From Psilocybe cubensis (Eukaryota): a DNA stretch of 64,000 nt. The stretch lies in NCBI GenBank assembly GCA_017499595.2, contig CM039004.1, positions 1,054,001-1,118,000 of the forward strand, given 5' to 3'. The notes under the pieces are model-generated. The model was not told where the DNA came from. It made no database searches and saw only the letters and a list, made by a program, of their open reading frames with translations. Made by a program: the position numbers and the translations under genes. This document shows positions 1 to 64,000 of the stretch, piece after piece. Every line of letters starts with the position of its first letter. The first letter of the stretch is position 1.

Positions 1-1221
1 GTTGGAAATGACCGTAAACGCGAAATTGAACAGCTGCTTTCTGATAATAAAATCCGGATTGTCATCTGTACAGAGGCATTAGGAATGGTGCGTCTGTATG
101 ATTTAATTTTACCAAATCTAATAACATACCTCAGGGATGCGACCTCCGCAATATTGCTCGAGTTGTCCTATGGGGGTTGCCTGAAACCTTCTGTTCTCTT
201 GTACAGAGAATTGGTCGTGCAGGAAGAGACCTCAATACAGATGCTGAGGCAATACTAATTGTTAATCCAGGAATAGCAAAGGGTGAAATTACTGAGGATG
301 CATTTAACGATACTATTGTCATGGCGGCTGCTGAAGGCGAGGCATTAAATCGGCCTATTAGTGAACAAGAACTGGATCGCTCTGTCGAAGCACTAGATGA
401 AGAAGGAGTCCGAATTGCAAATGCAGCTGAGTCAGATAACGAAGACGCTGATGCTACGTTTGCGATGACACCTTCTGTACGGCACTCCAAAGGCAAACGG
501 AAAGTGCAAACAAAAACAAACACTCACCTGCAAGAAACTCGGGCCTTGCTAAATTTTGTGATCACAAAAGAGTGCCGCCGAAAGATCTGGGATGCATTCT
601 TTAATAATGCAAGCAAACGTGAGTGTCAAGTTTCTTTTATTCTAATATTGTATAGTACTTACCTGAACATTAGTTCAGCTTATATATCAGGAAACGACAA
701 CGTATAACCCCACTACACATACTTCACGGTGCTGTGACAACTGTCAGCCTCATTTATTTCCATTGGACAATATAGTGCGACATCAACTCACCAGCTTAAA
801 GCGTGGACGCAAGAAAAAAATGCCAGAAGAAGAACAGAACTATATTCGAAATAAACTCTTCAAGTTCCGAGAGCATAATCTGATGGACGCGGTTTACAGC
901 AACCTATCAAGCTTTTCAAGTAGTATGATTATCTCCGATGAGGTAATTAATAAGATTGCAAGCTGTGGCGAGCTAATCAGAGATTATTCTCACCTCCGTC
1001 AAATTGTGCGATGGGGATTTGGCCATGATTCAAGCATTGATGGACCTAACAAGTGGGGCTTAATGCTTATGGAGGAACTAGAGAATATCAACAATGCTCT
1101 TGAGAACAGGCGAGTAGAAAGTTCAGAAAAGGAGAAGTCGAAGGACTCAACAAGTGTGCCTGCACCGTATGCTTCGATATCATTTGCAGATATATTGACA
1201 CCAGAAAACTTTTGTGATTAG
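1..1221 (+). CDS. RecQ-like SF2 helicase, 3' part (HELICc + RecQ-type Zn-binding region), truncated by window start
   Basis: Spliced translation gives IVICTEALGM|GCDLRNIARVVLWGLP...LVQRIGRAGRD (helicase motifs V/VI), then ECRRKIWDAFFNN...RCCDNCQP (RecQ Zn-binding signature). Introns about 88-134 and 619-673; stop TAG at 1219-1221. Confidence 0.85.
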
Positions 1222-4189
1222 TTGTATATACTTAACTCGTTTGCGATGCCCTGTACAATTGATACATAATAATCACCATCTGCACCTATAGGAAACTCTT
1301 CGTTGTCCATCAACAAATCCTCTATACTCATACAAAGATCTGAACCAATATCAATATCATTTCCGTCCTCAAACACACCTTTGTCATTCGCATTTTCGTA
1401 TACCGACTCTTCTGATAAATTTGATGATTTAGTCCCTCGATGCGTAGTCTTAATCTTTGCATACTTGAAGTTATGATATGCTGACGGTTTGTTTGCATAT
1501 TCCGAGCCGGCTTGAAGAAGGTCACGCGCTTCAACACAGTCGTCATTATTTTCACGTTTTGGTGTATAGGTTTGCAATGATTGAGCTTCCAAATGGGTAC
1601 GCAAGGTGGCAATGTCTGTTGCTGTTGTCGGAGTGGTGTGGCTAATGCTATTAAAAGGAGTGGAGTACTCCTTGTGCATGCGCCGCATCACATCGCGTAA
1701 TGCAAAAATGCAAACGGAGACCATTGAAAGCCACTGCCAACTGCGGTTTGACCCTTTGGCACTATAAATAATCTCATAACAAAAATCAGCCCATGATACA
1801 CAGAATACTATTGACTGACTGACAACCGACTCACTTTTAGCCAGAAGTTTTGATGCTCCTGCAATAGATCCATTTCTTTGAACCCATCCACTTTGCCACT
1901 GAGATTTGCAAGCCAGTTGTTGAGCCATGCGTCTCTGACAAAAACACAGTTAGCGAGGCGATATTGAAAATCACAACAACAACTTACCGAAGTGTCGAAT
2001 TCATCTTTTTTAGACGCATAACAATGCCAAACAATGCATCTGCGTATTTTGGCGTTTTCCCCGTCCCACGAAAGGCCAACATTAAATGTGTGCAAAGATC
2101 TAATACAACACCAACATCACCCTTTTTGATCGCATATTTGAGCTGGCGAAGATAAAGCGCATCACGATTGAAAAGAATGATGTTTTCGAGAGGAATATCT
2201 CGCATTTTGGTGGCCCGAAGTGATTGCACACGGCGTCCGGAGCAGTTTTTGTCCAAAACCAGCTGAGAAACCCTACGGACATCATCAACACTCGTAACAC
2301 CGGTCTTAATCCAGGTTTCTAGGCTTTCGTAGCCACAGTGAATTCGGAAAGCATCGAGTATGTTGGCCGGCAGTGTTAAATCAAGAATAAGCTCGTAAAC
2401 CGGACGGAAAGGGGCTGGCGACTTTACTTTCCATCCTGCAGAGATTGGTTTCCGAGCAAGCAAAGTATTGACTTTCCATAATGACCACGGCGATCGTGCA
2501 TTTGGTTTTCCCCAAAATTCATTTGCAATCATACGAGCGTGTGAGAATTTGAGGTGAAGAAGACCCTCCTGACCCTCTGTAAAGCGGCCAATGTTGTCAA
2601 GAAAGTTTGTGTCGTCACGCCGAATAGCCGATGCCTTCCAAAGTGCAACATTAGCGAGATGTAATATTACTATATAAACTGGCTTACCTTGTCCAATAGC
2701 GACAAGCTCAGTTGATCTCCAGCACAAATAATAATACCATGTCGTTTGACATCTTCCTCGGACATTTGAAGTGTCGTTTGCAAGATTGTAGAAAGAACAT
2801 TGAGTGTTCCGTCCAGACTCGACTCATCGATATGCATTGCCGGTAATGGGTACTGACGTGTTTGATGCACTGGAATTTGATGCACTGTTGGTGCAGGAAG
2901 AATGTGTGCGAATAATTTACTGCGTAGATCTGGAAATGCGTTATACAGAATGTCCTCGATGTGCCAAAGTTGCCCATTTTGCACACGGAAAGCCTCCTCG
3001 CAACTTGGCAGCAAATCGAGACCATCAAACTCTAAGACTTGAGGGCGTACCACACGCGGCGGTTTGAGGGACGTTGGAAGAGACCCAACCTCTACTCCAA
3101 ACAGCGGGACAAGAGTGGCAGTTGTACCATTATCGAAATGATCCTTTGCATCGTGGCGTTGTTGACTGACACGGAAGGCGAAATTGATGTTATCCCAAAT
3201 GATCATAAATGTAACCAGGTGGGCAATAGTCCGTGTTTCCTCAAGCAACTCGTCGCTCAGCTTTTTCAGCTTTTCAACAGCTTGTGAATACGAAAGTGTG
3301 AGTCCAGCGTGATTCAGAACATTAAAAAGCGACTTCGAGGTGCCGCAGGCCAATAGATATAGGCACATTGAAGTCTGAAAGTCGGTTGCATGCTCGCTCC
3401 GAGACTTGGCAAGCATACAAAAAACTGTAGCCAAAATCTGGTAAATTGTAAGCAACAAACATATGTTGGAACATAAAGTCAACACACCAGGTCATGTTGT
3501 TTGTGTTTGTACTTCTCCGACGAGGGTGGAAAGGCAACGACACGGAAATGGTTGTACAAAGTAGGTGCAATTCGTTCGGCATCCTGCAAGAAACCCGATA
3601 GAGAAAAGTGGGCAAGAGTTTCAAACATTGACTGGCCGCGGGATGGCGTGAATTCCGCAGCCAGAGCATCGGCCTCCATTGCAGCAAGCTGTCGGGTTGT
3701 TGACAGTGCCCAGTCAGTGGCTACAACTCGCTCACGGGCCATTATGTTGTCCAAGAGTGATTTGCCATGGTTCACAAGCATGCGTGAAACCTGCGATGAG
3801 CGAACTGGGTGTGTGGTTCTGAGAAGCGCGGACATAAAGGAGTGAAGGGTGTACCCGCCGTCATTGAGTAACCCCAGGTAATGGTCAATGTCCTCGTTTT
3901 CTTGCTGTTGTTGTGATAGAACCTTCACCTCTTTCTCCTTTCTACGTCTCTCCTTCTGCTCCTGTATATCCGACTGCGCTTTTCGCTTTTTGGTTTGGGG
4001 AGTAAGGCCGTCAACAAAAGAAATGGGTGTTGAATTGGATTTGAAAGGCGTGAGAGGCTCTCTTGACGGCGTGGTTTGACTGGGTGTCAGTTTTGGCTGG
4101 CGAAAGACAATCGTGGAAGCAGGGCGCCGTAACGGTGTTTTGTTTTCGTCGTTTGTACATTTGCGAGGTGTGCGAGTTGTGTATGACAT
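1218..4189 (-). CDS. DUF6589-type protein, putative DNA transposase (about 5 exons, apparently intact)
   Basis: ORFs 3479-4189, 2670-3485, 1984-2727, part of 1808-2095 and 1218-1928 join in frame through GT-AG introns. Motifs WDNINF...HFDNGTTAT, AGDQLS, GLLHLK and DLLQEHQN resemble the DUF6589 family. Confidence 0.75.
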
Positions 4190-4357
4190 AGTTGAGGAGA
4201 GTCTTTCAATCAGTCATGCGTCATTCAACACGGACGCGACGGGCGATACGCGCAGGCTTGGTATCACATGGTAAATCTCACGTGAGACTTTTATTACCAT
4301 TTTTATCGAAAAAGTGCCAAGAATCATTCTCATGTACTCGCTCACGGCTAAACCGTA

Positions 4358-4487
4358 CCAGTCTATATAGGTGAAATAGCTGGCGCCCGTCCCTCCTAGT
4401 ATATCCAGATAAATTTCATCACATAATTTCAACTGACTAATACTCGGAGGCCACATGTGTAAGCTAGCTATCACCTATAGAGACTGG
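4358..4487. repeat. 130-bp imperfect inverted repeat (hairpin)
   Basis: Left arm CCAGTCTATATAGGTGAAATAGCTGG...CTCCTAGTATATCCAGATAAATT; reverse complement of right arm CCAGTCTCTATAGGTGATAGCTAG...CTCCGAGTATTAGTCAGTTGAAATT; loop TCATCACAT at 4416-4424. Confidence 0.8.
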
Positions 4488-7400
4488 GTTCGAGTCTACT
4501 TCTCAGGCATATTCTACAATATCACTCTGAGATCTTGGCGTTGAATAATTTTTGGTCAGGCTATTATCTGCTAGGCTCTGGTAGGTCAAGTAGAGGAATT
4601 CACAGAGCGTAATATCTAATATCACTCATATGTTAAGCATAGAATAAAATTTGGACTTTTACTAATGTCCTCGGCCTCAATCGAACAGTGCTAATTAGGT
4701 AGAATTGAAAAACATGCGCTTGATTTTTCGCGGAGTTACGAACGTCAGCGAGCAACTGGCCGCCGACGGATAAATACGGACTGGGACTCTAATTAAGTAT
4801 GAGGCGACAAGATTGACAGCAAATAAAACCATCGAACGCCTGAATTGGAGAATCTTAGAGCATATGGGATCCAAAAGTCCGTTATTAAAATAACTTTGCT
4901 TTCAACATAGTACGTATCTCGAGGCGTATTCACTGATGCCATGACATCGGCATTGTGGACATAAAACTGTAAAATGGAGACCTTTCTCTGGACCCAGAAC
5001 TATGGAACGAGTGCTGATTTTTACGCTGTGCAAGCTCTCCCAGAGTAATCGTACGCGTAAGTTTTGTACCCCTGTAATGCTGTAAAACAGACATAGGTTT
5101 CGGCCGTCGGTGATACTTTCTTATCACAGTTTGTCGTATCTGAATATGTTTAAACTTCAGCATAGTCTGGATTTTATCACAGTCACTGGTGGGCAAGTGA
5201 TAGGATAAACAATAGCATGTCTGTCTGTCAATAACTATCACGGCAATTCACTTGGGAGAGTTGTCGACTGTGACCTCAGCGCGCTTGAAGCAAATAATCG
5301 AGCATCCTGAAAAGATATATGACCTCACAAGGTGCTGGCGCATTTGCCACATGCACATGGTGTAATGAGCTGAGGCGAAATAATTGATCGTGCTAGATAT
5401 AAAGCCGATATACTGTAGACCTTGGCTAATCTTGTGGCCAGTCTCGTGAGCGGACACAAGCCCCTGTACCAGACAAGTTAGAACCTGTGATAGTAGTTAT
5501 TAACGGGGCGGGGTATCAGTAGAGGTTTTTATCTCACCCCACTCACCCCATAGAGAAGGGGACTTGAAATGTGGGATATTTCTTATTTGAGGTGGACAGA
5601 CTTAAGTATACCATGTGGATTCTGATACTGAGCAAGCCTGGAAAGCTCTAAGCGGTGGAGTGTGGGTCAAAGGTTTGCTCATTCCGCGGTTCCGGACCAA
5701 AAAAAAAAACCGGGGATGTCGGTCTATTCTGCTTTCATTGTTTAAGAAGGTATTCATTATCGATTAACCATACAGACCAAAAGAGGCAAATGGACTGCGA
5801 GAATTCATCTTGATGGACAAAATAGACTCTGCAGCCACGTTATTTGCCAAGCCGGCGATCATTTTCGTTAAGTCCTGGAAGAGTCTTTGCAATTCAAAGA
5901 CCCATTAACACCGCAGGAAATCCAGCGAAAGCCGATGAAAGTTCATCTCAGATCACTTGTGAGTCTCTCAATTTGTCAAATTTCCGGATTCTTGGGATGT
6001 TGAAGGTAGTGAAACCCATTCATCTTATCACGACAACATCTGGTAGTAAACATAGCGGCATTCAGTATGACATTATGCTGGAATGGTAAACACTGCAGAT
6101 ATGTAACAGAGAGAGCAGCTCACGCCCTACAATTTTTTGCACATGTACGTGGTAAAATCTTATAAGTTTGAGTCATGTCAATGAACTCGTGCTCAAGTAT
6201 AGCACTGTACTCAGTGCAAATATGCAGCTTTTGTATCGTTGACGTCGTTTCACTTGAGCTACCCAAGTTTGCTAGATCTAGTGGTGCTTGTTCCATTAAC
6301 CATCCTAATTGTCTGTTCATTTACCCGGGATGAGCATACATGAGTATAATATTAACACTGACTTTGTTCCACGCATTCTTTACTAGGCGAGAGTGCAACA
6401 GTGGACTAGAAATAGAAAATTGCTAACTAATATATTTACATATCTGTTTTACCAGGGTAAAATCATGTAATCTTTTGAAGGATTTGAATCTTCTAAACAT
6501 AATTTAGATAGGTTTTTAGATCTTGTACTTCTATCCCTCAATATTCATTAAAAATGTCCTATTCTCTGTATAGTTCTTAGAAGGCATTCCGATCTCCACC
6601 AAGAAGTTTGTTTGAGTTTAAGTTTCGGGTTTGAATCTTCTGTCATGAATTGTTCTCTTTTTTTTAGTGCAGTCTTGATCTTCATATTTCTTCGAGTGCT
6701 TACACATTGTTATCAAATATCGTGAATCTTTGCAAGACGCGTCTTAGGTTAGACGCGTCGCGGTGTCCTTTCCGTCACGTGCATCAATTCTCGCGGAGCT
6801 GATTGGGGACACCCAACAATTTTATCAAGTTGACTTCAACCACAACGATTCTGGCCGAGACTAGCAAACACACCATTCATTAATTCCTTCGCCCAATCTT
6901 GTGCACGTATAAATCTATACTGGTATGCTCCTAAAGTCATGTTTAACTTCTGAAACCTCTGATCATCAATTTTATTATTCGTTCTATTTGATTCCTATAT
7001 ATACTCTCAAGAAATAGGAGTGCAGGCTCAACCTCCATAATCAAGAGAAAAATATCTTTTCTGAGCTAAGGATTGAATTCTCACTACTCGCGCAACAAAT
7101 TGCATCTTGACATATTCGAGAGACTATTTTTTTGGTTTCTGAACAGGTGAAGCACACTGTTATGCGCCTTCCGTTGAACTTATTCTAATGGACTCTGCGT
7201 ATTTTTATATCGAGGTGTTATCACAACTGCGAAACCTTCCACAAGTACTGGATAACGCCACCGAATCTCACGGTGAGCGCGTATTCATTGGCGTCAGGAA
7301 TAACACAGGGAGTTGTGAGATCACGAGCACAATTCTATCTTGACTCTAATTATTTCTGGCTGTGGACTGTTGGTTAATTTAACCTAAACAATTCACCTTT

Positions 7401-7602
7401 TCCGGGTACTCAACTCCCGGATGCTTCGCCCGACTCAAGACACTTTCTCAGCCTTGTTACAAACGGAGTCAATAGTCGGGGAACATCCATCATTCGACAA
7501 CTGACCCAACAACTGGCCCATTTTTATAGATACAACTTCACTATTTAATACCAAGTTGTGCCATTGACTGTGGTTCTCTTCCCTGGGTGTCTCTGGTTCT
7601 CA

Positions 7603-9042
7603 ATGTCTCTCTCACCATACCGCGGTCTTCCTCCAGAGCTCTTAGACAGGCTCTTTGATGAACTAAAAGTCAATTCTCGAGGCAACAAATCATACAGGAG
7701 AGACTCGTCCTTGAATCGGGCACTACGATCATGCCTCTTTGTTTCCAAATCCTTCAGACATCGAGCTCTCCGTATACTCTTTCGGCACGTCCACATTACC
7801 AATGGTTCTACAGAACTAGGATGCCACCGTGTGGGCCTTTTGCGCGGGTTGATTTCGCCGCCTTCAAACATACAACTCGAAGGCATTGGGCAATATATTG
7901 AGAGAGTATCCATAGCCTTCCGGACACACCACAAAGTCTCGATTTTTTCGTCGCCTTTGGAACATTATAATCGGATAAAGAAGTTCCTAGGGGATCAGGA
8001 CTTGATTTACATAATCCGGCGCCTACACGGAGACGGATATGGTATCAAGGAGCTGGAACTGTCTCTTCTTATAACGCGTGCTGGCAGGGGCTCCTGTGGA
8101 CTGAGATGGGATGAGCTCGACCGACAGTTTCGCCTCGCTCTCTGGGACCTGATTCAGTCACCTCATTTAAATTACCTTTGGATATCCGACATCCACCACA
8201 TTCCTCTCACACTCCTCGATAAATCACACGTTGAATATCTTCGTCATCACCAGTCTATTCTCGGGCAGCATATGTCCTTGTTCTCCCACTCGGCGCAGGA
8301 GCTACCCTACCCCATATTAGAGGTTTGCTTTAACAGTCATTCGGGCTCACATCGATCCAACCGGCCGTCTAATAGTCCCTTCCAAAACCTGAAGACATAT
8401 GCGTCACTCAGCAATGGGCCCGAACAGCTAAGCCTGACATGGGACGTCATCAACTCAGGTGCACAGTCCCTCGAAGCCGTCTCGATTGAAAATTATGGTC
8501 AGTTGATCAAAGCTCGACGTTTTGTCTGTTACGTGATCAGATAATCACTGACCTTCCAATCTAATCCAGGGAAATTTTCTGTCCCTCCTATGGCACTTAC
8601 CCTGGATCGTCTTGTGAATTTAACCTACCTATCATACTCTCAACGCCATATCCCATGGTTTACGCCAGAAAACTATGACCAGAATATCGGAAAACTTTCC
8701 CAGTTCCTAATAACAAAAGCACCGATGAAACACCTTGAACGCATCGATCTCGAACTCCAATGTCATGTAGCGGGCGTTCCGGATCCGTCGTTCGATGCCG
8801 AAACGGTCGCTCAATGGCGGCACTTTGATCATGTATTTTCTGGGCCTCAATATCCAGCTTTACAATATCTTTTTGTCAAGATCTTTGTTGAAATTATCCT
8901 GGAATCGATCTCGGATGATTTTGACGTGAATATTTTCACCGATTTGGCGACTTTGGAGTTGGAGCGCTGCTTCGTCCAGTTATCTACGAGAGACAAAACA
9001 GTCTTCAAAGTCGATGTGGGAGCTTCTGTAGAGGTCGTATAG
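7603..9042 (+). CDS. F-box-like domain protein of an agaric-expanded family (2 exons)
   Basis: N-terminal LPPELLDRLFDEL...LRSCLFVSKSFRHRALRILFR; intron 8498-8569; C-terminal W..FD..FSGPQYPAL motif. Confidence 0.7.
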
Positions 9043-9274
9043 TATTAGTGCCCAAGGCAAAGTGACAATAAACATGGTTTTTGAGGTCAACTCGCTGGTC
9101 AGATTGTGGTCGCCGTAGTGTTTCAAAATAGCAAATGATGGCAAGAGAAGGAAAGAGGTGACCCTAACCTCAGTGACGTGCATCGTGGAAAATCGGACTA
9201 AAGTTCCCACGCATATTTCCTTCCAACCAGCTCACCGACAGTCCTCCTCCTCCTCTGCAAAACTCTGCATTAGA

Positions 9275-10296
9275 ATGGTGTCCAGAATTGCTATCAGCGC
9301 TCTGAGAGCAGCTGGTCAGTGCGCTTTTGATTTTCTGACGAGTATACCGCTGATTATCCCTCAGCTCGCCCCAGAGCCTTCGTTGCTCTGCCTCAGAGCT
9401 ATAGCGCGTAAGACCGTCTCCGTGTCATGGGTTGTGACCACCGGCTGACCCTGTTTCTTGCATCTTTTCTGACAAAAGTCGGTCGATGGCCACCAATCCC
9501 CCTCCCTCGGAACGCGCGTCGGAACTCATCGAGAAGCTTCCTTCATCCCCCAACCTGATCACCAAAACCGGCACTGCTCTTCTCGGTGTCGGTGCTGCTG
9601 CCGCGGCCATTTCTTCGGAACTCTACGTCGTCAACGAAGAGACAATCATTCTCGTTGCCTCCGCCATCGTGTTCACCTACATCGCTAAGGTGCGTTTTCC
9701 GGAAATTGTAGGGAAATGATGTCAATTCATGACTGCTTGGTGGGCTTGTGTAGGTCATTCGTGAGCCATACACCGAGTGGGCCGACGGTCACGTCCAGCG
9801 CATCAAGAAGATTCTCAACGACGCTCGTGCCGAGCACACTGGTGCCGTTAAGGAGCGCATTGATTCCGTTGGACAAATGAAGGATGTCGTCTCTGTCACC
9901 GAGGCTCTCTTCGCTCTCTCCAAGGTACGCTCTACGCGTCTTACTCGGGGTATTCCTTCTCATATTATATGGACACTTCTATCTGTAGGAGACTGCTAAG
10001 CTTGAGGCTGAGAACTTTGTTCAACACCAAAAGATAACCATGGCCGCCGAACTCAAGTCTGTTCTCGACAGCTGGGTCCGCTACGAGCAGCAATTGAAAG
10101 AGAGCGAGCAGGCTGACCTCACTAAGACCGTCATCGACAAGGTTGTTGCTGCCCTCAAGGATGAGAAGACTCAAAAGGATATTTTGGCCAGCGCTGTCGC
10201 TGAGATTGAGCGTACGTGGCTCGAATATTGCCGTTTGTTTTTCACGCTAATTCTATCTTTTATGGAACAGAACTCGTCAAGAGCAAGGCTATCTAA
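9275..10296 (+). CDS. ATP4: Mitochondrial ATP synthase subunit 4 (b)
   Basis: Presequence MVSRIAISALRAARPRAF, then ISSELYVVNEETII, HTGAVKERIDSV, ETAKLEAENF and AELKSVLDSWVRYEQQ; several GT-AG introns. Confidence 0.95.
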
Positions 10297-10495
10297 TTTT
10301 TTCGACGTCTCCCATGTATAGTGCACACTTAGACCTATTGCAATGATTGAGGAACTCGAAAGTTGATTAGAACTTCAAGGCATACCTAATTGTGCCCTCT
10401 TGCAGTGAACCCTGACCAGAGGTTTGTTAACGTCATTGTTCAAGTGCCGAGCCTTTGGATTTGCCACACTCCAGAATCAATTGTGGAAATGATGC

Positions 10496-12009
10496 CTATT
10501 GTTCGTCAAAAATTGACACAGCTACTAACACCATAGATTCCACCGTAATGGAGAAGTCCACTGTCTTCGAGTCATTCAAGCGAGGAAATTCGTCCTTCAA
10601 TCTCCTGGCGGTAAATTCCAGAAATGCCTGATTATCAAAGTCCTTGAAAGCTGGATGGACACGGATGGTTACACGAAATCCCAAGGACACCTGCTTCAGA
10701 GAGGGGTATTTTGGTCCTGACAGCAGTTTGTCGAGTTCGTCCCATTGCCGATTATCCGACTTTTCATCGGGAAAAAAGAAATTGGTTGGGACGTTGTATT
10801 CCTGGAATTTGAATTCAATTTCAAGGTGTTCGAATGTTTCCATTGGCACAGGTACATTGAGAAGGTCATAGAGTCCTATCAAGCTTCGATCCGTGCCGGG
10901 AACATAAGGCGTAAATGAAGTGCGATTGTGAGTTAACACAAAACCCTTGAGATGATTCAATTTGCCTAAGTTGAAGTCAGGTGGGGGTCCCTCAATATGA
11001 CCTATCAGAAGGTTGAAGGGTATGACAAGAAAACAAAACTGATCTTCTTACCCATTTGATCAAGTTGAAGGTTAGCCAAGAAGGGTGAGGCTGCTATTAT
11101 CTTCCATGTCCTTTGAGAGTCATCTTGAGAGCCTATGAATGTGACCAAGATTCTGAGGCGTGCAAATAATGAAGTACTCTGTAAGTGCTCCCCATCTGTA
11201 CCAAACGGATATGTGTGATCTGTTATAAAAATCTCCAGAGGTGGGTCGGGGAGATTTATGTCGCCCAGGTTGGGAGCGGAAAAATCAGAGGCATCAGAAT
11301 CATCAAGCAACTGATAGACCTGGAGAACTTTAATTTGTGCACCTTTGATAAAAGTGGATGGGAGACGAGATATATGTGCAATTTGAAGATGGATTAATGA
11401 CCGTGATCGAACGAGGTTCCGTAGCGCCTGTTGAAACCCGGCGTCTAGCGTTGTCCAATCCACCGAATCGTCTGGTTTGATATGCAAGAAAAAAGCACAC
11501 AGGTTTGGCGCGTTTGTGTAAAGCGTGCGGAAAAGGTCAATCACCCACTGATGTCCCATTACGTCTCTGATCGGCGTCTCCCTGCCCAATACGCGGTAGG
11601 AATCATCGTCATGCTCAAATCCCGGCAGGAAGGATACTGTGATTTCCTGCAGATGGCGGCCCGCGCTATCGAAGGCAGGTCCAAATGGTGATTTAAGAAT
11701 TTCTGTGAGTGCTCGAATGCGATCCAGTGAGAGTTGGTTATGTGCGGTGACTGCCAGCCGTCTGAAGAGTATCGAGAGAGAACGGGTTCTGAAGGCACTG
11801 GAAACAAAAAGGAAGGATCGTAAGGTCCTTTGGTGCTCTAGAAAAGTGTCCCGGTCCTCAGGAGGCGTTCCTATCTCATCGATGATAAGATCCAGAACTT
11901 CTTGAGGCAGAATGATACCATGAGCAGGCTTTATTGGTTCAATAGCCAAAGAACCTAATGACTTGACGAGTGCGTTTGAAGTATGTGGTAATTGTTTTAC
12001 ATCCATCAT
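10496..12009 (-). CDS. F-box-like domain protein, paralog of 7603-9042 (2 exons)
   Basis: LPQEVLDLIIDEI...LRSFLFVSSAFRTRSLSILFR; intron 11002-11051; WDELDKLLSGPKYPSL motif. Confidence 0.7.
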
Positions 12010-13402
12010 GTAGACCGTAAAACGTCGAGGTGACCTTGGATAACAAAATGCCAGCTTCTTCACCTCCGTTCATGAACTGAACCCTGAGAAAAAATAGCCT
12101 GGGAAATATATCTGAGAAGCCCGTCAGAAGTTCTGGATAGCAAAATCCTTCGGAGATACCTCAATTTCCTATAAGTGAGCTGTTGATGGTGACCAAGTTC
12201 AACTGAAGTGTAACAACTAGAACAGGAAAGGTAGATTTGTGGTATCAAATTAGGCGCCTCCATTCACGTGATGGAAGACTATAAATAATCTGTTGATCCT
12301 GATTGGATCCTAACGTTAACTTTCATACCCATTGGGACAAAAAGATTATACTATACGATGCTCTTGAGAACTTGAAAAAATTCTGACAACGCCGGAAAGA
12401 TTTTAAATTTGAAGAATTGATTTAATGTTTCGTGGTTAAGAACAACTGAGAATCCGTCGAAAGCTCATCCAACAAACGGGGCGGTACTATACGGTCTTTA
12501 GCAGAAACACACTTTGTGTTTTTGAAGTCGATTGTTTGATCAGTTTGAAGTCCGTTAATAATAGCCGACTATTATTTAAAGGTCCGATGACAGCCTCAAA
12601 CCAACCTTTAAACCTGCCAGCGCATTTCCCTTCAAATTTCCGGTATGCATATGATATACTTTATGGCGCCTCGTATCCCATGTATTAATAATTCTGGTTT
12701 CAAGAGGCCCATGAACGTTTCAACTACCGAGTCCAAGACGATGATCGTGGCGATCCATAGTACATCTGGCTAATCGAAAATCTACCCAGTCTTGCAACAC
12801 ATCCGTCCTATTTATCAAATTTATAATACAGGTCAAGACGTCCTACCTAACCCAGGTAGGAAGGTTTCCCGTTTTCAATAGCTACATATATACAACTTAA
12901 CAGATCCATCATAGTCCCAAAATCACTCTGAGTCTCTATATCAGTCCCATACCATTACGATATGTGTTATCCCACTACATGTTGACCAAATGAACATGAT
13001 AATTCAACTGCGCATTGTGTTCTGTTGGTACTAGTGTGCTGTACTTACAATCGAGAAATGTTCTAGCAGAAGATGCTACTACTGATTTTTATCTTCAGAG
13101 ATTTACTGCGAGTGACAAAACAAATTGAGTGTGAAGCTAAAAATGTGAATTGGTTTTCAGAATAGATAATATATATAGACATTAACGTTTGATAGAAAAT
13201 TATTACAAACGCAGAACTAAACGAGAGACATATTGGAACGAAAGTAAAATGGAATAAGAATCAGGATAAAGAATGACTGAAGTGTATGCGTGAACAAAGA
13301 ATGATTTGGAACGATTCTGGACAATTGGCCGGGAAGCATTTACTCAGATGTATCAAGTACGTGAAGTAGATTGCGCTCACCAGCAATGTTGTTGTTCGCT
13401 CT

Positions 13403-14070
13403 TCAAGCAATACTGGCGTCCTCAGACTTTACCAATCCAGGAAGGTCAGATAGGCTTCCCATGGCTGGCAATCCGCTGGTAACACCACCAAGTGCTCCTG
13501 GAGATTGTTTGTTGAATTCTCTGGCTTCGTTTTGCAGTTGCAATAGATATGACTCACCAGTTACGCCACTAACTCCTGGAAGCGAGCCACCCAATGGTAA
13601 CCCCATAGAACCGAGGCCGGACGTTACACTACTGAGTCCCAATCCACCGGTCAAACCTCCTAGGATACCAGAGAATCCACCAAGACCAGTGTCGGAAGTT
13701 CCACTAGTTCCACTCCCACCAATGACTGGCAGACCGTTTATAACGTCGTTTGAGACACCAAAGCCAGCGGGCGTGGTGCTGTCTCCAGCTTCCACGTCTA
13801 CAACATCGTCCTCCCTGCTAGTGAGGCCAAACTCACCTATAAAATCATAGATGTGCTCAGTCGCATAGTCAGTCACGTTACAAACAGCATTAACCCACTT
13901 GGGAAGTACTCGTTCAGCAGGATGTTGGCAGTTCGCGTCGTTCCAACTGCGGTGTCGTCAGTCTGCACACCAGCTGCCGAGGTATTTGGCACGACGTTCA
14001 AAATCGGGGCAGCACAGGCGCCTTCAAGGAAAAGTGCCAGTGCGATAAAAGAAGTGATGATCTTGAACAT
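13403..14070 (-). CDS. Small secreted Gly/Ser/Leu-rich protein
   Basis: Signal peptide MFKIITSFIALALFLEGACA-AP; two plausible in-frame introns; repeats such as LGGLTGG, LSSVTSGL and LGGVTSGL. Confidence 0.7.
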
Positions 14071-14735
14071 ATTAAAACACGTAGGGACTGCGAGTGCGGA
14101 ATGTGTAAGGCTGAGGAGTATCGACCTGGTGAAGAAGGAAAACAGAGGGGGGATGAGAGATATAGCCCCGCTAATGCAGGCATTTTATACCTGTTCGAGT
14201 AGTTACCGCGGTCAGACCAGCCTGTGTTTGCTCTGTGACCCAAAGCACCTGAATGATGAGAGGCTGACAGAAAAACGGCAAACGATACGCCTCGAAAATG
14301 CCTTCGAATGCTTCTAATCGGCAAAATGTCAGCCACAACGCCAAAATCAAGTCCATATCCAAATGTGTGAATCAGTCTGCCGCGTAGCCGTACCAGCCGC
14401 GATGGCTGACACGGACAGCCCATACGATGGTAGGCTTCTCGCTTTTGGTTCTACTGATTTAAAGACGTGAAAATGCCCATTTAGCACAAGGCACCATTCA
14501 GACACACTTAAACGCAAACAAGACAAATGCAAGAAATAAAATGAGATCCAACAGCCATGAGGGATTTTGAAAGCAAGTTTATGGAATCAATATGAACACC
14601 TGATATAAAATGTACAGTAACAGTTGCAATATCAATCATACAAAATCGAACACACCAATACAACATGCTTAGGCTACCTCTCGCACATGAGCCTCACGTG
14701 AATCACGGACAGCTCTGTTTTACTTTGAGAGGGGT

Positions 14736-16560
14736 TCAAGCTCTTCCTCCGCGCATCAAACTGCCAAAAGCCGCCCCTCGACGCGACAGGTCACTAGGCG
14801 ATCTTGGTTCATCATCAACATCCATAACTTGATTGTCCTCATCTGACTCTTCATCATCGATAGGAGAATGAACTCCGGCGCCAGCTTCTGGACCAGGCGA
14901 AGCGGGACCCACATCATCATCAACGTCCAGTTCCATAATTTGACCTTCTCCAGCACTGGCATCCTGCTCTTGGTGTATCGGGTCACGAACAGGGGTCGTT
15001 TCACGGGAAATCTAGGCGATAGGAGATGAGCCGGTGCGAAAAAGTATATACAAAATCTAGATACATACTGTAACATGTGTTCTTATATTTGCGCCATTTC
15101 CATTGACTGCTGGACTGCTATTGCCATTTATCCTAGGAGGCCTTGCAGACCCACTCCCTTCTTGCTGAGTATCCAACGCAACAGGAACTGGCGTACGAAG
15201 ATCAGGTCGCGGTGCGTCGCCATTACTTGTAACCTCTTCCGGCGCCAGAGGAACATTATTACGGTCAGCTCCAGAGCTCCTTCTCCTAGATCTCGGGGTG
15301 CCTGACATAAACGGTGAAGCGTGCAGAGACCACCCAGGGCGGGGGGCATCGACCATCCCGTTGATACTAGTCATGCCAGGTGGGGGCATGGTGTTTACTC
15401 CATTGCTTAAATTTGTCGCCCCATTACTGTTGGCCGAAGGATGACTCGGGGAAAATGGCGGTGGGGGTGGCATTGGTCGCAACCCCCCTGATCCTGACCC
15501 TCCTCCTGTTGGAGTGGAAAATGGCGGCGCCATTGACCCTGCTGTGGACGCGGGGGTACCTGGAAATGGTGGCGGGGGTTCCCTGTAATGTGTCGAGCGC
15601 GGCGTTGGGGCCTGCGGTTGGTTTCGAGGCACTTGAGTTGGATGGGTTGAGTTTGGTTCAGGCGAGCCTGATGCAGATCTTTCGAAGTATCTCTCGTACA
15701 GGTCCGTTTCTGAGGCCAACATGGCATCAAGGAGGAGACTATGGAAGGACAGAGACTTAATCAAAGTATCTGGAAATCAATAATGAATGTAAATTACTCG
15801 TTTTCAGACTGAAGCTTCTTGATTTTGGCGTTCAAAAGCTCAAGGTCTCTCTGACAAGCCTCGTGCGCCTAGAAAAACAAAGTCATTCACCAGGCTTTTA
15901 AGAGTAATAGTGAGAGGAGCATACAGCGGTGACCTTGTCGTATCGCTCTCGCATCCTCTGAAATCTATGAATGATAAGCAACATCAACACGTTGTTGCAT
16001 GAGGTCTCAAGAATCCAATACGACGTACTTGTCCTTGTATGAACCAGACCGCTCAGTGTATGCCTACATTTACCGTCAGGTATATAGCAATAGAAAGATA
16101 GCGATACCAACACATACCCTGGAACTTGCGTGTTCTTTCACATGGCTCTCCCTGTGGTCATTCTCCCCCTGTCTCTCCAAGTCCGCTTCGTGAAGTTTCG
16201 CCCGTTCCTGCTCTTCTTTTTTGCGTTGCCTTTTCTCCCTTCTCTCCTCAGCCTTCGCCTCCTTGTCGGTCTGAGCACCCTCACGAGCTCTCTCCTTCTC
16301 CTTGATCATCCGAATTTCTTGTTTGGGTGGTAGGTTGAATCTGAGTGTAGTTTCCATTGAGTGTCCAGGTGCAGAGTGAAATTTAGCGATCATAATATGT
16401 GGGATTCCGAATATGAATGTCTGACTTCGTCCACTTTCGTAACACCAACCAGCCAAGCCGGACTTCTGGGTACCCCGTGGCCTGGCGTTTGGGTTTTGTG
16501 TGCGTTCGACGACAATGCAAGTGCCCAGTTACCGTCACCTAATGCAATGAATAGTGGTTC
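14736..16560 (-). CDS. Multi-exon coiled-coil / Pro-rich protein, possibly INO80 subunit E (Iec3)-like; 5' end uncertain
   Basis: Spliced segment SYKDKFQRMRERYDKVTAAHEACQRDLELLNAKIKKLQSENDLLLDAM resembles the INO80E/Iec3 coiled coil, followed by a long Pro-rich disordered tail. Confidence 0.55.
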
Positions 16561-17338
16561 GAGTTCACGCATGTACATAATTGATACACGCAGTGAATAC
16601 TTACTATAGCTTAGATGACTTTAAGGTTGCGAATGGCGCTCAGAGGCTGCCTTGAAGGGACTCCATCAGTGGCACTGCTGGCATTCAAATATTTACAGTT
16701 TGCGCCTGTCGCTGGCACTGGCTCAGAGCGCTGTTCGCGATCTTGTACAAATTAGGCATGAGTCCGTTACTTCCGTTCACGTGATTTGACCACATATATG
16801 GCATCACTACAGGAGAGTCAGAAAACGTCAGTCGAATATACTCAAAAAACCTACTAGCAGCCTGCAATGTCGAAAGAATGATCAAGTTTAGTAGGATTTT
16901 GCTAACGAGAGAATGCCGATGATTGTAATTACTATGTACTACGGATGCCTGTGGTAATGAAAAGATGCAGATGTCCAGAGTGCGTCACATTAGATGAACG
17001 TAAACATGCAAGCACAACAATATAGAGATCATCAACGCCATTAAAGTACGATCAATGCAATAAACCACGCCCATGAAAGTGAAAAAAATCGGAGAGCAAT
17101 TTAGAGTGTTGCTTAAAGACAGTTCGTCAACGGATGGCGCGCCAACAGGAGTGAACAGAGCATGATGGTATAAACAAAAAAGAGCAGATTTGCGTGGAAA
17201 ATAACCTGTCCACGACCAATGGTATCTGTAAGTACCTCCACACCCAAGAGTGATATATGATGAAAAAGCATTAATGTCCGCGACTAAAAGCGCCCCAAAA
17301 TAACTAAAAGAAAGCAGAAACAACTTTGCTATGTGGAA

Positions 17339-18167
17339 TTACCAGACAAGGGTAGCAAAAACGAAGGCACCAACGCTTAGCCATACCCGGTTGTCAAAGC
17401 CAATGGTTGAGGCAGCGCTTGTGGGCTTAGGAGATGCTGAAGAGCCAGAAGGATCGGTGGTAGCAGACGCGGCCAATGATTGATCGTTAGGGGGGCTCTT
17501 GACGGCTGGGCTGGATGAGGAGGAAGCAGGGGTATTTCCAGTTGTACCAGTAGTGCCAGTCGTGCCGGTGGTGCCAGTGGTTGTAGAATTGGTGCTTCCT
17601 GGGTTAGAAGTTCCGCGGGTAGGAGGTGGGACAGCCTTTGAAGGGTCAACAAGAGCACCAATACCCCAAGGAATGGCCTTGTCCGTGCCGGGTTGAGTGG
17701 CATTAGGGGGAGGGGTGGTTTGACCTGTGGAAGATGCAATAGTGAAGCGGGTTGTCCATGTCACTGATGAGGTGTCAGGGGAAGTGAATTGGTAGAAGTA
17801 GATAGCTGAAGTTGGAGTAACTTCAGGGCAAGTATATGAGAAGGTGCCATCTTCAGTTCCATCTTGATTCTGAGCAACAGCTGGGGAGCGACAGAATTAG
17901 TACAATAGTTCGGTCATCAAACAAATAGAGACCAAAAATCAACTTACTGGTGATATGAATTTGTCCAAGATCACTTCCAGTCATAAGCTCAATGTTCATG
18001 TTCTTCCATGCAGTGGTAGAATCGGCGTCGCCAGTCCACTTGATGATGCAAGGGGAACCAATGTTGAAGACATCACCAGGGCCGGGCTCGCTAGGCGTCA
18101 CATCTGCACGCACGAGCAAAGGTGCGGCAACAGCAATAAGAGCGGCAAAGGTAGAAGCGGCGAACAT
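17339..18167 (-). CDS. Ser/Thr-rich GPI-anchored cell-surface protein (Kre9/KNH N-terminal-like Ig domain)
   Basis: Signal peptide, DVTPSEPGPGDVFNIGSPCIIKW...IELMTG, YTCPEVTP..AIYFYQF, WTTRFTI, Thr/Gly/Ser-rich stalk and hydrophobic C-terminal GPI signal; one intron. Confidence 0.9.
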
Positions 18168-19265
18168 ATTTGATGCGTTTGAGTGGTTAGAAGGGGATTA
18201 AGTGTTAGAACTGGGCTGGACAACATTCAACAAAAAAGTGGGCCGTCAGTTATGTATGCAAAATTTGGATCCTGAGAAAATGAGCTGACTGTTAAGAAAA
18301 AAAACGATTTGAATTTTGCAGTAAGGAATGTGCTAGCAAAAGAGAGAATTGAACAGGTTTGTTCGTCGAAGGACCTTTGAGGTCTTTTGCGGGGCAGAGA
18401 GGATGATGGTTACCGTTGGTGGCAATGGATGGTGCGCGGTGTTACCGTCACACATATGTAGCCATATGTCACATCATGATTGCTTGTTTATTTTTGCCCC
18501 TGACGGTCACGGTCTGCCCCTGTGTGGTCTCCGCCTTCTTTCTCTCAGGCTGTCTTTAATCCTAACACCGGGCGCTCTCCGCTGATATTTACGTACATTG
18601 AAGAATGGCAGATTAAAAGCTGAACATCTTGAAAAGTTAAAAGTCCTTTGGCCACCAAGATTACATTCAAAAAGCGTCTTATCAATTGAAGAGTAAGTAC
18701 TGGGGCAAAGACACCAGAGGTGATGGCTGTAAAATTGGTCGTCAGGCTATTTGGCGCCGAAACCACCATGAGCCACCATGATGGTTGCATTTATAAAGGG
18801 GATGAATAATATGGCGGGTGTGAAAATCTTTTCAAGCAGAAAAACGCACGGCAAAGATACTCCGTTCTCCAAGTAAACTGTGTGCGAAGACGCAAAGATT
18901 GTAACGAGTTTCTACATGTGATTCTGAGACTACATACTTTACATATCCTACACAAAACTATGTACAAGATAAACAATATAATAAAGAAAACAGCGATGGT
19001 GAGTATCATACACTATTCATTAAGTAGCACAAGGCAGTAAAGACGACCTGCGTCTTCATCGTGAATGTACAGGCACAGCCAATTTGCTGACGTAGGACGA
19101 TCCACAAGCGGCGCAAAAGATCATCTGCCAACTAAGCCAGTGATCACAACCATGAGAGAGCGAATATCCACACATCAGCGGTGGTCGAAAAATAATGTAC
19201 AAAGGGCCTGCATACGCATCGCCCAAAAGTAAAGGAAAAAAGTTGCCCAGTGGTTGCTTGCTCGT

Positions 19266-21202
19266 CTACGATGAAATTTCTTTGAAATGCGAGCTCTTCA
19301 TCAAGGCCTGGGCAAAGTCTTTGAAATCCTGCTTAGAGCAAGTTCTTCCAGGCTTAGGTCGCATATTGAGAAAAGATAGTTGAAGAGTATTAATGGCAAT
19401 AAAACCTACCTTAATCGCATAGATGACAACTTCTTGCTTTTCCTCACCCTTAGGGTCCGTCTTTTCCACAGTTTCCTTTAGGATCAACCTGAGTACATTC
19501 TCCTCTGGCACATAGGTGCATCGGACAGAGGGTCTAACGCGAATGTTCATCGATACCTTCCACAGAGGATCGCGACGGAAGACTGTACGAAGATGAGCAT
19601 CACATTAAGCACATTATCATGTGTGACCACTCACGGATTCGCTCTTCTAATGTTAATCGATTCGATAGTAATTTGACATGACCGAGGACGCCCTCTGAGA
19701 AGGGCTTGTCTCCGCGTTTGGTGTACAGCTTAACTCCCTTCTGTTCCAATTCTACATCCTCGTCCTCTTCTCCAGTCATAGCTAAGTTAACACATCGAAA
19801 TTAGCAAAAACGTTCTCATAAATGTACACGTATACTGACGCGTATACTTCTCCGTTGGATGCAAGGGGCTGGCTTTAGCTTCAGCAATTGCATGGTCTTC
19901 TGTTTCTGGTGTGAACGCCGATGGGATTTTCACTGTTTCTTCCCCATTCTGGCGAGGTGTCAAATCGCTGGTGTTCCAGATAGACTTCGCTGGCTTAAAT
20001 GCCGATGTCTTGGGTTTATTCACAGCAGCGAAAGGAGAACTCGACCCTGCGAAGGCCGCGAACCCACCAGATGTGTTTGACTAGATCACAAAAAGGTGAG
20101 GAAAGATAGGTCTTTGCCCACTTGAGAAAAATACATACGAAGGCTTTGGGAGTGGCGGGTCGCGGAGTTATCTCTAGGGCAAAAATTGGTTGCGGTGTTG
20201 GCACCGACATGGATAGAGGGAATGCAGAAATTGGAGTCTGGTTGTAATGTGCGAATATAATCAGATTAGAGTAATCCTTATGGTAATTTACTGCCGAACT
20301 TACTGGAGAAGGTCGTCTCGTTGGTTGCTCCGGCTGTTCAGGAGCTGGTGAGGGCGATTGAGGAGGCTCGGTAGCTGGAGTTGGGATCGAAACAGAATCT
20401 TGTAGGGTAGCCGGCATTTCAGGAATCTGAACAACATTAGGCATGGTATCATTTTGAAATAATTCAAGGACACCTACTCTTTCTGCCTCCGGAGTAGATT
20501 CAAGGGGTGCTATTGAATCCGCAGCTACAGGCGGAGCAACATCGGGTGCAGAGAGCTGTGATGCATGTTAATCGATGCCGTGGGGTATTCGAAGAAATCA
20601 TACAAACCTCCCCAGAGTCTGATGATGGTGTTCTACATCTTTTGTTAGGGTAAATATTTGCTAGATTCTGGTTCGAAGCATCGATAATCAAAGGTGGCTG
20701 CGGACAGAGACTAAGAGAACTTACATGAGGATACCCGAGAATAACCTCCTGTCGCACAGTCAACATTATAGAGTAATGGTATCAGAAATGGTACATGCCT
20801 TCTCTGGCTCGTCGAATCCATCGTGAGGAATCTTTCTCTTCAACGAGTCTCTTCTAGCCGGACTTGAGGTAGTAGAAGAGGGCACAGCAACCTCCATTTC
20901 TGATAAATCACTGTTTTGCTTCAGTTCGACCTCCATCTGCGGTTCATCAAGAGAACGGTGCGGAGAAGGGATTGTCGATTCTTTCTCCTCAACCCTTCTG
21001 TCTCCAGCAAAGCTATGCTGCGGTACCTCCTCAGAGGGTGTGTTAAAAGATCTGCATTACAGTTTAAGCATCTCCCAGATCCCACAGTATGGTGTTAGAC
21101 GAACGAGCTGGCGTTGAGTCGGCGAGAGCATGCGTAACCGACTGTGGCGGCGAAGGTAGCAATTCCGGCTACAACAAAATTGAAATCGCTGACGGGAAAC
21201 AT
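19266..21202 (-). CDS. Protein with N-terminal hydrophobic helix and C-terminal RanBP1-like (PH-fold) domain
   Basis: Start MFPVSDFNFVVAGIATFAATVGYACSRR; C-terminus TGEEDEDVELEQKGVKLYTKRG...GHVKLLSNR...ERI|VFRRDPLWKVSMNIRV resembles RanBD1; multiple introns. Confidence 0.7.
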
Positions 21203-22265
21203 CGTTGGCTTGAAATAGAATATTGCTTAATGCTTCAAACGAAGGCGTTTAACGGTGGTTGAAGGCCTATTAATCCTGCAATTGTTCGTTTTAATCATCG
21301 TTCAAATGATGAAAAGCACTATAGCTTTGAGAATAGCAAACTGACCACAACTTATCGTGCACAAATAGTATCGTCTTGCAGTCGTTGGAGGGCGCCGTCG
21401 AAGGATATGGGGATCAAATATGGTCTTGAAGGAAAGAAAGCATATAAAGGCCCTTATTTGTCCGCCTTCCTCCACGATGCTTCGCCTCGCTGTGAACACG
21501 CGTTGCCTTAATTTCGGACCGATTGTATAGAAATGGTAAAGCTGTAGCAACACGTGTCCATCTGACATGATAACGGAGGGAAAGTGCCAGTTTATGGATG
21601 GTCCGCTGGATTATTGGCTGGGCTTGCATTGAAGAACGAGGCTGAAAGGCGACAGCTTTGCAATTCTTGAAATAGATGTCGGTCACAGCGCCTTGGCGAC
21701 ATGGAAAGGTTTGAGGATGACTGTCTATCGAACATTCATAGTCTTTCTTCGTAGGTGTCAAACTAGCTAACTTCGGCCTTCGGATGCTATATTTGTCCTG
21801 TCAGTCGGAACAATGGGGTATTTTTACTGGGTGTTCTGTGCTCGATGGGTCGTGTACACGGGAATGCCAATTCTTTCACAACTAGAAGGCTCGGAACATG
21901 ACATATCACTCCATGGACCGTTGATATCAGGAGAATGCATTGGCGCCACTTGGAGGAATACGTATAGCTCGATGGCAGCCAAAATAGCTGGCGAGTAGTG
22001 GTGGTGGGTTTCGTAATTTTTGAGTGGACTTGAGACTTGAGAACTGAGAGGCCCTCGGACCAGTGTATGATGCACTTTCATTTGATCCGCCTTATCGCAG
22101 ACATTCTGTTAGTCTTTTTCAATTCGGCTTCCCCCGCAAACGAGACGATCTTTCCCTATCAGGGTTCTCGTACAAGATCCTCCCGATTGCGAACCCTGAT
22201 AGCAACTTTCTGTGCTTCTCGTCCTGATTAGGGCTTTCTAGTCATCATTGTAATAGCTTGCAGAT

Positions 22266-23749
22266 ATGGGTCCCAATGACGGTGAAGGTGAAAGATCCAG
22301 ACCTCCTATCGTACTTGAAGTGTTGATTAATGGGTTTATTTATCGTAGTGGTGGATCAAGTTGGACTTAATCCAACAGTGGATTTTGTTGCTGGAACAAT
22401 AGCAGTGCGTTTGGAAGACGGAGAACTCTTGGAATGAATTCCTGTTAATATCACTTATGGCAGGGAATGACTGGTCTTGTCGTCGGGTTTCCTTTTGATA
22501 CAGGTGTGGATATTGTTTCAATCAACCAGACTTTAGTGTTTCTTACGGAATATCCTCCAACTTCGTTAGTTAAAGTTCGCTTTCAAAATCCTGCATTTAC
22601 AAGCAGATATCACTCAACATTCCCTGCTATTGCCACTATTATTAAAGAGGAGAAATTCATAGGACTGTATAAAGGCATTACTTCGCCATTGGTTAGTATG
22701 GGGCTATTTTGTTGACAGAAAAGCATTAGGCATCTAATTACTCCATAGGCAACCACTGCGCTGATGAATGGCTTGGTTTTTGCTTCCTACCGATTCTTCC
22801 TGAAGTTGCAAATGGTCCATCCAGACTCGATACCGACCATCTCGCAGATTGCACTCGCCGGTGCAGGAAGCGGCATCGTTTCTTCGTATGTCCGGATTAT
22901 ATTTCATAACAGAAGCGAGTGTGACCTTCAAACTGTGCAATGTGCGCTGTAGGATCGTGACTACACCAACGGAGCTCATTAAAATTCGCCAGCAGTCGCT
23001 TCTCACTCAATCAACTGCACGGCAAGTGGGCCTCCAAATATTCAAAGAAGGAGGACTTTCTGCGCTGTACCGTGGTGTAACGGCCACCGCTTTGCGAGAT
23101 TGTGGTTATGGGGCATATTTTGCAGCCGTATATCTTCGACAGTTCTATTTTTATACCTTGAAGGTTTTAACATTTCTTTTTAGTACGAAATTACCTGCCG
23201 ATATTTCTCCACTCCAATCACAACAGGGTCTGCATCCTCAACTATTTATAGCGAGAACGGGGCCGGAGCGCAAAAGGTATCCTGGCCTGCGCTTCTATTA
23301 GCAGGAGGAATCGCTGGTGTGGGTATGTAAGCGAGCTCAGCTTCATCGTAGGTCAAACTTATTTATTTTACAATTCAGTCGGATGGCTCGCAACATTTCC
23401 ACTTGACGTTGTCAAAACTCGTGTTCAAAGCAGTCAGCCTATCTATTCACCCGCCGTCAGCACTCCTATTACTACTGGAGCATCCTCGACTCTCGTTATG
23501 CCCTTACTTGCTAAGGACACCATGGTCGACGTGAATCCTTATCGATCGACACTTTCTACCATCATCCATTCATACCGCGAAGAAGGAATCGGAGTATTTT
23601 TCCGAGGTCTTTCGCCAACGTTGATTCGGTTGGTTATTTGTTTTCCATGTAGCCCTTGATACTAATTTGGTCATTGATGTGTCAGCGCCATCCCAGTCAA
23701 TATGGTCACATTCGCCATGTTTGAAGCTGTCGTCCACTTCCTGACCTAG
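22266..23749 (+). CDS. Mitochondrial carrier (SLC25) protein, carnitine/amino-acid carrier-like
   Basis: Three signature motifs: PFDT|VKVRFQ, PTELIKIRQQ and PLDVVKTRVQ; also LYKGITSP, LYRGVTATALRD and FFRGLSPTLIR|AIPVN. Confidence 0.92.
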
Positions 23750-24465
23750 GATAAATGCGCCAAATCTTCAATTATATGGACGTATTGCGTGTTTCTGGAG
23801 AGTCGGGACACGGATCAGGCGTCAGCCATTTCCATCTTAGCTCACGAAGCGATTTGGAAATTCAACATACATATTCACTAATCGCCTGGGGCAAGGTGAC
23901 GAAGCCTCATTGGAGGTCAGCCTCATTGGGAGTAGAAATTCGCCAACTTCAAAATTGTTTCGGCAGTCACTACTCCCTCACAGATTTACCAACGACTAGA
24001 TTAATCCATTCTATCACATTGCCTTTAACAATAATACCCACAAATGTACAACTTATATTCGTATGGAAAAGGACAATAAGTTACACATGTGCGATAAAGG
24101 CCTACGATTACTTCCCTTGAAGCCAGGATAAAGTGTATTAGTTGCAAAACAAGGCTCTAATTTTTTAACTTTCTCCAATGGGATGTACAGGTATCAGCGC
24201 ATTTTTTGTACATAGTTTAGAATATCAAACTACTAGTTCATGGTCATTTGATGGTCATGGCAAGCTCAAGGAACGCGTCCAACTTTCATGTCGGATATTG
24301 CCAGAGAAGGTCACATCACGTGCAGTGTGATTGAACGTGATTTCGAGAGTATACGCGAAGTTCAATGTTGCTTGTTCAGCTTTAGCTATATTTCCACCTC
24401 TCTGGCCACGCTCCCTACAACAATACATTTTTTATATACGACTTCAATTCAAGTATCAAATTTCA

Positions 24466-25467
24466 ATGACTTCCTCCACGACGACAGTCATATCTCCCAT
24501 CAAAACACCTCTTTCGACATGCGTACCGAACCTAATGCCATTTCACATAGACTATAACGGCCCTGCGTCCATATCTGCATACATGCACGTGGAGAAAACG
24601 CAACCACTGAAAGAAATGGGTACGAATATAATGGATCAGATCGACAGACAACCTGACACTATATCGTGCTTAGTTGAAGGAGAACCAGTCGTAGTAGAAG
24701 ACAGGATGGAATTAGATGCATCGTCCACAAATCTGACAGGAACATCAACGCCCTGTAACGAAACTCACAGCGAAACGACGTCGGAGGTTACCATTGCAAT
24801 CGAATCGCAAACGTCTGTCTCATCAACTACTACTCGAATATCACCTACTCCTCCCGTAATGGACGACGCGGACAAGCGATTCATTTCAACTTTCAGAGGA
24901 AGAACTATACATGGCCTTACAATCGATCTACCTTCAGGATACTCTGGCCTGGTCTTACGCGGCGAAGCATCAAACCCAAGTCGGCAAAGTCACGAAAACG
25001 AACAGAACAACAAAGCTACGGATAGCAATAACAACCAAGGCCACAAAACAAACACCGGCGAGAAAGTAATGGTGGCCGAGGCTCAAAAACCAACTAAAAG
25101 GCCTCGTGGACGGTTAACTCGCAGTGCTGCTTCAAAACCTACCGCAATGACGATTGAGGACGAAAACGAGGGCGAGAACATGCCAACAGATGCTACCCAG
25201 AATGTTCCCGACGTCAACAGTGAACTAGAAGAACAGAAGATCGTCGAGGCACAAGACACTCTTCCTGTCCGCCACATTACTCCTCAGGCTCAATTTTCCT
25301 CCTTCACTCTATGGCATGCTGATCGACCTGTGGACAAGGGCAATGACGAATATTACCGCTCAATAACTGAATGGATATCCCTTGCGCAGGAGGTGTGCCG
25401 AATTTTTCTTTTCATATATCATCAGAGTAACAAACAGTTCCTACAGATTAATCGAACGGATCTGTGA
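24466..25467 (+). CDS. RNH203: Ribonuclease H2 subunit C
   Basis: NLMPFHIDYNGPA...STFRGRTIHG...LPSGYSGLVL...FTLWHAD...EWISLAQEI; one 3' intron. Confidence 0.85.
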   Translation: MTSSTTTVISPIKTPLSTCVPNLMPFHIDYNGPASISAYMHVEKTQPLKEMGTNIMDQIDRQPDTISCLVEGEPVVVEDRMELDASSTNLTGTSTPCNETHSETTSEVTIAIESQTSVSSTTTRISPTPPVMDDADKRFISTFRGRTIHGLTIDLPSGYSGLVLRGEASNPSRQSHENEQNNKATDSNNNQGHKTNTGEKVMVAEAQKPTKRPRGRLTRSAASKPTAMTIEDENEGENMPTDATQNVPDVNSELEEQKIVEAQDTLPVRHITPQAQFSSFTLWHADRPVDKGNDEYYRSITEWISLAQEVCRIFLFIYHQSNKQFLQINRTDL

Positions 25468-26628
25468 CGTTGTAACAAAACTTTACTTCGTGTGCTTATG
25501 TTGACGCTTTTATGTTGTCCTGTATTTATGTCCTGATCATTCTGCTCACTTTTACCCACCTACTTTTAAGTATTAAAAATGTACGTCAATATTGGAGATA
25601 TCTTGGGATCACATAGCTGATGAACAACATCTTTAATCATTCCTCTAAAGGACCATCTCCGATCACCCAACTCCGTGAGCACTGAACATATACAAAGAGT
25701 GCCAGTGTATGGATCCGCCAAGTTCGCTTTGACTGGTGCAAAACGAATCCAAACATAACACTCGGTCTTCCAGCACCGCTTATTTCCAGCCATGAATTTT
25801 TTGACGGCGCTAATTTTCTTGTTGTATCAGCAAGACACCTCTTTGAGGAAGAAAAGGCCGAGCCCTGAAGGTGGCTCCCACGCTGGTACACCTGCCCCTA
25901 GTGAGAAGATATTAAAAGGCCCTGAGATGTCACTTTTTGTCAGTGTCACTCTTATCAACAGCCACTCTGATGCCGCCCTTTATTCTGCTGCAGATTGTTG
26001 ACACTTGGGACTGCTACGCCGTGGCATAGCTCTGACACTTGCGACAGATCGAAGGACGGGCAGGAAGGAGACGAACAGATAGTGATGATCTTCCAGATGG
26101 ATAATTCAAGCGTACATATGTCACAGGGAGCTGCTCGGAAGATCCCCACTGAATGCGTTTCCAGAAAGTGCACATTAACCCATAATCTCACGACAAAAAA
26201 GGTCGAATGGAGCCTCAATCTTTCTTCGAATACCTACAGTTGTCCAATAATGGTCGACATGTGCACATGCTTCTATTGCATGCGCCTTATTCTACCCAGT
26301 TGCAGAGTCACACGCAAAATCATTTTCATAGTAGCCTCAACCCCGAACAAAACCCGTCGATTCGACCTGAAATGGAATTTTGCACTCCGCACTAAAGTAA
26401 ACCATACGGGGGCAATATACGTTCTAGATGATCGTTCTCACTGAACTTGTGAAACGCCAATCCATTGTTGGTGAAAATATTTTTACATCGTTTTGACTCG
26501 GCATCAAGTAGTCGTGCGACCAACTGGGCTTTTAACGACCGCCCCTTTCGCCTCCCTGCTTTTTTCCTCGTGAAGCCCTCCAAACAAAACAATTTGATCG
26601 ACATCTAGAGAACGCGCTCAGTGTCCCG

Positions 26629-28550
26629 ATGGACAATGGCATTCCATCCATGCCTGGTCTCCTCACTAGCATATCTGCAACGAAGGTATTTTTTGTTGTT
26701 GTTCTTGAGCTCATTCATAGTTCATTAATGACATTTGACCAAGTACGCAACTGGTTGGTTATGTTGCCATATCGTATCCCATTTTCTTTGTCAATGACGA
26801 CAACCTTGTTTCTCATCATAGTGGCCTCGGTTTCCTTCTTATTGTACGATATGGCTCTAACGCTGGACGCAGAGGTGCGGCTCGAATATGTGTATGCATA
26901 ATATCTCATTTTCCCTGTGCGCTTTCTAGGTGGCCAGAGTGTGGATGGCGAGGAAGACGCTTGGGACAACTCTATTCTTTCTTGTGAGAAATGGTTCTTA
27001 AACCAATGATTGCCAGTCACTGATACTATTCTGTAGAACCGATATATTCCACCTCTTCTATTCGGTTTCGATCTCTCTGGTGCGAAATTCGTTTCCGCTG
27101 ATATGACTAAATCTTAATTCTTTCATTTTCAACAAGCTCAATTTATGCTTTCGCCGAGTGTCAAGGTTCGTTAAGTTATAACATCCGGAAGTTTGCCTCT
27201 CTGAAGTTCGATCCAGTTGTACGATATTCAGTATCCTTGGCCATTCTTACGTCCTGTCCTGATCTTAATATAGTTGCAAAAACTATGAATTATCGTCGAC
27301 AATATTGGATCTGGTATCCATAGCGGTCATTGAGTGTGAGTCGTTAATATTTTGTTATTCGGACATTCGAGCTCTCATTTACATACGATTCAAGGTGTTC
27401 TTATAATGCGAACACATGCGTTATATCAGAACAAACTTATTCTGAGTGTGCTCGTTTGCCTGTGCATAGTAAGCCTCAATATTAGATTGAACTGAAAATT
27501 TTAATCATCTCAATCTCTGCAAGTGTTCAATGGCCATCATGTTAACTTGCTTTTTAATCGTATTCAAACGCGAAACATGTAAGATTGGTATCTTCCTTCT
27601 GCTAATGGCACGATATGACACCCATTAGTTATACCCGCAAGCGCTATTGGGTTCAGAGGCTGCTTGTCAGGTTGCACCAGTTCATTGTGTCAACCATTGT
27701 TAATCGCATTCTGGATCCCTTTCTTTTGCTTTGAGACCAGTGAGTTGTCTGTCTATCTTTAAGTCCGAACTTCGTCATCTGATTTTATTGATAGTGGTAT
27801 TTGTGCTTACTGTTTGGAAATCATATCAATCCTGTTTGTCGTACTATGAATCATGATACAAAGTATATATAGCTTCTAACGTGGCGGTTTGACAGTCCAA
27901 TACCTGAAGGTTACAGGATCTGCAAATATCATCAAAATTCTTGCACGAGATGGTCGGTTTTTACAGCCATAACATGATTTGACTCTATCAACTAATTTTA
28001 TTTATTTAGGAATTTTGTATTATATTGGTCCGTATACCTTTTTGTTTCATACGACTCTACCATATAGACTGATGAATTGTCGGTGTGATGATAATATCTC
28101 TGTTCAGTCATTATATGTCAGTACTTCCAAAGAAGTGCAATTTTCTTGAGGAGCACTTATGTTACTACGATTGCCTCCTTGCAGCTATATCCATATGCAA
28201 TTTCTTGATATGGATTTTTGATCCTTTCGCATCATATCTCGCTGTAGGCTTGCTGAAAAGTCTACAAGCTACGATTTGTTCAAGGTGAGTTTACAACATG
28301 GCAGTCTCTAAGAATCCACCATGTATAAAAACATTGACCCAGGATACTACTCAACCTACGAGGAATACTTGAAACTAAGGCCTCAAATATGTCCCAATTA
28401 GACTATCCCAATTCGTTTATCAGCCTGAATGATATGGGACCACACATAACTGGGAACACCATCGACGCGTTTGCAGATCCACTTTCCAGAACGAATATTT
28501 CCGCGACTACAGGCCCAGAAGGCAGGTATTCAGTGGGCAGATATACATGA
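26629..28550 (+). CDS. DUF6533-type multi-pass membrane protein (many short exons)
   Basis: Spliced VASVSFLLYDMALTLDAE|VARVW...TTLFFL|NRYIP, LIMRTHALY, WIPFFCFET, KILARD|G, S|RILLNLRG. Confidence 0.75.
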
Positions 28551-29575
28551 AAAAATAAACGGTGCTACCCCTCGCTTTTTGTATCTTTATGAGTATCTGG
28601 TGCAAACGAGCACTTGATTGTAAATACAACATATTGTTTGACATGCTTCAGTGTACTATTTACCTCGCTTACCGCAGATGATTATCGGTGTATATTTATG
28701 CCATGACAGGATTGGAGGCTATATTCAGGCCTTCAAAACTAAGTAACGTCTCACACTACTACGCTAAAACTTAAGCATAGTTATCGCATTGGACGCCTTT
28801 AGAGATTACTTGTCTTTGGACGCCGAAAGCATCATAACAACCTTTTGATCTTATTTCTACATTAGATCACCTAATCCACTATATATAATGATGGGCATCA
28901 TTTCCTTGAGCTTGGCTCCAACGAGCGGGTTTCACGCATTAATTATTCTTACTAAACTACTAACAATGATTTCCACCAGTGAAAAAATCTAGTAAGAAGT
29001 AATATTCTTGTGCAACAATCTGCTGTGTATTCAAAGACTTCACGGGTTGAGACCACTACCCTGTTTGACGAGTCGTGACAGGTTCCGACCAACAAGGACA
29101 CTGATAAAGATAAACGCACGAAAAACGACTCACTGATTGATAAGAAAGATAAAGATAACAGATAATTCAAAGACTACAAAGTTCTCTTGTACCATGGATT
29201 TGTCTGTACTTATGGCAACACTTAACGGTCGTGTACTACTGGCAAAGGGATAGGTTTGGGAATGTGCTGGTTTGATTCAAGAGACATCAGTAAATGCACG
29301 TGTGCTTTCTTAATGAACGTTAAATCAGGATTGGGAAGTTCCTCACTTGCTCTTAGCCGCATCGGATATAATCTATTCGTCATTTGGTGTTCTCCGAATG
29401 GTTTCAGATGTAAGCTCAGCCAGTCACCCCGGCCTTCACGCTATAAACTAAAGGCCTCAGTGTTGAGTTTGATGATACCCCTCGAGACACCCTAAGTTAA
29501 CCACTCCCCACAACTCCCCGCCAGTGTCTGCCGTTTTCTACAGTCACCCTTGACTGGCCAGGGGACACAATCTAG

Positions 29576-31395
29576 ATGGCAGACTTGTATCAACACTACG
29601 AATCGACAACAATTGATCTATTGTTGTCACTCAAAACTACTCAAGTAGGTGCCAGATGTAATATTTCGTCGTACGCTTTCTTACCGGAAAAGTAGTACTT
29701 GTCTGGTTCGTATGCCTCGACGTTGCCTCGGGTAACGGGAAGAAATTGACATTCGGCCGACAGTGGTAGCCGTCACGATTCTAATATGGGACATGCTTAT
29801 CTCGCTGGATATTGAGGTTTGAGTGCACGGAAACAGTTTTGGAGGTATCCGTTGACAGTGCATAACAGGTGGAGAGGGTATGGCGTGCGAAGAAGACCTT
29901 TGGGACCTCTTTATTCTTCTTGGTGAATCTAATAGGTGCATGTCAAAGCGCCGGAACTCACAATGCACTAGAATCGATATGGCACCCTCGTCACTGTACT
30001 ATACAGCTTTCTTTGTGAGGTCCATGTCGTAGTTGAGATATGCGATGATGGCTAATGAAAGAACGATAGATGAGCTTATGGCCTCTCCATCCGATCATGT
30101 GAGTAATTTCTTTCTTTCCAACAAGGATAACGCTCTAATTTATTATAGTTGTAAGCATCTCTGGCTGAGTCCTGCAAAATACCCCGCTTACAAACATCCT
30201 AAACTATACAGCTGTCGTAGCTTCTTGGTATCGTTTGGCGTTCTCAGTCAAGTTTCAGTTCTCACAATTGAATGTGATTTTGTATTTCATTCCCAATTTC
30301 GTTTAACCAAGCTAATGGGCATGTGATAGGGGTTTGCATCTTGCGGACAACTGCTTTGTATAAGAGTAAAATTCTATTTATTACCCTAATATTATTATGC
30401 GCCGTAAGTGACTCTTCCAAAAAAAACAAGGGCTTGCATTACTGACCAGTCATCGCCGCAGATCACGACAGCTCACATCATCGTATGTTTTGTGTTGATA
30501 ATTGTAAAAACGGATTGTAAGGTTTATTTTCCACATATCCGATTGATTTACCCAACCTGGTATTGCGTTTTGTCAGTCACGCAAGATAAACCTATCGGTT
30601 ACCCACATTGTTATGCCCAATGCACCACTTCAATATGCACAACGGCAATTTCTATGATTTGGATACCTTTCTTTGCTTTTGAAACAAGTAGGTCTGCCGC
30701 AGGGACATGATGTCTAATATATTCTCATTGTTCTGCGGTAGTTATTCTGGCCCTGACGGTCAAAAAATTCTTTGAAGACATTATTTCATGTTTCGAACGC
30801 ACCGAAAATGGATTGTGGAAACTTCGTATTCGATTCGGGGTCGGCCGTTCAACAGTGTTGGCGATGGTTATGCGAGATGGTAAGTGCCCACCATCATTTC
30901 AGATATGTCATAATATGTGTTAATTCATTTTGGGGTCGCAGAGCTATTGTACTACTTCGGTGAGCTTTCTAACACTATTGTGGATTTGCTGCTGACGCAC
31001 CTCATTTTTAAGTTTTTATGGGTGAGAAATGCAAGCATATTGCCTTCAAAACTTGTCGCTAATGAAAGACACCAGCCGTGTGTGTCGGAAATCTCATCCT
31101 CGATATTTTGGAACCAGAAAATTTCTTCTATGGTCTTGCAATTGGGAGGGCGCTTCAGTCAGCTGTTTGTTCTCGGTGTGTTGAGGTGTCCTAAAAATTG
31201 AATCGATACTGACTCGACGGACAAAGAATGCTGCTCAATTTGAGAGGAATGCTAGAAAGCCAGAAAATCCAAACACAATTCATCCCAACCACTTGCCACG
31301 GTACGCTTTTACAGCTCTCCTCTGCATCACTTCCACAGTCTGGCTTTCTGGATGGAGAAGACATCGCGGAGTGTAGACGAGAAGAGAGATACTGA
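29576..31395 (+). CDS. DUF6533-type multi-pass membrane protein, tandem paralog of 26629-28550
   Basis: VAVTILIWDMLISLDIE|VERVW...TSLFFL|NRYG, ILRTTALY, WIPFFAFET, LAMVMRD|, RMLLNLRG. Integrity of every exon was not verified. Confidence 0.7.
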
Positions 31396-32236
31396 ACGGA
31401 CGGTGCTTGCCAATGACTAGCTTTGTATCAATATTGACTTATTACCTGCGCACGGGATGTATTTTTACCATTATTATCTTGCTTTTGAGAATAAATACAA
31501 GTCCTTTTAATAGAACCCTTGGAGTGAGCCCGGATTTCGGAAGAATATACATATATTTTAGATTTACTCTCAGAGTAACAAGCAATTTGACGAACCGGAG
31601 GACGGTAATAATCTTCGAGGTACCTTCCGACTCCCGAGACAATGTCGAGTCTATTTCCACGTGCGGACCTTGGTGAGAAAGAGCGGCAAAGATTGACAGG
31701 AAATGATCCTAAGCCATTGAATGTCCATATCTTCGGACCCGCTGCCTTCTGGGACTAATGTTGAGAATAAGTTGAGGGACGAGTATATGCGTGGTAAAAT
31801 GCCAGTACATTGGTTATCCCGCTTCATCTCAAAGGAACCGGCTAAAGATTGTCAGAAATATTGCCGTAGTTGCGAGAACCAGCACAAAGTTGCGCCGGAT
31901 TAAGAAGACTGGCATATATACGACTTAAAATGCGTTCTTTTGCCTGGCGTTTTTCAGAAAAATCATGTCGTTTGGGCCATGTTTAAGCCTGATGATCTGG
32001 CTTATATTCTATCATTTGGGGATGTGAGATCAGATATTGACCTTGTATATGAAGAGGTTGAAGAAAGACCGGCACAAGAACCACATAACGTCGGGAAAGT
32101 GTTTTTGTAACAAGTGACACGGTGACCGCCATCAGGACACGTCAGTGCATTCGGTGGAATCCTCCATAAATACCATGTTCAATATCGCAAGATCTCTTTC
32201 CACAGTCCTCCTTGAGAGAAGATAGACCCTACAGCC

Positions 32237-33718
32237 ATGATATTGGCCACCCAGCTCATTGCTCTCACCACCCTTGCCCTGACCCCTTCATTGGTGTCTG
32301 CGGGCTTGTTCCCGAAAGATTCACTTGTGAAACCTTTGGATGCGAAGACATTCAAGCAAGCGATGAAGGCCAACGTAAGTCTGTTACCTAGAGTTGATTG
32401 AAGCAGAGCTGACACGTCCTTTAGCAAACGAGCTTGGTCGCGTTTGTGGCTCCTTGGTGTGGGGTAGGTATTTTTATGCATTTACATTAGAGCGTAAACT
32501 GAAGGCCAACTTTGTAGCACTGTCAGAAAATGGTGCCGGAGTACAGCAAGGCAGCTCTTGGACTCTATCCTCTTATTCCCACCTACGCCGTTAATTGCCA
32601 TGCTGAGAAAAATAAGCGTCTTTGCGCAGAACAGGTGGGTGATATCCATTTCGGAGTGGACAGGTGCTGACCGAAGCTCTAGGGCGTTCAAGGCTTCCCC
32701 ACCGTCAAGGTATGGTCTTTTTTCTTTAGCCGGAGCAGTTACTGACACTTAATACAGCTATTCCCGAGGGGAAATACACAGGCCCCCATTCTCTATGATG
32801 CGGAACGGACTGCTAGTGGTTTTTGGTACTTTGCTACCAGACGAGTTCCTAAAGCCTATGAGAAATTTTATTCAGTAGATGATATTCCGGGATGGGTTTC
32901 GAGTGTTCGTTTTATTTCCATCTAAATGCTAAAATGTATATTGATGAATTCCACCTACAGAACGTCAAGAAGCACCGCACCCTTCTTCTAACAAAGGATA
33001 AGAAGGTGCCGCTCTTATGGCAGGTGCTTGCCAACAAATATTCCCATACTGACCTTGTCTTTGCGTCACATCGTGACCGCAAAGGCAAGTCGTCAATTAA
33101 AATGGGTCTTGAGGATACGAAGGAAGGCAAGGTACTTATATACCCCGCTGGATCCACCACACCTATACGTTATACAGGTCCGTTTTACTTGTTATTGTCT
33201 GTGCCATTTCCAGCTTTCTAATTAGTTCACGCCAACTAGGTATCCTCAAACATGATTCATTGATCAAGTTCTTTGACTCTGTCTTGGATGGTACTGCCGA
33301 GTTGACCCAGATCATCGAGGAGGCCGAAGCAGAGGAATTCGTTCCTGATCCTGAAGAGCTAGAGATCGAAAGAAAGCAGGAAGCACAGAAGATTGCTCTT
33401 ATGCATGGAGGATATACAGATCTTATTGACTTTGAAAAAGCAATGTTGGAAGGCGGGGCCAATTACCATGATACCCACGGATATGGCGCTATGATAGGTG
33501 GCATCCCCGAACACATGAAGAAGAAACAAGCAGAAAAGAAAGTTCCCCAGGAGCCCCTCGACAAACCAGAAACACCCAGCATTTCTGTTGGCGATGCTCC
33601 CATCACAACTCATCCTCCAACAGCCACCCCAGATGTCAAGGCACCGTCAGACGCCGATCAAGTTCCTCTTGGACAACGAGCTGCTGAAGCCACAGGGACA
33701 AGCAGGGATGAACTGTAA
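32237..33718 (+). CDS. Protein disulfide isomerase, MPD1/PDIA6-like thioredoxin-domain ER protein
   Basis: Signal peptide, spliced active site FVAPWCG|HCQK, GVQGFPTVK|LF, and C-terminal ER-retention signal RDEL. Confidence 0.92.
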
Positions 33719-34165
33719 TTTAGCTTAATATCATGCTTTATGACTTGGGTCTGTGGAATATACAATCAATATCATTATTATCACTTCTTGTTTGACCATG
33801 GAAAACGTATACGTAGTTCATTTGATATTCTATCTCTGAGTCGAGAGCCTGAAGGATTTCTTTGTGACACGCGTCTCATAGGCGCGTCAGTCCTCTCTGT
33901 TTCAGAGTCACCACGTGGTCTTTGTCACGCAAGTGTCAACCTGATTTCCATTGGACGCAACTCTACTATGAGGGTTAGTCATCATCGCGTTCGACACTTC
34001 CTCTCCGCTGCTTCTCCATACACCTCAACGTATGGGTGATTAATCTTACGAAAAAGGCCTTGTTGAAGATTTTACTTGATATAAGATTGTTCGAGATTGT
34101 CTTCAACGATTGGACCATCGAGCAACCGTCGATAACTCACATATCTCGAACGGATTACTGGAATC

Positions 34166-37100
34166 ATGGCTCGGGGACACCATCCTTCTACACCGGAGAC
34201 AGTGGCTCTGCCTAAAGTCGAATTCGAAATCATACTCGATGAAAAATCTAAACAACCAAGTGGCAGTTTTTCCAAACAGGCTATATCTTTTGGATGTGAG
34301 TGGCCTAGTGCACCAGCTCCCCGGATTATGCTAATCATGAATACAACAGTTAACACCCACGCATACTTTACCAAACCGGAGCACTACATCAGGCATACAG
34401 GTAGCTATACCACTGCTATAAAAGTACTTCATAATGATACATTTTCACAGACCCATTGGAAAGTGACCTTTCGAAGACAGTTGAATATGATATGGATGAA
34501 CAAGGTATATCGTCACTCCACCATCATGTTGTTGACTCCGTTTAACTACTTATATCAGACGAAGCTTGGTTGAACCTTGTAAATGCTGAGAGAAAGAAGA
34601 ATGGTTTCGGTACCGTGTCATTGGAGGACTTCGAAATTATCATGGATCGATTGGAAAAAGAATGGTTTGACTTGGTAAGCTCTCACCTACTTCCGAATCA
34701 GCCCCTTTTTTGACTTCTGTGCACTACAGACAAAAAACATTCCCAAACCAGAGTTTGCTATGCCATCCGAAGACTCTACTTGCGCCATTTGCGACGATTC
34801 AGAGGGAGAAAACAGTAATGCTATTGTATTCTGTGACGGCTGTAATTTGGCTGTGCATCAAGGTGAGTTACGTTTTACTTCTGGATCTATCTCTCTGCCT
34901 TGACGCAAAATATAAATTAGATTGTTATGGAGTACCTTATATTCCCGAAGGACAGTGGCTTTGCAGGAAGTGTACAGTTTCGCCTGAAAACCCTGTGGTG
35001 TGTATGGCGATCTTTTTTATTTAAAATAATAATTTAATGCAAACCGTCAGAGTTGCTACTTGTGTCCAAACGAAGGTGGTGCATTTAAGCAAACAACGCA
35101 TGGTGAATGGGTTCATTTGTTGTGTGCAATCTGGATACCGGAAACCCGAGTCGCGAACGAAGTCTTCATGGAGCCTGTAACTGGAGTGGAAAGGATTTCT
35201 AAACAACGATGGAAGCTGGTGAGTCATTATGGCATGCTTCATTCCACTTGCTAATGTTTGTAGAGGTGCAGCATATGTGAAGTTAGAGAAGGCGCGTGCA
35301 TTCAATGCACTAAACCCTCATGTTTCGTGGCATTCCATGCCACATGCGCGCGGAAGGAAAAGCTGTTAATGCCAATGAAAAGCGCTCATGGCTCAGAGCC
35401 TGCGTCTTTGACCTGCTTTTGCGACAAACATTTGCCGGTATGTCTTTAATGTTTTATATTTTGCATTTGTCTCATGCATCCACAGCCGGAACAACAAGAA
35501 GTGCGTGCAACTGCTTTGGAGGGTGAGGAAAAACAAGATCGAGCGGGACAAAACACTTCGAAGGCCGCTAGAGCGTACGCCAAGACATACAAACCAGGGC
35601 CGCCATTGGTGCCTGCAATTATCGTAAAGCGCATCTTGATATACATCAAGCGGTTGAATATCAGAAAAAAGCAGGAGTTCTTACAACAGATGTGCCGATA
35701 TTGGAGCTTAAAGCGCGAAGCTCGAAGAGGAGCTCCTTTATTGAAAAGATTACATTTGGAACCCTGGACTTCGACGGCAGCCACGAAAGTGCTCACCCAG
35801 GAAGAACGACTAATGCGTATCGACGTATGATTTCGCAGTCTATTCTTTGAGACTCATCTAATTAATGCATTCTAGCAACTTAAACGTCTACGACAAGATT
35901 TGATCAACGTTCGAGGTCTAACAGATCTTTGTCGCAAAAGGGAGATTCGCAAATACAGGCAAATGGAGGTTATCTATGACGTGCTAGCTCAGACCCTTTT
36001 CCCTTCACATCAGGCTATACGGGATGCATTTGAAGTTGTACAAGGGTAAAGCTTTTTTCCCTGTTATTATAGGTTGTTGGCTGACTACTTCTACTAGTCT
36101 CGACAAAGACGATTACTTCAAAAATCCAGTTTCGAAAAGTGATGTCCCGGATTACTATGAAATCATTAAACACCCCATGTGCTGGACAATCATTGACGCG
36201 AAGCTAGACCAGCACCAGTATTGGAACCTCGATGAATTTCGTGTGAGTTTCCATTTTCCCTCAATTACACAACGCCTACTTCTTCGACTAACTTCAGTGT
36301 AGCATGATTTGGAACTTGTGTCAGACAATGCACTACTATACAACCAACCCAAGACTGACTTTTACAACACCGCTAAGAAGACTAAGGAAAAGACGAGAGC
36401 AGTCCTGGACTCCCTGGAGTCCATTAGATACCATCACGATCCGTCATCTTGGGCGCATATGCCCCCGGAGCTCAAGCAAGAAGGCGAAGAAAATAACTCT
36501 GTACCACCTATTGGCGACCTTGAATCCCCGGTCAATGTTCTGGAACTCCTTATGACCTCAAATCCTATACGAGAAGATCTAAACATGGAAATGGAGACCG
36601 ATCCTGTGACTTCGCTACTGAACTATGAGTTCGCGAGAGTCAAACCACCTCCACTTCATCCGCCTACACCTCCACCAGTTCCTCATGCCAGACCTCGTAA
36701 GACAAAGGCTAAGCGCGACAGGAAGGCTGAAGCGGAACGGGCCAAGGCCAATAAGGAAGCTCGCGAGGCTGCAGAGGCGGTGGGAGTAGCGGGATATCGG
36801 TCATCAGCCTCAGAGTTCGAGAAGCAGGAGGACCAGGAAAAACAGGCACAGGAGCGCTTGAGAAGAAGCCTGGCAAGAGAGGAAGTAAAGGATCTCCATG
36901 CAGTTTTAGATGCATCAGCTGGATTCCGCGCTCCGCGTACCAGAAATGCAAAGGCTATCGCGGCAGCATTTGAGGCTGAGGCTCATAGTTCAAGCTCGGC
37001 TTCAGGGCCTGTCCTACCATTGTACCCTTCGGAACAGGAGACATTATCGGAGAATAGCAAAGCGGAGAGATTAAAGAAGCGATCTTCCATCGTTTCAATC

Positions 37101-38686
37101 AGCCAGCCCTCCACGCCAATGCTCGTCGATCATGTCGACAACAGGGATTCTTTCAACATGTTCAACGCTGGTTGGATCTTACCTCCAGACCAGAAACGTG
37201 GTGGTAGGGTACCTACCGAGAGGCAAGCCCTACCTCCCCCGAAGAAGCGGCAGAAAACTGGTAAGCGTTGATCTAGTTACAATAATGCCGATGCTGATGT
37301 TACCTTTGTGTAGATCATGGAGGTTTAAGGCTGTCAATTGTTAGCACAGCACCTTCAGAAGGCCATGATCCCAATAGCACGAACACTGCGCCGTCGTCTT
37401 CTGTCCCTCCTGAAAGCAAGTACCATCCTGATCATTCCGTAGATATCATGGATATAGATGAGCAAAGGGGCGCAGGACCATCCGTTCATCGAAACATTGA
37501 GCCATCTAGCATATCTCGGGCAGGATCACATTTGGGTGATAATGAGGTGGACGGACCTCTCAATGTCGTTACTCAACCAAACGGGGTTGTTATCATTGAG
37601 AAACTTGACACACCTGCTATTCGTCGCGAGCGCAACATGCGTAGGAAGGCAGAAAAAAGGCGGCAAGCCGCCCTTGGCCCTGATGGAACGTCCATCTCTG
37701 CAGGAAGTAGTACTATCTCTGGAATCAAGCCATCTGCAGATCAACCAGAGGAAATCACTTCTGGTAATTTCTCTCTACGACCTCCCGCCTCCATGGAAGA
37801 CGTCGAGGCTAACTCTGCGAAAGAAATTGTTCGTAATGGTGAAGACGATGACGAGTCTGAACTGAGTGAATTGAGCGATGACTCGGATGCCTCTGAATTT
37901 ATTGATGGAGAGGATGCTCCTCCTCCTACGCCGCCGCCGCCTCCAGTACACGTTCCTCCTCCACCAGTTTTCAAGGGACGAAAACCTCGGCCAAGGAAAG
38001 CCCCTCGAATGGAGCAATACGAGGACGGGACTGTCGGTAAGTTTCGGTTGTTCTTTAGTTTGCCACAATCTGACATTTTTATCACGAAAGTTTGGGCCAA
38101 ATCCGGTATGTTTAGAATTCGATTAACCAAAACCTGGCTCTGATGCGTTGGATTTAGACTCTTACCCATGGTGGCCTGCCGTAGTACACTCAGATACTAA
38201 TTCAGAAGTCCCTGGTAATATTTTGCAAGCTCACAAGGAAAAGCGAATGAAAAGGAAGATAAAACTGTTCATAGTACAATATTATGACAAACAGGCGTCA
38301 TGGTAAGCATTTGCTCCTCCTCAATTTGGTCAGTCACAATGAATTCGTTGTAGGCAAAGTGTTCCCAGGGATAAGCTTCAGCTTTTGGGCGAAGACAAAA
38401 GTGAGCAATATACCTCTGCCAGCATCAATGGTTATGAAATTGTCAATTTCGTCTAGATATCGATGAAGAGATGCTCTCATCTAATGCCAAGCAGAAGTGG
38501 AAGACTTCGGCCTCGAAGCAACAATGCCGAGAAGCTTATGAGTCAGTACTATGCTGCCTTTAGCCAGTCTCATTCTAACTCATTTTCAGGATGGCTCTGG
38601 CAGCGATTGACAACGATGGAAATCCTGCTCATCATGGCAGAACTCGACCTGGGACTAGCGGCGATACGAGTAATGCTGGGAAATAG
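34166..38686 (+). CDS. NTO1: NuA3/BRPF-like scaffold: EPL1 - PHD - ePHD - bromodomain - PWWP
   Basis: [100 protein letters not shown] and SYPWWPA. Confidence 0.9.
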
Positions 38687-39027
38687 AGATGCAAATTGTT
38701 TATGGCAACTTTGATGGCTATAATCACGATTATGCTTTCAATTTATATTATGTATTTCTTAACTATCTCTTGTATAATGTTTTGTTTGTTTCTGCACATT
38801 CTTTTTCACTCACAGAGAACTCGTCATCAAGAATTTTGGTGTGCCTTGAATGGGCTGGTCTTTTCACAAAGGTACTTATATGCACCAATTTTTCTACGAG
38901 TCTCAAAGGGGATGGCGTGAAAGGAAGCACCTACTGACTTAGTAGGCACCGGCCTCGTGTTGAGGCCTCCCTTTAACCGCAACCTTTGCCGCAGCATCCC
39001 CTCTTTCCTTCCAGTATACACACCACC

Positions 39028-42000
39028 ATGCAAGCACCGAGTCGAACACCGGACCACAATTTGAACACTCGTCATATCAGAACTCAAGACAAAGTATGCC
39101 ATCATTGGTTACAGGGTAAATGCAGGTTTGGATCGACCTGCAAGTTTCGCCATGGTCTCGAGGAAAAGGGGAGACAAAAGGTACTTGGGTGTATATCTAT
39201 TCAACGTCCTAGAATTAACAATTATACACGAAAGACATCAAACCAAGCCTCTATCGCAGATGTAGGGAAAGTGGTACCAGGAAATTTACCCCTGAATCAG
39301 TTAGTGGTCCTTGATAAGGAAGATTTAGCTCATCAAGCCTTCAGTAGGGGGCCGTTAAGCAAGGATTTGAACGTCCGTGACAGAAGCGCTCGCGATTCTC
39401 CTCAGCATATTCAAAGTAGCAATTCAAATCTTCCGTCGTTTGTTCCTGGTATACGGAATGCGCAACCCCGTAGCACCAATGTCGACACCAAACTATGTTG
39501 GGACTGGAAAAGTGGAAAATGCTCAAGAGGCGAGAGGTGTCGTTTCAGCCATGTAGATCCTTTGAATGTCGAGCGGACAGCAAATCAGGCTCAGGAGATA
39601 CAGATTCGTAGAGAACAGGATGCGAAAGTCGTCGAACGATACCCTATATTGGATTCCAGCCTGGTATCCTTCGGTGCTGGATTGAACATTCTGAAAATCG
39701 TTGCAGGCTTCGACTTATGCACCATGAGAGTGAAAAACCTTCCCATGGATGCCAGAACGGAGGAAATTGAAGATATTTTTCTTCAACAGGGAATATCAAA
39801 ATCGGATTTCTTCGTTCGGCAAGTTAAGGTCGAATTGGACAAACGGGAAGCGACTGTACTGATCAGCTCAGAATATGGGACTACTCTTACACCGGGTCTT
39901 GAGGGCATCCCATTCCGCAATGAATATTTGTCGTTCACATTGGATAACAATACAATCGGCACCAGCATGGATACCACGACACACAGTGCCCCTTTCGTGA
40001 TTGTTTCATGGAAAATTCCTTCCGATACGATAGTTGCTGGGTATCATAGCATGGAGCAAGCGCAGACCATGTCACAAAAATTGAATATGACGACATGGAA
40101 AGGCCGTCAGATTCGCGCTGTGATGAACGAGCGACCACAAGGGGTCGCTGGGTTGAGAAGTTTTAATCCAGCTTCCGTCAAACTCATGAACCTTCCGATT
40201 ACTGGGTCTGTCCCACCCGATTTCCATCAATTCACGGGTACAATGGACCATAAATTACTGAAGTCATCCTCATTCAATATTGAGGAATCCCACGCAAGAA
40301 TCAAAGAGCTTCTTGGCGAATTACCTGGTGTCCTAAAACATTCCTATGAAGTCATAAACGTTGGCACCACAGACACATCTGGCGAAGCCAAAGTCAAAGT
40401 GCATTTCGAGGAATGGGAAGATGCAAAAAATGCCCACACCACAATTAGCGAGTTAGAATGTGGGCTGCATAAGCCCACCTTTAAGCCATGGTTGCCCCCC
40501 AAACCTCTGCGATATACAATCAAGATCCCTGCGCAGCAATATGAAGCGTAGAAGAGGCAGTGGGATGAAATATCGACGGCCAAAGTTGGAAGGGATGCGT
40601 ATGTGCATGTCAAACTTGGAAACCGTGGGGACGTTTTCATAAGAGTTCTGGGCCAGGATAAAAAAGCGGTTGGACAACTCAAAGTCAGAGTGGAGAGTAT
40701 GGTATCTGGAGAAAGGCTTCCACCGGAATATTGGCATCCTTCGTGGATGACTCACAGCGCAAGACCCTTCTTCAGTCGCGTTTTCAATGATAAAAAGGTG
40801 TATATTCGCACTGATTTCAAATCTCGGACTCTTAGAGTGTATGGAGAGCCACATCTAATCGCAGAAGTCTGCCCAATGATCAAAGAAGAAGTGGACCGTT
40901 TGAGCCAGCGAGAAACCACCAGGTCTTTGAACCGTGCCTCTGTCGGTTTTTTCGTTAGAGAGGGATTGGGAAAATTGGTCGAGCTTTTGGGAGAAGACAA
41001 TGTTGTCTTGAATCTTGCATCAAGGCCTTGTTGCATTACAGTCAAAGGAGGAGAGGAAGCATATCATCATCTCAAGAGGATGCTTGACGAATGTAACAAG
41101 GCTGGCAGATCATTCAGCTGCACTGCCAATGCCGAAGAAAGAAAGGAAGCTTGTCCTATCTGTACAGATGAAGTAACCCATCCTGAGCAATTAGCGTGCG
41201 GCCACATGTACTGCGCTGGGTGTATGAAACACTTTCTAACTTCTGCAATTGATGCCAAAACATTCCCCCTTGTGTGTATGGGCAACAATGCCACATGCAA
41301 CGTCCCTTTTCCGATCCCTTTCATGCAAAGATTTCTGCCCGAGGGCACTTTCCGTGCCCTCGTTGAGGCTGCCCTGGTTCATCATCTCGATCAACACCCA
41401 CAAGAGTGGAGATATTGCACCACACCTGATTGCAAACAAATATATCGTCGGCGTTCTATGCAGGCTGCCTTACAGTGCCCCTCTTGTTTTTCAACCATAT
41501 GCCCGGCGTGTGATAAAGAAGCTCACGAAGGGATGACCTGCGAAGAACGAAGGATTCTCAAAGATCCGGCTGAACAACAACGATTGACCGAGGAGTTGGC
41601 GAAGGAATTCGGGTATAAAAACTGTCCCCAATGCGATGTCTTGATAGAAAAAACGGAAGGTTGCAACCATATGACATGCAAATGCGGAGCACATATCTGT
41701 TGGAGTTGTATGGCGGTTTCTGATGACAGAGGACCTTTCAACGGAAATACGATTTATGTTCATATGAATACTGTGCATGGAAACATCTACGATCAGGCCC
41801 CAGTTGGCATTGATTTGGGTGATGTACAAAACCGTCAGTTTGTAGCGGAACAAGCGGACGAACTCGCTAGGATTGAACGAGAGCGAATAGCTGCACAACA
41901 AGGAGCAAGAGGCCAATGGAGATTTCAGGATCATGATGCAGCTGGCTTCCATATTGCTCATGCTGGACCAGCACAACCACAACTGCAGAACGTCCACAAC

Positions 42001-42237
42001 AGACTGGATCAAAACGAACGCATGAGATTAGTCGAGGAAAACCGCAGGAGATTGGTTGAGGAGGAAAATCGCAGGCGTCAACAATTGGCAGAGGCAGAAG
42101 CTCGCCGGCATAGGATTGCATTCGAACAGAGGATAACACGTCAACGAATGGAGAATGAAGAACTTTTGGCTAGGGCGAGAGCAGTACAACAACGACGAGA
42201 CGCGGAAGACAGATCTTGGGGGTGTGTACTTATGTGA
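39028..42237 (+). CDS. RBR (RING1-IBR-RING2) E3 ubiquitin ligase with CCCH zinc fingers and RRM-like regions; one in-frame TAG at 40549-40551 (possible null allele or pseudogene)
   Basis: CHHWLQGKCRFGSTCKFRH and CWDWKSGKCSRGERCRFSH; CPIC...CGHMYCAGC; YCTTPDC...CPSC...CPAC...H...C; CPQC...KTEGCNHMTCKCGAHICWSC. ORFs 38986-40551 and 40603-42237 are in the same frame. Confidence 0.88.
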
Positions 42238-42558
42238 AAAGCTGATTGACGCAGAACGGTATGCAATGTGCGGTGCCGTAGATGGAATATACACAGACAG
42301 CACACAGTTTGTGACACCTTCACCTTATGACACGATTTTCGACCTAGGCTAAAAATGATATAAATGTTGTACAATTATGCGAAGACAAAATGCACGTAAG
42401 AACTAAGGCGCGCTTATGTCCCATAGAATCTCTTGGTATAGAAGGCTTTCAATGTATGAGTCAGTTTGTAAAAATTGACATCAGAAGGGTGCTGACACAC
42501 CTAACAGCCCATAAACATTAACGAAGTATGAGTAAAACGAATCAAGCATGGGAACCCA

Positions 42559-43329
42559 TTAGTCGATGACCCCAAGATGATCCTCCTTTATCGTTCCAAT
42601 GGCAAACTTGGATGCATTGTTTATTCGTTCTGGTGAATAAAAAAGAATCACGTACAATTTCCGTCGCGTCAACACGCGTGCCAACAATCTTTAGCCGTAT
42701 TTTTGTGTTCTTTTCAATGATCTGAGTAACATAAGTTAAAAACGAAAACTAGTCAATGGTAAAAGGTACCTGATCCTCAGATGCAAAGGAAGGAGGATTT
42801 GAATTGGGATCAAATTTCATATCCGGAAGAATAAGCTGGAAAGGAGAGCTGTAAGCAAAGACCTCGAAGGACGCCAACGGTGTATACTTGATGAGATACA
42901 AAGACCGTGAGCGGTCCAACATCTGCAAAAAATCCCATCTGATCCCTAGATTAATACTGTATTTACAAAGCAGCAGAAAAAGACCCACTTTGTTGACATT
43001 ATTCACGACACCATCGACAACTTCGCCTTTGAAAGGTTTGAAGACAATTGCTCGGTATCTCGTGATAAATTCTGCCTGCCCACTCCCACTGAGAACCATA
43101 CCCTTCCCTATATCCAGAACTGAGACCACAGCAATGATATATCCGAACTGGCCTGAGCATGTGCCTTCTACATCTGAGTACAGCTTGTTTTCTAGAAAGC
43201 TCAGCATTCGTGGCCCAAAGTATGATGGGTGGAGAAGAATGGTATGTGTTAGCTCTTTCTGTCGTTGTAAGAAATCAGATACAGCAAGGAGCCAACGTAG
43301 CGGGCTACCACACTTACTATGAAAAACAT
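42559..43329 (-). CDS. RPB7: RNA polymerase II subunit RPB7
   Basis: MFFI|KELTHTILLHPSYFGPRM...DVEGTCSGQFGYII...YRAIVFKPFKGEVVDG...RLKIVGTRVDATEI|FAIGTIKEDHLGVID. Confidence 0.97.
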
Positions 43330-43439
43330 GGTGGGGTTATTTCGAGAAGAACAGAGGATGTTTATGCAAAACAGTGAACCGTACCTACGAATTCACGTGA
43401 CATTAAGATTATATATTATTAATTTTGTACATTATCGTA

Positions 43440-43526
43440 GGCCGACTAGCTCAGTTGGTTAGAGCGTCGTGCTAATACCGCTTACGTAATACGCGAAGGT
43501 CTTGGGTTCGACCCCCACGTTGGCCA
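43440..43526 (+). tRNA. tRNA-Ile (AAT) with 13-nt intron (43478-43490)
   Basis: Acceptor GGCCGAC/GTTGGCC+A; D-arm TAGCTCAGTTGGTTAGAGC; anticodon arm TCGTG-CTAATA[intron]A-CGCGA; T-loop GGTTCGACCC; T-runs just downstream. Confidence 0.95.
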
Positions 43527-43732
43527 ATAATTTTGAAACTTTTGGCAGAGGTGTGTTGTTTGATTTCATCTTTGCCAATGCCAATAATTGTCTTTTTACA
43601 TATGGTTTTTTTTGGGCTCAAATTTTTGAACTGAAAAATAGTGATATACTGTTTTCTGTCAAACCAAAATATATACAAACAATTACATCCCTGAATCCTG
43701 AGTCCTCAGACGTCATTCGCCTAACACCTGAT

Positions 43733-44641
43733 ATGAATCCCGCAATATCTCTTGATGAAGAAGTGCGATTGTACAACACAAACGCGGAGAGAGAGAAATA
43801 TACGACGTTGGCTACCTTGTTCGGCATTATCACTGCCCTCGATTATCTGGAACGCGCTTATGTTCGAGATTCCATCACAGCAGCAGAGTGAGTGACATCT
43901 CTCATCTCAAAGCTTGACATTGTGCTGAGCAATAGCACTGTATCTAAAGAGATATTCGCCAGCATGTACCCGATTGCTGTCGCAGTATAAAACTATGCTG
44001 AAATTGGTTGGATCAGACGTACCCAGTGTCGAAGAGTTCATGAAGCGTTATCGCGTTTGTGGTTTTCCATTCAATATCAGAATGCACCGATCTTGAACTG
44101 CAACGCAGATGGATCATCCAGCTGCCCTTCATAGACTGAAAGTTGGGGTACCTGCCACTGTCGAACACTCCAGTGAAGCAGGGCCCGAGACTGGTAAATG
44201 GATAGCGAAGACTACGCAAGTAAGTACCTCACGTTTTCACAACAGACGCCACGCCATAGTTTGCACTTAGGATTTTATTACCTTTATGGATGGCCTGAAA
44301 CTACGAATGCGGGCGAAAGATCAGTTACATCCACTTTTACAAGAGCTTGTGACTGGTTACGCTAGATTTAAAGGAAGCAAAGATTGGGAAGGGCGGAGTC
44401 GCATGGTCTCCTGGTAAATATTCTGTCGAAAATCCCCTCCATGTTTCGCTTATCGCCTCTAGGTTAATTACGCTGAACGGAATGAAAGCTTCTGAAGTCT
44501 TGACAGAAGACCAGGCTCGTCAGGTGAGACACCATTCTCATTTTTTTTCTTTGTTTGCCTGACGGGTATTGCAAAGTTGGCCTTTGACGTGGATCATGCA
44601 TATGCAGAATTCTTCCGCAGTTTAGGTGGAGAAAAAAGTGA
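43733..44641 (+). CDS. VPS28: ESCRT-I subunit VPS28
   Basis: SLDEEVRLYNTNAEREKY...LDYLERAYVRDSI, YSPACTRLLSQYK, FITFMDGLKL..RAKDQLHPLLQEL, EDQARQ|LAFDVDHAY. Confidence 0.96.
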
Positions 44642-45715
44642 TGTATCATAGACCTTCCGTCAAGGCATTACGCCTTTTCGGTTCGCCGTTTGAAGATTTT
44701 GCTGCTTAATGTTTCGAGTGCTGCAACAAATCTAAGCCGAGCTTCGTCCAAATTGCAGATGCAAATTTTTTCGGACTTGTGCACGACTTTCGAGGCCATC
44801 CATTGTACCCCTCCCATCAGCGCCGAAACCTCATCGCAAAACGTCTGATCACCATATAGCAACATTATTCCTGCGCACAACGTCTCGGAGATTCCTAATC
44901 AGCGATCTTCATAGGACGCTCGTCAACAAATTCCTAATGAGGATCTCGATGTTTCATTCGGAAATCGAATTGTATATGATTCATTTGCCACGGTTCAGAT
45001 AATTATTCTCTTTTTGATCTGATATCGCGCCAGTTAGGCCAAATAGCCGTTTGATTCGAACTTGCAGTGTTACAAAATAACAATCTGCTCACAGCCCAAC
45101 GCACCTCATAGGTCACTTTCGCAAATTCTGATCAAACAATTTCGTATTTGTCTGTGACATACATTTCCTCTTATAATGCCCCAGCCTTCGGTCCGTCGTC
45201 TTGTCGGTTCGGGTTGGAGTCACTTACAATGACATAAAAATAGCGAAAGGTATGATTTAGCGACGATTTGTAACATCGGGATGCATTTCAAGCCTTCGAG
45301 AAGCATATGGACCCCGGAGGAGGAAACCTTACCGCTGGCATTCGATTAATTCGTGAATGCCGGCGTCGCATACACCTAATCACCGAATCAAAAACCGAGG
45401 TCAGAAATCAGTCTGCTCTGTTTCGTGGGACCGCCCTCTTTTCTCCCTCGTCGCGACAACTAACAATGATATTTAGAAGCGCTCTCTTGGCACGCTCGAG
45501 GAAAAACGAACTCGAGGCCTCGAGAACCCTGGACACATGGACCGCCGGGACTTGAAGAATTCGATTAACACATCATCCACACACAGGGATCGAAACACCG
45601 GACACATTTGGTTTAGATTGGAGAAGCAAAAATATGTATTTAAACCAGCAATGTGGAAACCTCAAGTGTTGTTCTTTTCTGTTTGACGGTTGTATTCCAT
45701 AACCCAAAGGCAGAT

Positions 45716-48009
45716 ATGCTCACTTTTTCCTATGGTTTCGCCGGGCTTTCGTGTCTAGTGGGCGCTTATGCTTTTATCGGACCTTCTACCAACTTGTACA
45801 TTGGGAACAAAGTTATTTCTCCCGATGGATTCAGTCGCTCGTATGCTTCAACTTGTTTGTGTTTGACAAATATTTAATTCTTTTTGCGTCCTTGCAGCGC
45901 TGTGTTGGCTGGAGCCCGTCCGGATTCTCTCGTTTTTCCTGGACCAACCATCCGCGCTGTGAAGGTACACTCTCGCTTGTGTGGAAATTTCGATAAATAC
46001 CGACTTTTAGGGTCAATCAGGGAGAAACACTTCGTCTGAATGTTGTAAACCAGTTGAAAGACAAGGCCATGTTGATGAGCACAAGTGTGGTCAGTATACA
46101 TGCACACTTCGGTACCTACACCTTTCCTGATGGGTATGCCTTTCAACACTGTATAGCATTGGCACGGTTTCTCTCAGCAAGCAACACAATGGGCGGACGG
46201 AACGGCAGAAGTTACGCAGTGTCCGATTGTCCCTGGAAGCTCGTTTATGTACCAGTTCAGCACTCAAAATCAAGCTGGCACCTATTGGTACCACTCACAT
46301 TACTGTAAGAAATTACGCCGCGACTGCTAGCATTGCGGTCAGTTAACAATTTGACTTGTATTAGCCACTCAATATTGCGATGGTTTAAAAGGCCCTTTGG
46401 TTGTTTATGACCCTGCAGATCCTCATAGGTCAAAGTGAGTACGTGTAAAGTCAGGCGTTTTAAATCCGCATAACGATAATTTAATTTCTAGATATGATAT
46501 CGATGACGGTATGTAAATTAGCAATTAACAGGGTCTACACCTGGGCGCTGACCGAGATCACCAGAATCCACTATTATCACGCTTTCTGATTGGTATGCCC
46601 TTTCTTCTAATGCTTAAAGTTTGAAACATTCAAAATCAACGCGCGCAATTTTCAATAGGTATCACATGGCAGCTCCGACTATACCTTTTCCACCTGTTTC
46701 AATGGCTACCCTTATTAATGGGAAGGGGCGCTATGCTGGCGGCCCAAACTCTCCTCTGGCCGTAATCAACGTCGTGCCTGCCTTGAGGTATCGCTTCCGA
46801 CTGGTGTCTATTTCTTGCGACCCCGACTTCACATTCTCGATTGACGGGCACTCATTGGTCAGTATATATTATTCTTTTGCATATTGATTGTCCTGCTTAT
46901 ATGGTTTTAGACCATCATCGAAGTCGATTCAGTTAATGTTGCTCCTCTTGTGGTCGATGAAATTAATATTTTGGCGGGCCAGCGTTACTCGTTTGTCCTA
47001 AATGCCAACCAACCTATCGGAAGTTATTGGATACGTGCCAATCCCAATAGCGGCACAAAAGGATTCGATAATGGAATCAACTCTGGGATTCTGAGATATC
47101 TTGGTGCTCGTAAGGAAGATCCAAAAACCAATAGCACTGTAAACAATCCTCTACTTGAAACCAATCTTCACCCATTAGTGAACCCTGCTGCTCCTGGGCT
47201 TCCATTCCCCGGCGGGGCGGATGTGAAGATTCACTTGGACATTCAATTTGACTTTTCCGCCTTTAAATACACTGTAAACAATGTGTCATATTCCCCCCCT
47301 GCCATACCAGTCTTGCTGCAGATTCTCAGCGGCAAGAGCCGCGCGCAGGACTTGCTCAATCCGGGTTCTATGTATGGCCTACCTCCCAACAAGGTCATAG
47401 AAATTTCGATGAACAGCGGGTCACTCGCGAGCCCGGTAGGCTTTGAGATCTCTGTTTAGTGAATTGAGAACTGATCTGTTTTAATTCAGCACCCAATGCA
47501 TCTCCATGGAGTGAGTGTTTTTGAAAATACTCCAATAAATCATCCAAATTGAGTTTTTACAGCATAAATTTTCTGTCATTGAAAGCGCAGATGGCACAGG
47601 ATTCAATTTCATAAACCCTGTCAGGCGCGACGTGGTTAGCATAGGATCAGATCCTAATAGAAATGTTACGATTCGGTTCAAGACGGATAACCCAGGACCA
47701 TGGATATTTCATTGGTACGTTCTTACAATTAAACGTTAACCAAAGATGCTGATGTCTATGCAGCCATGTCGACTGGCATCTCGAAGCGTGAGTTTATGTG
47801 CTACATAAGTTATCCGATGGAGATCACTGACGCTGTTATAACAGTGGTCTCTCCGTTGTCTTTGCGGAAGATATTCCAACCATAGCGAAAAGCAAGCATC
47901 CAAGTACGTCATGTAGATTTTGGGTGAGATGGATGCTAACCGCATTTTAGTGGCATGGGACAAGCTCTGCCCGGCCTTTGACGCCCTTCCCCCACAAACC
48001 TTCCCATGA
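45716..48009 (+). CDS. Laccase (multicopper oxidase, CAZy AA1)
   Basis: All four Cu-binding motifs present after splicing: HWHG, WYHSH, HPMHLHG|H and [18 protein letters not shown]; signal peptide; [11 protein letters not shown]. Confidence 0.96.
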
Positions 48010-48651
48010 GCATCCGTAAAGATGCCATTTACATTGTTTTTTGACCTGTGTATAACGGCTGTATCTATTTATTAACGAGGGAGTCCTCTGTAACACAGGC
48101 TAAAAATAGACCGGCCACAATTCCGGAATATCGCTCACTAATTTGGCATCCTGCCAGATTCTAAGGCGAAAAATTAGCACACCAGTCGGAACGTGTAGCT
48201 TCAAACCCTCTGGTCGTGCTTTCGCTGCTTGCTCTGAAGCAAGTCGGAGTCAGCTGGACAGTGGGCTGATCTCTGGAAGTAGTCGCCTCAGTCGACTTGG
48301 CACGCTCGTAGAGCACATCGGTGAAAAGTTCAAAATATAATGGACAGCAATTGCAATTGTTTAATTAGCGCACTGAGAGTCAAGAAAATTTCGAGTCCGT
48401 CAGAATAATGGTAGCGACTGATTACTTATATATTAACGATATGGTCTGAATTCGTTGACGTCTATTTGGTTCTCCGCAATTTCGACAGGTCCGCCCACTG
48501 AAGCTTGGACCTTCTGCACCTGTTAAGGCTTTGGTAGACTAACTTTTCCTTTGGCGTGAATTGAATATGCGAAAAGGCGGGAAAAAGCGAAGCGTTGCCT
48601 GACTTGTGATATAAGTATATAGTAAACAGAGGACAATGTAATAAAGTAGTA

Positions 48652-48667
48652 ACGCGTCATGACGCGT
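48652..48667. promoter_or_regulatory. 16-bp palindrome ACGCGTCATGACGCGT (two MCB-like ACGCGT sites) upstream of the M28 peptidase gene
   Basis: Perfect palindrome seen directly, about 290 bp upstream of the ATG; regulatory role is inferred. Confidence 0.35.
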
Positions 48668-48953
48668 GAAAAATTAAACAGCCATTTCGGTACCTGATCG
48701 AGGCACTAATAAATTCACCGCGGCCCATTTGTTAAAGTTTGTTAACCCTCTGCTCTTATTTCACCTCACTCTCATTCACCTGACATACAACACCACGTCG
48801 GCTTGTCAAGAGCCTCATTGACCATCACTGGTCCAAGTACCAGCGAACATCCTCTATTTGACAGGTAAGCAAACGTGTCCTAAAGGAGACAAAACCGTCA
48901 ACAAAGCTATTTAGAGGCCTCGGGCTCTTGCTCTCAATTTCCCTTCGTCACTG

Positions 48954-51900
48954 ATGCCGTCTAGCATCCGTTGGGGAGCATGGCGCTCAATATTCATGTT
49001 AACGCCTGTCCTGGTCGGGGCACCTTGGTTTGCCTACCAGCAACATTACAGTCAGTATTTTCAAGCTTTGCTTCCGTCGCCATATTTGACTTACTTTGTT
49101 TAAAACAAGAACTTCCGAAACCTCTATCCGCGTTGTCAGTCTATGATATTCACATACACTATTGCGTGTTTAATGTCTCGAATGCAGAACGAATCCGGAC
49201 ACTCAACTACCACAAATTTCTGAAGAACGAATTCTCGGAGTCGCTCAGCATCTCTCGGAAGGCATCGGCTTTCGCACCGTCGGGACTTACGAACACGCTT
49301 TAGCAGATGCATGGATGGTAGATGCTGCCGAGGAAGTCAAAAAACGATGTGAAGAAATTGTTCTTGAAACCGGAAGAAAGCTAAAATGTGAGGTTTGGCA
49401 TCAAGAGGGAAGTGGGGGGCACCGGTACGCCGAATTCTATCCTTCGAATGAATTTTTTTGATAGTCAGTAGATTCGACATGATGGGAAAGCGTCTTTACA
49501 AGACATACGTAAATCTCACCAATATCATCGTCCGAATTTCAGACGGCACGCCTGAAGGCATGGAACATGCGGTTCTCGTCAATTCACATCTCGACAGCAC
49601 CCTACCTAGTCCAGGCGCTGCAGACGACGCGTTGGCAGTTGGTATCATGTTGGACTGTATGCGAGTACTCATAGAGACACCCAAATGGTCTCCAAAACAC
49701 GCGATTATCTTCCGTGAGTCCATGTAAACTGTCGTAGCGCTTCACACATCTCAAAAGGTTTTAGTCTTTAATCACGCAGAAGAATCTTTGCAAGACGGTT
49801 CGCATTTGTTTTCCACTCAACATCCTATCGCCTCGACGTGCGTCACTCGTATATACACAAGATACAATACTTATTTTTCCTTCAGAGTACGAGCTGTGAT
49901 CAATCTTGAAGGTTTGAGAATGTGGTATTTTATCTGTAGCGAAAGCTTAAACAGAGCATTTTAGCCGCTGGTACAACTGGAAGGGAAATTCTCTTCCAGG
50001 CGACCTCGGAACAGATGATCGAAGCGTATTCTCATGTTCCAAGGTGCTTCTTTTCTACCTACATGCCTTTGGACATGTCTAAATGTAATCACAGACCTTA
50101 CGGTACCATCTTCGCCAACGACATCTTTAGCTCAGGAGTTATCATGTCCGAGTATGTATCTTGACACCTACCTACCCATGACATACTGACCTTGGTCAGC
50201 ACCGACTTCCGCCAGTTCGAACTGTATTTAAATGTCACAGGTCTAGATGTGCACCATTCTCTTCTCGTCTTTATTTTCCTTTTGCTCATCATTTGCTATA
50301 GATGGCCGTGGTTGGGAACAGCTATTTGTATCATATGCGTAAAGTAAGCGTAAACTTGGCATATTCATACCTACCCTTTAATCCTTTTAACAGGATTTAG
50401 TCGAGAATATCGAACCAGGAGTTGCTCAGGTCAGTTGAAACCATGATGCTCTTCTAAACACTTTTTGAAATCCCATTCCAATAGCACATGGGAGAAAACA
50501 CTCTTGCTCTTCTTCGACATCTCTCTTCTAATGGCTCTCCCCTCCCTGCTTTGACCGAAGGATACACCCGCCCTACAACCGTCTTTTTTGCACACGTTGG
50601 GCCCACTTTCTTCATGTATTCGTTCACCACTGCCAAGATCATGTACTCTGTTCTTTTTCTGGCATCCGTCATATTGGTCCGATGGACCTTTGTCGACCCG
50701 GCCCCAGCCCTCAAAACAGGGCATGGTTTTTGGAGGGAGCAAATCAAAGGTTTGATGGCCGTATTGGTTGGTATGGTTGGGACGATTGCTGTACCAAATG
50801 CAGTTGCGATCATTATGAAATTTGCCTTAAAAAAGAGTATGAGCTGGTTTAAGAGTCCCTTCGCTCCTATTGGGCTGTATGGCCCACCTGCGCTGCTGGG
50901 TATGGGATCCTTCACCTATATATCTGCATCACATCCGGTTGTACTAATCTATCCAATAGGTGCTATGGCTTCCCAATACCTGATCGGCGAAGTCCATGAG
51001 CAATCCGTTTTTACGGCAATGCTTTTGATACAAGCTTTTTTCGCCATTGCCCTTCAGATGGTTAACATTGGATCCGCTGCGATGTTCTTCTTGATCGCTC
51101 TCCCATTCTTTGTTGCTCTTCTATTAAACCTTGTGTTTGTGGGATCAAATAAGAGAATATCTCTATGGACTTATGCAATTGGTCAATTACTCCCGGCTCT
51201 TACTGGTTCTCTCTTGATGTTTGGTGTCGTGGAAGTGTTTGTTCCTTTAGTGAGTCATTTTTAAAAAATTTCAGTAGCAAATTCTGATGGTGTTCCTCGT
51301 TGGACGAAATAGACAGGCCGTATGGGAGCAGATGCCCCTGCAGACAATATTGTTGCCATCATAGTTTCATCTCTCGGAGCGCTCGCATTCCCTTTGACGT
51401 TACCTTTTGCTCATCGCTTTGGAAAACGAACGTTATATAAAGGAGTTGTCTTTATGAGCATGGTAACTACACTGTCAATAGCGTATTATGCGACTTTGGA
51501 GCCCTTCGATGAGATGCACCAAAAAAGGCTTTTCATTATACGCTCTGAAAATGTACGTCACTCAATGGTTATTGATCAAGCAATTATATATCGAAAGCTT
51601 TTCATAGATCACGACTCATGAACATTATCTTCATATCGCTGCAGCGGACGGTGCTCCTGGTTTTGAGTCGCTTGTAGAGGCTATCACCAAGGAATTTGGT
51701 GGGGCTGGGGTTCAATCTGTCCCTGTGGTTATGGATGACTATAACAGTGACTGGGATTCTTTATACCCTTTCTCGGCTGTAAGTGATTTGTACCTTACTG
51801 GCTGACAGGTGTTAACATGACCATCCTCCAGTTTTTGGCTCCATACAAGTTACCCTTGACGGTTGATGCGGATTATGTTTCTCCTTGGGTTAATGAGAAA

Positions 51901-52399
51901 CAGTTCACTGTTACCAGTGTGATTCACAATGAAAATTCGATACCAGGAACCAGAAATATCACTGTTCATGTATCACATCCCGGTCTTATATGGACAGGTA
52001 TCTATTAATTCCTAGGTTCTGTTATGCAAAACTTATTGAATATGATATCTAGCTATCGCCTTTGATGCTCATGTCCTCAAATGGTCTTTGGACAACAACC
52101 CTCCTGATGAATACGCTCGCCATCACATCAAGGAAGGCTCTTTCTATGGCCATGACACATATTCATTCGACATGGTCGTAAAACTTCAACCCGGTGCGTC
52201 ACCGGATGATAAAGATATTCTCGTGAACTTCATCGGCATGCAAGAAAATGGGATTTGGCCTGCTAAAAAGGCTGTAAAGGCACAGGGAGGCGTAGCCATG
52301 CAGCTGTTTGAGAACATTGACACGTGGCTAGACGAAAAGACAGGTGGTAAAGTGGACGCTTTGTTGTTTGGATCTGTTGCGGGTGTATCACACATCTAG
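48954..52399 (+). CDS. M28 family membrane metallopeptidase (ERMP1/PFF1-like)
   Basis: N-terminal TM helix, VLVNSHLDS...PGAADDA, FNHAEESLQDGS, VINLE|AAG, S|TDFRQF, YLYH, and multiple C-terminal TM segments. Confidence 0.92.
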
Positions 52400-53104
52400 A
52401 TTTGCTGTGTCTATTTACAACGTATATACTATTGCTACAGCGCTGTTAACTTATTTTCAATATGTTTGGATGGAATTTATCCAAGTAATCAAGTGGATTA
52501 CGCTTCGATTTGGTGTGTTAATCGCAAGCCCTGACTAGCAACTTTTAGATTCAGCTTTTTTAAAATGCCCTTACTATTAAGCAGAGATGGCCGACGTGAT
52601 TATTGTGAATAATTTTTGATAGTCATCTTAGCACTATGCTTCGCTCCGCACAAAAGATTGGGCGCTTCCGGGTATATATATGGCATAGCCAAAGCCGCAT
52701 AATATCCCCATTCGTTTATGGACCTATCAATCTCTCTAGTGGAAGTCGAAATACCACATTGAGTCCGGTTCTCAGTATATTGGACATTTTGAGCATTAAT
52801 GAGATTATGTCCAATGATCGTGGCCGTTGTTCGAGTACCAAGAAAGTGATTATTCCATTATTATACTAGGTAGAGCTAAGCTAGGAATATGTACATTCTC
52901 TACTTGTAAACATTACAATGTTCAATTCAAAGATGCCAGGCTGCTAATATGGCCACATATTGCTAAGGCTGGGTAACAAGTTTGATTTTGCGGTGTAGAG
53001 GTTACAAGTGAATTGCCACGTTTAGTTGTTGTTCACGCTATAAAAACACTAGTCATGACTCACTCAGGCTCGTGTACAAGTGAAAGGCTCCTCATTTTTG
53101 TTGT

Positions 53105-55143
53105 TCAAGAATATCTCGAGGGTACGCTGTTTCTTTTTTCTTTGTCTCGGGGGAGAGAGCAGCTTTCTGAGGGCTCCCCTTCACGGTGGTCTATATCTTC
53201 TTCGAGGTCTTCTATAATGAGATGCCGCAATTCAAAAATGGTGCAAACACTGTTATGTTCACATAGACTCCAGAGATCTGTGGTTGCCATCGTTGATGTT
53301 GCGTCACTAAGATGTTGCTTTTTCCAATTCGCTATTTCCCTGTCGCCTCCATCCCAATATACTGCATCAAAATCTTCTGAACCAGCACTACAATTATCAT
53401 GAACGCGTTCAGTTTGATGATTAAAGTTACTTGAAATTGTTCAAACGTACGTGTGTGCATGTGGGTTAATCAAGCACATGCGGCCATTGCGGTCTTTAGT
53501 GCCTAGAACAGTGCAAAAAGAATCAGTATATGTCTCTGTTAATGGCTCGTAACCACTGGTAAATGCCTTTTACCCTGCATATTGCAAAAGAGAATTGATC
53601 CTCGTGTATAAATGAATGCAAAATGGACGTAAGCGTGAATTGTTTTTGTCATCATGTCATATGCCGGCCCTATCTTGTCGCTTCCAGTAAATTTCTTAAT
53701 TGGTTCGTCGTATCGTCCAGATGGAAGCATAGGGGTTGCAAGAAAGGCAATATGCGGCAAGCTCTTCTTTCCCGAAGCAGACAGAGGTTCAAGTTCGCCA
53801 TAGAAAGAACCTTCAAAATTGAAGTAAAAGCCTGTGTATGCGGTATTAAATCATTAGATCTATGGTGTCCAGTGAAAATTGTGGAGCCAAATACGTACTA
53901 CCAATGCTTGCTCGGAACCTTCTACAGACGTTTTCGGACTCTTCAACATATTGGTCGAACACTTTTTTGATCCCGTCGCATTGCGCGAGAAGCTGCAATT
54001 CAGCTTTCAGAATTCGGCGGGCTTCTGACGGCTCCATTTGGTTGTCATATGGTTGGACAAGGGCATATTCTTTTCCCTGATACCGTGCCTGTAAATAGAT
54101 TTAATGCAATTTATTTCAGTTCTGACATACAGAGGCGGTAAAATCAAGGCAAAACCGTACATAAATTGCATGTTTTGTTGACCCACACCCAAGGAAGCCA
54201 CATTTAAAATGCTGAGGGTCGGATTTTTTCCACAGTGTTTGACCTCTACCCCAGTCGTTTGTTATTTCAATGGTGTCTAAGTTTGCAGTGAAGCCCGCGT
54301 CAATAGTAACATTTCCGTCTGCTTGATAAACTGCGTTGAAGCGGGTGAATTTATAGTTGTCCATTTTAACATCATTTCTAGACCACGGGTGTGTCCGAAA
54401 TGCCATACTTCTTAGTTGACGAGGTGCTGATGAACGCACAGACTCTGAGGTCGGTAATGGTGTGGAGTTGTGGTAATTTGTCGATGACTGAGAGGCGCTA
54501 CTAGCCGGAAGACCAGGATTATCGAATATGTCATTTCCAATGTTGACTTTGGTTGCGCGATGGATAAGTTTAGCTTTGGGGTGGCGCTTTTCAAAGCCTT
54601 TGCTATCGTGAATCCGCATGGTGTCAGCAACATAATCACGGGGGAGGTGTATTCCTGTTTTCATCGAAATCTTGTGACGAATTTTACGAGGACCCATATT
54701 TTTGGCAGGATCGAGGTCCATTTGGTCAATGACAAGTTGTTCGGCTTCATTAGAATCAATTAACTTCAAGGTTTTCCGACTAGACTGCAGTCCTAGTTCC
54801 ATGCGTCGTTTTTGAACTGTTCGCGGTCTGTTGCGAATAGTTAGCGAGGATTTGACGAAAATAAACAATAAACAGCAGACTTCATATTGATGTTGTGGTC
54901 AGCCATGAGCAATTCCGAAATCAACTTGTCGTTGGTAATTAGTTGTCGATGATATTCGTACAATGCCTCTTGAAGAACAGGGTCGGTAGCCTTTACTGTG
55001 AGTTGCCATGTCAATACCAATGTAAGAAATGGCGCCTTGACAATATACTATTGAAAAGCAGGGATAAAACGAGAGGACATACAGACATATCCATGCTGAT
55101 TGCGCCCCAAGGGATTTCTGTTGTGAGTGCTTGAGAAAGCCAT
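53105..55143 (-). CDS. Chimeric gene: transposase-like N-terminal (HTH-type) region fused to an alpha-kinase (eEF2K-like) domain lacking the catalytic Asp residues
   Basis: Spliced MAFSSTHNRNPLGRNQHGYVL|KATDPVLQEALYEYHRQ...|PRTVQKRRMELGL...KVNIG continues in frame into GFLGCGSTKHAIY, IKKFTGSD, IHAYVHF, FCNMQG, LINPHAHT, YWDGG and CEHNSVC. Confidence 0.7.
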
Positions 55144-56297
55144 TGTAATGGTCAATTGCAGGGTGCAAAAATTCAGATGCAGGGCGATTGCTAAGTAGGG
55201 TGCAATAGACGGCCTGCCCTTACGATAAATTCAAGTCCGCTATAGTTTAAATCTGATGAATAGCAAAACGAATGTAAGTTAATCAGAACACGAGGCAGAT
55301 GGAAGCAAACAAATACTTACATTGAACGGTGATAAAGTTTATGGATTGCATATATCCAATGTCCGACGTTGATTTCTAACAGTCGCGGCCGCACGTTCTG
55401 AGAAGGCACCATGTTATAATGTGAAAAATGTCATATTTCATACTCAACGGACCAATTTTTGGTCAATACATGATACAATCTAATCAACATACTTGTAGAT
55501 TGCATAGAATGAGGGCCAACTTTATAAGAGCAGGAATGCGCTCAAAGACAGGCGGTTGTAATCCGCCAGATCAGGTGAATACATACGTGGATATGGCGGC
55601 GGCGGCGACGATAGGAAACAATACGAGCACCACCTTGTCGTCTGTTGTTAACGGCTGTGGGAACGAGACTCATTTCGTTTGAGAGTACCGGCGGTGAGAG
55701 TGGAGTAATGGCAAGTAAAAACAATATGAGCGGTGATGCTCGCCTTGTAGTGAAGAAGTGGAGGGGGTGAGGCATCGAGCAGGAGGAGAAGGCTGCCTAC
55801 ACGTCGAAGGGTTGGAGGGTAGATGATTAACGGTGTGTCATGGCATGAAGTAGCATTTATGCTCTGAAATAAGGGGCGATAATTTGATGTAGTTGTGCAG
55901 TACGTTAATATTGCACTTGGTGGAATTCAAGAAACAATTGTGGTATCACTGGTATGGGAATCGGCAGGAGAAAGGCTTGGAAAGGGCAGATGCGTAAATC
56001 GCGAAGGTCACATGATTCGCTGGTATTGGGAAATCCAATCTCTCACTCTTACGCGACTCCACTACAAACTACTCAAAGGTCAAGACGCCTCACTCACCGA
56101 TAGGTCCTAGTTCAAGGAGAAACCAATACACAAGCATATATATCATACTATCACTAGGCACCTCGCAACTCGTTGCCCACGAATCCGCAACTTTAATTAA
56201 CCACATCTTTGTTACTTCCCAAGGGAATTCGTCGAACGGGTCAATATTGCGCTGAGATTATAACAAAGGATATCGTCACACCGCAAACAAACTTTCT

Positions 56298-59200
56298 ATG
56301 ACGAGTCGTCTAAAACGCCAGCTCGACGAGCTGGGGGTCAATACCTCAAGTTCCAAAGCCAATGAGAATTTCTGTCTGGTTAGGCCGTTCAAACCCACTG
56401 TTCTTATTCAAACGTTAATTATTTTTGATAGATTGGAACACCTTTGCCACCTTTAACAAAGTCGAAGGATACTGGAGAGTTCGTCCCCCTCTGGAAACAA
56501 GAAGTCTGAGTCCATTGTTAGTATCATTCGCCTTTGGGTTTCTCAATCTGAAATAATAGGTGCGCGACGAGAAGGGTCGAAGAAGACTCCACGGTGCGTT
56601 TACAGGTGGATTTTCTGCTGGATACTTCAATACTGTCGGGTCAAAGGAGGGTGCGTGAAAGTTACTTCAACACATCCAATGCCAATTTTAATATAACTCC
56701 AGGATGGACTCCAAAATCCTTTGTGTCGTCCCGTGGGGACAGGGCAAAGAGAGCCGAGGCAAAGCCCGAAGACTTCATGGATGAAGAAGATCTACAGGAT
56801 CTGAAAGACAGTCGAAATATTGTCGATACAACTGAAGAGATGGACTTCCTGGGTGGTACCAGAGCTGAACTTCTAGGAAAAGAGGACGAGGATGATTCAA
56901 GCAAGGAGTTCGTCAAGCTATTCTCCCTTCTACCTACTCTCTGACCCTGTCTGTTCTCAGCCCGATCACACGAGCACTCCAAGCATCTATGTTGCCGATG
57001 GCTAAGGATTCTGTTGGTTCTAAAATATTGAAAAAGATGGGATGGCGCCTTGGGCAGGGAATTGGACCACGTATCAGTCTCAAACAGCGCAAAGCTCAAG
57101 ATGCATTGGCTGTTGATGCGAATACTGGCTCCAGGTATCAAGGAACGACCCTCAATATTGCAGATGACGACGACGAAGCCAACAAGCACACTTACGCTCC
57201 GCGTGATACTCCGGTATTGGCTGTCAAGAGAAAGGACAACAACCACGGCTTAGGATATACTCCTGGATTGAGCTTGAATGATAGTTTGGGTAACAAGCCG
57301 GAAGATAGTGGAAAAGGTCCCAAGTTGGCAGGTCTGTTTAAATCAGTCGTTTTGCCTTCCTTCGCCAGTTTAATGTTACAATACACAGGTGGATTCGGAC
57401 TAGGGGCACTGAACGATGCAGATGAAGATGATTTAGACGTCTACGATACTTCAAACCATAACTCAAGGCGGCAACTTGCTTACGATCATGCTGAGGGTGA
57501 AGACGACGATACCGTCATTATTGGACATCGGTCAGAGAAACAAAAGAGACCTGCCGAGGTGAGTAGTTAGAGACGAAATCAAAGGTCTAATAACTATATT
57601 CTGAAAACAGGCAACGCAACAATCATTTACTTCTCACTCCTTTCGTGACGGTAGACCGGTTCTGGCTGGATTCGTATTATCAGATGAGCCCGTTGCCGAG
57701 GACAGATGGTGAGTCGTTTAAGTTCGTCTGCACGGACAATCTAACCACGGGGGTGGTTCATTTATCCAGGTTTCCGGTTCCTGAAGTACCCTCGGATTGG
57801 GTTCCTAATCCGCGAAAGTTGTGGGATTCAGAGAAAGAAAATCTAAAACCATCCGAAAGTGAACCTCATACACATGGAAGGAAATTAAGGACACCAAATC
57901 AAGTGAGTTCATTGAAAATTACTCTGATTGGGAACGAAATTTATGAAGTAAAAGAGGGGAGAGATACTCGGGGAAGTCTCGCTCCCATCAGTACCTCGTT
58001 CTGTGTTCGACTACATGTCACAAAAAGACAGAGAAAGGATCAAATCTATTGCTTCTTCACTGGCCGCAGGGGCTTCTACTGAGCCCGATCGATCTTTCCT
58101 TCCCCCACCAACCTCTGGCTCAAAACTTGAGCCACATATCGCGCAAGCAGCCCTTCGTGGATTCCAACCTTTCACCGCCAACCCAGCAAAGCAAGCACGG
58201 TATAACACTTATTTGCAATCCCAAGCAAACCCTGATGGATCGAGTCCTTCCTTGAAACCTATGCCGGGCCAAAATGCTGAAGAGTTCACGAAAGAAATCG
58301 AAGACTACGCTAAAGCAGCGTCACTCTTCAAACCGATTTCTGGCGCTATGGCTGGCCGGTTCACCAGCGCTGCTGTAATTGATCTGGGCCCCAAAATCCA
58401 TGAAGGACTTCATACACCGTCCCACGAAGACATTGCAGCAAAAGAGGCTCAAAGACGAAAAGAAGAAGAGGATAAAGTCAGCCCCAAAGTACATGCTGCC
58501 CATGCTAATATGTATGGACAGCTTACACGCGAGAGAAAACCATGGCTGCCTGCTAAACTTCTGTGCAAACGTTTCGGCGTCAAAGAGCCTAATCCGGAAC
58601 CAGAGATGCCTACAGGACCCGTTCCGAGTTCGAGCAAATTCACTGCATCGTTCACTGTGCCAGGACAAGGCCAAACACCCGCTTCTCAAGCTTCTTATGC
58701 TAAGCCAGGCGATGGGGGTATAGAGGATGAAGCCGTTGGGGATGACGAAACACTTATACAGGAGATGCCTACCTATGAGCGACCATCTATGGATGTTTTC
58801 AAGGCGATTTTTGCCAGTGACGACGAAGATTCTGATACGGAGGAAGACAATGATCAGCAAGATATACCAGCGGCACCGACGAACTCAGGTACTGGATTCA
58901 AGTCGGCTAGAAGTATTGTTGAAGATGGTCCCATCGATATCGACACTTTCAAGCCCAAATTCATTCCACGTGAAGGCAAGGCAAAGAAAAACGACAACGA
59001 AAACAATGCAAAGGAAAAGAAGGAGAAGAAAGAAAGAAAAGAAAAGAAAAAGAAAGACAAAAAGAATGTGTTGGTTTCTTTTGAAATGGATCAGGATGCA
59101 GACGACGCTTCAGAGGTGAAGCAATCCAAAGATCGGCCGAAGAAGAAACGGAAAACGCCCAATGAAACGGAAGAGAAAGAAGAACACACAGCGATGTGGG

Positions 59201-59316
59201 AAGCCGATACTGCAGGGATTGTCCCTCCTTCCATTGTCGCACCATCAGATGTTTCTATTTCGTTTGCCTCTGATGCAGGTTCTAAAAGTCGGAAGCGTGC
59301 GATAGATTTCATGTAA
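56298..59316 (+). CDS. G-patch domain protein, GPATCH1-like (DUF1604 + G-patch)
   Basis: [74 protein letters not shown] and [11 protein letters not shown]. Confidence 0.92.
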
Positions 59317-59458
59317 TTTTACCAGCGCTTCAAGTTCACCATTTAAATGATGACTTATTCAACCAACCAAGTTCTTGCTGCAACTTTGCTGACTGAGCAG
59401 CCATGGTGAGGAACGGGCATAGGCATAGATTTTGCAATAGTTATATTCCAAGATAACT

Positions 59459-61158
59459 TCATTCGCTCTCCTCTTCACCTTCTTCCTCATCTTCTTCCTC
59501 ATCTTCCTCTTGTATTTCTTCCTCTTCTTCCCAGCCAGCACCAAAAGCATCGGCATCTCCTTCATCATCATTATCATTTTCGCTACCACTATCGTCAGGC
59601 TCCTCGCTAGCATCTCGCTTGCGTTTACCGTCTACAGGAGCAGATGCGCCTGCAATATCCCCATCACCAAGGGTGACGCAGGTAAGGCGAGTACCTTTCG
59701 AGTCGTACGATGTCAGGGGTTCAAAGGCTTGCACAGTGTCTGATTTGTTCGAGAGCTTCGATACTGCAGCTATATCGTGCAAATTGATGAATCCGTCCGA
59801 CGAAACGGTGACGAGAATGGTAGTTGATTTCCGTCCCGATGACTCGGGTAGAGCAATATTAAGGGTGTCCACGGCTTTGACACTGAGCAGAGTTTCAATG
59901 AGGGAGGATATATCAAAATTACAAGGCAACTCACCGGTTAGTGTGGCCTGTCAAATGGGCAATAATTTTGGGTGAGCTAGAGTCTTTTGGAACATCGTAA
60001 ATAGATAGTTTGCGGTCTTCGGCGGCAACGAGGAGCAGCTCTCCCTCGCCATCAACTCGACTACAGAATTTGGCGTCATGTATTCGAGAGGGATGGGTTA
60101 TTGTATAGAGGAGGTCCATGTTCTGTTATAATTGATCTCAGCGAAATGCTGTAGAGAAATTTGGTTTATTGAGCATACCACTGCGTAAACATCCATCGTT
60201 GAAGCGGACTGTACCAGGAATTTGGAACCATCTATCGACCATCTGACAATTTCGCCCTCTTGTGCATAAACCGTCAGTAACCAATTCATTCCTTGAGCAT
60301 CTCAATCCATACCTTTTCCAAGTTTGGTGCTTGCGACACCCTTGCCTCTCATGAGATCCCACATCCGCAGTGCCCGGTCTTTTCCAACGCTTAGTGCAAC
60401 CTTTCCAGAAGGGTGTACTGCCATAGAGTTGACACGACCTTTGTGTCCTTTTAATGAACGTAATACAGCCCAATCACGAGCACGAAAAAGACACAGTGTT
60501 CCGTCCTCAGACGCTGAGAATAGATGCGATCTGGATGGAAAAGTAAGATGCGTAATAGAACCTACAATTTTGTCGATTTGTTATTTATTGCTGATAAATT
60601 GGATTGAAGATAACGAAAACGCGTACCCTCATGATGCATAAGACCGCCAATTTCTTTCCGCCTTCTGAGGTCCCAAACTTTTATTATTTCATCCGCGCTA
60701 CCTGTCGCGAGCCATTTGCCACCTTGAGGAGATGCTGCGACAGCTTTAATACATGACACATGAGCAGGGAATATGAAAGTGGGTTTCAGTTCATATTTTA
60801 ACTTTAGATCCTCGTCCACAGTAACAGTGCCTTCGAGACCATATAGAAGTTTTTCATACGATCCAGCAACGACCTTGAAAGAATTTGGTAGCTGAGCCTT
60901 TTCTTCGTGTGTTTTCCGTTTTACTTTAGGTTTCGAAGCAGTTGATACTTCTTTTTCTTTTCCTTTTCCTTTCTCCGATATCCCGTGTATTTCTTCTCCG
61001 TTATCTTCGTGAGGTGTAGTCACTTTGCGCGATTGTGCTTGCTGGGGCAAAGAATTTCTTTTCGGACTGGGCGAGATTTTTGTTTTGCTGGGGACCTCAA
61101 TTTTGGCCTTTTTCGCGGGTCTAGTGACACCTTTGTTTTGACTATGTTTTACTGTCAT
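59459..61158 (-). CDS. MAK11: WD40 60S-biogenesis factor MAK11/PAK1IP1-like
   Basis: FKVVAGSYEKLLYG, FIFPAHVSCIKAVA, LATGSADEIIKVWDLRRRKEIGGL, VHPSGKVALSVGKDRALRMWDLMRG, GHTNR|VKA, GTRLTC and an acidic tail. Confidence 0.9.
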
Positions 61159-61415
61159 CGAGTTTTATAGAAAGGGTGAAATGAGGGAGTGTAAAGCAAT
61201 GATACAGAGAAAGAACTTGCAGCTAACTATAGCCCTTCAAAAAGTCAGTTTGATCTGAACGCGTTTGACAAATAACGGTTCCGGCGACCCGGTCGACGCG
61301 CGCGGCTCCTCGCGACGTTTTTGACGACATTCTTCCAACTTTTTTCGAGCGCGTTCCGTAACTTCTACCGTATTTTCATCACTACGTGGCACCCGTCATA
61401 ACCTAGGACGGGGAA

Positions 61416-63391
61416 ATGAAAACCAATGTAATCACAAAATGGACCAATGCGCATTTTCGAACACATATATCACGATATTCGACTCATATTCAATGCCGAC
61501 AAACTATTGCCAATAAAAATGCAAATGTCAATGCACTTGTTCATGTGTCCGAACCTCCTTCAGCTCTACGGGAAGGCCTTCCCTTGTCCGGTATTACAAT
61601 AGCCGTGAAGGACAATATTGCTACTTCAGGAATGCCTACTACCTGCTCATCTTCAATGCTGAAAGGTTGAATCGATTTGCTTTGCATGTCTGTTTTACTG
61701 ATTGAGAGTTATCATTTAGACTTTATATCACCTTTTGATGCCACTGTTGTCAAAATCCTTCAGGACAGCGGCGCAGATATCATTGGAAAGACTAATTGCG
61801 ACGAATTTGGAATGGGGTAATATCACCCAGTATAACATGGATTGGTTTTTATTAATATTATGATAGCTCTCTCAACATTCACTCTACTCATGGGCCAGTA
61901 AAAAATCCTGTGGGTCTCTACCAAGTCAACGGTCTCGTAGAAGAAAGGTCTGCGGGTGGAAGTTCTGGAGGGAGTGCCGCTGCAGTCGCCGCAGGAATAT
62001 GTAAAGCGTAAGTAAAAATCATATCTCATATGACTGTATCATCTTTAAACGTAAAATTTAGAGCTTTAGGAACTGACACTGGAGGATCCGTTCGGCTCCC
62101 TGCTTCGTACTGTGGCATTGTTGGCCTCAAACCTTCCTACGGGCTCGTCAGCAGGTGCAGCGTAGCCCTAAAATCATCCCATAGTCGCTGATCTTTCCAC
62201 AGGTGGGGTGTGATCTCTTATGCGGATAGTCTTGACTGTGTGGGTGTTTTGGCAACCGATGTTCAAACTACCAAACAAGTATTCGGTATGCTGTCATGAA
62301 ACCGTCGATTATTGCTTATATCTAATTATTTTATGCTTAGATCAAATTGCGTTATACGATGAACTAGACCCAACATCCGCACCCAATGAAATTCGAGCAA
62401 AAGCATTCAAACATATTGAAGAAAGAACGGTGCATAAGGAAGGTGCAGTTGGCATTTTGAAAGGGCTTCGGGTTGGTATACCACAAGTAAGTCTTAAAAT
62501 CACAACCGACTATCGTCAATTTTGAAAATTGCCTGCTCAAGGAATATTTTCCTTCAGAAATGTCACCTTCAATCATCCAACATGTTCGTCGAGTGATCTC
62601 AAAGTTGAAGGAACACGGCGCCGAAGTGATATCAGTATCACTTCCATCGACATCCTATGCCCTCAGCTCGTACTATGTACTAGCTACCGCCGAAGCCAGT
62701 AGCAACCTGGCACGCTATGATGGTGTTCAATATGGTAATTCGGAAATGATTTACTTTGAGGGCAACCCACTCAATTTTTTTTCTAGGATCATACGTCAAA
62801 CCTCCCCCAGGAACAGAACTCACCAAAACGTCTAAAATATATGCACATACCCGAACAACCAATTTTGGGAAAGAGGTCCAAAAACGTATCTTACTTGGCA
62901 CTTATGCGCTTTCTGCTGAGTACGTGAGCTATTCTATTAAAATCCACGCAGATACTGACCGTTTTGATGCAAGTGCATTTGACAACTACTTTTTGCAGGC
63001 ACAGAGAATACGTCAATTAATCTGCGATGATTTCAATGGCGTCTTTGCCATCCCAAACTATTTCTCTGACCTGATTGAACGACAACAAGAACTTAATGGC
63101 CAATGTGTCGACGTTCTTATCCACCCCTCAGCCATCCGCACTGCTCCCCTCCTTTCCGAGGCTAAAACGACCGGGCCTAACTTAGACACATATCTTCAAG
63201 ACGTTCTTACAGTTCCCGCTTCTTTGAGTGGTTTACCGGCCTTATCCATTCCCGTCAATATAGACAATGATGAACACACAAAGCTTCAAAATGAAATACG
63301 ATGGCCTATTGGAATCAGCATCGTTGGCCAGTGGGGTACTGATCAACTAGTCTTGTCAGTGGGAGCAGCTATGGAAGCACTACAACACTAA
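61416..63391 (+). CDS. HER2: Glutamyl-tRNA(Gln) amidotransferase subunit A, mitochondrial (amidase)
   Basis: [64 protein letters not shown] and [14 protein letters not shown]. Confidence 0.92.
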
Positions 63392-64000
63392 CTAGTATTG
63401 GACTTCGAGTTCCGAACACAACTACTAGTAACCTCCTTTTCTTTTCCCTGTTCTAGCTGTGGGTAAAAAATCATTTTTGAAGCTTTGACACGCGACCTTG
63501 AATTCTAAAGCAATCCATAATAAACTTTCATAAGTCTCTCCGTAGCAACGCCAGACATGTTCATCACTGTTCATGCTTCAACCCAAGGTCGACTATGCCC
63601 TAAAAACCGCCAAGCGAGGGGCAACTTGGCGTTGTGGTAATTTATGTTTCAATCGTCAAATTCCAATTCCCCAGGGCTTTTTCCCTCAATCATTTATTGC
63701 CACGTCTTAGACTGTTTCACCTTGTTAACCTCTCCAGGATATTTGGTCAGGCCTGGCTAACTGACCATGGCTGCCCCAGCGTAAGTCATCATCAGCGACT
63801 TGTGCCTTGACTGTTTTGACCGGGTCTTGAAAACAGCAGCATTGGAGTGATAATCAATACTGCGAACGTTTCGAAAGCTGCTGATAGTGGTACTGAGGTG
63901 TCTGGTGCAACGATCTTCTTGCAGGCGCGTTCCCAAGTGCTGAAGACTCAAGAACTTCTGGATACTATACTCCAACACATTCGCCCTGGGTTCGGAGGTC

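Follow-up and report, generated by a model that had tools for sequence, protein, structure and literature searches.

AcademH, one of the kinds of element within the Academ superfamily of DNA transposons, was reportedly defined by Kojima in 2020 (Mob DNA 11:15). According to the available part of PMC10045372, AcademH elements carry a helicase gene and generate 9- or 10-bp duplications, and these are the features that set them apart from AcademX; the accessible text of PMC10799480 describes AcademH as low-copy in Basidiomycota. Other transposons are found in the same fungi, including the Kyakuja-Dileera-Zisupton (KDZ) and Plavaka types, which the available part of PMC12730594 describes as common in Agaricomycetes, with 8-bp duplications for Zisupton and, for Plavaka, 2-3-bp duplications, termini of the form TGT..ACA or CATCA..TGATG, and C(2)C and H(3-4)H motifs.

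In this article, a 64,000-nt stretch of the Psilocybe cubensis genome, referred to as the window, is compared with these systems. Positions 1-4498 are interpreted, with a probability of roughly 0.85, as the rightmost 4.5 kb of a cut-and-paste transposon, about 5.9 kb long in total, that is autonomous, has recently been active, and belongs to the Academ superfamily (AcademH). The kind of element is already known, and what is added here is the assignment of a function to DUF6589, a Pfam family that labels many hypothetical proteins of mushroom-forming and rust fungi.

Two spliced genes packed tail-to-tail had been noticed at the start of the window in the first-pass annotation, and both are present, the DUF6589 gene being intact and the helicase gene being cut by the window start. 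The transposase gene, supported by the gene model, Pfam, conservation, fold and motif comparison, occupies 1218..4189 on the reverse strand and encodes 917 aa. In the splice model, it begins with an ATG at 4189, comprises exons 4189-3488, 3437-2688, 2634-1988, 1934-1835, and 1772-1218, and contains four GT..AG introns of 50, 53, 53, and 62 nt without any internal stop. DUF6589 (PF20231) is the sole Pfam family matched on the five exons, with E values of 3.8e-44 to 3.4e-08 on exons 2-5. Residues 1-864 of the model agree exactly with the annotated Psilocybe cubensis protein P0001, which has 865 residues, and the two differ only at the C-terminus, where the 917-aa model retains an acidic tail that is also present in the paralogues P0002 and P0010. 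On the opposite strand, the splice model and related proteins define the 3' part of a RecQ-family helicase gene (1..1221, forward strand, 372 aa in the window), with exons 1-87, 135-618, and 674-1218, a stop codon at 1219-1221, and its 5' part to the left of the window; the stop codons of the two convergent genes overlap (1218-1220 and 1219-1221).

The helicase exons within the window match Helicase_C and RecQ_Zn_bind only under the Pfam cut-offs, and its relatives P0103-P0106 contain DEAD and Helicase_C domains, which exceed the cut-offs in P0103 and P0105, while RecQ_Zn_bind in full-length relatives scores 22.9, just under the cut-off of 25. The closest solved relatives of P0105 are RecQ (2.7e-33), WRN (2e-32), RECQ5, RECQ1, and BLM, the five together spanning 1e-33 to 1e-25, and the first group outside the RecQ family is YprA at 8e-10. 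Judged by this similarity, the full-length relatives of the helicase clearly belong to the RecQ family.

The association of the two genes was followed across 66 metagenome loci encoding DUF6589, among which 28 were informative, that is, they contained the DUF6589 3' end and at least 500 nt downstream. A helicase lies tail-to-tail behind DUF6589, on the opposite strand and 7-534 nt away, in 27 of the 28 informative loci, and the one remaining locus, L053, has no helicase downstream of DUF6589; the 28 loci are not all independent because several are copies of one family. Among all 66 loci, 32 have a helicase match and none has it on the same strand. The gene pair is strictly conserved across copies that are just 35-65% identical, and pairwise identities of transposase and helicase segments correlate (r 0.86, 66 pairs from 12 loci), a value that is descriptive only because the 12 loci are related. 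In complete copies, both genes are located between the inverted repeats. The DUF6589-helicase pair is thus conserved as a unit. The suggestion that the helicase is part of the element rather than a host gene, together with the proposed check for recurrence in the same orientation, is borne out by these counts.

The transposase-side end of the element, together with the 5' leader of the transposase gene, spans 4190..4498 (reverse strand) and is delimited by the ends of related copies and by breaks in a contig of sequencing run X6 and in reads of run X12. Its terminal 125 nt or so (4374-4498, reverse strand) constitute the inverted-repeat region, the only part matched by X12 reads derived from other elements. 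The outermost 17 nt (4482..4498, reverse strand) carry a conserved terminal motif, read inward as 5'-TAGACTCGAACCCAGTC, which has a single match in the 64-kb window and recurs at the ends of related copies whose flanks are unrelated. A string near 4488, GGTTCGAGTC, was considered as a tRNA T-arm and rejected, as ARAGORN finds no tRNA there and the string is the terminal motif. The element end had first been placed at 4490, within 8 nt of the terminus at 4498.

A long palindrome had also been described here; it is real, but its arms are only 17 nt each, so that short is the better word. The inner arm (4358..4374), which repeats terminal positions 12-28 in inverted orientation, and the outer arm (4471..4487), which overlaps the terminal motif, were identified by self-complementarity and in related copies; they are 94% complementary and separated by 96 nt. 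By our own estimate, about 0.002 such arm pairs within 150 nt would be expected in a 4.9-kb stretch. Because of this low expectation, and because the same arrangement is found in the ends of related copies, the palindrome is judged from its sequence not to be due to chance. The corresponding CCAGYC..GRCTGG arrangement of terminal and inner sites also occurs in L035, L044, L008, L020, and L038.

Comparison of copies gave common termini, 5'-TAGRCTCGA..., inverted repeats that are imperfect and measure about 80-150 nt, and target duplications of 9 bp, as the alignment of copies proposed in the first-pass annotation had been expected to reveal. The ends emerge where copies diverge: L035 from L045 at L035:941 and from L059 at 6788, L033 from L011 at 5722/3821, and L023 from L024 (99.6% identical, with different flanks) at 989/222. 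Inverted repeats pair 943-1089 with 6785-6645 in L035 and are also present in L044 and L024; alignment found none in L014, L021, and L038. The 8-mer TAGRCTCG, with 24 forward matches in total, is located 142-302 nt 5' of the first DUF6589 match in 20 loci; its complement, with 11 reverse matches in total, is found in 7 loci at 134-465 nt past the helicase start, and five further helicase-side ends are marked by variants of TAGTCTCG. Perfect 9-bp target duplications flank L035 (ATTGTCGTG) and L044 (AGTCTGGAC), and others are paired across contigs (L045+L059, ATTTTTTTG; L023+L024, GCGGCTCTC); none was found in the complete contig L005. The two flanks of L024 differ from each other, which is explained as chimeric assembly of near-identical copies. 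At the locus itself, the 9-bp duplication is predicted to be CTTCTCAGG at 4499..4507, based on the duplications of related copies and the empty-site junction at 4499, its left copy lying outside the window.

Complete related elements measure 5843 and 5894 bp, and the element is compact, with two genes only and no cargo. The gene-poor stretch noted to its right is real, with no Pfam match until about 9.9 kb, and it is host DNA outside the element. These dimensions bear on the initial proposal that a KDZ- or Plavaka-type element, large and cargo-bearing, has one of its ends at this locus. The abundance of such elements in Agaricomycetes speaks for that proposal, as does a stripe-rust pangenome preprint, the available part of which reports an enrichment of DUF6589 and Tet-like dioxygenase domains in pathogenic fungi. 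However, an element bounded at 5.8-5.9 kb with two genes, its 9-bp duplications, its TAGRCTCG..CGAGYCTA termini, the lack of a match to KDZ or any other transposase Pfam family, and the presence of the DNA right of 4498 in strains without the element all argue against it, and this part of the first-pass annotation is given up as scarcely credible, the least probable of the readings considered.

Further evidence that the AcademH-like element moves comes from other Psilocybe cubensis strains. In run X6, a 5943-nt contig with a depth of 163.1 matches window 1-4498 without a single difference and breaks off at 4498, and a separate flank contig with a depth of 42.4 spans 4499-9000 and continues leftward into non-element DNA; the element thus has about 3.8 times the depth of the flank. 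In run X12, the depth is 0 across the greater part of 1-4200 and, starting at 4501, amounts to about 14-26 on each strand, and 30 reads share the same non-element junction just before 4499. Two strains (X6, X12) therefore have an empty site with its junction at 4499, as read from assembled contigs for X6 and from the only raw reads for X12. In nine other runs, 0.93-0.98 of the sampled words of window 1-9000 are present, and runs X7 and X8 contain nothing of the element beyond short pieces at low depth. The element is accordingly multi-copy and polymorphic between Psilocybe cubensis strains at this site, and the copy appears to be currently mobile, because identical copies are found at more than one site and other strains have this site empty. 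Together with the termini and target duplications, the empty site confirms that the region was rightly recognised as an end of a mobile DNA element, and the search for empty-site alleles in other strains gave a positive answer.

The same observations bear on the possibility that the two genes belong to the host, either as ordinary genes or as domesticated ones, and are now immobile, as could be the case for a subtelomeric, telomere-linked RecQ-like helicase and its neighbour. RecQ-like genes are known at fungal chromosome ends, both reading frames are intact, and the DUF6589 family is low-copy in most genomes with old paralogues (P0001 and P0002, on one contig, are about 57% identical). Against this stand the terminal inverted repeats and target duplications of the copies, near-identical copies in different flanks, internally deleted derivatives (L001, L016, L011, L048/L062, and L064), the excess depth, and the site that is empty in two runs, so that an immobile host locus is very improbable; some old copies in other genomes could nevertheless be domesticated. 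Neither single-copy genes without empty sites nor a protein model devoid of an RNase H-like core, which the first-pass annotation had named as contrary outcomes, was found.

The nature of the DUF6589 protein was approached through its predicted structure. The AlphaFold model (pLDDT 85.3, pTM 0.78) displays an RNase H-like DDE core interrupted by an inserted helical domain, its closest counterparts are the Hermes and P element transposases, and its first 43 structural matches are all RNase H-fold enzymes. In the model, D316 is located in strand 311-322, D475 follows strand 470-474, and E726 lies in helix 721-738, which is the layout of acidic residues (strand 1, after strand 4, later helix) of DDE/RNase H-like transposases. 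D316, D475, and E726 are therefore proposed as putative catalytic residues, with H511 as a further candidate. The motifs WDN, GDQ, GxxH, and QEHxN, from which a DDE core had been suspected, are present and nearly invariant in 56 DUF6589 family members. The model and its structural matches thus bear out the suspected core, and on this predicted fold the DUF6589 protein is an RNase H-fold DDE transposase. A protein atlas search, the results of which are treated as leads only, returned only DUF6589 clusters and one Mucoromycota cluster at 0.92, with none at 0.9 or above once DUF6589 was excluded.

The assignment to Academ relies on the RNase_H_Academ profile (supplement of PMC5751038), of which 159 of 465 positions were compared by eye and unscored. 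Within this portion, five DUF6589 motif contexts (DN, P..DS, GDQ, GxxH, and DxxxE) parallel the order and spacing of the profile: fDNwD corresponds to WDNlN (D316), yvPiirDS to YPLPAMHIDES, vvltGDQpl to IIICAGDQL (D475), GffH to GLLH (H511), and DealE to DLLQE (E726), with a spacing of D3-D191-H223-E454 in the profile and 316-475-511-726 in DUF6589. By this motif comparison, DUF6589 is provisionally linked to Academ transposases. The literature search for DUF6589 found no published link of this kind. The features attributed to AcademH are likewise present, since a helicase gene lies beside the transposase gene inside the element, and 9-bp duplications occur in L035, L044, L045+L059, and L023+L024, with L005 lacking one.

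An alternative is that the element represents a two-gene inverted-repeat transposon of its own superfamily, in which the RecQ-like helicase and the 9-bp stagger were gained independently of Academ. In Pfam, DUF6589 has no assigned function and no link to a clan was seen, a family-profile sequence search of solved structures gave nothing convincing (best E 0.12), and the likeness to Academ is confined to short motif contexts, positions 16-40, for example, being not obviously alignable. Opposed to independent origin are the five motif contexts, which share order and similar spacing with the Academ profile, the presence of both features, helicase and 9-10-bp duplications, by which the available part of PMC10045372 distinguishes AcademH from AcademX, and the copy number of Academ, which is reportedly low in most fungal taxa. 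A separate superfamily is hence considered unlikely, and membership of Academ is preferred.

In the Academ-type element, two convergent genes, encoding a DDE transposase (DUF6589) and a RecQ-family helicase, are read inward from the element ends, and a mechanism can be proposed for it. The transposase would bind the repeated CCAGYC/GRCTGG sites in the ends, cut using D316, D475, and E726, and join the ends to a target in which the two strands are cut 9 bp apart. During the reaction the helicase may unwind the ends or the target; otherwise it may help the element to be copied again into the gap left at the donor site, a role that RecQ/BLM helicases play when a P element has been excised. A bolder proposal, which we regard as possible but rather doubtful, is that the RecQ-like helicase is an obligatory part of the transposition machine and not a passenger, making the element a helicase-dependent DDE transposon with an effectively replicative outcome. 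The helicase could then load onto the ends, where the CCAGYC..GRCTGG pairs are capable of forming hairpins, or onto the target, and melt the 9 bp between staggered cuts; alternatively, it could drive copying of the element into the donor gap. The strict conservation of the pair and the reported link between helicase and long target duplications are compatible with this proposal. A predicted complex of the helicase P0103 with the C-terminal part of a transposase (P0018, 745-902) scored 0.00 with an uncertain partner fold and gave no answer.

With DUF6589 read as an Academ-type transposase, genes bearing this label become recognisable as transposon genes and need not be mistaken for host genes or virulence factors. 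A small natural element with two genes and defined ends also offers a test bed for the role of a transposon-encoded RecQ helicase, and it might also serve for insertional mutagenesis in Agaricales.

Several known systems share part of this architecture, and the duplications, termini, and transposase domains compared do not place the element in hAT, KDZ, or Plavaka. KDZ and Plavaka elements are likewise DNA transposons of the same fungi, able to carry extra genes, and they differ in transposase family, duplication length, and termini, whereas the present element is without a TET/JBP gene or cargo. Helitrons resemble it as eukaryotic DNA transposons with a helicase of their own; they employ an HUH nuclease fused to a Pif1-type helicase and lack inverted repeats and target duplications, whereas here a DDE transposase is accompanied by a separate RecQ-type helicase. 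With hAT (Hermes) and the P element, the predicted fold is alike, and the model would set Academ transposases structurally beside these enzymes; the H after the second D that is conserved in the hAT CxxH motif is also conserved in DUF6589. The hAT superfamily is further characterised by target duplications of 8 bp and by a hAT dimerisation domain at the C-terminus, whereas the present element has 9-bp duplications, a partner helicase, and no sequence-level similarity to hAT or P element transposases; no Pfam match to the dimerisation domain (Dimer_Tnp_hAT) was obtained in the DUF6589 exons at E values up to 0.01, and no GTP-binding insertion was recognised in the transposase.

AcademX, in which the transposase is fused to an XPG nuclease, would share the transposase superfamily by motif comparison, and is distinguished in the available part of PMC10045372 by 3-4-bp duplications and its nuclease, in contrast to the 9 bp and RecQ helicase found here. 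In the literature searched, no AcademH report was found of a TAGRCTCGA terminus, of the convergent gene order, or of activity in Psilocybe cubensis, and PMC12210899 and PMC8290104 give no details on ends. The likeness to AcademH is drawn from described features and motif reading, not from the sequence of a named family, and it comprises a DDE transposase with a separate helicase gene, terminal inverted repeats, 9-bp duplications, low copy number in Basidiomycota, and the DN, GDQ, GxxH, and DxxxE motif contexts of the Academ profile.

The right-hand part of the element occupies window positions 1-4498 and carries two convergent genes. The DUF6589 gene (4189-1218, minus strand) is intact and comprises five exons (4189-3488, 3437-2688, 2634-1988, 1934-1835 and 1772-1218) separated by GT..AG introns of 50-62 nt; in the Pfam search exons 2-5 match DUF6589 (E values between 3.8e-44 and 3.4e-08), and the gene matches no further family. 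Its 917-residue product is identical to the annotated P. cubensis protein P0001 at 864 of 865 residues. P0001 ends in ...ENANDKV after an additional intron in the region encoding the C-terminus (1218-1390), while read-through of this region yields an acidic tail, EDLL.D.EEFP, as in the paralogues P0002, P0010 and P0018; the P0001 annotation stops early, and the 917-residue reading retains this conserved tail. The opposing gene, of which the last 372 codons lie at 1-1221 on the plus strand, is truncated by the window start. Its relatives contain DEAD and Helicase_C domains, with a RecQ zinc-binding module near threshold, and its best solved relatives are RecQ, WRN, RECQ5, RECQ1 and BLM (1e-33 to 1e-25, the next helicase being at 8e-10), so that sequence similarity assigns it to the RecQ family. 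The stop codons of the two genes overlap (TAA at 1218-1220, minus; TAG at 1219-1221, plus), and their 3' untranslated regions therefore overlap in full; double-stranded RNA from the convergent transcripts could draw silencing.

Conservation of this arrangement was examined among relatives. Exon 3 as query retrieved 102 DUF6589 proteins, the named ones all from Agaricomycetes by species name, including a 69% identical paralogue on the same contig, and the helicase exon retrieved just four longer relatives. Sixty-six DUF6589-encoding metagenome loci were then searched with the helicases. In 27 of the 28 informative loci, which contain the DUF6589 3' end and at least 500 nt past it and are not independent, several being of one family, a helicase is the next gene, in every case on the other strand at a distance of 7-534 nt; the exception is L053. 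Any helicase match was present in 32 of the 66 loci, none on the same strand. L001, L016, L011, L048/L062 and L064 are derivatives with internal deletions, the DUF6589 and helicase genes both being truncated and directly adjoining each other. The two genes thus form a conserved unit.

The ends of the element were located by comparing copies and taking the point where similarity stops, namely L035:941 (L035 against L045), L035:6788 (L035 against L059), 5722/3821 (L033 against L011) and 989/222 (L023 against L024, a 99.6% identical pair with different flanks). The ends of L035 are imperfect inverted repeats (943-1089 and 6785-6645), which also bound L044 and L024; alignment found no inverted repeat in L014, L021 or L038. 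All element ends start with 5'-TAGRCTCGA followed by CCAGYC. In 20 loci the terminal 8-mer precedes the first DUF6589 match by 142-302 nt (24 forward matches in total), in seven its complement lies 134-465 nt past the helicase start (11 reverse matches in total), and five further helicase-side ends are marked by variants of TAGTCTCG. Sequences flanking the ends are unrelated between copies. Perfect 9-bp duplications flank L035 (5843 bp) and L044 (5894 bp), which are complete copies, and two further duplications were matched across contigs (L045 with L059, and L023 with L024). No target duplication was seen at L005, and the left and right flanks of L024 differ from each other, a discrepancy put down to near-identical copies having been assembled together. 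The L035 family has a second copy, whose two parts lie on the L045 and L059 contigs; the break is at the equivalent of L035:3353, unrelated sequence adjoins it on either side, and a nested insertion in the transposase gene is the probable cause.

In the window, the terminal motif occurs once, ending at 4498 and reading inward as TAGACTCGAACCCAGTCTCTATAGGTGA. The palindrome described in the first-pass annotation is real as a 17-nt pair (4358-4374 and 4471-4487), and it consists of the terminal stretch together with a second, inverted copy lying 125 nt further in, an arrangement also found in L035, L044, L008, L020 and L038. The 9-bp duplication of this copy is expected to be CTTCTCAGG, its left copy and the left end of the element falling outside the window. 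The host flank begins at 4499; its first gene-like feature is a pair of adjoining open frames (7549-9042, plus strand; 331 and 165 amino acids) with an F-box-like start, LPPELLDRLFDEL, and without a Pfam match. Housekeeping genes follow from about 9.9 kb on (ATP synthase b, mitochondrial carrier, RNase H2 subunit C, Rpb7, VPS28, laccase and amidase), and an 87-nt tRNA-Ile (AAT) gene, long enough for an intron, lies at 43440-43526 (plus strand) between the Rpb7-like and VPS28-like genes.

Thirteen sequencing runs were considered, nine of which contain 0.93-0.98 of sampled words of window 1-9000, and four were compared with this region in detail. In run X6, a contig of 5943 nt (depth 163.1) matches 1-4498 with 0 differences and ends exactly at 4498; it therefore reaches 1445 nt to the left of the window, giving the element length. 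The X6 flank contig (depth 42.4) spans 4499-9000, where it has 13 substitutions as well as some indels, and runs leftward from 4499 into non-element DNA, and other X6 contigs join the terminus to different flanks. In the raw reads of run X12, depth is zero across most of 1-4200 and about 14-26 on each strand from 4501 onward, with one non-element junction before 4499 common to 30 reads. From these junctions, the window's strain has the element at this site, whereas both runs have the site empty. Together with the terminus at 4498, the inverted repeats and the 9-bp duplications in relatives, this insertion polymorphism bears out the earlier proposal that the tail-to-tail gene pair, an intact DUF6589 gene and a convergent helicase gene followed by the 17-nt pair, marks a transposon end. 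Further X12 reads match 4374-4498 only and diverge exactly at 4374, 18 of them with one common continuation; this is as expected for other elements with a shared terminal repeat, and points to non-autonomous elements, or to a different family, that have this repeat. Short pieces inside the two genes (726-760 and 2803-2840, 35-38 nt) match other X6 contigs, and about 27 X12 reads on each side, with 4-5 differences. X6 carries the element at other sites, at roughly fourfold the depth of the flank, and between strains the element differs less than the adjoining host DNA does, which points to recent movement.

AlphaFold, given P0001 together with 56 relatives, produced a confident model (pLDDT 85.3, pTM 0.78). 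Its N-terminus is disordered and is followed by helices over 75-308; then come a beta-alpha core starting at 309, an insertion made up entirely of helices (about 536-705) and a final helix (721-738). D316 (WDN) falls in the first strand, D475 (GDQ) after the fourth strand and E726 (QEHxN) on the final helix, each being at least 90% conserved. The model predicts an RNase H-like fold and would place Academ-type transposases structurally beside hAT and P. The transposase may bind the repeated CCAGYC/GRCTGG sites of both ends, cut and join through D316, D475 and E726, and insert the element at a target cleaved with a 9-bp stagger. Two roles of the helicase are most plausible: unwinding at the ends or target, or helping to mend the donor gap with the sister or homologue as template. 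Such repair after P element excision is a task of RecQ/BLM helicase. A gap-repair role would preserve copies, and its failure would give internal deletions such as those seen; co-folding the helicase and the tail of the transposase returned no answer. The analysis gives DUF6589 a function and defines element ends for this fungal lineage, and the element offers a natural setting in which to study the role of a RecQ helicase encoded by a transposon.

The element is assigned to Academ/AcademH with a probability of roughly 0.85, and that it is a transposon is considerably more probable still. The first-pass annotation had regarded the pair as the end of a large cargo element of Kyakuja-Dileera-Zisupton (KDZ) or Plavaka type, an assignment that the features do not fit, DUF6589 being the sole Pfam family matched; they do fit AcademH. 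According to Muszewska et al. (PMC5751038), Academ is low-copy in most fungal taxa and was then without any Pfam match. Positions 1-40, 143-245 and 450-465 of the 465-position Academ RNase H profile in its supplement were compared with the DUF6589 protein: fDNwD (3-6) corresponds to WDNlN (315-319), yvPiirDS (151-158) to YPLPAMHIDES (431-440), vvltGDQpl (186-194) to IIICAGDQL (469-477), GffH (220-223) to GLLH (508-511) and DealE (450-454) to DLLQE (722-726). By eye, unscored and over this third of the profile, the five motifs follow an identical order with similar spacing. In the protein atlas, the DUF6589 core gave a score of 0.92 with an unnamed cluster of 55 proteins, mostly from Mucoromycota. 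Should this match be real, the family would reach past Basidiomycota, as reported for AcademH, which according to PMC10799480 occurs at low copy number in Basidiomycota, Ascomycota and Mucoromycota. The element belongs to a known, little-studied kind, of which it is a new and apparently active representative. As described in PMC10045372, AcademX encodes a nuclease and generates 3-4-bp duplications, while AcademH encodes a helicase and generates duplications of 9 or 10 bp, and it is with AcademH that the element agrees in its helicase gene and 9-bp duplications.
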